This document shows positions 1 through 64,000 of a DNA stretch of 64,000 nucleotides, piece after piece. The position numbers were made by a program, and so were the translations under genes. The stretch covers positions 34,224,001 to 34,288,000 of the forward strand of contig OZ260663.1 in the NCBI GenBank assembly GCA_965285935.1. The letters are read 5' to 3'. The notes under the pieces were generated by a model that worked only from the letters and a program-made list of their open reading frames with translations, was not told where the DNA came from and searched no databases. Positions within the stretch are counted from its first letter, which is position 1. Every line of letters starts with the position of its first letter. The DNA comes from Ophelia neglecta. Lineage: Eukaryota.

Positions 1-2553
1 CAAGTTAATATACACGCAGCGTTCTGTAGACTGTGAAACGTAAGAAAGCAATACAATTCTATTTGGCTAAAGATACATTCTATTTGGTTCAAGAAGGTTG
101 CTATGTTTTGTCTTAGGTACATGATAAATGTATGGAAAGCCACAAATCGGGATCGAGAGGATGATAATATCAATGAAGAAATGGAAGATATTTCGCAATT
201 AATATGCATTCAACACAACTATTGTGCAGTTCGATTGTTTTGTGTATTGACCTAAATTCGGGAGCGATAGGTTAAGATGTTTTTCCGATTGTCTGTCAAT
301 TTCATATTGTTCCCATTCATAAAGTATTCAAATACCATATCCTAAGCTGAAAATATGTCAGTTCAGAAACAAATATAACATATACACAATATGAATTGTT
401 ATCACAGATTTGTCCTCAAATGTTCATAACTTCAAGTTTTATTGTGGATTACATTTTCCAACGTTGAGAAAGTTCACAGTTTATATATCATTTATACAGT
501 GATGTGTCATTGATGTACAGTGTATTAATAGCTGGTGGCTGCTGTATAAAGACATTACAGAGATATTAGTATGGTAGGCTATGACAGTCAGCAAGTTTTT
601 GCACCTTTTTTGCACAAGGAATAAAGGCGAAATAAGAGGCATTTTTTTCTTAGCACAAGTCTTCTCTTCTGACAGACTACAGTAACCACTGGCGGAGATC
701 GCCTGAACATACGACCCTCGCAAACCAAGTTTGTATATTGAACGGAGCGCCCGCCCGCTGATCACCTTCCTCCCTGGTTAGGCCTTGGTGCCACAACTGA
801 CAAGCATATTCCAAAATTGAACGCACAATTGAGATTATTATTATTATATTATACACTCTAGTCCCTCAATTAACAGGGGTGCTTCATACATGAATTTGTG
901 TATGTGATAAATATGGTGATTATGCATATGGTTCAACATGAAAATATGTGGACTTTTTGAAAAGCGATGCGTATTTAAAATTGTAAGTAAGCGTTTTATT
1001 AATTCATAATTAGTATCACATCCCTCCATGATTGAAAGGACGTAGGAATTTTGAAAGGTGATCCTCCAATTTACCAAACACATGTCTTTACTATCTTCAC
1101 GTTTATTTACAAGCTGCATGTATTTCATTTTAATAAAATATAATACATTACCACTCTTAATTTACATAAAGCTGTTCATCTATCACTGACTTCCTCATGA
1201 CTAGCATTGTCAGTGAAATTAAAAGCCCTGCCTCGGTTACCATCAACACAGTCTGGCAAGCTGGCTGTATATGTAATGTTAATATATAACCCTAGTGGGG
1301 TCGGCGACCGCCTCTAATTACCCCCACTCTTTCTGTTCATGGTTTACCCAAGAAGGTAGGTTTAAGGTTGAGCCACCATTCCGAGCGTCTGCTGCCTATC
1401 TATGTACTCTAAATATCGGTTTTCTTGCCTACCCTGTTCAAGAACCCCGAGTGACGCATGATCATCTGAAGTAGAGGCCTGTGCAGTAAAAAAATAAGGA
1501 GCGACATTGAGTCCTATTAATAGTCCAAATTTCTACCATGATGAGCAATAATTGGCTGACAATGAAACAACATCAGCAGCTTTAAATGGCCTGAGGCAGG
1601 CAATATTGATTGAGGACGCTTCAAATTTGTTATTCATGCTGGACCTGTCACTAGCCGTCCTCATTACTATACCATCCCGCTATTAGGCCTATGTTCGGTG
1701 TTTTTAGAGCCTCTAAAACAAATCCAATCTCCTGTTCATATAAAATAATGATCAGGTCCTGGTATTCGCTGAAAACAGCATCGAACTATATGTGCCATGA
1801 GATGTTGCTCCTGCAACTGACCTATAGATCATGATACCTCTATTGAAAGCCATTGCCCGTTGTCCATGTGGGTATCTAGTTTAAACTATACACCACAAAT
1901 CAGTTAAGTAATCGGGTAAGTAATTTTGCTAGTCGTCAGGGTCCTGACCGCGCACTCTACATTGCGCCTTCATTGATTCGAAAAATGTTTTCATTTTGGC
2001 CAAAAAAGGGGTGGTTTTGTTACCATTACCATAACCGCGCACGCCAAATATGTGTTTTTCTATTTACTTGGCGAAAGCAGAAGAAAAAATATCATCTTTG
2101 AACATAAATCCCTAAAATTCAGCAACAATTCAAAATCATGAACTACAGATCTGTTTCACAATTGGCCTATGTACTTCTTGTAATATCCAGGAAAAGAAGA
2201 AAGTAATATTAATTTCGATACACAAATTCTAGGAAATGTTTAAGACAAATATATCCATAGAAAATCGGATTCACTGCAAAATGATTTCTTGGCACAAGGT
2301 TGGTAACTATTGTTTTTCGGGTTAAAAATTGTCGAAAAGGGAGTATTTCAAGAATGAACTTGAATGTCCTCTTTTTATTAGAGTGCCTGGAATCAATTTA
2401 AAAGTTAGATATCAGAGACCCACCATTAGATAAAGGTAAGTTTTTTTTGTCAAAAGGTTTGATGTTTCAAAATTCGAACATATATTGCATGTTAATAACA
2501 CATTTCAAAAATAAGTAAGTTGATCAGCAATATACTTGGGTATTTCAGACAAA

Positions 2554-5500
2554 ATGACTACAGACATTCACCCAACCAGCGTACAGAACCTGTCAGCTGA
2601 AACCGACGATGGTAGCTACAGTCCTGAGTGGTCTATGTTCATGCCTGGGGGAGCCAATCTACCGTACGACATGCTGGGAGGACCCAAGTACATGGCGGCT
2701 TTCCCGGCAGTGGCCTGGTCCTACATTATCATCGCCGGACTCTTCTCTGTCATTGGTAATTGGACTGTATTCATTGTCAGTTCAATGTAGACGCATTTTA
2801 TTATAGATCGAGGATTCTGTAATACACAATTAATTTGCTTTGCAATTGATTTAATATATTCCTTCTTTTGCCGTACACGACTCTATTGTTTTGATAATAC
2901 ATTATGTACTAAGTAAGCTTGCATTCGTAGGACGTCGTTGGTAAGCGACTGTAAGCTTTGGGCCAGTCGGTTATTTCTGTCACTTGAACAAACAATTAGA
3001 TTCAATCAGTGATTCTCTTCCTTGTAATGGAGTTATCTGTTAGCCTGTTATATGCCCCAATGTTTTCTCTCAACTTTTCTCTACGACCTTCCTTGATGTT
3101 GCCCGGGGTAGATTTGTTTTATACCGGGTAAGTGAAGTGCTGATTTAAGTTTTAGTAATGCCCTCTCAGCAGTACAAGCTTGCATACGAGTACTGAAAGT
3201 TCATAAAACTTTCACTATTAGGGTAAATCAAGAACCCCTATTCTTACAGATAAACAAACGAACTGAATAATCTCTTTTGGCTGTAACCTTGGTCGTTGTT
3301 TGTGATGGCTATATGTGCGATCTGAAACCAAGCAAGGTTTACAAGCGTAGCAATCGTAATCAAACACGGATATTGTGGTGGTCGATCCTATTTTTGTAAG
3401 GAAAGGCTTGGGTGTGGTTACACGCAGGACAAAGTGTTCTCATTTATATGGTACCACAACTAAAAAAAATATGTCTAAAATATAGATTAGAAGATATAAA
3501 AGAAACTGTGACAATCCGTTCCCTGTTATGCTTCCCTTCTCACAGTTAGCAAAAGGATACTGCTCGTAGGATCGATCGCTATATCGATCTTTCTTTCAGC
3601 AGGATGCTGTCACACTTGCATTTCGTACAACTACGGCCAGAACTCCCCTTTCGGAATATATATGACTGGATCTCGACAATGAATAATAACTAGGCATTAA
3701 AAACTCTGGTGTATGAATAAGTGATAATATGATCTAGCACATGGCAGAAAAGTTTATTGGTCGATGCATGTCAGGTGGCACGGTTTTTAAAAGTGACATA
3801 TACAATTTTAACGTTTATATCCGCATGAAATGAGTTGCAATGGGAACAGTATACGACAAACCTGCCAAACAAACGTCCAGTGAGCCACCAGTCTCCCTCT
3901 CGTTTGCACTTAATGGTGTTACTAAGTTTGAACCGATTTTTATTCACATTATTGTAAGTTGCCGATTTTCATTTGTCTGATAGATGTCCACTCCTGTTAT
4001 AGACGTTTAGTGCCAGGAAATATATGTCTTCTCGTAGAAACAGCTCCACTGTTGCTTTTGAGCAACCCAGAGATATCACACGAATACACATGAACGTGTT
4101 TTGAACATACAGGGTATATATATGTACAGGAGTTGGCCATACATGTATATAATTAAGGTGTGTGTGTGTTTACCAGGACTACATTATTGACCCTATTATT
4201 GATTTATTAGTGTCAAATTCCCACAGGACCAAGACGCATTCTAACCCTACGTGCTAATGTTCTTTTTTTATACTTTCTCATCTAACATTAGGCATTGGTC
4301 AAATTTTCAAGTGTGTCATATTCCGGAGATTTCTGTCCAGTAGTCTATTTTTTCTCTTGGTTCTTCTGTGTTTAACCAAACCATTAATACACTAGTGTTA
4401 ATATTTCAATCCACTGGTCTTTTTTCTGCGCCAATTTGAATCCCGGGGTTTTGAGTTTTTTATTGTTACGTATTAGGAAAAATTATTGTTATCCAATGTT
4501 ACTGGTCTACTTTGCAGTAGATGTTTGCTACTGGCATTGAAGCTGTCTTTCATAAAGTTAGTCCTTTCACAATGTAAGTCCTTTCACGTGTTGTTATACT
4601 GAACTCGAAAGTATACATGTGAGTTGTTCAAGGAGTAAATCCTTTCACTGACTTTTCTCACAGGACTCGGAGGTGTGTTCCTGAAAAGTTCTGGCTTGCT
4701 TTGTAAGCCAGGGTCGGCTGTGAATCAAAAGACGGTTGCTGGACAGGAGGGTGTTGGGAGTAGGGTTTGGCTTTGATTGGCGCAGCTAGTACCTTTTGGG
4801 CAGGCTTTGGTTGCGGTTAACAAAGCCGGTCCCAAGTCGAGTGTCGTGGATATATCTGTTGAGAGACGGGCTGGTTTCTGAACTCAACTTTGAACTCTGA
4901 GCATAAATTTGAACACCTGGATCATAAGATACAACATGCCATTATGGATATTTCTTATAATGGTCATTATTCAGTCATTAGGCGGTCATGTGGAGTTTAT
5001 GCATATTAACTATATACGACCTGGAACAACCAAACCAAGTTTAGTGGTTCCAGATACGACCCATTAGATTGGTCGACTGTATTTGATGTATGCACCTTAA
5101 AAAGATGCCCAAGCGTGACAACATACGGATATGATAATATGTCAGTTTTGAAGTAAACATTCCCTTCGTAGCAGAGTACACAGCTCCGCTCTCTTCGCCT
5201 GTAGCACTCTGCCGAAATCAAAAGGGCTTCCCCCATGTATGACATCAAACGGCCTCGTTTTCGAATTCCGGGTTCTCGGAAATTTCCCTCGGTTTTCGGC
5301 AGAGGGTGATGCGGAGAAGCTATGCGATAAGCATTAGCCTCTGCTGCGAAGGGTAAAGTAAACAATGAAGAGAAGTTTTTAGAGAATATCTGGTTACCCC
5401 CTACTGTGGGACTATATATTTATAGCCACAACGAACTCTGATGGCATAAACGATAGCCATGCACGTCGCATTTCATTGTCACCTTGTTGACGCATGATAC

Positions 5501-8500
5501 ATATGTGCACTGATGAAGCCAAGGGTGATTTATCGAGAATATTATTAATGCTAGTTAAAACAAAAGTGAAAGAAGCAATATGTATGTTTGTAACAGGTTT
5601 CACCGTAAACGTTAATATCAATTTAATTGTTCGTACTTTTGTACTGATATGATTGAATTCAACTATTTTCCAGGCATAGCAGGGAATATCATGATACTGA
5701 TTGCTTTCTTTATCAACAAGAATCTACAGAAAGCCCAAAACGTTTTCATTTTCAACCTTTGCCTGGCCGACTTGATGGTGACTGGCCTGGCCGATCCCTT
5801 CAGCATCATCGGTATTTACTTGCAAATGTTTCAACTTAGTATTATAATAATCACCGTGTTTGTGTGATGGGTTGCTTATAATTAAACAGGTACATTATAC
5901 AATGTTGTAAAGCCAACGTGATAGTGTACACAAATCGAGTGTATATACACGTTTGTAGTAAGCCTGTGAAACACGTGTTTCACTACGAATCAAAGGTATA
6001 TGCCAAGTGAAATAAATGGACTTTTTCTGTTAATTGTTTTCCTACTCTACTCGTTGTACATACTACTGCGTCTAAACCGACGCGATGCCGATGCCCCATA
6101 AAAATGCGAAGGTTGAGTCCTTTTAAAAAGGTTTACTAGTACAACATTACCCTGCGTGGCAACTTCACATGCCTTTAAATATATGGCAGCTTTTGTAACC
6201 CAGACTTTGTGTAAAGAATAAATTAAGGGCAGGTTTGAATCTGTTGCATTTAGTATGGGCCATGGCATTTCTTGCAGAGGTTTTAATAATAGTATCAAGG
6301 ATTGGCAAGGTATAAATCACACAGTGTGTCCCCAAACAGGGAGGGAGGGAACGATGGAAGGAAGGAAGGAAGGAAGGAAAAGAAGTGGGGGTGGTTTGTT
6401 GAGTATTGAAGAAACAGAGGGCAAGAGGGAAGGGAGGAAGTATGGATGAGGACAAGATGTTAATGGGAGGAAGGGTGTTAAATGTAATAAGTTTGGCCCT
6501 TTAGAACAATATGAATTGCAATTCAGGTGTACATAATTACAATGTGACAGTGAACACACAGTCACCCTCCTGACGTGTGTTCACAAACAAATACATGCTT
6601 GTAGACACTAACATGTTGTGCCTCCAATGTTTTGGAGGTTGACCATTATAGTTTCCGGCTTTTTTAAACAGAGAATCGACAGATATTAAGTGCACCTATG
6701 TGTGCGGATATCCGTTTATACAAAGAGCGTAGGGAACTATGTACAATGCGCAGCGAACCAGAATTTTTTGTATCAATGGACATACTGGATCATATAGGCC
6801 TATAATCGACAAATCAGATATTAAGTGCACCCGTGTGTGCGGATATCCGTAAATACAAAGAGCGGAGGGGAATCGTTTACAATGCGCAGCGTTTATCAAT
6901 GGACAAACTCGATCGTATTTATAAGCACGTTCTCTATTTGTTAAGATATTAAGTTCTCACTACTAATCGTTAGGGACATTCATAACCGAAGGAGGTGCTT
7001 GATATATACGATCAATTATGTCCATTGATAAACGAAGACCTCTGTCGATGCACTTTATATTTCAGCAAATTGTAACTCAAGGCAAGGCCTACAGTTCGCT
7101 ATACATATATATATATGTGCGTGTGTGAGTGTGTATTTCGCATAATGGACAGCATCAGGACATAAGGTTCAGCTTTTCTACACTGTTTTTAGTAAACCTA
7201 AGTATGGCAATTTTCATCCCCTCCTCCCCCCTCCCAAAGAAAAACAAAACAAGGAGAAAAACACACGAAAACCCATAAATCCATTCGGGTCAATGCCAAT
7301 AGGTGAAAATACCGCCGGTTATAGTGCGATAAATATGTGAATTGCGAATAGTGCGAATCAGAAACGAAATAGAAAACGAGGAAAATCAATTAATATTAAA
7401 TATGGAAAACTCGTATCAATGACTAAAACACTTTGATTCCAAAACCCCACAATTTACATCTATTATATGTATAAGAGCTAAGCTAAGAGTTTCTTGGGTT
7501 TTCTGCTTACAGGGATCACAGGCGGGAAGAAATATTTTGATGAGAGGCCTGGGTTCTGCAATGCTCTGTCCGTAATTTGTTTCACCTCATGTGTCACTGT
7601 TTTACTCAGTATGGGGGGCATCAGCTTCAACCGCTACCTTCATATCTGTCATCCGAACATCTTTCGAAAGGTAAGTTGAAAATAGATGCGATCGGCAACA
7701 GGTTATTGACAAAAGAGAACTCGCTGAAAAGTCTGATTGGTGGATAAAGTATTTAAATTATAAACACGGAGTTGTCGACAATGTTAACCAGATGGCAGCG
7801 CAGCACAGTGCGGGTGTTTTATGCCTAGTGAGGACTATGCTAATATGTAACAGTAAGAACTGTCAATACAAGGTTAATAAGGTCATGAGAAGACCTATTG
7901 ATGGTTCCAATCGTCGGTAACATTTTTAACAGTTACGTTATTTGAAGGTTTTGAAGGTTTTGCATAGTAAGAAAGAGGAGCCGGTTGGGATGTTGTGTGT
8001 GTGTGTGTGGGGGGGGGGGGGCTGCACGGTATTAGGCGGGGCCAAATATGGTGATATCTACTGGCAAAGAGCCAATTTCTTTTGATTTTCTTTATTATGA
8101 CGAAATCTTCACTTATAGGTGTTTAGTCTAAAGAAGAATATCGCCATGTGCATAAGTTTTTGGTTCATCGGATTTCTTTTGGCATCCTGCACATTAGTAA
8201 GTGTAAATATTACGACGTAAGGTTTTAAACTCGTGATATTGATATAAACAACTGAAAATACGGTATTAACTATTTCTATAAACCTATTTCAGAATGGTTG
8301 GTCTAATAATAGGTACGACCCAAAAATGTTGGAGTGCATATGGAACAGACAAAAATCATTTAGTTTTACCATATTCTTTGGCGTTGGGATCGTGTTCACG
8401 CCTGTCATTATAATCACATTCAGCTACGTCCGTATATTTATGCACGTCCGGGCCAGCAGGGCAAAGGTACAAGACAAGGTACGAAGGGTCCGAGATGTTC

Positions 8501-9417
8501 CATCTTCAAATAATATTTTAACCCGTTCAATGTTCATATCCAAATAATACCATATTAAAATTAAGTTCACTGCAAGCATCCAGGTACCATTTACCGTAAC
8601 ATTTGTTTTCTTTGTGACAATGCTTCGGAAAAAAAATCTCATTGTCGTACATTTAATATATTGCAGAAGCATTTATAAATGCACTCAATATAAATCGTTT
8701 TTTGTCATTTATGTGGTAGGACAAAGCAAAGTCCAGGAGTTTGGATAGGTCATTGAAGTTGGCAAAGACTCTCTTTTTGATTTTCTCATTCTTCGTGTTT
8801 TGTTGGACGCCATATGCTCTCTTGGTATTGCTAGACTGGGAAGATAGAGCCCCTCTGGAGGTATTTAACGACCTTAAGTTTGTAGAATAATGCATGCAGA
8901 GGAAATAACATATACTCCTGTTCAATTAGCATTTAAGAAATAAAGTATATAATGTAATGGCATTCCATACACGTTCTCTCAATTGTTCAATGGATTATAA
9001 ATAATCATTAATTACCATTACCATTCTAGGTACATCTATATATTGTTCTGTTAGCACATTTGCACTCTACTGGTAACTGCATCATCTACGGGCTTACCAA
9101 TGTCCAGTTTGCGGTAAGTTACAAAATCAATGTTACTTTTCGAAAAATTCGTAATTTGCAAACTTTCAATTTGGTCTATGGTAGAAGGCGTGTGGCATAT
9201 GTCAAATCAACATTTGCTCATGGCTGATATTGGTGGAAGAGATGCTGAGCATAAAGTTACGCGTTGGCCTTCTGACTTTCAGGACAGTTTCAAGCGTATC
9301 CTTGGCTTCATGACGTGCGGAGGAATCAGACTGCCTACTTCCTCTGAGCAGGTGACAATGACCAACAACACCTCTGTTGCAACGGGAACCACCGGAATTC
9401 ACAAGAGTGGAACTTAG
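2554..9417 (+). CDS. Melatonin-receptor-like class A GPCR, paralogue A (8 coding exons)
   Basis: Exons 2554-2755, 5674-5811, 7513-7670, 8119-8196, 8293-8478, 8720-8860, 9030-9113, 9283-9417, all GT-AG and phase-compatible. Motifs: TM1 GIAGN, TM2 NLCLADL, TM3 FNRYLHICH (NRY as in melatonin receptors), ECL2 RYDPKMLEC, TM6 CWTPY, TM7 GNCIIY. The exon 5 end (8478 vs 8466) was chosen by comparison with paralogue B. Confidence 0.9.
6675..7035. repeat. 135-bp tandem duplication plus short inverted repeat (MITE-like remnant) in GPCR-A intron 2
   Basis: AGATATTAAGTGCACC...TGCGGATATCCG...CAATGCGCAGCG at 6681 and 6816; ~6890-6915 is inverted at ~7009-7034. Confidence 0.7.
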
Positions 9418-12059
9418 ACTATGTTCAGGATTATGAAGAGAACAGCATCCAACGACCTTTAATCTGATTGAACTTTGTATGTGGCCAAAGTGTGTTTAGC
9501 TTTAATAATTTATTACAGAAGGACATGCGAGTACCATAGTTACTCGGATTGGTTTATGCTTGTAAAATATTGTGGCCATGGCATTCCAGAGGACCTGCGT
9601 ATTTAGAGGCCTCAGAAGTTCAAAATAAATGTTGGCCTTGATCAAGAACAGGCGGGAAACAAACTGAAGGTGGTGGAAAAGGGGGATAGGGGTGGCGCAT
9701 GATAAGCCTCGTTTGTGGTGTTTATAATAAATCAGCACTTATTATTTCGAAATGTTTCAAGCCTGCTGTTTGTCGTCACTAGTAATAAATAGTCCTTGAA
9801 TTGTGCTAATATTACCCTAGCCACCTAGCATCAGTTTAACCCAATGTTCAGTAAGTGTAATAATGAATGCTTACAAGGGGTATCCACAGACATTAAGGTG
9901 GCTGTATTCCGGCGAAAATTAAGTAAAGTGCATTGTTTAAAACATGTGTGCTTATCAAATAACTAATACCATTGCCAAAAAAGTATGATGTTCTTCAATA
10001 CACAAGGTTCAATTGTAATTTAATGATATCTGAAATAATGGAAAATAAAATAACTTCTGTGTTAGACGTGCAAAAGTAAAAATTAATCGTTATATTTTAC
10101 AACGGGAAAGTTAAATTGAAAAACCTCAATATGTAGCCAGAGGTCCTTTTTATATATGGGATGATGCTTCAAACTTATACTATAGGCATTAAATGGCTTG
10201 CTTTTTACTTTTAAGGATGAAAGCGGTGAGTTTTCTCGGACAAACCAGCTTAAACATTACTTTGAAGTCAATAGCAAAACATCAGATCAATGCAGTACCA
10301 CAAGAACAAAGTTAAAAATGTAATACATATTTTTGGACAAACAATTTGAGCACATTTGAACATATTTAAACATAATATTGTTATATGCATTTAAATTAGA
10401 ACAAAGGGAAAAATCCAAGGTGCTGTGTCTATCTGACTCATTGAGAGTCTACCCTATAAATATAAGCCTATCATAAAAAAGATCAAAACAATTAAGAAAC
10501 ATCACCCAGACAAAAGGATACTTATCATTATTATAAAAATAAACATGAAGTTTACAACAAAAACATAATGAACAGCAGAGATATGGTAAACTCTTCTCAT
10601 GTTCATTGCAAGTATTTCATCCAAATAACCTTAATATGGCAATGATTTCCGATTTGATTATTGTAGAGTATCGCGTTGTTATCGGTCATGTCAAGGTCAC
10701 TGTACAGACAATCCCAAATACCCAAAGCATCATGTGCTAGAGTGGCTAGTGGCTAAGTTTAGGACTCGAGGAGACACATGAGACTTCCGGAACATTCTGA
10801 AAAATTCTACAAGACAAACTGCCCAGATAGAGTAATCAATAAACCCGAATAAATCCACAAGTCCAGGGAATCGTGAAGAAAAGGTCAATTTTAAGTGATT
10901 CTTTCGATATAAGAAAGTAAATTTCACACTGTTTGACCGAAATATTCTGATTTCCAAGCATTGGGAGTGTATACTTTGGAGACTTGTGGCCCTTTTCAAG
11001 GGCTTGTGCTTTGCTGTCTGATTTTTTAGCCCACACCACCCTCGTATCTAAATATCTGGCCCAGTTTGAATATCAAAAAAGTCATTTACTAACTTCACAG
11101 ATAAATATATGGCCAATATATTTAAGCAAGCCAAACGCTTCGGACACTTGTGCCATCCAAATGAGAATTTTATCCGGCTTAAGAAGACGAAAAATACGAC
11201 CAAATTACTATCATTTGGACTAGTCGAGTGAATGTTCTAGTTTCCATTGTTTCGTCACCTACGCAGTTCAAGACTGGTTGCTATGGCTTTGAGTTATCTA
11301 TTCCGCTCATCCTAGGGTCAGGGGCAATTTGCATCCGTTTTATACAATAGGCCGTCCAGACAATCGTTGGGGTTCAATTACATTAGGCCGAGGGCCTCGG
11401 CTTATGTATTAGTAAGGCGGTAGTGCACCCAATTGGTAGTTTCTGTCACGACAGCCTATGCTTCATACTGAAATATTGTAGATGCACGCGTATTCAGTCT
11501 CAATTAAAACGCGACTGGTTCACTTTGCATAGTAAAGATCTTAGTGCACTAACGATGAGATTTAATACCATTTTTAAGGGATTTTTTCATAATTCTCTTT
11601 TCCTGGTTTATATTGGAGTTTCTGTGTTCGGCTTCGCTCTATCGGCGCTGCCGGGGAATAATAGAAAACTTATATATACTGGCTTCGCTAGCACACCGCT
11701 CACTGGGCAGGTTAGGACCAGGCATGCAGCTTGTTCACGACCGTTTATTTAGATGATTTCATCTTTGGCATCTAGATAAGCTTAGAAAATCATAGACTGT
11801 CCAAGGGCATATTTCACATCTGCCCTACGTTGACGACTGATTCGTGTGTGTTGTTGCTTTGTGTGCCGACTCGCAGCTACTTCTCATTGCAGGTCAAATC
11901 AGGTTTATGTTTTCATTTTAATTATTTGCATATCTAGTCGAGTTCCTGTTTGGGAGCTGGGAGTTGGTGTATTGATGTAGGCCTATATGGGCTGCTGTTT
12001 CAAAAAGATGTTCAATCAGCTAAATCAACGAGAAGAATACACTGAATTAAGTTAAGTCT

Positions 12060-14620
12060 GCCAAGCACAGAGCGGATGATGTCCCCGTTTCTTCAAAAAA
12101 ATCTAATAATATTGAGATTTTTCCCTGGTCAACCTGTCCCTTGGCTGAACAACGCCACCTCCATCCATATCTCAGCAAGTTTACATATGCCCCCCTTGTG
12201 AAGACAGGCAGGAGCTCAACGTCCTCGTCTGTGCGAGCGTCCTGGTCAGTCCTAACCTGCAGATTTTGATAGGCTGTAAGCCTAGTGCTTAGCCGGTTTG
12301 GGTCTCTTAAATAGGTGATTGTGCCGGCTTGCGCTTATCAAATGACAGTTTAATTACCCATTTTATTTTACATTTTACATTTACCTTTAAGTTGTACGAA
12401 AGACAGCTAATCGAACTGAAGTGACATATAATTGCACGCTTACCCCCCCCCCCCCCCATACATCCTGTCAATATGCAGGGGCTCGCGACCAGAAAATATC
12501 CTATCTTATGAATACGTTTGCTGGCTGGGAATAAGACAGTTTGGGATCATATTATAAGACGCCAAGGTGCTGTTGGGAGAAATCTGTTGGAAACTTGAAA
12601 ATCATTGGGCTTTCTGTTGGGAACTTGAAAATCATCGGGCTTTCTGTTGGGAACTTGAAAATCATCGGGCTTTCTGTTGAGAACTTGAAAATCATCAGGC
12701 TTTCTGTTGGGAATTTGAAAATCAACAATCCAAGGCGTGTTGGTGGCAAATGATTGTACTAAAAATACACAATCAGTATTGTCGTAGTAGACTTATCGTT
12801 ACATAGGCATATGTAGTTTTTTTAACAACTTTCCTTTAAATAATTGCGTTTTTTAGGTTGATCAATTTACTTTCATAGGAATCAACATGTACGATGTATA
12901 GTTTTATTTTTCTTAAACGTTCGTGAGAATTAATACGATAAGGACAGTTTTTAAACTTTTTATTAACAATATAAACACAATTGGACATCTAGAAGTTTTG
13001 TTTACAGGTAAACCTTTATTTACACATGATGCACCCCTGAGTTACAAAGGAAATGTGATTTTTACGACTGTAAAGTTTGTGCTGGTCTTCTGCCCGGGTG
13101 TGATAGTATTTCGTCATTTAGTTCTTATATCGAAAAGGGTTGGTTGGCTTGATTTAAACGAGAAATTATCCCATATGGCTCACACACACCTAGACTAAAT
13201 TTTGAAATGTAACTAAATGTCATTATAATCTCATAATATTCTATAATACCGGGTAAGTATATGCGGTAATTACGGTAAGGATCTACATCTCTTACATCTA
13301 GGCTGATACTAAAAGACATTAACAAAATTCCAAGCATTAATTGTTACAATTGCTTATCTATTATCTATAACCTTACTCATTTGCCAGCTTAAAGTGAACT
13401 CAAGTCCACATATATATTACTACGAGGTTCCAAAGGCCAGCTTTAATCATGATAATAAATGGACATTTAGTTTTGATATGACGTGATGCCTTAAATTGTT
13501 AGAGCATAGTGGGGTCGGGGATACATTCTTGTCTGTATAAAATGTGGAGAGGTATTACGCTGAAGCCCTGAAAACTACATATAACACTATATGGCCAAGA
13601 TGGGTAGTGTATTTTTAATATTCGCCAGAGAGCAGACTCATGCTTTCCTTTTTTTAATATTCATGTAACTATTAGTAACAATTTATGTATATCCAACTAG
13701 TTTTTATTGTTCAGAGCAATCATCGGGCTAGAGAGACTTTTCCCACCACAGAGGAAATGCTCACTATTTCACGGTTCAATATAATAATTTCTGTAACATT
13801 GCATAATGAAAACATAAGTTTGGGAGGATATGGCAGGTTAAATTGAAAATTAAATGGTGTACTATCTGTAACCATCGTTAAAAGTCCCAGGGTTCTTGTG
13901 GATAGCAATCCTTGACCTCCAATACGGGACTCTTTAAAGGTGTTTTGATATCTTTTGTACTGACTGTAGGAGACAGCTGAACAACATTTCTTTTTAGGAG
14001 TCTTCAGCATGAAGACCATATTCTCATCGCTTGTAATTGTACTTAATAACACTTGTTCGAACCTTTTTGCTTCGACCACGGGTACTTGTTTTCTTCTCAG
14101 TAAAGTAAGTGCTCCAGGTGCTTCAGTTCTCCAAGCCACCGATCGAGTGAGGGAAGCTTCATTGAAGTCATTTATATATGCGGTTATTTCACCAATGTTT
14201 TCTTGCAGTTTCCTCTGCATCTTCTCCAGATCACAGATCTGTCAAAAGAGTGACCAAAGCTTTTCGTCCGTGACTCTTTCAGTGCCACTGGCATACTATG
14301 CACGATGCCCACTCTGGGAATAAGGCCATCCCCTCTCATCAAATATGTCACAACGAAAGTCATAAGCAGTCGTGGCCTTAATGAATGCATGTAATAATTC
14401 TCATCCATGTCAATCACAAACAATAAAAACTCTCGAATGCATTTTGTTTAGTAATAAGGTCAGTTCACAAATACACCTAACACTAGTTGAGTTCTTCGGG
14501 TTAGAGAGACCCCTCCTACCACTTAATTCATGCCAGAAGTCCTGTCATGACACACTCACTATATGGTGCTCAAAATCGTATCTATATTCATCTATAAACA
14601 ATTTCTCAGTACACAAAATA
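12060..14620 (-). pseudogene. Decayed multi-exon coding remnant downstream of the transposase, possibly SET-domain-like
   Basis: ORF 13720-14220 contains KESRIGGQGLLSTR (resembles the SET N-terminal S.I.G.GL motif). Exon-like pieces after AG acceptors give YGIISRLNQANQP (~13150) and VRTDQDARTDEDVELL (~12230). The matches are weak. Confidence 0.3.
12583..12725. repeat. 30-bp tandem repeat, ~4.7 copies
   Basis: Unit TCTGTTGGGAACTTGAAAATCATCGGGCTT starting at 12583, 12613, 12643, 12673, 12703. Confidence 0.95.
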
Positions 14621-14929
14621 AATTATACCCGCATTACAAGTATCTGTATTTCCAATCAAAATAAAACTTGAGTTACACTCCGTCTGGTTGAAAACTGTTT
14701 CAGCACTATCATGTCAACTCTGTTGAATGATTATTATCTTAAATCATATTAATAGTTCTTAAAGTTAAAAAACAATCCCATTTATATCAAACAGGTCGCC
14801 TATTATCTACATTATTTACATAATATTCACTATCATGGAATGTCAACATTGGCGTCGGAGGTAAATACATGTTACAAGGCTACCATATTATTCGGTAGAC
14901 TTAGTTATCTTCTGATCACAACGTTCCAT

Positions 14930-17900
14930 CAAAACCAAGGGGTTGTAGTAGTAATATTCATCTGATATGAGAAAAATCTGTGCAAAATGGGCTTTTTTCT
15001 TGAAGATGTGTCGTAACAGAGAGCAGCTCGTACCTGAAAATTATAAATAGTTAAATTAGGTATGCATAGTTATATGCGAGTCATTCATGTTTAGGAGAAT
15101 AACTTGAGAAAAAACAAAATGGCCCATAGGAGTATTCCCAATCATGAATCTATGTTTTTATAGGGGCATAAAATGCAAATAAATAATTCTCAAGCACTTA
15201 TCTAACAGTGGCAACCCATAAAGATTCGGCGGCCCCTCAAAAACATAAAATTCCTGCAGCCCCTGCTTCTCGCCAGCTACAAAGTAGCTTGAGAAACTAT
15301 GTCATATATTTTATTGCCTAATACAGCCATGTGAGAAACTAAGACTTAAATGGCTTTCCTTAATGATAACATACCTACAACTTGAGCTTCTTAGCTGCTT
15401 TGGAACTCTACAAACTGTATCAAACGCACCATTCCTTGTATCTCTAAAAAAATAGAAACACTCATTAACATACATTGGCATATCTTTCAATCGCAGCAAT
15501 ATTCGAAATATAGCCAGCCTCGGCAACAAAATTGAAAATATAGTACCCTACATTCTGAACCAAATATCATAATGAACATTAATATAGATGATTTTACAAT
15601 AAATTTACCTAACATCCGTCCAAAAAGGCACATACATGATGTATGGCCATTGGTTCACTGTCACCGTTGACTGCTGCGTTATTTGTTTGCACTGGCCACA
15701 CTAGTCAACAAATGGACAGCTTTTGTTATACCAAGTCACGATTTCTTGAAGAGGTATGTCTTTTTCCAGATCGGCTGTTTTTAGAAGTTCCTTCAATGCA
15801 GGAGCTAGTTGCCAGCCGAGCAAGTCTTGTGTCTTTGTTCTCTGCCTTTCTTTGTTCCTCGGACACAGCTGGTTGGCACAGGTGAAAACTGTGGTCATTG
15901 ATGAACCGCACAATTTGGGACTTAAACAGTACTGATCCAAACATGGGGTACTCGCATGAATAGCAATTCAATGAGTACAATTTTTTCAGAGAACCACACA
16001 CTACTGTAGGTTTTGTTTCAGGCTGTAAATTCTGAATGAACTTCAAACGGGCTTGGCTCCAGTTGTTGTGACTGCTGTCTGTGGAAAGTAAGCTGAACAG
16101 GTCTGCCAGAGTTGCCAGGAAATGTATCCCCTACCACATTAGTTGGGGTTTCTTTGAACGATCTGTCCATTTGATAACAGATAAATAGTCTGGATAAAGC
16201 CCCGTCAATTACACAGGTGTTTATGAGATCTAACTTAGAATCATTTTTGAATGAAGTCGTGCCTTGGAAAGGTGAAACCAGAGTGTTCAAATCGACTCGA
16301 GTTATAGATGTTGAATTGTCAACTATTGTTTCTTTGGCAGGGCTTTTGTTATTCTGAAAGAAAAAATCTATCTTTTCTGATGGTTTGGCTGGGTTAGACT
16401 TGGATGTTTTAGGTTTGGCTGGCTTGGGTTTGGTTAGTTGAGTCTTCTTCTTACTTGGAATATCACCAAGGGCAGATTCTGCGTTTCTTTTTTAACCGGT
16501 ATTTTCTCTTTTCCTTTCCTCTTTTGCGTTCAGCTTTTCTTTTTCTTTCATGGTCACCAATAGATCTTCATAATCTGACGTTTGTTTTTTTCTTTATGAC
16601 ACGACCCCTACTAGATGTGTTTTCAAATGGTCCTTGGTTTTTAAATAAGTTTGAGCCTAACCAGGCATTGTGAATATCATCATATTTGTCGAATTTTACC
16701 AGGTACAGGGTTTCATGTGTTTCTGGACAGAAATTCTCAGATACAATCTTCTCCACAGGATAAAAGACTTCTGTAGAATCAGTATCACACACCTTTTCTT
16801 CAATTTGTCCAGGATCCTCAGAATCTTCCCATGAATTACCTTTCCCCTTCAATAAATCGACTGTTTCTTCAGATAGCAGTAAATCTTCACTATCTTCATC
16901 GAAGTGAATTTCGGTGAGGATCTTCTTCACAGATGTCCAGTTGACAATCTTTGTAGTATGTGGCCTGATCAGTAACCGTTCTTTGATATCATAGAGAACT
17001 CCTCTCATTTTGGAATTGCTTGTTGGATTAGCACTATACTCTGGTTTGGTGCCATCTATAATGGAATCAATTCTAATAATTGTCACCCAGTTTCCTGATG
17101 TTCTGATCGAAGTGGCATAGATTTTTCCTGGTAGGACAGTATGTTCTTTGGGAATCGGCTTGAAACCATGTAATGGTCCTGCCCAATGCCTCTACGAACG
17201 GGCTTTATCTACATGGTCCTTTCCTGAAATGCACATTTTGATAAACCTTTGAAGATGGATTCTCTTTTCGCCGTATTTAACGTACATTTCCCTGTTGTTG
17301 TCAATAGCACCCTCATCAACATCATCGTCAAAGGCGGTGAGAGCTGGTTCTTCATACACTCTGTCTTCGTCAATGACTTGATCTTCGTCTTCGACATCCT
17401 TTGGTGATTCTTCAATTTTGCCAGGAAATTGGAAGGGCACGTTCAATTTATTATATGGTTGATGTGGTGGCTTTGTTATGACCCAGTCTTCATGATGTTC
17501 ATAATATAAGGGTCTCCCAACAGTCATGCACCTGAAGGGTCTCCTTAAATCCTTTTGGTAACCGTTCCGTTTCATCTCGGCCCCTGGCAAAACCATCCCG
17601 TAGCGCCTGCCGCAACTCATCACGAAATTCCTCATAGGTACTCGGATATTCATAACGATCACCAACCCTCTGTCTCTTCTGATTGGACATTGCAATCTTT
17701 TTTCTGGAGGATGTACTCTTTGATTTGAAACCTTTTTCTTCTAAGATATGAAGTGTGCCCAGGTTCAACTGAGGGTTTGCTGCACGATCTAAAGTCTCGG
17801 CTAATGTTGGTTCTTGGTTAGTACTTTGTATGCTGGTGGTTTTGCACTGTGTCTGGCCAATGAACTTTTCAGTGGCTACAGTGGTCGCCTTAACTGGGGA

Positions 17901-20900
17901 AGAAAATTCCGGTGTAACATTGCCATGTAGATAAAGGGCAAGCTGGTAGTCTATAGTTGCATGGAATTGTACCTCAAAGCTGGTATAGGTCTCTTCAGTG
18001 ATAAAATAGCCTCGCTTGTGGAAGTCATCCTTTGCTCCCGGTTTGGCATAAAGTCTTAGTCCGCTAAGTTCAATATATTTTCGCCAGGATCGCATCATGT
18101 ACATACCAGTCCCAATGGTTTGCATGATTTCTGGTGGAGTCATATCTGCGTCACGGAATGGACACATTAGGTAGTATATCATGTTGATATATATTACAGT
18201 ACCCAGACTATCGGGGACGTACTCTTGCAGCAAATCAGCCATTTTCAAGTCAAACATCTATTAGGCAATATCGGGGTTCTGGTCAAAGAATTCTATGAGG
18301 ATAACATCATTCTCATTCAACTGGAATGGAATACTGTTTTTGATGCAATACTGTCTCAAATGCTGTAGTTGGTCAATAGTGATTATGATTCATTCGTCTT
18401 TGTTCTTATACAATGTCAGGCCTGGGCTTGATTACTTCGGCATACGCACTGCTGAACTTTGATTGTGCTCAGGATCCAAGAGCATGACCGATGGGTAGAT
18501 TCATTAGTAAGGCGACATGAACCTCCCTTCTTTCATTCCAAGACCAAGGTTTTTCACTCATTTGCTAGCCAAGTCTATGTTTGGAGTCATGAAAACCCTG
18601 TAGAATCTGTAATGTGCCCAATGCACTTTATACCAAGTTTGTGGCAAATCTTTCGAAATTCATTCTGGACAAGGAACAATGCAAAAGCGTTGTAGCCTTT
18701 CCGAGGTGTTCCCCAAATGCCAAAGTATTTAGCTGCTTTTCATCATTGGTTAGGCAGGTGAAGTTGTGAATAGATGCATGACTGGCTAGTTTATCTTCTT
18801 TAATCATTTCCAGAATATTTTTTTTCAAGTACTCCACAAAGCTCTTCTTCCGAACATATTGGGAGTTGCATGTTATCTGGCCATGTAGAAGGATTTGGAT
18901 TCCATGATTTTCCTACCAATTCAATATTGCCGTCTTTGTTTCTTATGGCAGTCAAGGTTCTGAAGAATAACTTGACATATTTTCTATCACTTTGATACTA
19001 TCAATATACATGCTTATCAAGATTTGAACCGTAAAACTACAAGCCTATATAAAAATTATAAATTGCTTCTCGAGCTTTCATTTTGCCTGAGTAAAAAAGA
19101 GGGCGACGGGAAGTTTTATTTTTATGTTTTAATTGTTACAACAAAAGGGTGGGTGGGGGAGGGGGGCAGCGGAAGCCTTTTTATTTTCAAAATGGCATAT
19201 ACCTTTTGACCCTTTCTTCATTACTCCATTCCATCACCAGATCTCCTTTGTTTTCAAGACATCAAGGCTAAACCCGCCATCAAAGCTGATTCTAGACTGC
19301 ACTGCTTTAGCAGTGGATGCAGCAGGTAAATCAAACAAGTCCTGAAATATAAATGTTTCATCTAAGTATCCTTTCAGAATCACCAGTGGATTAAGATATA
19401 AGAATTACTTATTTAATTGGATGTAAGTTGCTTACGGCATTTAGGCTTAATGTTTGCAGTAGAACTCAATAGATATACACAAGAAAAAATGAAATAACTG
19501 AACCTTTAGAATATAAAAGTGGTGATCTCCTAAACAGTTTTTGTTCGTCAGGGCTATTTGCTTGATAATTTCTGGGTACTCGTGTTTCCGGCAAGGTTTT
19601 CATTTCATAATCATATTTTCTAGAACAAATCGGTTAACTTTTGAAGAATATTTGTCACTGACAGCTTCCCTAAGTGTTGCACTAAAAATGCTTCGATATC
19701 CCCGACCTTTTCTGCTGAAGTCAGCATATTAATTATTCTTTCGGTTTCTTTTTCTTTGGCAATTTTCTGGTCTATTAACTTATGGCTCGATTTCCCAGAT
19801 TATTTCATTAATTGCATCTTTCCTTTCAGCTGATTTGGTGTTAAGTTTTTCTCCGTTGTTCCTGGCTGGAAGAGTCGATTGTAGGGTGCCACAAGTTTCT
19901 TAGGCTTGTTTTTATCTTTTGTGAGAATGTTCTTCAGGTAGTTTGCAGTCTCGCGGTAGTGAAGGCACATATACCGATTTGGGCCTTGTAATTTCTTGGC
20001 AATACCAGTGCACTTCTTATTTCGGATAACAGAACCAACTTAGACCTTCTTAATGTTCACTAAATATGATACCCCGATATACTCCACTGCAGCTAGGGAA
20101 TAATCTTCTTTCTTCAATTGTTGATGTTCTGTTGGGTGGTTCAATGTCCATTTCTGAAAATGTTTACGTGTTTCATGACCTATACATTTCCGTGTCAACT
20201 TCCGTTCATTGTATAGTGATTCGGCATTCATCCCATGAATAATTCTCCGTTCTTTGAATTGATTCACTACTTCTTCTTCATGTACTCCGAGGCACCTTTG
20301 GGTTAGTATGACATTATCAGATTTTATGAAGTTTTTTAACGTGCGGCGTTGATGGCCCGGACTAATTTCCTTCTGAGCTTGTTCGGGAGATTGCAATGGT
20401 TTTTATAGACCGTGTGTAGTATGCTGATTTCCCATGTTCAAACACCTGCTTCACACCCTTGAACGTCAAGCCTTCGACTTTTTCTTTCTTGTTGAAAATC
20501 CTTTCAAAACTCTGACAAGCGACACATTGAAAGTGGAAAATGCTCCTGATGCTGCTGTTTTTGCGAATTGGGCTACTGTTTGTTCTACCAGGGTCACTTT
20601 AACCTTGAATGGAGGGAAGAGTGTATGAACCCACGCTCTCAACTTAGATGCCTTTGAGTTATAACACCTCCGACTCTGTGCTGCCAGCTTTTCTAGCCAA
20701 TCTTGTTCTAATTTCTGCTCAGGTGGAAGAACGTTATCCATGTAATGACACATTGAATGACTTTCTGTTGTGCCAATGGCTGAACTGAATATGACCATGT
20801 CAGAAACTTTCAACTGTTCATAGATTTTCCGGACTGTTAGTGGTTCTTTCAGCACCTCTTTCAGATACTCATTAAATTCTAAATTGATGATGTCAGACCT

Positions 20901-20980
20901 ACTGGCACAGGTAGATAATTCTGCTTTGAGATTAGACCTGCTGGTGTAAGATGGGCCCTCCGTCGTCTTCTTTACTTCTT
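14930..20980 (-). pseudogene. Decayed P-element-superfamily-like DDE transposase with C-terminal chromodomain and USP-like cysteine peptidase
   Basis: Ordered motifs across stops and frameshifts: DLPAAST (~19330), LVMEWSNEERV (~19225), IKCIGHITDS (~18610), LLDPEH (~18475), FDQNPDIA, MRSWRKY..FITEETY..FHA..TTVATEKF (ORF 17499-18257), chromodomain (ORF 16568-17086), PFQG..INTCVID (~16215), YELLSVTTH..HFAQIF..YYYYN (15033-14935). GT-AG introns at 19342-19503 and 18960-19202. Element termini not found. Confidence 0.6.
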
Positions 20981-20998
20981 TACGGGAGCATATTGATA

Positions 20999-21070
20999 TT
21001 CCCCCGTCCCTATGTTCCCCCGTCCCTATGTTCCCCAGTCCCTATGTTACCCCATCCCTAGGTTCCCCAT
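20999..21070. repeat. 17-bp tandem repeat, ~4 copies
   Basis: Unit approximately TTCCCCCGTCCCTATG(T), at the point where transposase coding similarity stops. Confidence 0.85.
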
Positions 21071-21123
21071 AGGCTACCGTGATCAGCATCGCAGAGAGTC
21101 CTATGGGGTCCTATAGGGCCTAT

Positions 21124-21395
21124 TGCCAAATTATAGGTATCTGGATGAATGAGGTAATTAACTATTCCATTTTACGATGATGTATTATAGATTTAACACA
21201 CTGACCTATAAACAACCCCAAGAAAATAGGTCAATATGACAGGGCATCAAACTCATCCTAGAAGATGCAACTCCGTGCCAAATTAGAGGTATCTGGAGGA
21301 ATTGGCTTAACAAGTTATCGCGGTAACGGCGAAGTGTTACAGATTTGACACACTGACCTAGAGTTGACCCCGGGAAATGTAGGTCAATGTCACTG
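21124..21395. repeat. ~152-bp degenerate tandem duplication (interspersed-repeat remnant)
   Basis: TGCCAAATT(A)..GGTATCTGGA...CACACTGACCTA...TAGGTCAAT occurs at ~21124 and again at ~21276. Confidence 0.6.
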
Positions 21396-22339
21396 CATGG
21401 ACATTGCGGCAGTTAGACTTCAGGATATGTTTCCTCGACTACATTTGAATAACTGTATCAAAGTACATGGGTATCTGTCTAACGATCGCACACAACATCA
21501 GACTGCCTCGTACCTCCTTAAATCTATTTCTGACTCTCGGGCATTCCTGTCTTCTGCATGAGCAGATGAAGGAGCACACACCCCTTTGTCACTTGTACAT
21601 GGTCATGTGCGTATAATTTTGCTGTCCGCAACATTGAGTATTCAATGGATTCAAATTAACATTGTTCCTCTTGCTTTGATTCATATAAAGTGACCTTGTG
21701 GCTTATTGGAGTGTTTTCTTTACTAATGAAAGGACAGCTATTACAAAGCATTGGGTATTATGGGTCTGTCATTTTAACAATAACATGATTTTAAAGGGCA
21801 TTACAGTTTTTAGTGGCCCGACATTACTGCCTAGCCGCCTGATATAATCATTAACACCCGAGGCGAAGCGTTTTAGTCATGGTTAAAAGAAAGTACAACA
21901 CTGTTTTTGCTTTGATTTTGCTTTTGCCTTCCGATTTCGCCCTCTAGCAAAGCTTAACTAGATAGTAGTCGATGTGGATCGAAGTCGACTTGAACAAACA
22001 AGCCCCACGAGGCCACTTCAAATTAATTTAGTGTGTTTCTGTCACGGTGTTCATATTTCACCAATTATTTAATATTATCCAATTTTTATCCAAAGTAAAA
22101 TAATGTAGCTTCTTGCAGGTGTAATTACATATACGACAAATTACATCTGTATATGACTAAATAAACATAAACACCTCTTTATATGGCCCTGGCCTCCGAG
22201 TATACATGTAGATGCACTATACATGTATATTACAAAACAAAAGCAGATACTTAACTGAAGACCCAGGGAGGGGGGGGGGGGGGTTGTATTGTCTATTAGA
22301 ATTACCAGAAATACCTGGGTTGTAAGGTAACCAATCAGG

Positions 22340-22828
22340 TAGGGTCACATAATTAAACAGCATAAGGGTTATTGCTCTTCAGTAAATAAAAATCATATGA
22401 TCATCTGTTAAATAATAAATGTTATGGTTTCCACTCATCTAAAAAATACAACATGTGTTCACATGATGAGTAACAAAAACAAGGGTTATTAGTCGTATGA
22501 AAATAACAAACATGTGTTCACCTGAAGAGTAAGAAACACAAGGGTTACTGCTCAACTATAAATATAAATAACAAATATGTGTCCACCTGAAGGTCAACAA
22601 ACACAAAGTCAGTAAATACCAAAATTGTGATCCCCTAAAGGGTAAGAAACACAAGTGTTACTGGTCGTCTGTAAATAAAAATTGATTACCTGAAGAGGAA
22701 CAAACACAAGGGTTACTGTTCGTTTGTAAAAAAAAAACATGTGTGAACCTGAAGAGTATCGAACACGGAGATTATGCACGTTTTTTTACATAAAATGTGA
22801 TCATCTGAAGATAAAAAACAAAAAGGTC
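22340..22828. repeat. ~57-bp degenerate minisatellite, ~9 copies
   Basis: Core CACCTGAAGAGTAAGAAACACAAGGGTTACTG recurs at ~22346, 22402, 22460, 22519, 22584, 22632, 22687, 22746, 22802; the last unit is interrupted by the Bel element. Confidence 0.85.
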
Positions 22829-24044
22829 TATAACGCACAGCCCGTGCTGTCGTTAGAGGAGTATTTTAGGTGTGATACAATAAGAGGTTAAACTTGCCAA
22901 AGAATGTATTCGCGTCTTACTTTTGTAAAAATTTATTATGATATATGGAATATAGACATTATGGAATGTGGATGCAATTGAATGGTGTGTTATTTGGATG
23001 GTAAATGTTATAAATTTTTGTCATTGAAAATGGTGGGATATAGGCTTGACGATGGACGATTGACGGTTACAACTGCAAAGAGCGAAAAACCAATACTATA
23101 CATTTCCATATATGCACTAGCAAATACAGGCACTCCTTATAATAGTGAGATAGCCAGAATAACACATAATAATAAACCATATAGGCACAAACAGAAGGGT
23201 TATGAAATATCCATAGACATATGTTTGTAGTGAGAGTTAAAATAGCCTTAACACAGAAAATATTGAGTGACAGCTAGATAATATACGCGCTTACATACTG
23301 CACAGATATACAGACCAAGCAATACAAATAAATTAAGCCTGTCTGGCATGTTAAAAGTTTAGCTATAGAATACATATACATATACATAAACTTTATCCAT
23401 TTACATGGTACTTTATAAACTTTACTGACAGAACTATATGTATAGGTTTATGTTTGGTTCTACATTAGATTAAGCTAAGAATTATCCACACTGGTGTGCC
23501 GTCTACCACCCACGACAAACTTTATGACCCGCATCTCATTCTGCATAAGGTTCAGGGAGGCCAGTGGCTACTCTAAATATAGCTCAACTGAGCGAATGCA
23601 TGTACATTGAAGTGGGCTGCTACACGCATACATGACCTCGTGCTATGACCAGTGTATTACAGTGGCCTTCTACAACATGGATTTAAATACAAGAAATTTG
23701 ACATAAAATATAAAAGAGCGATATGAAAGTTGACCTTGAGCACAAACCCTACATCTTGACACATATAAAAACTTGTAACTTCTACTTACATCTTTGGCGG
23801 TATTAGGGTTCCTAAGGGGTCATAGTTGGGCAATGTTCCTATAACAAATGGCTAGTCCTACAATCTGTCGCCTAATGCCTTATCTACTTATAGGGGACTG
23901 CAGCATCAGAGCTTATCCATGTCCGGTTTACAGTGGAGGGAAACTAATCTAAGAAATAACTAGGTGTCATAGTGACATAAAACGTTTACAAAACAAATTA
24001 TTATAAAAAAAGCAAAAAAAAACAACAACAGGAGGTTCGTTACA
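22829..24044 (-). repeat. Bel/Pao 3' LTR (~1.2 kb)
   Basis: 23817-24044 matches 31319-31541 with about 5 substitutions plus A-tract variation. The left boundary is set by the TSD and the inverted terminus. Confidence 0.8.
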
Positions 24045-24926
24045 CCGGCCCCAATGCACTACCATAGGTATGCATTCCAATACAATAAGTACCGACATAA
24101 TACAATAAAGAAGGGCAAAAAAAAAAAAAAACTAGTAATGACACCTAATGCATATATAAATGAGGTATGACATTAAAAAAACCCACGGTGGCATCGGAAA
24201 CAGCGTTCGGCGTACATTTCCTCAACCTATTATATGGTGAGCACAAATCGGTTCCCAATCTCATTGTCAAAGGACCTTCTACAAAATTAAGTTCATCAGT
24301 GGTCACTGCAGGTAGCTCATGGAGATGCAGCTTCCAACAAACAGAGCTTGACCACAGGCCTATCGTACACTCCACTTGTGGTCCTAACTGCTACGGATCT
24401 CACATGGCCATCATCGCTTTGGTAGGTATCAACCACGAATCCTAGGGGCCACTGGTTGCGCGGAGTGTCCTTTTGGTTCGCCTCGTCTTGCGATGAATCT
24501 TTGGAGTGCATTGATGTAACTATCAGTGTCTAGCTTGTGAGCTACTTCTATATGGACTGCCCTGGTTGCAAAACAGGTAAACAGGCAACCATATCGCTTG
24601 TCATCGGATCTTCCTCTCTTCACCAAAAAGTGGGCCGAAATAGTCAACTCCAACTCTGGTAAAGGGTGGTTCTCCAGGGTTACTCGGGACTCAGGTAGGT
24701 CGGCCATCATTGGTGTAGTATTTAGCCCGATGACCCTGGATGACTTGTGATTGTCAATAATAAACACGTCACTATTGACCATGTGCTTTATTCCTCCACA
24801 GACTATAGATAGCTACCTACAATAACCCGGATGTTGCCAGGAAGTCCCAAATTACTAAAGTAGTAATAGTGTTCTAAGTAGTACCTTACTACTTTTACTC
24901 TGAACACTACATCCCTCCCTTTCCAC

Positions 24927-27900
24927 TCAGTTCATAACAAAATCATTAAAACGTGATGGAGGTTTATGGCTCCTTACTGGTCTCTGGTCTGCAATGGCTT
25001 CATTTACATTTTTTTCATCATAATCACAAGAACTAAAATTTTGAGAATCATTATGCTGCTGAAGGATTTCATCTTGTCCCTCATTCAATTTACGAAAGTA
25101 TGTACTGTTACGCCTGACTTTTCGGCCCTGATCGTCTGCAGCCGTTATTTCTCCTCCCTTCCTGTCGACAACTTTGTATGAGTTGTCCTCGAAATTAGTA
25201 CTCATTTTGTCAGTCTTTTTCATTCGGACCAACACTTTATCGCCGACATCAATCGGATCCTTGATTGCATGCCGTTTCTCATCAGAGTACTTTTTTCCAT
25301 CTAGTTTGTGAAACCAGTCTCTGTCCCTAATTTCTTCATCACATATTTGAGGCTCTCTCCTCAACTCTGGGAGTTTTGTTTTCATCTCCCTACCGAACAT
25401 CATGTAGTAGGGCGTGGCGTTTGTTGAAGCTTGTGGGGTGGACCTATAAGCTATTAAATATTTGTCCAGTTCATAACTCCAATCCTTTTTCTCTGCCTTC
25501 GCTACTCGGATGGCCTTCATCAGGCTGCGATTTTGTCTCTCGACTTCTCCATTTGCCTGTGGCCACAGCGGAGTAGTTTTTCGTGACTCGACACCATATT
25601 CACTCAGAAATTTGCTAAATTCTGCCGATGAGAACTGCGGCCCATTATCTGTCCTGATGGAAAATGGAACCCCGAAGCGAGCAAACATGTGACTTATTGC
25701 TCGTATAACACTCTGTGCTGTCGTTGATCTCAATATGGCCACCTCATAATACCTACTATAGTAGTCCACAACTACCAATATGTTTTCCCCAGTAGGTAAT
25801 GGTCCCAATAGATCTGCTGCCAAATCCTCCCACGGTCCAGAAGGTGGCACCACTCTAGCCATTGGCTCTGGTGGCCTGTACTCGCTCACCAACTGGCATC
25901 CGTAGCATGACCTACATTTCATTTCTGCTTGTCTGTCCATTTTCGGCCACCATACCTTGCTTCGCAGTCTGTTCTTCGTTCGAACAATCCCTTGATGGCC
26001 TTCATGTGCAAGAGCAACTACTTTCCCCCTAAGGGCTTCCGGAATCACTATTCTTGTGCCTCTCAACAAGAGTTCACCATACACACACAGTTCATTTTTC
26101 ACGTGTGCATATACCGGGTATGTGCATCTTTCCCAATTCCCTGTTTTAACACAGTTTTTAATTTGATGCAGTTCTGGATCTGTTCCAGAAGCTTGCTCAA
26201 TTTCTTTGGGGGACAATGTTATTGGTATACTACTTTCTACCACCGATCTCACAAAATCATATTTTTCTCCATGATCCTTGGACTTGGAGTTTAATCGGGA
26301 AAGTACATCTGCTATATTACTCTTTCCAGGCCTGTATACTACCCTGAAATCATAAGCTTGTAGGCGTAGAATCCACCTCTCTATCCTTGCAGATGGTTTG
26401 GATTTAGGGGTGTATATATACTCGAGAGGCTTGTGGTCCGTCTCAAGCTCAAATTCCCTTCCAAAAATGTATAGGTTGAATCTCTCACAGGCCCACACTA
26501 ATGCTAGTGCCTCCTTTTCCGTCTGACTATATCGTCTTTCTACGTCTGTTAGGCAACGTGATGCATAGGATACTACTCTCCATTCCCCATTTTGAAGTTG
26601 GGTGAGCACAGATCCCAACCCCACCGGAGACGCGTCCGCCACAATCCTCGTTTTACCACCCACCTTGAAATATGCCAAGGTATCTGGGTGGGTGATCCTT
26701 TTCTTCAGTTCCTGGAATGCAGTTTCCTGTGTTTTGCCCCATATGAATGGCTGTCCTTTCTTTGTCAGGTCTCGGATGGGCCTGGACAATGTCGCAAGAT
26801 CAGGAATAAATCTCGCTGAAAATTCTACAAGGCCCATGAATGATCTGGCCTCGCTGGCTGTTTTTGGTGCCTCTGCATTCTGAATTGCTGCTATCTTTTC
26901 CTCACTTGGATTCACCCCCTTGTCTGTCAGTTCATGTCCAAAGAATGTCAATTTGGACATTCTGAATTCACACTTCTTACGGTTCAATGTAAGGCCTACC
27001 TCCCTCAACCTGTTCATCACTACACACAGTCTCTCATCATGCTCATGCACACCTTTCCCATGCACAATAATATCATCTGCAATGTTAGCAGCACCTTCAC
27101 ATTTTCTGAAAACATCCTTTATTATTTTCTGGTATTTCTCTGGCGCCGATGATATACCAAACATTAACCTTTTATATCTGAATAAACCTCTGTGTGTTAC
27201 AAATGTGGTTATATGGCGGCTCTCTTCTTTCAGCGCAATTTGATGAAAACCCCAACGAAGGTCAAGCTTTGAAAATAGTGTGCTCTCATTTAAGTCCTGC
27301 AATATGTCTTCCACCGTAGGAATGGGTTGGCGTTCCCTGAGTATAGCCTCATTGGCTCGGCGCATGTCAACGCAGATCCGAACATCGCCGTCACTCTTTG
27401 GCACAACTACCAGGGGCGAGACCCAGTCGGTTGGTCCCTCCGGCACTTCTTCAATAATATCCTGTGCTATAAGCTCATCCAGCTTCTCATCCACCTTATC
27501 ACGTATACCAAAGGGGATCCTCCGCACACTTTGTGCCACAGGTTTAACATCCTGTTTCACATTCAAACCAAGTTCATATCCCTTAAGGAGTCCCACTCCT
27601 TCAAACACATCTTTAAATTTCTCATGAATGTCTACTTCTGTATGTTCTGAAACCACACTGTTAATATGTATTGGACCTACACGGAGAAGCTTCAATTGCT
27701 CTGCTGTGTCACGGCCAAGTAATGTTTTTCCTGGCCCATTTACTACCACAAAAGCAGCTTCACACTGTCTGTTACTGTCCTCTGATGTAATTTTGGCTGT
27801 GAATGTTCCTAATGTGTTCAGAGGCTTCTGACTGCCATAGGCAAACAATACCTTTGCCTCCCTTGTGGTGTCACACTGAATACCCTGAGTTTTCAACCAC

Positions 27901-28976
27901 TGCCATGTAGGCCTACCTAAAATGTTACTAGTGGCACCTGAGTCGATAAGGATATCACTCACATTTACCCCACCTAGATTCAGAGTTACTGTCCCTGAGC
28001 TATATGATTTTTCACAGTTTATGCTAAAGGCATATTCACCACCATTGACATCTGGCTCTCTGGCACCCATTACATTATGTGTGTTAGAGCCTCTACCTGG
28101 ATGTCTTCCATTTCTGGCCCCACGGAAACCTCCTCCGCGCCTCTGGCCTCCTACCTGTCCCTGGCCCATTCCAGGCGGTTGTCCCCGTTTATTTTTACAC
28201 TTAACAGCGAAGTGTCCGACTTCAGAGCAGACCCTACATGACAAGTCTTTTGCCGGGCACTTTTTGTCCCTGGCAAAATGTCCAAAACCTCCACAGGCAA
28301 AACATTCCTTTGCCCTATTGCTGCCCACAGGATTTGACGGTTCGCCCCTCCTGTGATACCCGACAACATTGACATCACCTTGCTTCAAGTGATTTTGAGG
28401 ATTATATGCTGAGCTGGAGTCATAACTTCCGGTATCCATTACTTTAACTTGATGATCAACTGCTTCGAATGCTCTGCCAATAGTAAGACAGTCATCTAAT
28501 TTCACATTGTCTTTTTCAAGGAATTTCCTCCTAAGCTGGCTTGACCTACATTTATCTACGACTTGGTCCCTGAGGTAGTCGTTTTCAGCTTCATCAAATT
28601 CACAGTTGGCAGCCCTCTGCCTAAGTCGACACACAAACTGATCAATTGTTTCATTTTCCTCCTGGGCTATTTGCCGAAATAAATGTCTTTCGAAAGAGGC
28701 GTTACTTTTGGGTGTAAAATAATCATCTAAAATTTTCATGGTTTCAGCATAATTCTGGTCTTCATGTGACAAAGTATAAAAAATATCTTGTACCTGCAGT
28801 CCCGCACAATGCAACAATAGGGCGGTTTTCTGCCCATCCGTTGTTACCCCTTTACTTGTTGAATACAATTGAAAAGCTCTCTTCCACTTTCTCCATCTCT
28901 GTGATATACCGTGTGGTTCTCCCTTCGGGTCAAAAGGCTCCAAATTTCCGATGTCTCCAGCCAGTAAAGCAGCCAT
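24927..28976 (-). CDS. Gypsy Gag-Pol polyprotein, 1349 aa
   Basis: Two CCHC knuckles (CFACGGFGH..C, CRVCSEVGHFAVKC), protease LIDSGA, RT VRICVDMR..NIADDII, RNase H ADAS..TDHKPL, integrase HEGH..CYGC..D..TDNG..EVERQN. The PR-RT-RH-IN order is that of Gypsy. Confidence 0.97.
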   Translation of the reverse strand: MAALLAGDIGNLEPFDPKGEPHGISQRWRKWKRAFQLYSTSKGVTTDGQKTALLLHCAGLQVQDIFYTLSHEDQNYAETMKILDDYFTPKSNASFERHLFRQIAQEENETIDQFVCRLRQRAANCEFDEAENDYLRDQVVDKCRSSQLRRKFLEKDNVKLDDCLTIGRAFEAVDHQVKVMDTGSYDSSSAYNPQNHLKQGDVNVVGYHRRGEPSNPVGSNRAKECFACGGFGHFARDKKCPAKDLSCRVCSEVGHFAVKCKNKRGQPPGMGQGQVGGQRRGGGFRGARNGRHPGRGSNTHNVMGAREPDVNGGEYAFSINCEKSYSSGTVTLNLGGVNVSDILIDSGATSNILGRPTWQWLKTQGIQCDTTREAKVLFAYGSQKPLNTLGTFTAKITSEDSNRQCEAAFVVVNGPGKTLLGRDTAEQLKLLRVGPIHINSVVSEHTEVDIHEKFKDVFEGVGLLKGYELGLNVKQDVKPVAQSVRRIPFGIRDKVDEKLDELIAQDIIEEVPEGPTDWVSPLVVVPKSDGDVRICVDMRRANEAILRERQPIPTVEDILQDLNESTLFSKLDLRWGFHQIALKEESRHITTFVTHRGLFRYKRLMFGISSAPEKYQKIIKDVFRKCEGAANIADDIIVHGKGVHEHDERLCVVMNRLREVGLTLNRKKCEFRMSKLTFFGHELTDKGVNPSEEKIAAIQNAEAPKTASEARSFMGLVEFSARFIPDLATLSRPIRDLTKKGQPFIWGKTQETAFQELKKRITHPDTLAYFKVGGKTRIVADASPVGLGSVLTQLQNGEWRVVSYASRCLTDVERRYSQTEKEALALVWACERFNLYIFGREFELETDHKPLEYIYTPKSKPSARIERWILRLQAYDFRVVYRPGKSNIADVLSRLNSKSKDHGEKYDFVRSVVESSIPITLSPKEIEQASGTDPELHQIKNCVKTGNWERCTYPVYAHVKNELCVYGELLLRGTRIVIPEALRGKVVALAHEGHQGIVRTKNRLRSKVWWPKMDRQAEMKCRSCYGCQLVSEYRPPEPMARVVPPSGPWEDLAADLLGPLPTGENILVVVDYYSRYYEVAILRSTTAQSVIRAISHMFARFGVPFSIRTDNGPQFSSAEFSKFLSEYGVESRKTTPLWPQANGEVERQNRSLMKAIRVAKAEKKDWSYELDKYLIAYRSTPQASTNATPYYMMFGREMKTKLPELRREPQICDEEIRDRDWFHKLDGKKYSDEKRHAIKDPIDVGDKVLVRMKKTDKMSTNFEDNSYKVVDRKGGEITAADDQGRKVRRNSTYFRKLNEGQDEILQQHNDSQNFSSCDYDEKNVNEAIADQRPVRSHKPPSRFNDFVMN

Positions 28977-29092
28977 GATCCCACACGTTCTTCAAAATCA
29001 ACACTAAAATTGTCCACAAAATATCCTCCCTTTCTGGTAATTCCCACAGAAAATATTCCTCTAAATATGTCCAACACAGCCTTGGGTGACTT

Positions 29093-29105
29093 ATCCTCGT
29101 CGCCA
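29093..29105 (-). promoter_or_regulatory. Primer-binding site, complementary to the 3' end of tRNA-Ser(GCU)
   Basis: Minus strand TGGCGACGAGGAT starts 2 nt after the 5' LTR; metazoan tRNA-Ser(GCU) ends ...ATCCTCGTCGCCA. Confidence 0.8.
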
Positions 29106-31318
29106 GTTGTAGTATTTAGCCCGATGACCCTGGATGACTTGTGATTGTCAATAATAAACACGTCACTATTGACCATGTGCTTTATTCCTCCACAGACTAT
29201 AGATAGCTACCTACAATAACCCGGATGTTGCCAGGAAGTCCCAAATTACTAAAGTAGTAATAGTGTTCTAAGTAGTACCTTACTACTTTTACTCTGAACA
29301 CTACAATTGGTACTGCTGGTTTAGCTCGAATGGTGTTGCAGATAATGCACTTGTTGCATACTGAGTCCATTTAGGAACCAATACTTCAGCCTGATTTCGG
29401 CGAGAACTCTTTCAGCACCTGCATGGGGTACTCGGCGGTGGGCGGCATCAACTATGATTTGCACAACATGGTGGTTGTTTGGTAGAATTACCTGGTGCTT
29501 TGCATCCAAAGGAAGATACGACTTTTTCAAGTCTTCCTCCAATACGGACTAGACCATCAGGGTGTACTGTAGGGTTGAATCTACGGAGTGCCTGTATCGG
29601 TGGTAGAGCTCTCTGCACTACCAGGAGTATGGCAGTTTCAGCAGACTGCAGTTCATCAGTGGTTAGTGGTCCGGGACTCGGTTTCTGTTTACGGAACAAT
29701 TTCCCACATCTCCGGTACCAGGCAACGGCTTTCTTCAATCGGAACCATGAGGAGTAGTAGTTCAGTATGATTGAGGTGTAATCGATCTCTGTTTTTGCAG
29801 AGTAGACTGCGAGGGATACTTGTGTACTTCTGTCGGCATAACATCTGGAACACCCTTCGTGCTTGGAGTATGTACGGGCTAACAAATCCCAAGGGATAGT
29901 AAATGGCGCTAAGGGTACTGAGAACTCCTCGTTTGGTGTCCGGTCTTTGTGTAATTTGGACATCGAATCCAAAGGCATCTTCGGCAACGTGCCAGAGCAT
30001 ACCAAGTGCTCTTTCACTCGGGAGGGCATCAAAGCAAACATCAAGGGTCGATGAAGCCTTTCCCAAATGTTCCGGTGGGATTACGTTAATTAGCTCCTTG
30101 CAATTTGATATCCACTTTGTCAGGTTGAAGCCTCGACGGGATAGTGCTTCTCGAAGCTCGGTGGCCTATTGAATGGCTGTAGGTATGTCGTCGACGGATA
30201 TAAGGCAGTCATCAACCTAGAAGCTACGGACAATTGCTTCACAAACTTCTGGGTTATATTGGTCTTTGAACTTCTCAGCTACACTCTGCAATGCATAGTT
30301 GGCGCAGCTCGGGCTCCAGACTCCTCCAAATAAGTGAGCAGTCATACGGTATGTGGGGTAGGTATTCTTGGTGTTGTCATCCTCAAACCATATATACCGT
30401 AGTACATCTCGGTCCTTCGGAGTTACCCAGACTTGATGGAACATAGCTTCAACATCGGCCATGAAAGCTACAAGGCCCTTTCGGAACCTTAACAGTACTC
30501 CTACAAGACTGTTTGTTAAGTCCGGTCCTTGGAGTATGTTGTCATTCAGGGAGTACCCTTGGTATTTAGCGGCGCAATCGAATACGAGGCGACTTTTCTC
30601 GGGTTTCTTTGGATTGAATACCGGGTGGTGTGGAAGGTACCATACTTTGTTGTCAGAACGCTGAAGTTCAGGTTCGGCGACTCGTTCAGCATATCCCTTG
30701 TCCGCTAATTTCTGGACTTCGGCAGTGTACTTCTTCTTAAGTACAGGGTCACGATCTAGGCGCTTTCCTAGGAGGGCTAGTCTTCTTTCTGCCATGGGAA
30801 GATTGTTTGCCAGGGCAGGCTCTTTTGCTTTAAACGGTATGTCAAGGGTGTAGTGTCCATCCATGAGGGTTTTACTGTTTTCCCATATATCTAGAGCCTT
30901 TTGGTCATCAATAGACATTCCTTCTTCCTCCGACTGAGATCCTTCTAGTTCCCAAAGTCGGGCAAGGTCGTTCTCGAGTGGTGGGCGCTGTACAAAGTTG
31001 GGGTATAGGAGGTCCCACAGGACCATTGACAGCCCATCCAAGGGGAGTGTGTACTGCAAATGGCTCACCAGGACTGCCTGTACGTCTTTCGGTAGGTAGA
31101 AGTATATCAGGACAGTCTTGGCCAGTCAGTAAGTCGACTTGGTTGATAACCAAATCTGGTATCTGTAGGTCGGCTAGGTGCGGCCATTCTGCGAGATCAA
31201 CTTGGCGTGCCATACTTGCCGATGATATATTAAGTCCAGGTCGGACTGTTTCTTCTGGTATGGTAAATTGTTGGATGTCTCCTAGGTCCGCTATCATCAA
31301 GGTGACAACTATAGCCAC

Positions 31319-31541
31319 GGGTCATAGTTGGGCAATGTTCCTATAACAAATGGCTAGTCCTACAATCTGTCGCCCAATGCCTTATCTACTTATAGGGGGC
31401 TGCAGCATCAGAGCTTATCCATATCCGGTTTACAGTGGAGGGAAACTAATCTGAGAAATAACTAGGTGTCATAGTGACATTAAACGTTTACAAAACAAAT
31501 TATTATAAAAAAGTAAAAAAAAAAACAGGAGGTTCGTTACA
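31319..31541 (-). repeat. Bel/Pao 5' LTR remnant
   Basis: Direct repeat of 23817-24044, joined directly to pol sequence at 31318 by a deletion that removed the PBS and gag. Confidence 0.85.
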
Positions 31542-31808
31542 AGGTCACTACCGAATATGGGGACCCGGGGTTCTTAATTTGTATTTATATTGTCTATTGT
31601 CCCTATTTCCCTGCACCCTGCCGCAGTCTGCCCTGGTCTCCCTTACTGATTAAAGTATGTTCCGCAGACGACTGAGAAATAAAGGTTAAAGGGGATAAAG
31701 TATGCTGCAATAATCAGCCATAATATATATGGACGCGTGTACTATAAATGCTGTATAAGCCATGCGGCAGTCCCAGTTCACCAGCTCTCTGATGTAAACA
31801 TTACTACG

Positions 31809-34800
31809 ATGGCTGCCGCTGTGATAAGACGGCTGGCGGTAGGAGCCCACAGGAATGCCGGCCGTTTGCGGAACATAACTCGGGTAACAGGACACCAGAT
31901 CAACGTACGATGGGGGAGTTACTACCCGATAGATGAAGATCTGTTTGGACTGACAGAGGAACAAACACAGGTAAAGAACGTTAAAGCATCAACTCCCATC
32001 AGGGCCTTTATCATTATCTGTTTATGTAAGTTGTGTAAATATCCCTTGTTGTTATGAAGCCAAGGTCAAGGCTGTAAACTTAAGGTACAGCTAAGGGACC
32101 GTTCATTATTTATTTCCAAGGGCTTTGGGATGGGCGGGCAAACGGTGAGTGACATATAGGCCTTAACCTAAATATTCGAAAAAAAAGTCCACCCCATAAT
32201 ACGTAGAAATATTTGTCAGATTGCACCACCGTTTACTTTTTTGGCAAGCCAGGGTCAATAAAGGTATACTTATAGTGTGAAGAATATAGTCTACAAAACT
32301 GTAATATTTCTAACTCTGAATCCATTATGGCACAAAGTTCAGTACCCCAAGTCTGTTTACATAAACGGGGAGGGGAGCATTCTTTGCCCCTTGGGTTGGG
32401 ATAGGGGGGCGCTACACTGCTAGTTTGGTGGTGATGTGAGAGTGACAGACACGAGAGATATTTCCCTGTGAAAAGGCGCCCGTCGGGGTGCGGGGCGGAG
32501 AGGGGGGGGCGTAGGGAAGCGCAATCAAACCGCTTACTTAAGGCCTACATGGGTGACCGTTATTACTTAGAACAATGCATCGTTACGAGCTTTCTTTACT
32601 TGTGAAAAAAACGATAACCTTAAGTACCTTAATCATCTAACCTGTGGATTATTGTATTTTTAAGTTGCGCCAGACAGTCTTTAACTTTGCACAAGAGGAA
32701 GTTGCCCCAAAAGCTCATCAGATCGACAGAGACAACACATTCCCGGAGATTAGGGTAACCATTTACACCAGCCACCACTAACATAATGAGTTGTTAAATT
32801 AAGACAGCCATAAATAACATAGAAGGGGCCATTTAATATTCTAGTTGTTTTATTCTTAAAAAAAGGTCTGTAAGCAAAGATAATTTCCTCGTTCTGGTGT
32901 ATAATAAATTCTAACAACATTTTTACATATTAAAGGAGTTTTGGAAGAAGCTGGGTCATCTTGGGTTACTCGGTATCACTGCGCCAGGTTAGAAGCCAAT
33001 TTTAACCGATCTAATCAATTCGAAGTTGTAATAATATTAGGCATTGATCATAATAATAATTTCGTCAAATAATAATTAGTTATAAGCTAATGTCAGCTAT
33101 TGTCTTTGTTTGCATTTGGATAAATCATGTATTTTAAAATGGAAAACGTACGGCATTAAATTATTTTTCTCCAAAAAAAAACAGGCATTTATATTTTTCA
33201 GTTAAATACGGTGGAAGTGGGGCGACAATAACTGACCAATGTATTGTCATAGAGGAACTGACTCGCGCAAGCGCATCGGTATCCTTGAGCTACGGAGCGC
33301 ATTCCAACCTGTGTGTCAATCAACTGGCCCGAAATGGCAGTGAACAACAGAAACAAAAATATCTTCCAGACGTAACTCAATTTTAACGTCCTACAACTAT
33401 CTATAATTCGTATTTTAGGGAGCTGTTTATAAGACTTGGTATAAAAAGCAAGTTTAATATGACAAGTGAAGGATCTGGAAAAATGATATGTAACTACTTG
33501 GGAGCAAGAGGTCATAGCTGTATATATTAATTGAACTCGAGGCAGGATATATTTTCTCATTATAGGCTTTGCCATATAGGTCTATTTAAGCGTAAAGCGG
33601 AAATCCAAATCCACAATTTCAATTTTTTTTGTATTGAACTATCAAAGATTGTTCTTGACTTGTGGTACCACCCATCTAGCCCGGCGATATCAGCGACTCT
33701 ATCAAATGTGCAATTCTCCGGATGGAGCACAGTGGACAGATTCGTTGTTATCGCTGGGTGGTACAGGTGGTGCAGGTGGTACCGCAAAAGTTGTATATTC
33801 GAGTCCCAGCCAAGAGAACAACCATCTTTGAAATTTGTATACAGTGGGCATACCAATCAAAATAATGTAAATCGGCAAATAGTCGAAAGTCCGTTCCAAC
33901 AAATCTAGTTTATATGAAACAGTTATAATTTTTTGGGAGAAAAAATAAATAAATGGGAATTGCAAGGAAACAGATTTATTAAAGCACATACGCACGTAAT
34001 TATAATAATACTTATACAATTGGTTATAAAATATGATGTATACATATTTAGACACTTTTATTGACGAGATCTCTGGTGTGTGTTCAGCTTTGTAGCGGAG
34101 ACCTGATTGGGGCGTTAGCCATGAGCGAGGCAGGATCAGGTTCTGACGTGGTGTCCATGAAGTGCAGAGCAGAAAAGAAAGGTATGTATAATGATGGGTT
34201 GCTCTGCATATGAGATAGCAGAACAGTGGCGGATGCAGGATTTCAGGAAGGAGGGGCCCAAATTTTCCAAGGCTGACAAGGCAAATGTCTCGATTGTTCC
34301 CGTTACCAACCCTCTGAAACCACCTTGCGTGGGTCCAGAGATAAGCCCTGGTCCAGCCCACTTTTTGGCAAGGGGGGGGGGGGTTGGCGCCCCCTCAATC
34401 CCCCACTGCTTAATAAAACTTTTTGAATTTTTTAACCGGAATAAAAACTAATTCATCTTGGCGCACACAGTGAACCCCGTGTTCTTCTTGGACATCTTGA
34501 AATGTTCAGTTCATGACGATGGCCTTTAGATACAAATTAAAGTTATCGCTTTGACAGGTGATTACTACGTATTGAATGGGTCCAAGTTTTGGATAACTAA
34601 CGGCCCTGTTGCAGATATCCTTGTAGTCTACGCCAAGACGGACTTCAACACGTCTCAGCCACAGCACGGGGTCACCACCTTTATAGTAGAAAAGGTGAAA
34701 ACAAGTTAATTTTCTCTTATACGCGTAACACTCAAAATAAAACTGTTCAACTTGGGTGTCTTTAGGTTTTGTTGGCTTTAAGCTGTGTTTTAGGTATAAC

Positions 34801-36683
34801 TTTGCCACATACTTGTCTAGACAATATATTATATTTTCGTATTTAATTTCTGATGAGCTAATTTAGGGTATGGCTGGATTCCGGCAAGGAGAACCCTTAG
34901 ACAAATTAGGTCACCGAGGGTCTCCAACAGGGGAGCTGATATTTGAGGATTGTCATGTTCCCGGTATAACGTCTAATCGTTTATTTTTTAAATTATCAAA
35001 GGAATCAAACATGTATACAACCGCCATCATTTGTATAACGACTCACGATTTAGACCATAAGGCAGTACTAGAAATATATTATAAATTAAAACGATGCTTA
35101 TGAATAACACATTTTCCAACACATTAAATGTATTTATATTTGTTTTTATTACTCGCATTCAGTCGCAAATGTTCTTGGGAAGGAGAATCGTGGAATATAT
35201 GTTTTATTTAGCGGGTTGGACATTGAACGTACCATACTGACAGCTGGAGCTGTGGGGTAAGTCAATCTCATGTCGTGCTTTCATGTAAAAAATCAATGGC
35301 AAGGCTATCCCGACCCTTACATGACTTCCGCACAGTTAAGTCAAGACGAATAAATTGAGAACCGGCTATAAAGAACTTGTTGCTTTTGCCCTTGTTTAGG
35401 ATTATGCAGGCCTGTTGTGACGTGGCTTTCGAGTATGCTCACATGCGAAAACAGTTTGGCACAGAAATTGGAAAATTCCAGGTAGTCTATTACTTAAATA
35501 TATCAAAGTATGCAGCCTCGCCCACACCTATGTAATGGCAATTGTAATGAAATATGAACCGGTACTGCTTGTCTCTCTCGCTCGAGGTTATCAATGAGGG
35601 ACGAAAAACGCGGCTGCCATGCTTGCACTTTTTTAGATTTAACAAGTAACTTAATTTATTCTAGTAGTTATTTAAATTCATAGAGCTCAGTGGGTCGAAG
35701 CCCTCTGTTAAGGACGAAGTGTCATTATAATAATTGAAATTCATTTCTCATAACTTTAGTGTGAATAATATAGTATGCGTTTTACAGGCATTATGAAAAC
35801 ATTCAGATGTTATCTACCTTATAAAGTTATATCTCGTGTTCTGATCATAATAATTGACATTCACAATTTTAATGAATTGTTGCAGCTTATACAAGGCAAG
35901 ATGGCGGACATGTTCGCGTCTCTCAATTCCTGTAGGTCGTACATGTATAACGTCTCTCGGGCAATAGACAGAGGTCATATAGTAGCCAAGGTCGGTACAA
36001 TGTCATTCGTATGTGGGAAGTAGTTACATTATGCCATCAAATACTTTTTTCGTGTAATTTGATTTAACCGACTTTGGTAGAGCAGGAAGTCTACTGACAA
36101 CAGAATACATTATACATAGTTGATTTAATGAATGAATCACATTAATCCTTAATTCGTGTGATCTGTCAGTTAACTAAATGAATTTGTATAATCATGGAGC
36201 AATGTGGGTTATTAAAACATGCTATTCCCTCCTGCAGGATGCAGCTGCTACCTCACTCCTAGCTGGAGAGCAATGTGTACAACTAGCCTTAGATACCGTC
36301 CAAATATTAGGTGGGAACCGATGAAGTAATCTATGATAAAACTTAATGAATTGGGCTAATACTCGCACATTAGGCCAAAAAAATTATGGTTCCATATTAG
36401 CCTAAAGTTCGTGGGAAATATTAATTGTTGAATGAGAAATATTAATTGTTGAATGATATACAAGTGTTGCTTTTGAAGCTTTACACCATCGATTGAACTG
36501 TGGTTAAAATTAACAAATCGCTCTAGTTTTATCTTGGTTTATGTAGGAGGGAACGGCTACATAAATGACTACCCTGCTGGGCGGTTACTTAGAGACGCAA
36601 AGCTTCTGACAATAGGTGGCGGCACCACAGAGGTGAGGAAAATGGTGGTTGGACGCGCTATCAATGATGAATATCTTAATTGA
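31809..36683 (+). CDS. IVD: Isovaleryl-CoA dehydrogenase-like, mitochondrial, copy 1 (12 exons)
   Basis: Exons 31809-31970, 32665-32754, 32936-32987, 33202-33371, 34088-34181, 34558-34694, 34867-34963, 35163-35256, 35400-35481, 35886-35990, 36238-36310, 36547-36683. Arg-rich targeting peptide; [41 protein letters not shown] (catalytic Glu), [18 protein letters not shown]. Human IVD also has 12 exons. Confidence 0.93.
34224..34408. mobile_element. Short non-autonomous DNA transposon (MITE) in IVD copy 1 intron 5
   Basis: Imperfect terminal inverted repeat CAGTGGCGGAT ... ATCCCCCACTG with a G-tract near the end; no clean TSD. Confidence 0.55.
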
Positions 36684-37909
36684 TGACCTAAGCTATAGTC
36701 TGACAAGGCCATTCTCAGGGAGGCTGATGAACATTTATAATCTTGGAATAAATAAAAAAAAGTGCACTACCATATGTGTATATAGTTGGTCAGTTGTGTA
36801 CTCATTTCGCTGATCGTTACTTTCCTTAATGAAAATAAAAGGTTAAAAATTGTTCAAGTTGCTATTTTTTCCTGATGCTGTGGAATAAAAGTCAGTTAAT
36901 CTCTTAACGTGCTTGTCACTACTCTCACTTTATTCCCCTGATTAATGTGTTTGAATGCTGACCTTCTTGTCAGAACATTCGAATAAACTAAAACTGACAG
37001 CGCAATCATACTCGTCCAACGAAGTAAAAATGAAGCAAAACTTTGTTGGTTATCGTATCTGCTTAGATATTGTATTAGAGCATTCTTGTTTGCCAATTCA
37101 TAATTATACCAAATAGGCAAGGTTTCACTTAAATCAGCTGATCTCGTATGAAGCCGAAAGAGAAACCTGCACTTATTTTCAGCTTCAATTTTACTACTTT
37201 TATTTTACACGAAAGTTGCAAAATGCATCTGCTACTGATGTCTGCTATCATAATGTTACGGCTTTGAACTTATTTTTAGGTTATTGAATGTAATTTAAAA
37301 GGGCAATCTTGCCCAAAAGTGTGACATGTGTGTCACAGTTATTTTCACAAATATACTGGCCCAATGACACAAATCCCCGCAGCGGTTCTCGCAAGCTTCT
37401 CAGGTTAAAAACCTGGCCGATTTCAATTGCCAAATATCTTTTACGAGTATCGTTCTAGAAATAAAGCCATCTGGACGTATATGTGATGTATGTTACATTT
37501 CTTCAGCTACTGCTGAGTGACAGGGCTACATTTAAGCTTTGTTTGGCCAGGCTAATTCTGCATGACGAACTAAAGCCTATAGTTAATTATGTATGATTAA
37601 CTATATTAAATAATAATACATTATACTAATAATAAGCGTTAGTGTTAGTAATCTATAGATCTGTATGTGACCCATCACATTAACATTCAGCATGTGCGGC
37701 CCCATAATATTTTCAGTTAGGTTAAAAGTCAGGTTTAAGCAACCTTAACCACCATATTCGGGCATAGTTCAATTACATACCAGGTACGTCTTCACATAAA
37801 AAATCTAGAAATGAAATCTAACCATTTATCACTGTGCGAGTTACCGCATCTTGCGAGGGTTTGCTGTAGAATCTAATAGCGGTGGGCATTGGACATTCAA
37901 TCACTTCCG

Positions 37910-40900
37910 ATGGCTACCACAGCACTGAGACGAATCCATCTTTGTGGGCGACAATATATTGGACGTTTTCAAAAACGATCTCGAATCTATGGGACTAACG
38001 TACCAAAGAACTCAAGGTGTGCAAGCCATTACCCAATCAATGATGATTTATTTGGCTTTACAGAGGAACAAAAACAGGTATATATGTATTAAATAAGTAT
38101 ATTTTGCGTATCATGGACAATATTTCACCTCCCAATTGATTATTGGTTTTATGTACAATGTTTTTTAAGAATCACACAAAACAGCCTTTCCACTAGGCTT
38201 TACTACTTTACGTGGATTGTGTTGTATCATCAGGTAGTTTTAAAGACTGAAATATAAATATATATATATTTATATTGAAGATTCATAAATCATTTAGGAA
38301 ACTAGGGGACACAAGGACAACATTACGATCGAAAACCATGCTGTCTATAACATAGGTTCTTATATTGTTATTACTTGTGAGGTTACTTATTTGTTTAGTT
38401 GCGGCCTTTGGACTTCTTGCCAGCACTCATTGAAATTCAATGTGCAAGTTGGTTGCCTACTGTCGGATGTTAAACATGTCCTTGTATCATATAGGGCTAT
38501 GAAGAAATATCACTTCGCCATTTGATAACATACTAACATCCATCCAACTGGTCCCGTGGGGTTATTGGCTATACCCGCATTCTGCTTCCACGTACACTGG
38601 GAGCGGCAGATTATCACAGGCGTACACTGTGTTGTATATTATTTCTTTGACGTCATACTGTTTGAAGCAGTAGATTCTTACTATCGAATGGACCACTAAA
38701 ACAGAAATATTTTTATTTGGAGAACATTTCTGGGCGTTATCGAGTCTCGGTATATGCGTAGGCACGAATCTATTTAAGCGAAGGCATTCTCTTATACAGA
38801 GGGCAGCGGTCGCACCTCTGATAAAAAGAGCCTACACACGGGTCATGTTGGATAACCATAAGTGGGAAACACCAAAAAAAAGAAGAAAATATATGATAAT
38901 TGTTGTCATGTTTCAAGACACATTACTATTTTCAAACGGAGCATTCTAGTCATGCCTTGGACGGTGATTGAGTGGTAGGAGTAAGACGGAGGGCAGGTTT
39001 ATTAAATGAACTATTAGTTTGCATCTTTTTGAATGTGTATTAAACTTATTTACTATTATCATAAGAGAAAAACATTAATGTATTAAAGGATGAAACCCTT
39101 GAAATACATAATACGCTAACCTGGTATACGCATGGCGATGCTGCTGCTTAAAAATATTCACAGAATCAAAATATTAGCCGATATTCATGCAAGTCTAACA
39201 GTAATAGTACAGTCGTGTTGCTGTTTATATTTTTAGCTCCGCCAGGCAGTATTCAACTTTGCCCAAGACGAAATAGCACCTATAGCGCAAAAAATTGATC
39301 ACGACAACGCTATTCCAAACATGAGGGTAGGGTGCTCATATTGTCAGGTGTTGGTTGTGTTACTTCCTTAGTGTGACCAAACGGATGAATAGCAACAAAT
39401 AAACATTATCGTTAAAACCTCAATGACACGTGTCTAATTTATTTATGAAATATGGCAATGTACTATAATTACTATATTATAATGCAATTAAATTTATTGG
39501 GCGATTTTATTTTATTAAACTTTCTGTTGAGTTTATTGCTAGGATTAATATGATTTTAAGTATATTATTCACCTGTTTTTGTTTTTGGACAGGAATTATG
39601 GTTGAAAAGCGGAGCGCTGGGCCTGCTAGGAATCACGGCTCCCTGTACGTTTGACAATCAGAAGACCATACTATCAATTTCTTCCTCGATGATTGAAACA
39701 ATTGATTTCCTTTTTTTATAATTAGACGCTAAAGCTACGTTGTGGTTAAATAAGAATTAATATTTGGTTTTAAAACGTGCACAGATGCAGGCTGTATCTG
39801 TCAGCCGTCTGCAATTTGGCTTGTTCTAAAGATTTGACTTAATTATTACTGTACACTTATATTGTAGTAAAATATGGCGGGAGCGGAGCAAATGTGAGCG
39901 AGCAGTGTATTGTGATGGAGGAGATTGGACGAGCGAGCGCTTCTGTAGCGCTAAGCATGGGAGCTCACTCCAACCTCTGTATCAACCAGTTAGTACGGAA
40001 CGGTACAGAGGAACAGAAACAAAAGTTTTTGCCAGATGTAAACCATTTTAGACAATATTTACATAAAGACCATTTTAACTTTATTCATTCATAATCATAT
40101 AAACTCACAACGGTGGAAGGTTTACTTTAAAATTACCAATGTTCTGCACAAGTCAAATCTAAGTACCGTTCCTAGTACGTTCTTATCCCTATGTCAATAC
40201 TAATTAAAAAAGATTAAGTTAAGACACATAAGAGCAAATTATGCTGCAACACTGAGATTTTTAAGGTATTGGGCTTCGGATTTCAAACGGAGAATCACAT
40301 AACATGTGATTCGGTGTATATACACAAGGGTGTTAGCTGTTGATGTAGGATAAGGAGGGGGGGGGGGGGGGGATTGCAACAGGGTTACCGTGATGTGGTT
40401 TAGCGCATCGATCGGACCCTTCTTTTGTTTATTTATATAAGATTTGGTTTTCCGTAGAATTTATGTTAATATCTTCTATTATAAAAAAGGATTATTGTTT
40501 TAGCTTTGTTCGGGAAAGCATATTGGAGGTCTTGCAATGAGTGAAGTGGGCGCCGGATCTGACGTAGTCTCCATGAAATGTCATGCGCAAAAGAAAGGTA
40601 ATGTTCGAAAATCTCTTGCTGTCTAACTTGCAAGGAAAGCTTTGGATTAAGGACGGTCTCGCGTTGGTTTTCCTTAGCTTTGTTTCATCTAAGCAGCCGG
40701 TCCTCCTCATACATTACTATGTTCATACTATAAACAACAGGTGATCATTTTGTGTTGAACGGGACAAAATTCTGGATTACAAACGGACCGGTGGCGGACA
40801 TACTAATTGTCTACGCCAAAACAGACTTTAACCCTCTTAAACCCCAGCATGGCGTTACTGCCTTCATCGTAGAAAAGGTAAGTGGGATAACACTTCATAA

Positions 40901-43292
40901 TCATCATTAATGTATGCGAATCATGAGTATATTTCTATCAATAAAAAGCAAAATCAATTAGCCTAATAAAAATGCATGGTATAACAACGTTCGGTGCCAA
41001 GATTAGAGCTAAAATAGCATGGCAAATATAGTGAATACGGCGTTGACCAGGAATCCAGCTATTCCTACAATAATATGCCTATACCGATGCAACCCTGCAC
41101 TGTGATATAACATTAAAATACCCTGCTCCAAACCCATGGGACCAGCTGGTTCCTGAACTTGGTCACAAAGATCCACCAGTGAGATTCATGATTTATCATC
41201 ATAAGTCACTCCCCTGTCTTTTCCTGCTCAGTCTCCCGTGGGTCAAGTGCTGTCACCAATCCCTCACCCTGTCAGGACCACCAAAGCCTGGCCGAGTGGT
41301 TAGAGCGTTCGCCTCGCAAGTGGTAGATCGGGGTTCGAATCCCGATCGCGTCAAACCCAAGATGTCAGATGAAATGCGCAAATCGCGGATGTATCGCGTA
41401 AGACTCGAAATTTGTGCGTGATTCATGCGTTTACGCGACTTTTGGGTAGTTTGAGCCGGCCTTCAGTAAGATTATCTGAGACCATGTGGGTTATTAAACC
41501 ATCCGTATTTCCCTCACCTCGGTTATATGATTACTTAATTTTATGGCGCGAGGGGGTGGGGTGGGGTGGGGGGAACTGCCAGGAAAGGCACGGTAGGCGT
41601 GGTTCTTAAATAGAGGAGTACTTATTTGTCGACTGTGTTTTTGTCGTCAGGGTATGACTGGATTTCGCCAGGGAGAACCAATGGACAAGCTTGGTCACCG
41701 AGGGTCACCCACCGGAGAACTTATATTTGAGGACTGCATAATACCAGGTGTTGCCTTTGTTAACATTCTTAAGTATCCGTTATATATGTATCCGGCTGGT
41801 AATTAATATGACCCTCTAGTTGTCTGCAGAACTAGAACTTAATGTATCTCATCATGTATTATTGTAATTTAGCAGATATTTCATCGACATAAAGTTTGAT
41901 CATATTTCGTTTTCCCCGTGGTTACAATTAAAAACTAATCAAGCACAGGAGATTACTATTAGGAAATGATTATTATCGTGGCTCGTTTTTTGTACAGAAA
42001 GCAATGTACTTGGCAAGGAGAATAGGGGAGTTTACGTGTTGTTCAGTGGATTGGACATAGAACGTATGGTAGTTACAGCAGGCGGGATAGGGTGAGTATC
42101 GTACTAAACGAACGTTACTATTAACGTTAGTTAACACCGATAAATTAATGTCGTTTTGTTGAATATTCGCCAAGTAAATCGATGAATCCCAGACGACAAT
42201 ATTTGTGTTATCTTTCGACTTGTATTCAAGTTAATCTATATTAACGAAAATAGCATTTTCTTTGCGAGAGTAAAACTATTAATTTTACGAACTCAGTTCA
42301 AACTTTATGTTCCAGAATAATGCAGGCGTGCTGTGACGTAGCTTTTGAGTATGCACATACTAGGAAGCAGTTTGGTACAGTCATAGGAAAGTTTCAGGTG
42401 TGCTATGCGCAGAAGATATTCGTGAACGTCTTAATGAAAACAAATATCAATAGAAATTACAAATTCAATACGAGATTTTTCCCTAAAGCTTTAGCATCGA
42501 TTTCTGTTACATATATTTCTCTTTTATTCGTATATAACATTTCATTGTCATGTTTATTAATCGTTTGGACGATAAGCAACGCTATTCGGCATAGATATTT
42601 ATTTCTTTGGTTTCAACACAGTCTATATAAGAAACATCTTTACAGTTGATACAGGGTAAAATGGCGGAGATGTATGCCTGCCTACAAACCAACAGGTCAT
42701 ATTTGTACTTTGTTGTTCGTGCTGCAGAACAAGGAAACATTTTGCCACAGGTATGATATTTCTTCATTGGAAATAGTAGTATGGTGACAAAAAAGGTGAT
42801 TATCAAATCAAATGATATACTATCTAATAAACTAAAAATGTTTGTTTTTCAATAGTGATATAATTCAGTCGTGAATGTGCTACGCGTCATCGTTACGTGT
42901 CATTCCAGGATGCCGCTGCAGCCTTATTACGCGGGGGAGAAGACTGCGTGAAGGTTGCTCTAGACACTGTTCAAATTCTCGGTGACTGTATTTTTATTTA
43001 TAAATTGCGATGTACAGACTGCGATTTACCGATTTACACATTTGAATTCAGACTCAGCATGTAAATTTTTACAGACACATTTAATGTTTTATTTTTATCA
43101 TGACGTGGCAAGTTCTCTTCTCTTATTGACCAATCGTTTTCTTCCTTTTATTCGTGTAAAGGTGGAAACGGTTACGTAAACGACTACCCGGCCGGACGAT
43201 TGCTGAGAGACTCCAAATTGATGACGATAGGGGGCGGCACAACAGAAATTAGAAAATTGGTTGTAGGGCGAGCAATCAACGATTTCTATTAA
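37910..43292 (+). CDS. IVD: Isovaleryl-CoA dehydrogenase-like, mitochondrial, copy 2 (12 exons)
   Basis: Exons 37910-38077, 39237-39326, 39593-39644, 39868-40037, 40504-40597, 40741-40877, 41651-41747, 41998-42091, 42316-42397, 42646-42750, 42909-42981, 43162-43292. Intron positions and phases match copy 1, and the frame is open throughout. Confidence 0.93.
41286..41365 (+). mobile_element. tRNA-derived SINE head in IVD copy 2 intron 6
   Basis: Pol III A box TGGCCGAGTGG (41289) and B box GGTTCGAATCC (41332); no convincing acceptor stem. Extent of the SINE body not determined. Confidence 0.6.
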
Positions 43293-44178
43293 TAACAGAC
43301 GGAACTCGAAACAATACACTCATCGCTTGGCAACTTTATCGAAGAAGAATTTATTTGTTTGTTTTAACTTCAACAATTGTAAAGTTAAAATTACTAAAAA
43401 TGATCCAGGTGCTTAAGAATTGGTTCTAATGTTGCCCTCAGATTAGTGGCTCAAGTGTATCATCAACACAGTATAATGGGAGCACGTTTGTCAGACAGAT
43501 TAGTGTTTTACCAAACTGTGAAGCAAATTTACGGGATTCCAAATTCAAATGTCATCAATAGTTGTGATAAGTTTCAGACAATATTTTCTTTTGATAATTG
43601 ACAATTCAGACACCCGCATTCATATACAATATATACAACATACATATCAACAAAATGAACTGTATTGCATAATTACAAGCTGTTTTTAGTATAGAGGTTA
43701 TAAATACACTGTTTAAAATTAAAATAAATGTTAAGTGATACAAATGTTGCTTAGTAATTCCTTGATATAATGTAAATGGTTCAAAGGTAATTCCAAAAAA
43801 GTTCGTTAAATAAAGGAAAATAAGCCCAATATATTTTCGCGGTTAATTAATTTAATTTATTTGTTTGCATTAGTGTGTGACCCTATGCTTACGCAAACAA
43901 TGCAATTGCACGTATTTATATAATAATAAAAGACATTTGGGCTGTCTAAAAGCTTTTATAAGAGCCAAGCCTTCCTTTCGTAGTAGAGGCGACCCTCTCT
44001 ATGCACTTCTCGTTGGCCTAACTATTGGGCACGAGGTGTGTGTAAGGAACACTCCCTCTTATAAGAATTGAAGGCGAGACCGTACAGAAGTCAGCGGAAA
44101 ACTCATCATTTGTTGTTGTCTTGTTAGTCCTAAAATCCCTCGACCAACTGAGGAAATGGGTCGTTAGAATATCGGACA

Positions 44179-44674
44179 CTACTGGTGTTTTGTAGCTGTT
44201 GAAACTATGAATTTCATCGATGTTCTGGTTGTTACTGTTGTTGTACTGATGAAGGGGGGATGCCACAAATAAGTGACTTTTAAAATGTTGGTATCCACCT
44301 CGCCCTCAGAGAAGCAGTTTGATATTCGTTCGCGGCTGACTTGTACAAGAAAATCAGATTTTCCGATAAGCCTTCCATAAAAAACCGTTAGAAACACTTC
44401 TACTTTCCGTCTTTGACCGGAACATACCGTTAAGTTGTTAGTGACATCTGCAAAAAGATATACTTGTCAATATTTTTCTTCTAATAAACATTCCTTACAA
44501 ATGTAATAACACCGGTTGTGAAACACTCACACTTTATTTATTTGCGTTAAAATAAATAATTCTACCCGTCTTCAATTGATGAGCAAAAAACCAATGAAAT
44601 GTATAAATACGCCCGGGTGAAAATGTGGCACCGCAAATACAAAGGAGCAACAGAGAAGTAGTATTCCAGACCAT
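44179..44674 (-). CDS. Possible small secreted orphan protein or pseudogene (2 exons, ~125 aa)
   Basis: 44674-44566 (MVWNTTSLLLLCICGATFS..., signal-peptide-like) splices in frame to 44447-44179 (Thr-rich end). The donor is weak and I recognise no family. Confidence 0.3.
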
Positions 44675-46569
44675 TGATAAGATTATTTCTACCTATGCCA
44701 CAGGCAAATATTGTATAAATTATATTGACCTCCGAGGAAGTAAATGGCATTTCGCTTTTTTAGCTTGAACAGGTTCATTGGCGTTTTCGGCCAGGATATG
44801 TGGGTCAAACTCGCGAGCATCGCAAAGCAAACATCGTAAGTCCAGGAGAGTGTTTACATTCAGCGACCGTCTAAAGTAGGGTCAATTTAGCTTCGGATGT
44901 CAATGTTGAACAAATATTGTAAGTCAAATGTCAAAGGTATTCTTTTGTCAGCAGCATGATATCAAAACATTCGCAACGCTGACATACAGTTCATTTGCCG
45001 GGCATGAATGACAAGTGTATTTTTACTCAATGTTGTCATGGAAAGTTTTTAAGCATTGCTCCAATGATTAAGTTTATGTGTCACGGGACACGGCTACAAC
45101 ATTCGCTTGTCAAGCTCCATTTGTAATGGAATAAGTTACCTGGTCAAATACATAATTTGAATACCCTGAACCAGTTTAGGGCGGCACATTGATTGTAAAA
45201 TTATTTTGTTGTTGTTAGAACAAAGATTTCGCCATTGTTACCACATTTCAATATTTTGGGATTACTCAACTAATTGTTGTTAGGTTAAGATATATTGAAA
45301 ATGTTATCATATCTTATAAAAAATATGTTGTTTGTAGGATATACGCAAAATAGGTGATTTGGTATAGTTGAGGGTAGGTCTGATTTATTTTACATAAGTT
45401 AATAAATAAAAACACAAATTTAATTTGATTTATATCATTCATGGCCTATTGGATCTAAGGCACACCGTTTCACCAGTAATTCAATTATTTTGTGAAATTG
45501 AATTTGGCATTTAGAAATAGAAATTTCATATTTCTGTAATAAAACCAATTTGACTCTGCTATAAAACCATAAGATCAAATATATGCCATGTCAAAATATT
45601 TTTCGACACATTTTGAGCCATTATGAATTCAGCTTGACACAAATCGAAATTAACTTGACATGTCAACATTATAATTTTTAATAGGCATTTTATGTATGTG
45701 AGTTGCGTTGAAGGATTTCTAGGACACTGTATATGTATTGATATTAACGATCACTATTCCATACGGAAATTGTTATGTTCATTATCAGCCCACAGGCAAA
45801 CATTTAAGAATAATTGTATAAAACGAGCGACATGTATTGCTGACAACATTTATTAGCACAGTCAGTTTACGAATCTTATCATTTTATAACTAGGCCCTAT
45901 GATACATTTTATCCACAAAACAACCACGTACAAGAGAACACTAGATGTTTAAGTCCCTTAGAGATATAGTAATAAACGATTTAAGAATGAAAAACTTCAT
46001 GGAAATACAATAAATTTAAAAGCTCTTATGCTTTAACTCTATCCTATAAATGACTGGCAATGTTTACAAAAAGCATAATAACATGAATATATTGAGGAAT
46101 GCATGCATTAATGTAATTCTAAATCACACAAATGCATTTCATTAAACAACTTTAGAATTGTGTATGTTCAACATAGGTCGTCATGGTTGTACAAATGTGT
46201 ATATTCACATAATGCTGACATTGATGATTAAAGTCAGTTATTAACTTATGTAATTCCTCGTTCCGCCTATATCATGCAAGTAATGAATAGGTTGATATGA
46301 ATATTTAAGTTTTTATTGCTCACTCGTATTAACAGGGTTATAAAGTAAAGTTGTAGTACTACCAACGGAACCCATTGGGCCGCATTGACACTGCTATTTT
46401 AGGGCATTCCATATTTGAGTAGAGATACGAATAATTAACTTTATATTTATTAACAATGCTAACGAGAGCCTCTTATCGGTCATACTGATTATTTTCGGAA
46501 AATCGTAAGTCTGTTCCTTTCTGTTAAGTAATCTGTGGACAAAACCAATTCACCATCTTCTTCATATAG

Positions 46570-49500
46570 TTAATGTACGGTCACAACTGTGCTGCCTGTC
46601 CTCTTTGTAGAATCCTCGCTATTTGTAGTTTTCTCGCCAGACAACGGGATGTTGATTTTTCCACACGTCATCCACCTTATGATTTGTTTATAGCTGTCCT
46701 GTAACGGAACATGTCAAAGAGGACATACGCATATATTTACCTCAGCACCCGTCTAACTAAATAACAAAAGTTGATACATACGGCGAAATGGACATTGGTA
46801 AATCCATAGATAATGCAGTTGCCAGTCGAATGCATGTGTGCAAATAACAGGACGAACATGTGTACCTATTCAAAGACAGACGTTTATAATATTAGTTTAT
46901 GAAATGATATGCCAAGAGTTACAATGACAAATTGATTTTTCCCTATTTCGACCATAGGTACAACTTCCGAATGCGCCAAAAGCTTATATTTTTACCTTTA
47001 AAAAAATTCTGAACCCCCCCCCCCCAAATACCCGCCCGAAGAAACGCCCCCTCCAATTTCCATGTTATACTGCATAACGGGTAACCAGTCATATATTTTA
47101 CCTCTTCTCCAGCCTATTTACCTCTTTATCACCAACGGACTAACCTTATTGTCAGGCTTAGAGTTAGAAAATTATTCGACAAGGTTAGTCACCAACACCT
47201 GCTTGTGAAAAATGGTCACTATGGGCTAAGCAGCCAAACCAATAAGTTTTGGTCCTCTTCCCTGTCAAATGGATCCCCAAATGTTGTTTATGATGGTGAA
47301 TTTTTGGAGGACATCGCATTTACCTCGCGTACCCCACAGGGCTCTGTACTGGGCCCTGTTCTATTCATGGTGTATATCAATGACCACATAAGACGAGGAA
47401 GGGTTCGGCTCTTTGCTGACGACGTATTTTGTTTGCCCAAAAGTCGTAAGTCTTCTCCAGATTCTCTCCTGTTACAGCAGACCTCTCAGCTCTTGAGAGG
47501 TGGGAATCAGACTGGCACATGCATTTTAACAAATCAAAGTGTGTCAACTTGCCTGTTAACAGACTGGAAGTCATGCGCATACAATGTATGCCACATGCTG
47601 ATGTACGGGCAACCGATGAAACTGTTTCAAGGTAAAGGGAATGTGAGCATAACGAGGCGTTCCTGTTATAACACGGGCAGCAAAATTCAATAATTTCTAC
47701 AAGCTCGACAAGAGCCTTCGATATTCCACATAAGACAATATTGCCATAGTCTAGTCTAGACACAATCAGAGCTTAGACTAAGGTTTTACACACCTCGGAA
47801 ACCCTCGGCTTATCCTCCGCAACTGATCATTGCATGCTTAAACAGTTTGTAGAAGGCCGACAAAATTTAGTCCTTGTGAATCCAAAGATAAAGGTGGCCT
47901 TTATGCATTACAGTGGATTAAACATATTTCCTCAGTGGGAAATTTTTAATTGAAAATTTGGGATAATCGGAAGGATTTGGAACAAACAATTGGTTATTTT
48001 TAACAATGTTCGGGTTGTCGTGCATTTTACTCACCAATATCATGCCTGTTACACTGAGCGAGATATAGGTTTTGTGCCATTTATGACCATGCGTTTATAA
48101 TGCTTATTACCCCCTTCAGGTAACATTGGCCACACTATATTAACTCAGCATACGTGCCCCACCTATTTAGCCATGGTTGACCTCAATGGTTATTAACTGT
48201 CCAAACACGTTTCTTGTGGTCAAAATGTGCAGTCACTTAGCCATTCATGTAGCCTAGAGTAGGCAAGTAGACAAACAACGGCTGGTTAACAGTGACAGCT
48301 TATAACTCGCTACCACCACAACACGAACAATGTATATTGACAAATTGACCCGGAGCTAACTATGTACATGCACTTAAACGTGCACCTATACTTGTGATTT
48401 AATTGGGTAAGTTTGATAGCCTCTGATGTAAGGCAATTTGATTTTTTTGGGTTGTACAAGGATGACTTTTTCGCCCTCCCCTTACCCAATTCTGACACTA
48501 TTGCCTAGTCTTAATGTTCTATCGCCGCCCATCCTAGCCTTCGTCCATCTCTTTCTGTTCCCCCTCTCACCTCCATTCCGTCTTCCCCTCCTTCCTTCTA
48601 CAGTTCTATAGCAGTTTCTCGTGTTCAGAGACATTTGAGCCGTTTTTCCTCTTTAGTTTTAAAACTCGCAGCATGGAAAATTGTTGACTTTTTCTAATGG
48701 CAAATTATTTGAATATATTTATTTTTACATTTACTTTTTGCACTGGGTTTATTTAATCTGTGGGAATTGGATGTGTTTGGACTTTCCGACAGACTTAAAC
48801 TGCCGTTTTACCCTGCTGATATGCGATACGAAGTGTTTTATAACATACCATAGCCTGCTCCATGTTTGAATCAATGCACTATTATAGTCTGTGCATGATG
48901 CAGGGATGTTAGTTTAATGTAATAGATCTGCAACTTACGACGTCAACTCTGGTCTCATTTAGCTAGCTGGGCTTGAGGCAAAACTTGACCTAGACTAGGT
49001 GGGTAATTATAATGTAGTTTGCCGCCGAATCGGCCTGTTGTTATGGTGAAATGCTATAGGCCATAACAATGTTTTTGGTCATTCCAATATTAGGTTGCAT
49101 TAAATTTAGGGTAGCAGCTAGCTTAATCGCTAATAACGCAGTCAATATTCTTATGAAATGGGTGTTCCTTCTCAATTCATATTTGGAAAGCTTCAATAAG
49201 AAAACTGGGCACCTTTCATTTCGAAAAACCTTTTCGTACTTTACCTATTCTCAAAGCACTGAAAGGTAGAAATATATAACTAGCATCCTTACTATCCAGT
49301 TCATGTTGCCTCGCGTGTTCTCCGTTGCAAGGATTCTAGTCCTACTTTCAACTTGCATTCTTTAATTACCATTTTGTATCCTCTTGAGGCTTGATTTATT
49401 AACGATATCTCCAGGACATCCCTTGTGCTCAGACATCTTTTGAGAAACTCTTACTGCAATATTGCATAAAATGCTTGCTTGGCCCCTGATGTAATGCAGT

Positions 49501-52500
49501 TAAAAAATACTGTTAACTTGCGATGCAAACAGAATTTGCGTCGACAATGGAACACTTCTATCACTAATTTGGTATAAATACTAGCTATGTAATGGGTTAC
49601 TTCGGAAGAGGAGAAATACTTTCAGTGGCGCAAACATTTTCTTTGAAGAAGAAGCAGCTAGTAATTGTGGATTGAAAGGGGTTCAGGGGTAATAGTAGGT
49701 GAGAAGTGTACGGATCGCACTCTAAAGTCGAATAATAATTGAACCTCATTACAAATCTGTGATCAGCTTGGGCTTGACAATAATATGCCCTAGGAAAGTC
49801 TAGGGTGGTAATCTCTGATTCCTTGGATTTTAAACAAATGACAGTTGTTAAAGGAACCTGGTTCAAATTTGTTATCACGTCATGTCTGCAACACCTGGTT
49901 TACCTATAGATCAAATGTGTAATTGAGAATAAAACTGGAAGAAACTATGGCACTAAAGGTAATGAATGTTCAAACAAAGCCAATTAGTTAAAGCTTGTGA
50001 TAGAAAATCACTAAAATACAATATTCCACACTCATTGTAAATAATAAAATGTGTGTGACACTGTGTCTGGTCGATACGAACTTTAATTAGAACATGAAGT
50101 GGTATTCGTTTTGTACTATTAGACAACATAATACATTCTAAACTAGTACTAATCTTCGAAATGAAATCCTAGACTGAAATCTCTGGAAATACCTTTGCAT
50201 TTAATGAAATTACAAATATGCAAGTATTGAAAATAATAAAATACGGTGTTAGACCATGATGAACTTCAGTCATTCAGGTTCTAAATCCTCCGTGAATATT
50301 AAGATGTATAGTGTTACCTCTAGAGGGGCTCGATCTTTAAAATCAATTGATACAGTCAGGGCATATGGCGTCCAACAAAAAACAAAGAAAGAAAAGATCA
50401 GGAATAGGGTCTTGGCCAGCTTCAACGATTGGTCGAGTTTCTTTTGAGTGGACTTGTCATTCTGCAAAGAATGGTTATATGGCTCGTGACTAAGATTGCA
50501 TCATGATATAATTGGATTATATAATATTATAAAGCACAAAATGGAGAGAAATTTAAGATTCAAGAGCTTTCTAACACAACTGTGATAATTTTCCATCCTT
50601 TCGAGGTATTTTTTATGCCTGAAGAACATTAGCAGCGGTCAGAACCCCGTACGCTTACGTAGTGCCAAGTTAATAAATATATAAAAGAAAACAAATTATA
50701 TCAAATCTATATATAAATCATTCTATCATAAATGTAGGAATACTTTGTCGGAATGGGAAGTAAATTTACCTTTTCTTACAGAATTCAATATCACTTATAG
50801 AATTTATTATTTTAATCGTAATCCTGGTATCAGTTTAAAAACTATTTATCTATTGAATTTATGTATTAAATGTTTAAACTTACATTCGTGTCCGCAATAC
50901 GTGCTCTACTTGCGCGCACATGTAAGTAGATGCGAACGTAGCTGAATGATATTATGAAGACGGGAGTAAAGACGACTCCGACCGTAAAAAATATGGTGAA
51001 ACTCAGAGATTTAACTCGATTCCAATGACATTCCAGAAATTTTGGATCGTATCGATTGTTGGACCAACCATTCTGAAAATATGATTAAAACATTTTTAAT
51101 ACTTTACCATTGAACCAGATCAAGTAGACTGAATAATAAGTTATTTCCTCTTTGAAGAGTAAAATATCGTTGATTGTCAAACATAAACTGTTTCTTATAG
51201 TGGGACAGGATTACCAGGGTGCACGAGGCAATCAAGAGGCCAAGCAGCCAGAAGGAGACACACATGGCAATGTTCTTCTTCAGGCTGAATAGCTGCAAAC
51301 AATCAATGTTGACGGTGCAAATCACCACGCAGCCAATATCATGAAAAACTGGAATAATTTCGTTGATAGCAGGTACATTCCTATAACTAAACAATCACTG
51401 ATAATACTACACCAACCTTGTGGTACACCTTATTATGACAGATGTTTATGTAGCGGTTAAAGCTCACTCCACCTATGCTTAGCAGTACTGCAATACATGC
51501 CATCGTACAAATTACAGACAAGACACTACAGAACCCGGGTCTCTCATCAAAGTATAACGCTCCTTTTATTAGTCCTGGAAAACATATTCAAAGTAATAAT
51601 AGCAATGAATGAGCACGAACGGCAAAACAAGTCATAGACTAACATTTTTCAACTAGTCTGTGATACTCTACTGCGATTAAAACTAAGCTAAACATGAATA
51701 CAACAATTATTTCTAGGATCAATAGTAGTTGATGCCGATTTAACTAACGAAAAATTGATAACAATTTTGCAAATGCGAACTTTTTTGCATTCGAAACTAG
51801 GATGGATGGTTTATATTAAAAGAGAAATTAACCAATGTCCAGCATATAAAAGAATTGAATTTTAAATGTTTTATACGATGTTAACATAATTACCATATAA
51901 TGTTAACTACATTTGTATGTAGAATATTGTTGTTATCTGTTTATAAGATATTGTTATTATCCTCGTTCAATGATGAAAGAACCTTCATTTTTCTTTCTTG
52001 AATTCGATTTAGACCTATATTTATCATTTTATCATTAGGGTCCATAAGACATTAATATTTAAAATGTTATGCAAAATTTGGTGTTGAATCCAACAAATCA
52101 ATGAAACAAATCAATTGTTAAAATTTGTGGACAAGGTTTTTAAAGTACTGAGAAAGTTGTGTAAAGTATTGCGGTTTTCACCAATTGAAGTGTATCTAGA
52201 AATCCATAAATTATGTCTTTTCAGGTTTAAGGGGCTCCAACTGTTTATGTTTTGGCCTTATACATGTCAATGATTCTGGCTATTGCTTACACATTTAGTT
52301 ACACCTGATCGAAAGTTTGTTTTCGTTAATAACAAAACACTGCAACATTTAGAAGAACATCATGAAATTGAACACTTCATTTCTAAGTAAAATCACACCT
52401 TTTTTGTTCATTTTTTTTATTCACTCACCGACCACGCTGAAGGGATCTGCAAAACCTGTTACAAGTAGATCCGCCAAGCAGAGGTTAAAGATGAATGCGT

Positions 52501-54264
52501 TCTGGGCCCTCTGTAGGTGTTTGTTTATAAGGAAGGATGCAAGAATCATAAGGTTTCCCGAAAAACCTGTAAAATATCAATAAAAAAATGCTGCATACAT
52601 GTCCAAAGGTATTTCTTCCTCGAAATGACACCCAGAATTAATAAACGTGAAATTAAATTCCAAGTAGTTGTAACGCTTGTTCACGAACTAGCCTTCCCAC
52701 ACATTTTTAGGCATATTGGTCAATTTATCTGCTTTGGGACATTAGTAAAAGAGGTTGGGAGATTACACACGGAAAGTAGCTAGATGACCCTGCAGAGATT
52801 ATCTAAGACATGTTGGTTTCTTTGAAAACCAAAGTTTCTAGTACTTTGCTGTACCACACGCTATAAAGAGAACTAGAAATAAATAATCCAATCGGTAACA
52901 GAGATTGCTTAGAGAATTAGCTGTGCGTGTAAATTGGTTGACTCTCAGTTCCTTGCCCTCATTCCCTGCCCTGGCGGTTAAGTGACAGCGGAGGTTGACA
53001 GACTTGGCGGAGGTAAAACATGTCGCTGTCTAGTGCGTACTCAGAATAATGGACCAAAATCTAAACAATCGATGTCATTGTCGATGCAGAAAATTTATAT
53101 CAATATGATAATAAAGCTTTTTGACTTTTTTGTAATTTTGTCTGGCGGATACCACCGGCAGGACTCAACGGCGGAGGTGTTAGCACAGCGGCATATAGGT
53201 CTACTAACCGGAGGAAGACATGTTACTTGACTATATATATTATACTCGTGACATCACTTCCCCCTCACAGCTGGCATGAATGGACAAAACAACTGGGTTG
53301 AATAGGAGACTATCGCCGGTATGAAAATGGTTATATATTTGATATTTTGGTACTTTCCACCAAGGCTAAGACAAAAACGTTTCCTTGGTTATGGAAATCT
53401 GACAAAAAACCTAAGCTTGGTTAGAGACTTCTTACATACACGTACGTTGCCTGGAAAGGTCTTTGGTTAAAATATCACTATATGTACACAAAAATTCACA
53501 CTGTTCTTCTATAAAGGCATTTTAAAGCTAAAAAATGACTTTCTGAAGTCACCAATGGAGGGACCTTTCAGAAAAGCGGGCCCTTGTCTGAGGAAATGGT
53601 AAATTTTAGATTTTTGGTTTGGTAGATTTGGTAAAATCTGACCATAGATTTTATTTATTTAACCGGGTAGAGCGGAATACGGGGGGAGGGGCGAATGGAC
53701 GACTGTCAAAGATCCGGGAAGAGGAATATCCTCAGGAGATGCTATGAACAGTGTACATAAAATATGGGTCAATCGCTTGTTCCACTGCATTGGTGACAGA
53801 AATAAAGTTCGGGCCCGTTGATGATGATGGATAAGATCAGTAACAAATTTCTGGTAGCATTTCGAGGGTAGTTTAGTTTTGTTTATCAACTTTTTTAAAC
53901 GAAATAAACTACAATATTTATAAATATCTAGAGGAACAAAATACCTGAAAACGTAATCTTTACAAATGCAGCTATGTACGTAAATATTGTGCTCAAGATG
54001 CGGTAGTTTGTATGGGAAACCTCGTTCTTATTTGTTATTTACATTGTATTTTAACTTACCCACTAAAATCATTGTGCATGCAATCCCTATGTAGGACCAG
54101 AACACAGCAGGAAATGCAGCCATGTATTTGGGGCCTCCGAGCAAATCATACGGAAGGTTACCGTCTGGCAGAAAAATCGACCATTCTGAGCTTTGACCGT
54201 AGCCGTCTGAGCCACTTGATGTATTCATGTCCACCGCAGCACCTGTGTTCACTTCTGGGCTCAT
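46570..54264 (-). CDS. Melatonin-receptor-like class A GPCR, paralogue B (8 coding exons)
   Basis: Exons (minus) 54264-54060, 52566-52429, 51574-51417, 51292-51215, 51072-50884, 50461-50318, 46865-46782, 46698-46570. Exons 2, 3, 4 and 7 match paralogue A in length (138, 158, 78, 84 bp). FNRYINICH, CWTPY and GNCIIY are present. Confidence 0.9.
47170..47560 (+). mobile_element. Decayed non-LTR retrotransposon (LINE) RT fragment in GPCR-B intron 6
   Basis: FDKVSHQHLL...PQGSVLGPVLFMVYIND...VRLFADD, frameshifted. Confidence 0.85.
47690..47770 (-). mobile_element. Small L2/CR1-like LINE ORF2 C-terminal fragment
   Basis: SRLDYGNIVLCGI resembles the SRLDYCN motif; opposite orientation to the adjacent RT fragment. 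Confidence 0.45.
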
Positions 54265-54929
54265 TGTGCTGAAAAATGTTCACTCTTAAAACTGTTGCCG
54301 CAAGGACGAAAATTATTCAGAGCAAAATTTGACCATTTGGGTCTCATTGATATATCTTTTCAATATACATCAGAATCAGAATCGTCAAATACACCGAATA
54401 ATAAGAAGTATGATACGAAACAATCGGTCTCATTGACAGGTCAATATATGACTTAACTAGTCATGCATTAATGCACTTTAACTTAAATAAGGAAATATTT
54501 AAGATGTTTATTTAAGATGTTTATATAGTAAACATCTGAAAATATTGTTGATAATTAGTTCTTAAAAATATTATGAACATTTGGAATTGCATTCTGCATA
54601 ATCACTTGTTGTGATTGTTTACTCGTTGTACGAACCACACTAAGCCATAACGAAAATTTAATATAATCCATTTAAATTCTGTAGGAAGTTAAGGAATAAG
54701 TTAAGGGAAAGGCCACTATAGTGTATAGTATAGCTGTGACGCAGGTGCACGCGAATCGGCCCGTGAAATACTCATACTATATATGTGATTACATATTCAA
54801 TGAATAAACTTGAAAAAAGTATATTTTGCAGCGCAATTGCGGCAATTCACCGAAAAATAATTATAAGATTAAATACATGTGTTCATAACTAAATGCGAGA
54901 CATGAATCATACAAAACAATGTTTTCTTA

Positions 54930-55065
54930 CCTTAGAGAAAGGTATCTCATAGGTTAAACAAAATGTCGGAATTTTGCTAAAATGTGTCTTCGGAGCCGTG
55001 CTGTCAGTCTCTTTGAAATGGTCTAAATGATGGCGTTTTGGTGCAATCGCAATAGTATTTATAAT
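54930..55065 (-). promoter_or_regulatory. Candidate TATA box and non-coding first exon of GPCR-B
   Basis: Minus-strand TATAAATA at ~55056-55063 and AAG|GTAAG donor at ~54930; the ATG exon has an AG acceptor 4 nt upstream of the ATG. Paralogue A similarly has an acceptor at 2547-2548 and a candidate donor at 2436. Confidence 0.35.
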
Positions 55066-56601
55066 ATCTAACTGTGGGGAAAAACTCTGTCGATGGCATA
55101 TAACGGGCTACTTTGTTGCGCTTAGCAAACGGTCAGTGCGTCTTAGGTTTTGTGCGCATGACCCATTGCCTTGTCACTGGTCCTTCTGGGAACAAAGGCT
55201 AAATTCTCAATTTCGTTACATTAATTGATCATCGACATTAAAAGAAAAGAGGTTGGAATATTATAAATAAAAATTTCATTAATTCATCACAAAAAATCCT
55301 TAGACCCTTCCCTATCGTGATACTTACCTGATATTGCCCCTTATAAATCATTATAATATACATAGCAGTATATACTATGGCGTTTGACCATGAACTTAAT
55401 GTGGTTTCACTGCTAAGAATGATCTAGATGAGTAAGAAAAACGAGGGTTCACTACTCACAGTTGTTTCAAGAAGTTCGGAAATGGTTTTATAAAATACTA
55501 TAAAGAAGAACAGAACTTACTCGATATCACTACTATGTTCAAGATGCCACGTTTAGAAAATAAGCAATGGTCACTCTCAATGCTCGATTAGTGTAGACAA
55601 AAATCTAAATAAGTAGACAATGTTAATAAACTATCTCCCGAGATGTACAATATGAGCGACCAAAGTGAGGTTGTACCCTTAAAAGAGACCTAACTGCTCA
55701 CAGTGGCCGTTCTAAAGATTTTTGTTCAGAAACCGCCGATCAGAAAACTACTCCTTAGAGCTACATATGAACAGCGAGTCCTGAGTACAGGTGTACCTAC
55801 CCAAGTGATATAAACACTCACAATGCCTTTAGCAACAAAACGGGGGTGAAAAGTAAGAGCTTATTAATTATGTCCCTCCCTAATATCAATACGAGTTACA
55901 CATGCACTAAGATATATAGTTAAGGAACAACTGCTTAATACGAATATACGAACCTGAGCATAGGATTGGTTCACGGGAAAATGTCAAATACATAGGTACG
56001 ACGGACGTTACTGCCATAAGTTTAGATAGTATAAAAGTTCCGCGAATTGATTATACTGAGAATAGAACATGCTGCGAATGAATGTACATTAATGTTACTT
56101 ATTAGACAGCTAATAACTTATTTATATCACCTTCCCGATGGAAGATGAACAGTTCAGGTCAAACAAAATATAAGTTAAGAAGAATTAAAGTTGGATGATA
56201 CTGATCACAAAGGCCTAGACAAGTTTTAACTTTTACCAGACCTTGCTTTTAATTATTTGATACTATAATACAGGTACATTCTAATAATTAACATAATAGA
56301 AAGGCTTGTGTTCACAAATGTCTCTCATAGATACTATAAGTACTAGATCTAACTGATAGATAAGACATAAAGAATGTAATATCACAAACAAATACATACT
56401 GGGTGTCACTGTTTACGGTCTTACGCCCGTATATTTTATATCGTGTGTCCAGGTGTGTGCCTTTTTAGGCTGATAGTTTAAACAACTCACTCATTTATCA
56501 GGACACACGCTGAAAAATATAATTGGAACTGTCTGCCGGAATTCATTTTTGCAAGTTTCTTTCAGGGTCACAGGTGTATCAGGTTAGGTTTAGTAGTGAT
56601 T

Positions 56602-59600
56602 TTATTGGTATACAGGATTTTCAGCGAATATGGTGTCATATTCATTTTGGTTATTGGTTAAGCTTGCAACAGAATTATAATAAACGTTATCTGCTTCCTT
56701 CATTGTGTCACTTTTAGCATCACTATAATGTGCACATTTCTCAACATCGGTATTGGTTTTATTTGGATAAGAACCATTTTCTTCGCTGTCGGTGCCATAG
56801 TCATAGTATATATCACTTTGGCCAGTTTCGAGTCTATATGGTATTTTTTGTTCATATGGCGTTTCGATACTATATGGACGAGTGTCAAATGATGTGGTAT
56901 CGAGGCCTGTTTCATACAAGACGTGTGGCAGATGTGCATCGTCTCTTATGCTAATTGTATTTGATAGCGTTGATTTATTGCACTTATATGTCGGATCTTC
57001 GGCCTTGGGAAAAGATTTTTTCTCGCTCTCAGATGGAATATCAGTTATAACCTTTCTCAGTGCCCGTCGTTTCCTGAAATATAAAGGTCAGTCCAGATTT
57101 ATCCATATGAGATATCCAGGGGTTTCATAGCTGGACACTAAAACCAAGATATTCAACAATTGATCAGAGAGTAATAAAACTTATGCTGGGGGTCAATATA
57201 GTTACTGTGAGGAGCTGGTAACCCATAACAACATTAATGTGCTAGACACCCTAATCGATCGCCTGCTTTAATAAAGGTAACACAATGCTTAACGGTGACA
57301 AGGTCATTTTAAAAAGGGATTCGACTCAGTGATTAAGTTGTGGTCTTATTACAAAGAGCATAACCGGACAGCCACTAAGAATCATTAGAAGTACGTACAC
57401 ATAAATGGTAAATCGAGATCGATGGTTTTCAAAGAGTGTATTACAGGGTTTGCTTAACAAGGCCGCAGTCAATTTGCTTGATCTTTCGTAAACCTTAGTT
57501 TTTATTCCCTCTGCAATATTCTATCGTTCATACTTATGTTATATCCGTTCCTCAGTAGAATTAATATGTTGTACATACATGTACATGGCATCGTGTCGAT
57601 TATGGTTTTCCATTTTGACACATGACCAACCATTCTTTACTCGTTGCCGACAGTCCGACTAGCATATATGGCAGACAAGAAATTACAAATCAGCGTGCCG
57701 TGTTTGTGAGGGAATTCCAAGATTATTTAAAAACTTGGAATTATAACTTTAGTATACCAACCTGTATTGTTTTTTTTCTCGCTAAATTATTATCTTTTCC
57801 ATTTGTCAATTTAGTTTTTTTTACGTATCACTGTTCTATGCATAGCTACTTTTGTGCTTTATGTACACTTGTACATGACATTTGGTCGTACATGTGCATA
57901 ATTATATAATAATTGTTATTAAATCAATCCAAAAGACGGCTGAGTAATGTCGGTACATGAGACAAAGAATGATTATCACGAGGATATGATGATAATTCTT
58001 CAACAACAGAAGGTGTCTGACACCTGCTGATTGGATAGGATCCCTTACAGATAGATAAGCGGATTTTACGGACAATATCGGCCAGATTCTGGTTTATGTT
58101 TCATTCTTAAATAGAGCCCTCCCTCATATAGCCTTCAATGATTCTGGCCGGCGAAAGGAGTTTCGATGCATAAATGAATGGAAAAGCATCCATTACGCTA
58201 GAATAGTTTAGACTTAATAGAAAAACTAATAGAAAAAAATAATGATTAGCCTATCTTGCAGATAAAGTACCCCTGGATAGTGTTATCATTGTCTTCGACA
58301 GAGGGAGGGTAGCATTGATTGTTGTATTTATGATATCCGTCACTGAGAGGTTAAGGCCTTCCGAGACAAACAAGTTTTGTTTATATTACCAGCGATGTCA
58401 TATGTGATTCGAACACCAAAATGAATCAAAGCAGAATCAATGCCAGTGAATGCGAAAGAAATACAGATTTCATCTTCCAAAGAAGATAGATTTCTTGATA
58501 TTGTCTCATTTTACCATCTGACCCATATATATAAAGCCAGTGCAGTGCCCGGAAAAAACTTCTGACACAATACGGACTAACAGACAATAACAATCTTGGT
58601 TAACTGCCGACCCTCATCAAATAAAGTGGTCTTTGCTTCCATATTCACGGAATGCCTTTTATTAAAAGTATTAGTTTACCTATTTCCGTTATGCACCAGA
58701 CGATTCATATATTTCTCCACTTTTTCCTGTGTGGATTTATGTAAAAAAGGAGGCTTTCATCGGGTTGTGCGGTTAAACGGAAAGAAACTCATTAATTAGT
58801 GAACCAACCACAAATAATAAAAACATGTGGTCAAATATAAGGTTATGATGAAGAGCGTCTCATAGTACAATCTGATTCTCCTCACCTGGCAACCAAGAAG
58901 CATGTCAATCCAATCACTCCCAAGATCACCAACAGAGGCACCGAAATAGCCGCAGGTTGGACATCTGCAACATTAATTTAATAGTTCAGTAAAGGTTTAC
59001 GTTCTATAGTTATAACATCTTCCATGAGTATAAGAGAACATCCCCCCCCCCCCCACATGATTACAATGATACTACAACTAAACCCTGAACGACTGTTTCT
59101 ATTTATTTCAAAGATTAAAACACAATATATTCGTCATAATGTTACGACATATGGAAAACAAAGTTGCAGACTATAACCAGTAATATTCATGTCCATGTTC
59201 ATGGACAGGGTATCTTTAAATCCAGGGAAGAATATGTTTTGTATAGTGAGGACAGTACATTGTCTAACTTACAATAATAAGTAAATACCTGTATGGATTG
59301 CTTCCATGCTTGTATTAGTCGAGTCTTCAATTTGCATTTCTGTAGTAGTAGCATTCAGTGCCATGGCTCTTAATGTTGAAATTAGCTTAGCTGTCCTAAT
59401 TGTACCGTTTAGCAAGGATGACTCCCCCACTCGTGCGTTCAACTTCAACAAGGAAGCCAATATGATGAAAAACAGAGCTGCGAATGACCTGGATCTGACG
59501 CCAAAATACACACAAAGACAGATGTTTTTTTTAATTACCTGATTTGTGATGTAGGAAAAATTTCTCTTGTAGCAAAACCAATATAAATCTGTTAACTAAG

Positions 59601-60290
59601 CGATAATTACGAGTAAGGTGTTCTAATTTGTAGCTAGCGATCCTGGTTATTGATTTATATTACGGTCCGTTGACAGTAATGGGTAAAACTAAGGTATCGA
59701 GGGCATGGCCTTCACCTACTTAACTATGGCCACTCCGATCTGGCCAGTAGCACACCCGTCGTTAAATACCAATGTGAATAATACTGGTGAAAATATTTAG
59801 CTGACTTGTTTTGCAGTACTGGTGATTTACAATTATATGTGTTTTTGTGATATCCTTTTTCTATCCTCCATTATGACACAAGTTGTTTTTGGTTTGCACC
59901 TTTGTGATTTCCTTTTTGTGTCGGTTCCGTATGTCTTGGTTAGTAGGTTTTGTCAAGGTGCAAAATTAAAAACATTCTCCGTACTAAACAACTACATACA
60001 TTTAGTTGTGCATTAAAATAATGCTTTAACATAATATAACGATGAATTTTTATTTAACTTGGCATATGATGCAGTACAATACTGTGACAATGCCTGGACA
60101 TGTCTTACCTGTCTGGTACATTCAGGTCGAAATTTATGAATTTCAAATTAAGAGTTATAACTGTTCGCCGAGCAGGTCAAAAGTAGAGGTCAAATTATAT
60201 TTTTCCTGCATCAAACAGACCAATTAATTCATAATCAATAGAATTTTACCTTAAATAGTGTGTCTGTCTTAATAGTGATGACAACTTCAT
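56602..60290 (-). CDS. Orphan type I transmembrane protein (~265 aa): signal peptide, short S/T-rich ectodomain, TM helix, Tyr-rich cytoplasmic tail
   Basis: Exons (minus) 60290-60250, 59494-59289, 58964-58886, 57073-56602 join in frame (798 nt): MKLSSLLRQTHYLRSRSFAALFFIILASLL...NGT..NAT..NTS...AAISVPLLVILGVIGLTCFLVARKRR...ENPVYQ*. The first exon is the least certain. Confidence 0.7.
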
Positions 60291-63097
60291 CTATTCATAT
60301 CAGCGGATATACTGTCGCAAGAAACTTTCACATTAAAATACACGATAGTGCTACGTGTTGTGCAAGAGAGCTTAAAACACATTGCGGCATATTTCATACC
60401 CTTGCATGGGCACGGCTCATGCCCGTGAACAATTGTTATGAATTCCCCGCGAGGTTACTTCCTAGCTAGAGGAAGTTCTCGTCAAATTAGCGACATGCGA
60501 ATGGCTAGATAGCAAGCGAGACTAATTTGTTTCATCTATTAAAACTCAAGGTAAATTTAAGGTTCGTGACTCGTCTTTTGTTTAGGTCTGTTTTAATGCT
60601 TCCTTGTTCAACGGGTATGTCTTCCTTCAATATTGTCGTACAAAATAACTGGCCGGTTAGGATATACAAAAAATTAAGTATTGTTTACCCTAAGGTATCA
60701 TTCGTGTTAGGGATGCCATTATTCAGTTTAAAGAAGTGAAGGATATTGTAGTTCTTGAAACTAATTCATGTTCACTTAATTTCAGTAAAGAATTTGTCTT
60801 TTTAACCGCTGAAAATTTAACACTATTATTCTCCGAGGATATTGACTTTTCCACAAATAATATAAAACTGTTTTTTCTTACCCATATAGTTTCTTCCGAA
60901 TACCTTCTTGGTAATGCTGTGTTTTGTATAAGGTACTGTTATACACATCAGTTGGTGAAGTTGAGCAATAATAAAAATTGTTTGAATGCCCACATCAATA
61001 TTATACCAAGTTCAAAAGTAGAAACGGCAATTTGCAAGAAGCTCTAAAACATTTTAGTTTTTTTCACAAGAGACTGCCTTCCAGCTTCTTGAGCAACGTT
61101 TTCAATGTTCAAGAAATAGCCGATATATATATATCGGAACGTTTTTTGATCATATCTCAGCCACCAAATGAGGTCTTCATATTCTGTAAACGATTAAAGC
61201 AATAAGAGAATATCCAAAATAAAAAATACTGTTGTGTAAAAGAGCACAAGGCTGTTTTTCAGTATTCAAACGAAACAGGACAGTAGGGGAATAAATGACG
61301 TCTTCATCAATTTGTATGCAGTGATTCGAATGGAGGCAGTTTGACGTTTTTATTTCCACAGAGGAAACTGGCAGTACCTTTAAAATCATCAGGCAAATCA
61401 GTCGCATAGTCCTAAAGATAAATGCATATATGGGTCAGGTCTGGGGTATCACAGGAAAGGAAGATTCATGTTGTGAACATGGTAGGGAGTATCTGCATAG
61501 GATATTACGCGTGGTTTATAATTGTTTAATTTCCAGTTGGTTGTCTTGACAAACGTTTTAATCTGCATTTCCACATTACTACTGCTACCATGCTGCTAGG
61601 GCTTCCTAGCTTCCTCACTGGCGGTCTCAATAGTAGAAGATTTTATATTTTCTTCTCGGTTAATTACACTATTATTTACGAAAAATATCACCTGTTTCTA
61701 ACTGCCTAGCGAATATGTATTTAAACTTTGCACAACCGAAAACGTTATATGTCCGCAAACAAGAAAATCTATGCCAAGCATTCTACCCTGATGTCAAGGT
61801 GGAGAGCAGCGAACATTGATAAGAGCGAGTAAGCATTTCTTAACAACTTCTACCATCTACGTGCTCCCTTTATGTCCTTAATTAGGCAGCTAACCTTTGG
61901 GGCAAGATACCATATGGAATGCATATCAATCAACCGGCCTGATTAAGAACATATTTTGGATATGTTGATGCAGATAGTGATTGCGAGAGACTGACCTTTC
62001 GAACCACTTTTGTCGATACGATACATTCTAAATGATGTAACCTGCTACATAATGTCTCCCCTAAGACGATGCACGAGGGGAATGATTGACGGCGTTGCTT
62101 GAACAAGTTGTTTAGTGTTTTAAATAGGATGAGGACAAATGAACAGCAAACGCCTCCTGAATCTGTCGTACATGTTCAACACTTACTGATTTATAGGTAT
62201 GGTTTTTTTTATGAAATTGGATACATTGAACAAATTGCACAAAGACGGTTGGTGCAATTAAGCAGGGATCCTTGCATATTATATCATTAGGTGTTCGCAC
62301 ACTATATTATATGTTCTTCTTAGAATCAGTCCCTAAGAAAGGAGGCCTTCGACTAAATACCAAACTTTGTTAAATTCAAGCGATTCACCTTGTAAAAGCA
62401 TTTGTAGATTAAAGTGCAATCAACAATTAAACACAAAATGGGGTCAATAATATTGCCATAGGCTATGGAATAGGGTAAAAGAAAATGTCACCTTCTACTT
62501 TTTGTCGTGATTTTCTGATGCTTGTGGTTCGGAGAGACAGGTTTAGTATTGTCAACCCAATATGCTATTCGAGCCTTCTATTTCACTCTTACAATTCCAA
62601 GCGCCTTGCTACGTTTCAATAATAATTGACAATAAAACCTAGGTATAAAAATTGTACTCTCAAAAATCAAGTAGTACAATATTTTGATGTTGGTGTTGAG
62701 AACAGGTTGTGAGGGCATTTGTATTCGAGAAAAAACGTTATTTGTCTGTTTTCGGAAGATATAAATAGAGTCACACAGTTCCTGCGTCAGATAGATAGAT
62801 CCATATATTTGATGGCAATGGGTATACCCCGAAGGTACATGTTCTGTTTCATATTAACCATTAAATTTATATATCAAAAGTGCGCAAGCGCACATCCACT
62901 AAATTTAACGATCGGAAAGTGATGACAATCAGTTGACATTGCGACCTGCAGCTTGAAATAATTAGAAAGCTATCACCGCGGGGATAGCACGTAAATGTAC
63001 GTTGTCGTTTTAACCAGTGCTTCATATAGTAGCATGGAAGTGATGGCCATTCAAAGCAAAAATACCAAAATCTGAGTTGCGTCTGAGGAAGGTTAAA

Positions 63098-64000
63098 ATG
63101 GATTTTTTCAGATTATGCGGAGTGTTCTCCGTGATTGGTTTTCTCTCTTTGATAGGTGCGTACTATATAGCATGCATTGAACTGAGACCATAGAGTATTT
63201 TTGTTGATTTATCTGTTGTTGACATAGCATATGCCACGAATTATCAATTGATTCCATGCCTGTAGTTTTGTAAACGATTCTACTTATGGGTGATATATTA
63301 ACATCTAATTACACTGTGCCACAACTTCATAAAGGAATGTTTCGTTCGCTAGCATAAATATTACCTGCGGATATTTAAAGACCGTAGACCTATGGCTTAC
63401 TGTATTCACATATATGGTATACAAGCATTTGTAACTTGTTTATAATTGTTTTTTGCTTCCACTTTCCTCATCCAGAAACGACGCCAAGTATTACGCATGC
63501 TCTCGAAGATGTTCACCATGACGTCAGTGATCGGTTTGCACTATGTTCGTTGCTAGGGGGAAAGTGCATTGATCTGATTACATCCGAATGTCCGTCTGAA
63601 AACTCAGTAGATACGTATGGTCGGATTAAACGAAAAAGCTTTGATTGCAACAACACGCAGTTATGTTGCTTTAATAACACCGAATCCCACTCCTATGGCA
63701 GCCACTCTACTCAAGTAAATGGTAATTTCTTTGAACACAATCATTTGTTGAGAACAGAGGAGGGCCGAACTCAGTTATGTGGGTTGATAAACGGAACATG
63801 TGTGGGGCCTAACGACTGCGCAGCATTACAAGGCATACCCGGCTATAAACTCAGACAGAACACGTTTGATTGTAACCTGACCTCGCTTTGTTGTTTCCCA
63901 TCGTTGCATGAGCATAGTTTTCATGGTGACTTCGGAGATGGGTACCGCGGAATTCAGAGACACGGTGCTTACGGTCGCAGACGTGTCGGTAGATATAGCT
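63098..64000 (+). CDS. Secreted protein with two tandem six-cysteine beta-defensin/clip-like modules (3' end outside window)
   Basis: Signal-peptide exon 63098-63155 (MDFFRLCGVFSVIGFLSLI, phase-1 GT donor) joins a pyrimidine-rich AG acceptor at 63476. The exon stays open to the window end and contains C-x6-C-x7-C-x18-C-x5-CC (63544-63669) and C-x6-C-x5-C-x17-C-x5-CC (63778-63894). Confidence 0.75.

Follow-up and report, generated by a model that had tools for sequence, protein, structure and literature searches.

The question raised by this locus is whether a series of broken minus-strand reading frames in the window, a 64,000-nucleotide stretch of the Ophelia neglecta genome, represents the remains of a single gene, and if so what that gene encoded. 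The original prediction had joined these frames, across a few interruptions and two introns, into one P-element-like transposase followed by a chromodomain and a USP-like protease. The best explanation, which we consider probable, is that the minus strand from 21041 to 14852 holds an old and no longer functional copy of a large P-type DNA-transposon gene carrying a chromodomain and a papain-like protease of the ubiquitin/ubiquitin-like (Ub/Ubl) class.

The fragments of the minus strand, which span about 21041 to 14852, were found in the same order as an uninterrupted frame on C31 of the same genome. By tblastn, the stop-to-stop fragments between window positions 20654 and 16111 were colinear with residues 285-1756 of the C31 ORF, with E ~1e-143 and 33-45% identity for the HSPs of the core and 23% identity in the N-terminal part. 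Beyond the end of the C31 ORF, exon-like pieces prolonged the match to position 14852; they matched window 15763-15608 (E 8e-5) and 15044-14852 (E 3.6e-7). The proposal of one joined frame was therefore upheld as to the order of its fragments, which follow the 1788-aa C31 ORF, but the few breaks allowed for turned out to be some 20 in-frame stops together with five or more frame changes in the tblastn HSPs against C31. All of the motifs named in the prediction were located, and removal of its two GT-AG introns restored a frame matching the contiguous C31 sequence; the introns were checked by short translations across both junctions, and the exons were used as separate search queries. With these stops and frame changes, and with the first catalytic Asp replaced by Asn, the window copy is inactivated. 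The features are collected in Table 1. A Ty3/gypsy element lies 4 kb from the fossil.

Table 1. Features of the fossil gene in the window, in the order of the protein
Feature	Position in window	Strand	Details
N-terminal region, open segment with RAWVHTLFPP block	20469..21041	-	aligns with C31 ORF from residue ~285
First zinc-finger-like module, CxxC ... H, second His position now Tyr	20365..20598	-	CVACQ 20526-20512, EHGKSAY 20439-20425
Intron A, 162 nt, GT..AG	19503-19342	-	excision joins ..LGDHHFYILK to DLFDLPAAST.., as in contiguous C31 LGDRNYRILKELFGLP
First catalytic position, Asp to Asn (WSNEE; SNE)	19214..19228	-	aligns with ESSDEAR of C31
Intron B, 243 nt, GT..AG	19202-18960	-	excision joins EWSNEERVKR to TLTAIR.., as in C31 ESSDEARIRRTIEPRI
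Transposase core	17502..18997	-	tblastn to C31 ORF, 45% identity; clean 252-aa stretch 18257-17502
Second Asp, ITDS	18613-18596	-	in core
DxxH, DPEH	18476-18465	-	in core; insertion domain between second Asp and Glu
Catalytic Glu, TEKF	17873-17856	-	in core
Post-core acidic linker	17195..17740	-	colinear with C31 residues ~1219-1400
Chromodomain segment	16571..17191 (chromodomain ~16765-16640)	-	PF00385 E 0.0013, 19.1 bits, below cut-off
K/P-rich linker and Cys box LINTCVIDGALS (LINTC 16227-16213)	16021..16491	-	tblastn: C31 C-terminus E 1.6e-9, P0004 3.9e-8, P0001 1.7e-5
Remainder of protease-like domain, in pieces	14852..16020	-	CxxC 15968-15954, CGQC 15700-15689, His box AHFAQIFLISDEYYYYNP 14992-14939

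The tblastn search for intact copies that had been proposed as a check found the intact 1788-aa ORF on C31 (G000:C31, L016:1506-6872). This ORF represents most of the gene and holds the core, the chromodomain and the Cys box in that order in a single frame. Truncated copies of the C31 element, 92-98% identical to it, lie on C7, C12 and C5; the genome holds several independently truncated and decayed copies, and the copy number is low. A search for expression evidence found the C31 gene in DNA-like contigs alone, with no splice joints among them and no RNA data.

The nature of the core was assessed on the intact paralogue. The structure model of the C31 core (pLDDT 84, pTM 0.83) had the Drosophila P element transposase as its best Foldseek match (E 2.6e-11). 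In the VIA comparison with the P transposase (6p5a, chain residues 128-566) the core gave Z 23.7 and rmsd 4.2 over 411 of 442 residues, a lead of 13 Z units over all other solved transposases compared; Transib reached 10.7, RAG1 9.6, and Hermes likewise did not exceed 10.7. The insertion domain of the model superposes on that of the P transposase, and the catalytic columns map to beta1, to a position following beta4 and to a helix behind the insertion. The nearest ESM Atlas clusters were THAP9/P-transposase families (TM 0.72). Moreover, hhalign tied the core to the canonical P-like ORFs of the same genome (91.5% probability, E 8.6e-7), pairing its D, D and DxxH with DE, CDG and DPPH of those ORFs. 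The P-like character foreseen for the core was thus borne out by fold and by profile alignment, although by no Pfam model: the P models PF12017, PF12596 and PF21787-PF21789 found no match at E<=1 in the C31 ORF or in 27 cores, and no Pfam transposase model of any kind was matched at E<=1 in the 27 cores, or in the long relatives or their C-terminal parts. PF21787 has 24 loci in this genome, none of which is one of these copies, and a PDB sequence-profile search with the core returned nothing. A precomputed PF04843 label on P0009-P0011 was not reproduced in a Pfam scan of P0009 and P0011.

Conservation among the relatives was high at the catalytic columns. The first position is D in 18 of the 19 relatives having a residue there, the second Asp is present in 26 of 26, the Asp and His of DxxH in 26 and 27 of 27, the Arg in 27 of 27 and the Glu in 21 of 21. 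The three catalytic-like positions and DxxH of the prediction accordingly hold as conserved columns, but the first is Asn and not Asp in the window itself. Taken from the predicted structure and the sequence profiles, assignment of the core to a P-element/THAP9-type RNase H-like DDE fold is largely supported.

The N-terminal part is also conserved, with a CxxC...Hx5H arrangement and further Cys/His clusters; C129, C132, H159 and H165 were invariant in nine relatives, and the RAWVHTLFPP block is kept across alignment A6. No THAP domain (PF05485) was matched in the C31 ORF or in the long relatives scanned. The THAP-less N-terminus with its different Cys/His modules, the unmatched Pfam P models, the Ulp1 fusions among relatives and the element ends, at which no terminal inverted repeats (TIRs) or target site duplications (TSDs) were found, both described below, could be explained if the family belonged not to P proper but to another named or separate superfamily, be it Zisupton/KDZ, Kolobok or a new one. 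Two of the closest Atlas structures are, in addition, unannotated Basidiomycota proteins, and no solved structure of a KDZ or Kolobok transposase is known to us that might have rivalled P in the fold comparison. However, the KDZ model PF18758 matched neither the C31 ORF nor any of the 27 cores, its 12 matches in this genome all being at other loci, and both the lead of the P transposase in Z and the alignment of the catalytic motifs with those of canonical P-like ORFs speak against such a placement, which we regard as unlikely.

A Pfam scan of all window fragments gave the weak Chromo match alone; by inspection, the aromatic-cage positions of the window chromodomain are Y/F/Y. PF00385 scored 27.9 bits in the C31 ORF, over the cut-off of 25.1, as well as 31.1 bits in P0002 and 33.2 in P0047. 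The chromodomain of the original prediction was therefore confirmed in the intact paralogue, while it stays below the cut-off in the window.

For the C-terminal domain, P0002, which has the same core, carries a full-length UCH domain (PF00443, E 1.5e-20, 74.3 bits), and the same profile was matched in P0003 and P0072. P0009, also with the same core, carries Ulp1 (E 2.2e-27), as does P0011. PF00443 was not matched in the window pieces, in the C31 C-terminus and its downstream pieces, or in P0001 and P0004. Comparison by hhalign of the C-terminal domain of P0001/P0004 with the UCH domains of P0002, P0003 and P0072 was not significant, and nothing was found by a PDB profile search with the C-terminal domain, by tblastn of the UCH domains against the window, or by homology searches for further C-terminal domains of the P0001/P0004 type. 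An AlphaFold model from a two-sequence alignment of the domain (pLDDT 39) was too poor to judge the fold. By inspection, motifs resembling a Cys box, the two CxxC of a zinc ribbon in the finger, and a His box followed by Asn/Asp succeed each other in this order in P0001, P0004 and the window, and in language-model features P0001 and P0004 adjoin UCH clusters (0.95, 182-184 shared features). From the motifs and these features only, the protease of the window's sub-lineage is probably USP-like; the UCH profile itself is matched in relatives, and not within the sub-lineage.

Clustered at 50% identity, the relatives in public data have 277 representatives (E up to 0.001). At 90% identity, one cluster of 75 members includes Porites lobata proteins, and identical 1612-aa products occur on several contigs of coral-associated samples. 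Four copies (L060-L063), on four contigs of two public assemblies, are 99.2-99.97% identical over ~8.65-8.9 kb, with sharp shared ends at the same base and different flanks. The near-identical copies and the cluster with Porites lobata suggest recent activity. TIRs and TSDs were sought at the fossil, at the C31 copy (self-comparison, 30 kb), on a 16-kb coral contig, in L060-L063 and by comparison of the C7, C12 and C5 copies; none of these showed a TIR of at least 12 nt or a readable TSD, the flanks of L060-L063 being mosaic and shared pairwise. These observations could also reflect a decayed host gene family, in which a domesticated P-like transposase with chromatin and ubiquitin modules was segmentally duplicated and is not mobile: the copies in this genome are few, the gene has spliceosomal introns, a long intact ORF persists on C31, neither TIR nor TSD was found, and flanks shared pairwise are expected after recombination or segmental duplication. 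Against this stand the near-identical blocks ending at the same base in different surroundings, the identical 1612-aa products, the several independently truncated and decayed copies of this genome and the conservation of all three catalytic residues across the family, so that we give the host-gene explanation little credence and retain a transposon gene.

Single predicted proteins (P0002, P0003, P0009 and P0011) carry the order core, Chromo, protease, and relatives combine core and Chromo with either UCH or Ulp1 within one protein. The parts are not independent nested fragments, since a single predicted protein has UCH or Ulp1 behind the same core, in unchanged order; the uninterrupted C31 ORF also rules out such nesting. 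Intact relatives lacking the chromodomain and peptidase had been named as the observation that would speak against the fusion, and relatives were found that carry both behind the same core. An accidental assembly by nested insertions, placing a fragment of a chromovirus integrase and a pseudogene of a host USP beside a transposase fossil, might be argued from the many broken frames of the window copy and the Ty3/gypsy element nearby, but is hardly credible given the same order in one 1788-aa frame and in the four predicted proteins. The intact form is predicted to be one giant protein of ~1800-2200 aa.

The transposon protein would thus begin with Cys/His-rich zinc modules, presumed to bind the element ends, followed by an RNase H-like DDE core of the P-element/THAP9 type with an inserted domain bearing DxxH, an acidic linker, the chromodomain, a basic linker and the candidate papain-like Ub/Ubl protease, which would be USP-type in the window's branch and Ulp1-type in others. 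By analogy with the P transposase the core may perform cut-and-paste transposition, and by analogy with chromoviral integrases the chromodomain may tether the enzyme to methylated histone tails and bias integration to heterochromatin. The protease could act on chromatin, on host silencing factors or on the transposase, stripping them of ubiquitin or SUMO and so shielding the element; we infer these anti-silencing and chromatin functions.

P elements are a textbook transposon family, and their superfamily is marked by a THAP N-terminus, TIRs, a TSD of 7-8 bp and a GTP cofactor bound by the insertion domain. The window family resembles P element/THAP9 in its RNase H-like DDE core, where a large insertion domain separates the second Asp from the Glu, its D(2)H-type motif, the introns in the transposase gene, the closest solved fold and profile-level homology to canonical P-like ORFs. 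It differs in being about twice as long, in the added chromodomain and C-terminal cysteine protease, and in having other Cys/His modules in place of a detected THAP, without a Pfam P-model match. Zisupton/KDZ transposons and Ulp1-carrying MULEs (KI-MULEs) associate a transposase gene with an Ulp1-type (C48) protease. The Ulp1 of P0009 and P0011 is a likeness to these, whereas the P-type core fold, the unmatched KDZ model, and the predicted USP-type protease and the chromodomain of the window's branch set the family apart. In chromoviruses (Ty3/gypsy) a C-terminal chromodomain of the integrase is thought to tether integration to methylated histones. There, too, the chromodomain lies C-terminal to the RNase H-like catalytic domain of a mobile-element recombinase, but this is a retrotransposon integrase and not a cut-and-paste transposase, and it has no Ub/Ubl-class protease. 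Deubiquitinases (OTU, VTD) encoded by Helitrons/Helentrons have been proposed to protect proteins needed for transposition, and cnidarian genes that join DUB domains to transposon-associated ones have been described (PMC9741609). The window family shares with Helitrons/Helentrons a papain-like deubiquitinase, here a predicted one, on a transposon protein, but they have RepHel in place of DDE and OTU/VTD in place of USP/Ulp1, and lack a chromodomain.

The literature searched gave no description of a P-like transposase that carries a chromodomain, a USP or an Ulp1. A bolder reading, which we put forward tentatively as less probable than not, is that the genes form a branch of superfamily rank, so far not catalogued, among the P-related cut-and-paste transposons of corals and other marine invertebrates. 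Its transposase would have recruited a histone-methyl reader and an interchangeable USP or Ulp1 protease to target chromatin and counter silencing, and some members would be active to this day. As judged from sequence, the order of transposase, chromodomain and protease is fixed and the class of protease changes from branch to branch, a pattern that points to selection for removing ubiquitin-like modifiers at chromatin. This raises the question of whether DNA transposons actively work against ubiquitin- or SUMO-dependent host silencing and select the chromatin state into which they integrate. The window's branch escapes every curated Pfam transposase model although P-related. In cnidarian and other invertebrate genomes, where genes of this kind currently appear among the predictions as unnamed host proteins, a profile from these sequences would improve repeat annotation. 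In the protease part of the fossil, window 14963-15952 has a 92-95% identical copy at C8:1752021-1752922.

When the minus strand of the window was translated from stop to stop over 21.0-14.9 kb, it gave open segments of 40-250 aa, with the frame changing between them, and the sole Pfam match among the window segments was a weak, below-cut-off Chromo (E 0.0013, 19.1 bits). The original prediction had joined these segments into a P-like transposase fused to a chromodomain and a USP-like protease, and all the motifs it named were located in their places. A search of the same genome, which it had proposed as a way to intact copies, led to contig C31, where both window segments used as queries match one open frame, about 1790 aa long. 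This ORF runs unbroken from ATG to stop for 1788 aa (C31 locus L016:1506-6872), free of stops across the core, the chromodomain and the Cys-box region. Its chromodomain scores above the cut-off (PF00385, 27.9 bits, residues 1493-1528), and on inspection C31 and the window both have Y, F and Y at the aromatic-cage positions. By tblastn, window 20654-16111 is colinear with residues 285-1756 of the C31 ORF; identity is 33-45% over the core (core E about 1e-143) and 23% over the N-terminal part. Three exon-like pieces 3' of the C31 ORF prolong the match to window 14852; exons were searched singly, all searches and folds being run without a joined spliced model. Excision of the two predicted GT-AG introns gives a frame that matches the contiguous C31 sequence residue for residue.

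Features of the window and of the C31 locus L016
Feature	Coordinates	Strand	Remarks
Intron, GT..AG	window 19503-19342	-	162 nt; removal gives frame that matches contiguous C31 sequence
Intron, GT..AG	window 19202-18960	-	243 nt; removal gives frame that matches contiguous C31 sequence
Exon-like piece	L016:7515-7826		3' of C31 ORF
Exon-like piece	L016:7890-8042		3' of C31 ORF
Exon-like piece	L016:8303-8518		3' of C31 ORF
Tandem array	window 20996-21075		16-nt unit; flanks fossil
Tandem array	window 22354-22824		about 58-nt unit; flanks fossil
Tandem array	window 12583-12732		30-nt unit; flanks fossil
Ty3/gypsy-type LTR retrotransposon pol	window 24927-28976	-	intact 1349-aa ORF
162-aa ORF, partial reverse transcriptase	window 47205-47693	+	PF00078, E 5.8e-6, below cut-off

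Interruptions of the frame had been foreseen, but they are not few: in the fossil HSPs there are about 20 stops in frame, and the frame changes at least 5 times. Since, in addition, the first catalytic Asp has become Asn (WSNEE) and, in the N-terminal zinc module, Tyr stands in place of the second His, the window copy is dead. Its protein identity to C31 of 23-45% makes it an old separate lineage and not a recent copy. The closest kin of the fossil in its own genome are degraded fragments on contig C7 at about 96.57-96.89 Mb (62-73% aa, 71-82% nt identity). That interval contains six or more decayed relatives of the window copy, all of them fragments, at 36-73% aa and 71-82% nt, and because several of them carry one shared core part (residues 98-197 of a 252-aa piece), a local duplication of a fossil fragment is suggested there. 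Window 14963-15952, a 1-kb piece that holds the C-terminal half of the protease-like domain, has a copy of 92-95% identity at C8:1752021-1752922, with no similarity beyond that copy on either side. The C8 copy is far younger than the divergence of the fossil from its kin, and duplication of a fragment is the likeliest cause.

The family to which the core belongs is of moderate size: with E limits of 0.001 and 1e-30, a word-indexed and an exhaustive HMMER search found 277 and 42 representatives, respectively. An alignment of family cores, A1, has the conserved blocks D..R..R, GxSTDSA, YxDxDHxxRLxLRxLKY and TxxTExxIxxxQGKT. The catalytic columns hold the first D in 18/19 sequences, the second D in 26/26 and the E in 21/21; all sequences keep the His and Arg of the DxxH..R block, and 26 of 27 keep its Asp. 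Residues 601-1300 of C31, modelled with AlphaFold on A1, gave a confident structure (pLDDT 84, pTM 0.83). In the model, D714 lies on the first strand, D844 directly behind the fourth strand and E1099 on a helix behind an insertion of roughly 250 residues, positions that suit an RNase H-like transposase. Among the comparisons with P transposase and THAP9 that had been proposed, the fold search succeeded: the top Foldseek hit was the P element transposase of Drosophila (E 2.6e-11, probability 1.0). The Pfam transposase models gave no match at E<=1 in the long members or in any of 27 aligned cores. A profile search of PDB sequences with the core gave no match either. VIA-align superimposed the C31 core model on the P element transposase with Z 23.7 (rmsd 4.2, 411/442 residues aligned); Transib reached Z 10.7, RAG1 9.6 and Hermes 8.4. 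In the ESM Atlas the closest annotated clusters were THAP9/P-transposase families (TM 0.72 and 0.65 over 579 residues).

The Pfam model PF21787 finds 24 canonical P-like loci in the same genome, none of the 24 at the same place as a copy of the fossil family. When three of the ORFs so found were aligned (A2) and compared with A1 by hhalign, the two profiles matched over 347 columns with 91.5% probability (E 8.6e-7), pairing SSDE with lqDE, STDSA with TCDGA and DxDHxxR with DPPHLLKTVRN. As the fold comparisons and hhalign concur, the core is a distant relative of the P/THAP9 transposases outside the curated sequence models, and the P-like assignment of the original prediction stands. No THAP domain was detected in the family; its conserved N-terminus has instead a CxxC...Hx5H module, with additional clusters of invariant Cys and His. 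The KDZ/Zisupton model PF18758 did not match the family, and all its matches in the genome lie at other loci. The PF21787 loci, such as C1:140564517-140564957 (L033) and C5:33328862-33329302, are canonical P/THAP9-like genes, one of them about 0.9 Mb from the window. Since several have stop-free frames of 680-852 aa, ordinary P-like elements may have been recently active in this genome.

The fusion of core, chromodomain and protease is real. Besides the C31 frame, single predicted proteins from public data join the same core to Chromo and full-length UCH (P0002, E 1.5e-20, profile positions 3-254 of 254), to Chromo and partial UCH (P0003, E 3.1e-10), to UCH (P0072), or to Chromo and Ulp1/C48 (P0009, E 2.2e-27, and P0011). 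Independent nested fragments are thereby ruled out. Since relatives carry either Chromo and UCH or Chromo and Ulp1, the class of protease differs between branches and the module stays in place behind the chromodomain. The window and C31 belong to a branch with a divergent C-terminal domain, which matches P0001 and P0004. In these it is contiguous, with PWGG..NG..INTC(P/T)ID..LS followed by two CxxC pairs, about 55 residues between them, and then H(W/F)R..L...G.W..YNP, an order and spacing reminiscent of USPs, with their Cys box, finger zinc ribbon and His box. By language-model features P0001 and P0004, 34% identical to each other, adjoin UCH clusters (0.95; 184 and 182 shared features). On the other side, the domain had no Pfam match, neither hhalign against true UCH domains nor a profile search of the PDB was positive, and an AlphaFold model from two sequences only failed (pLDDT 39). 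The predicted USP-like protease is thus backed by motifs and language-model features and not by profile searches, and we regard a USP-like domain in this branch as likely.

Evidence that the family is a mobile element is good but incomplete. A 2193-aa relative (P0006 group) is present in four copies on four contigs of the public assemblies ERZ25067889 and ERZ25073780, the latter with one copy. The four share blocks of about 8.65-8.9 kb, 99.2-99.97% identical, which start and stop at identical bases (5' ..ATTATGCTGATTAATTG, 3' ..GGGTACTCCTG(AA)); their flanks form a pairwise-shared mosaic, as if recombined. Clustering at 90% identity puts 75 members in the P0008 cluster, among them two Porites lobata proteins and identical 1612-aa products from several contigs of Tara samples. 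Truncated copies of the C31 element lie on C7, C12 and C5; the ones that overlap with C31 sequence show 96-98% identity to it, and copies of the 3' extension are 92-98% identical among themselves. The TIRs and 7-8 bp TSD expected from comparing copies were not found: around the fossil, the C31 copy, the coral-associated contig and the four near-identical copies there were no TIRs of at least 12 nt and no readable TSD. The C31 copy is broken at L016:8988 by other repeats (L016:8988-10000) with many 88-99% identical copies elsewhere, one of which is a 518-bp inverted pair on C31, 8.3 kb apart (C31:163137-163641). On the coral-associated contig (L038), which carries a 1612-aa relative, the 18-nt motif GCGGTGCAGAAGAAATCA and its variants form six inverted-orientation repeats 3' of the gene (L038:8349-11339), with one more occurrence inside an upstream 596-aa ORF; these repeats may be subterminal binding sites.

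Single proteins of the family unite a P-type DDE core with a chromodomain and a Ub/Ubl-class cysteine protease module, with the D-D-E triad kept across the family and intact in the C31 copy. In an intact protein the core would carry out cut-and-paste transposition like P transposase, and the chromodomain would bind methylated histone H3 tails and so tether integration to heterochromatin, as in chromoviral integrases. The protease might strip ubiquitin or SUMO off chromatin, host silencing factors or the transposase itself; a like rationale has been put forward for Helitron-encoded deubiquitinases (PMC9741609). The USP/Ulp1 swap among branches fits selection for deconjugating activity and not for one given fold. 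This mechanism does not extend to the window copy, a fossil. P/THAP9 is the closest known family in fold and motifs, but the present family differs in having no curated sequence-model match, no THAP and, so far, no TIR or TSD found. Its architecture is reminiscent of the Ulp1-bearing Zisupton and MULE elements and of DUB-bearing Helitrons. No description of a P-like transposase with chromodomain and USP/Ulp1 protease was found in the searchable literature; the family may already be catalogued in Repbase or Dfam.

Tandem arrays recurrently adjoin the 5' side of several family copies and may or may not be parts of the element. A 165-bp-unit array lies 5' of two of the near-identical copies (L060:4937-9587, 4.6 kb, and L063), and satellite adjoins the copies at C7:42.97 Mb, C5:80.42 Mb and C7:44.8 Mb. 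The 1349-aa pol ORF of the window has reverse transcriptase, RNase H, integrase zinc-binding and integrase core domains, and lies in a block at about 24-32 kb that is richer in G+C (0.44-0.47 vs about 0.37 in the surroundings). The 162-aa ORF is probably another retroelement fragment.

Follow-up and report, generated by a model that had tools for sequence, protein, structure and literature searches.

The beta-defensin-like (trans-defensin) fold has three antiparallel strands and disulfide pairing 1-5, 2-4, 3-6. In big defensins, according to the available text of PMC7203481, a hydrophobic N-terminal domain precedes one cationic defensin domain. Tick carboxypeptidase inhibitor (TCI), of 75 residues, inhibits through a C-terminal tail that enters the active site (PMC13388685, available text), and the repeats of rusticalin have been likened to TCI (PMC6339383, available text). 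Clip domains are described, in the accessible part of PMC1761132, as having five residues between Cys2 and Cys3 and adjacent Cys5 and Cys6. A different group of secreted proteins is known from annelid materials: the Nereis jaw protein (NVJP) has approximately 36% Gly and 27% His and carries GYGHG/GYGGH motifs; coordination of Zn by His hardens the jaw proteins, whose assembly follows a rise in pH; and the cement of the sandcastle worm joins Lys/His/Gly/Tyr polycations to polyanions with catechol curing (all from the portion of PMC9999432 available).

The window analysed here is a stretch of 64,000 nucleotides of the Ophelia neglecta genome (G000:C5:34224001-34288000), and its end truncates a gene of the plus strand. 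Exon 1 (63098..63155) begins with an ATG at 63098 and comprises 58 nt (19 codons and 1 nt, phase 1), and it encodes a signal-peptide-like hydrophobic stretch whose Kyte-Doolittle 11-residue maximum is 2.6, at residue 9. The predicted intron (63156..63475, 320 nt) has a GT donor at 63156, a strong polypyrimidine tract and an AG acceptor. Exon 2 starts at a phase-1 junction at 63476, in agreement with the signal exon and large exon proposed by the first-pass annotation; its 5' part occupies 63476..64000 and the remainder extends 659 nt beyond the window, to a stop codon at G000:C5:34288657-34288659 with an AATAAA about 60 nt 3' of it. We infer the 63155/63476 splice from sequence features and because paralogs have a phase-1 signal exon of this kind; contigs from three runs of one sample, which are not recorded as RNA, retain the intron unspliced. 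The predicted spliced ORF encodes 413 amino acids with 25 Cys, 24 of them within six-Cys modules and one in the signal region, and the protein is predicted to be secreted.

This is a real, constrained gene. The contigs of the three runs (one sample, one study) carry 11 allelic coding differences, 8 of them synonymous, with no indels and no Cys changes, and this synonymous excess has p 5e-4 against an expectation of 22% and p 8e-3 against one of 33%. The six-Cys pattern occurs twice in the window; in simulated sequences of 64 kb that preserved its dinucleotide statistics it appeared in 0 of 40.

The two modules seen at the window edge, from which a double six-cysteine protein had been proposed, are both present, and the full ORF holds four. 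Module 1 (63544..63669, residues 43-84) carries a sequon immediately after Cys4 and is joined by a His/Ser-containing linker (63670..63777) to module 2 (63778..63894, residues 121-159), which has two sequons and a predicted helix-strand-helix-strand-strand order of beta-defensin-like type. The first part of a central spacer of 124 residues occupies 63895..64000 and leads into the exon 2 portion beyond the window, with modules 3 and 4 (residues 284-317 and 349-389) and then a basic tail. Gly (22.6%), Arg (13.7%), Tyr (10.5%) and His (8.1%) together make 55% of the central spacer, whose net charge is +16; the His-rich and Gly/Arg/Tyr stretches quoted in the earlier reading were found in the translated sequence. 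After the last Cys there is a 24-residue tail with a basic block at its end, and the tails differ among paralogs. No Cys of the mature chain is left over for disulfide cross-linking.

A survey was made of 32 modules in 12 sequences, six from the Ophelia neglecta genome and six from elsewhere; it left out two genes and other intron-split modules. The spacing between Cys2 and Cys3 is five residues in 31 of the 32 modules and that between Cys3 and Cys4 ranges from 12 to 46, while the search pattern itself set the Cys1-Cys2 and Cys4-Cys5 spacings. A sequon lies in or just before the module in 32/32 cases and directly after Cys4 in 24/32, compared with 1.6% per position in the spacers, these counts coming from homologous and hence not independent modules. 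The 413-residue protein itself has seven N-glycosylation sequons, and it is likely, judging from these sequons, that the modules are N-glycosylated. The net charge of a module goes from -5 to +4 (mean -0.4), the Cys3-Cys4 loop of module 4 contains 4-7 His in five of six proteins, and GYGHG/GYGGH motifs appear in 4 of the 12 family sequences. The spacers vary in length and repeat content; the modules persist.

All four modules have the six-Cys C...C...C...C...CC array of trans-defensin type. In the AlphaFold model of module 2 (pLDDT 74) a helix accompanies three strands, and the model of modules 3-4 had the same pattern as separate, unpacked beads (pLDDT 57, pTM 0.36). With VIA-align, chains of beta-defensin fold occupied the top 7 of 23 rows for the module 2 model (Z 2.6-3.7), and beta-defensin-type chains occupied 6/6 rows for the module 3-4 model (Z 2.5-3.1); the best structural rows had an rmsd of 2.0-3.8 Å over 36-44 residues, with low Z, at most 3.7. 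Foldseek returned beta-defensin-type chains in 5 of 6 rows for the module 3-4 model, none significant, and for a single module 0 of 38 rows reached E<=0.001, the rows being unrelated. Since the rows agree, the scores themselves being low, the models give weak but consistent support to a beta-defensin-like fold; the first-pass annotation had advised AlphaFold/Foldseek for the disulfide topology. The modules resemble beta-defensins (CpoBD13 7t9q, AvBD3 7lzl, AvBD11 6qeu, hBD2 1fd3, hBD6 2lwl) in the six Cys ending in CC, in the G-x-C at Cys2 and in the predicted helix and three strands. They differ from these in being four copies in a 413-residue chain, with a long Cys3-Cys4 loop, neutral charge and conserved sequons.

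The module also recalls arthropod clip domains, with which it shares six Cys, the CC end, the five residues between Cys2 and Cys3 and the long Cys3-Cys4 loop, within the range described for them (PMC1761132, available text), and one could imagine a clip-domain regulator lacking a protease and docking onto serine-protease cascades. This is very improbable: the reading frame closes behind module 4 without a serine-protease or homologue domain, no trypsin motif was found in 30 kb downstream, there was no CLIP Pfam match, and beta-defensin-type chains account for the structural rows covering the module. No clip-domain chain appeared among the rows of any fold search, an absence that does not by itself exclude the fold. 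Because the trypsin domain is absent, the gene does not encode a clip protease, the possibility for which a trypsin domain in the following sequence had been sought.

The same fold searches bring in TCI (1zlh, 2jto), which fills the top 2 of the 6 rows that Foldseek gave for the module 3-4 model, at an E-value, 1.5, that is not significant. As in TCI and in the N-terminal repeats of rusticalin (PMC6339383, available text), units here predicted to be beta-defensin-like would stand in tandem within an invertebrate protein that is secreted, and the modules are paired, which would suit a multi-headed protease inhibitor resembling TCI with its two beta-defensin-like domains. We regard such an inhibitor as quite improbable, considering that the modules stand 31-36 residues apart and were modelled unpacked, and that the tail, ending here in a basic block, varies among paralogs. 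Unlike TCI and rusticalin, the protein has long low-complexity linkers, a long basic tail and no peptidase domain, and the rusticalin spacing Cx6Cx6-7Cx8Cx7CC, as given in the available text of that source, is unlike that of its modules. A free inhibitory tail of the TCI kind is not what the gene encodes, a 413-residue chain, and processing could alter this.

In the genome the family has at least 8 intact-looking copies and one frameshifted copy at three loci, a count taken from five protein searches with family members and from exon-based gene models read by eye. The first locus, on C5, contains the gene described here and, in tandem with it and 3 kb downstream, paralog B, which has three exons and four modules. 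At the second (C9:35.39-35.41 Mb) there are four genes, whose module counts are 1, 1, 3 and 2, together with the frameshifted copy, which lies just upstream of an intact paralog on the minus strand (G000:C9:35407600-35407790, in L014). The third (C9:45.88-45.89 Mb) is a convergent pair of genes with four modules each, and one of them has a spacer about 800 residues long. A phase-1 signal exon like exon 1 is present for paralogs B, F, I and E; the heuristic scan gave 14 candidate signal exons, five of which were assigned to family genes, and found none for the remaining three intact genes.

The genes around the locus (glutamate-receptor-like, AMP-binding, transposons) offered no functional clue. 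Between the gene and paralog B runs a very high-copy short repeat (L010:1795-2160), whose summed contig depth reaches about 25,000, compared with 11-29 in the flanking sequence. A channel-less glutamate-receptor ligand-binding gene lies 13 kb past the window on the plus strand (L011:3844-4119 and 5896-6513; G000:C5:34300844-34303513); its S1 is directly continuous with S2 in one exon, it ends in a hydrophobic tail, and it aligns without gaps to engineered S1S2 constructs (E 4e-16). A genome search with it gave 13 matches, 11 of them on C12, and no signal exon was found for it by the heuristic scan. Within the window, an acyl-CoA dehydrogenase-like exon was seen at 42254-42646 (+), its Pfam E of 4e-4 falling below the cut-off. 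An element of Ty3/Gypsy type by domain order occupies 24930-28991 (-), with an intact 1354-codon ORF for reverse transcriptase, RNase H and integrase. The fragmented ORFs at 29451-31343 (-), of which one was scanned with no Pfam match, look from their motifs like a retrotransposon of Bel/Pao type. Several same-strand open frames, 134-252 codons long, at 13723-21041 (-), four of them scanned with no Pfam match, are possibly a decayed large transposon, and one ends in a chromodomain-like stretch. Erythrocruorin linker genes are present in the genome and, taken with the Capitella match, speak for an annelid, although such linkers are not confined strictly to annelids.

Outside the genome relatives are few. 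A phmmer search of 1.84 billion representatives gave 6 matches, 4 of them true relatives and 2 chance matches to PKD-repeat proteins (P0005, P0006), which were rejected. Two further relatives came one from a word-based search and one from a metagenome scan (one relative in 65 pattern matches); the word-based homologue searches yielded 1, 1 and 2 proteins and are of low sensitivity, the module query having missed P0001. The sole named relative in these searches is the Capitella teleta hypothetical protein CAPTEDRAFT_188240 (ELT87423.1, R7T3U0), which aligns across all four modules (E 3e-26) and has 64% identity in the module 4 core. It shows the four modules in the same order, an Arg/Tyr-rich central spacer, a His-rich module 4 loop and a similar strand after module 4. 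It differs in that it is uncharacterised, its spacers are poorer in Gly and His, and its predicted N-terminus, perhaps a modelling error, lacks an evident signal stretch. In the module tree (32 modules, 56 columns kept) module 4 of six proteins formed one clade (support 98/95) and modules 3 and 4 grouped together (97/90), modules 1-2 being left without a firm grouping. Since the module 4 clade spans species, the four-module layout is likely older than the split from Capitella.

Pfam gave no family at E<=0.001 for exon 2, paralog B exon 3 or the Capitella protein, and for 16 modules its best E-value was 0.014, to an unrelated family, with no CLIP and no defensin match; the PDB sequence search had nothing below E 1.3. 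Full-text literature searches turned up nothing that describes the family or its member in Capitella, and the Capitella accessions occur in 0 main texts. They are likewise absent from the supplements of PMC11149249, PMC8476170, PMC6350857, PMC11014941 (11 of 15 files) and PMC13094222 (12 of 14 files), and the available text of 10.1101/2025.10.03.680064 and PMC11149249 mentions no such proteins. By these comparisons, the genes likely belong to an undescribed family of multi-domain beta-defensin-like proteins that lacks a Pfam model, is shared with Capitella and is likely annelid.

An immune effector was among the first proposals for this locus, and it is now not favoured, the modules being neutral, sequon-bearing and conserved. 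In its fullest form it would be an immune or mucus-defence precursor from which convertases release defensin pairs and a cationic Gly/Arg/Tyr peptide that bind or kill microbes, or whose His-rich parts withhold metals. The beta-defensin-like fold, the clustering of the paralogs with their variable module number, and the R-x-K/R-R sites, three in the protein, including two, at residues 239 and 242, in the positively charged spacer that separates the module pairs, would agree with such a precursor. His/Gly/Arg-rich stretches are also found in antimicrobial peptides. Nevertheless we judge it unlikely: no R-x-K/R-R site exists in paralog B exon 3 or in the Capitella protein, and module positions are conserved across species. 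The small cationic mature peptide of an antimicrobial beta-defensin is not seen in modules with charges of 0, 0, +1 and -4 in one long chain. The hydrophobic domain of a big defensin is absent as well; beyond the signal region, hydropathy rises above 1.5 in just two isolated 11-residue windows, both inside modules. Capitella is reported to be without big defensins in the available text of PMC7203481.

The probable glycosylation brings in a further reading. Glycosylated mammalian beta-defensins coat sperm, and by that model the glycan-prone defensin-like modules of a small paralog family could serve in a reproductive or signalling coat protein or ligand on the surface of sperm, egg mass or cocoon. 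Gamete proteins are typically fast-evolving, unlike the strongly conserved module 4, and we consider this reading doubtful.

We tentatively favour, at somewhat less than an even chance, a structural or adhesive matrix glycoprotein, that is, a building block of a secreted worm material such as bristle, cuticle, mucus or tube glue rather than an antibiotic. An adhesive or matrix protein had been only a side suggestion of the first-pass annotation, and we infer that it is the best fit to the evidence. The modules are neutral, probably glycosylated and conserved in position, while the His/Gly/Tyr/Arg linkers vary freely, and a modular matrix protein therefore fits better than a membrane-lytic peptide. 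In such a material the disulfide-locked, glycan-covered modules would be compact soluble nodes; the His-rich linkers and the His/Asp-rich module 4 loop might bind Zn or Cu on the passage from an acidic granule to the pH of seawater; the Arg/Lys/Tyr blocks could condense with polyanions, with tanning via Tyr a possible addition; and paralogs with 1-4 modules and spacers from about 120 to 800 residues may tune the material.

This chemistry is proposed by analogy with the Nereis jaw proteins and sandcastle-worm cement. Like NVJP and the Phragmatopoma cement proteins Pc-1/2/4/5, the protein is an annelid secreted protein rich in His, Gly, Tyr and basic residues, a likeness that is compositional only. 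It is far less biased than NVJP, with 12.1% Gly and 6.8% His overall against approximately 36% and 27%, and it has none of the GYGHG/GYGGH motifs, so that its composition is not that of NVJP. The available text of PMC9999432 mentions no six-Cys modules for NVJP or the Pc proteins. Against a matrix protein stands also the Capitella member, whose spacers contain only 14.7% His+Gly+Tyr, and the lack of a free Cys for cross-linking points the same way. A single named species was matched, which argues against a universal bristle role if the libraries cover other bristle worms.

A bolder and rather improbable extension is that annelids turned the defensin scaffold to a new use, as a structural node coated with glycans, and that the conserved family contributes to the matrix of chaetae or of some other hardened secretion, setting by His-metal and Tyr cross-links. 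If the proteins were instead immune or inhibitory, they would extend the multi-domain defensin-like proteins in a more ordinary way. Should the chaetal proposal hold, the family would give a sequence handle on how annelid bristle chitin is bound and hardened. If the matrix reading is true, a host-defence fold would have been reused as a building block of marine biomaterials, and the family would supply candidate genes open to direct testing in Capitella.
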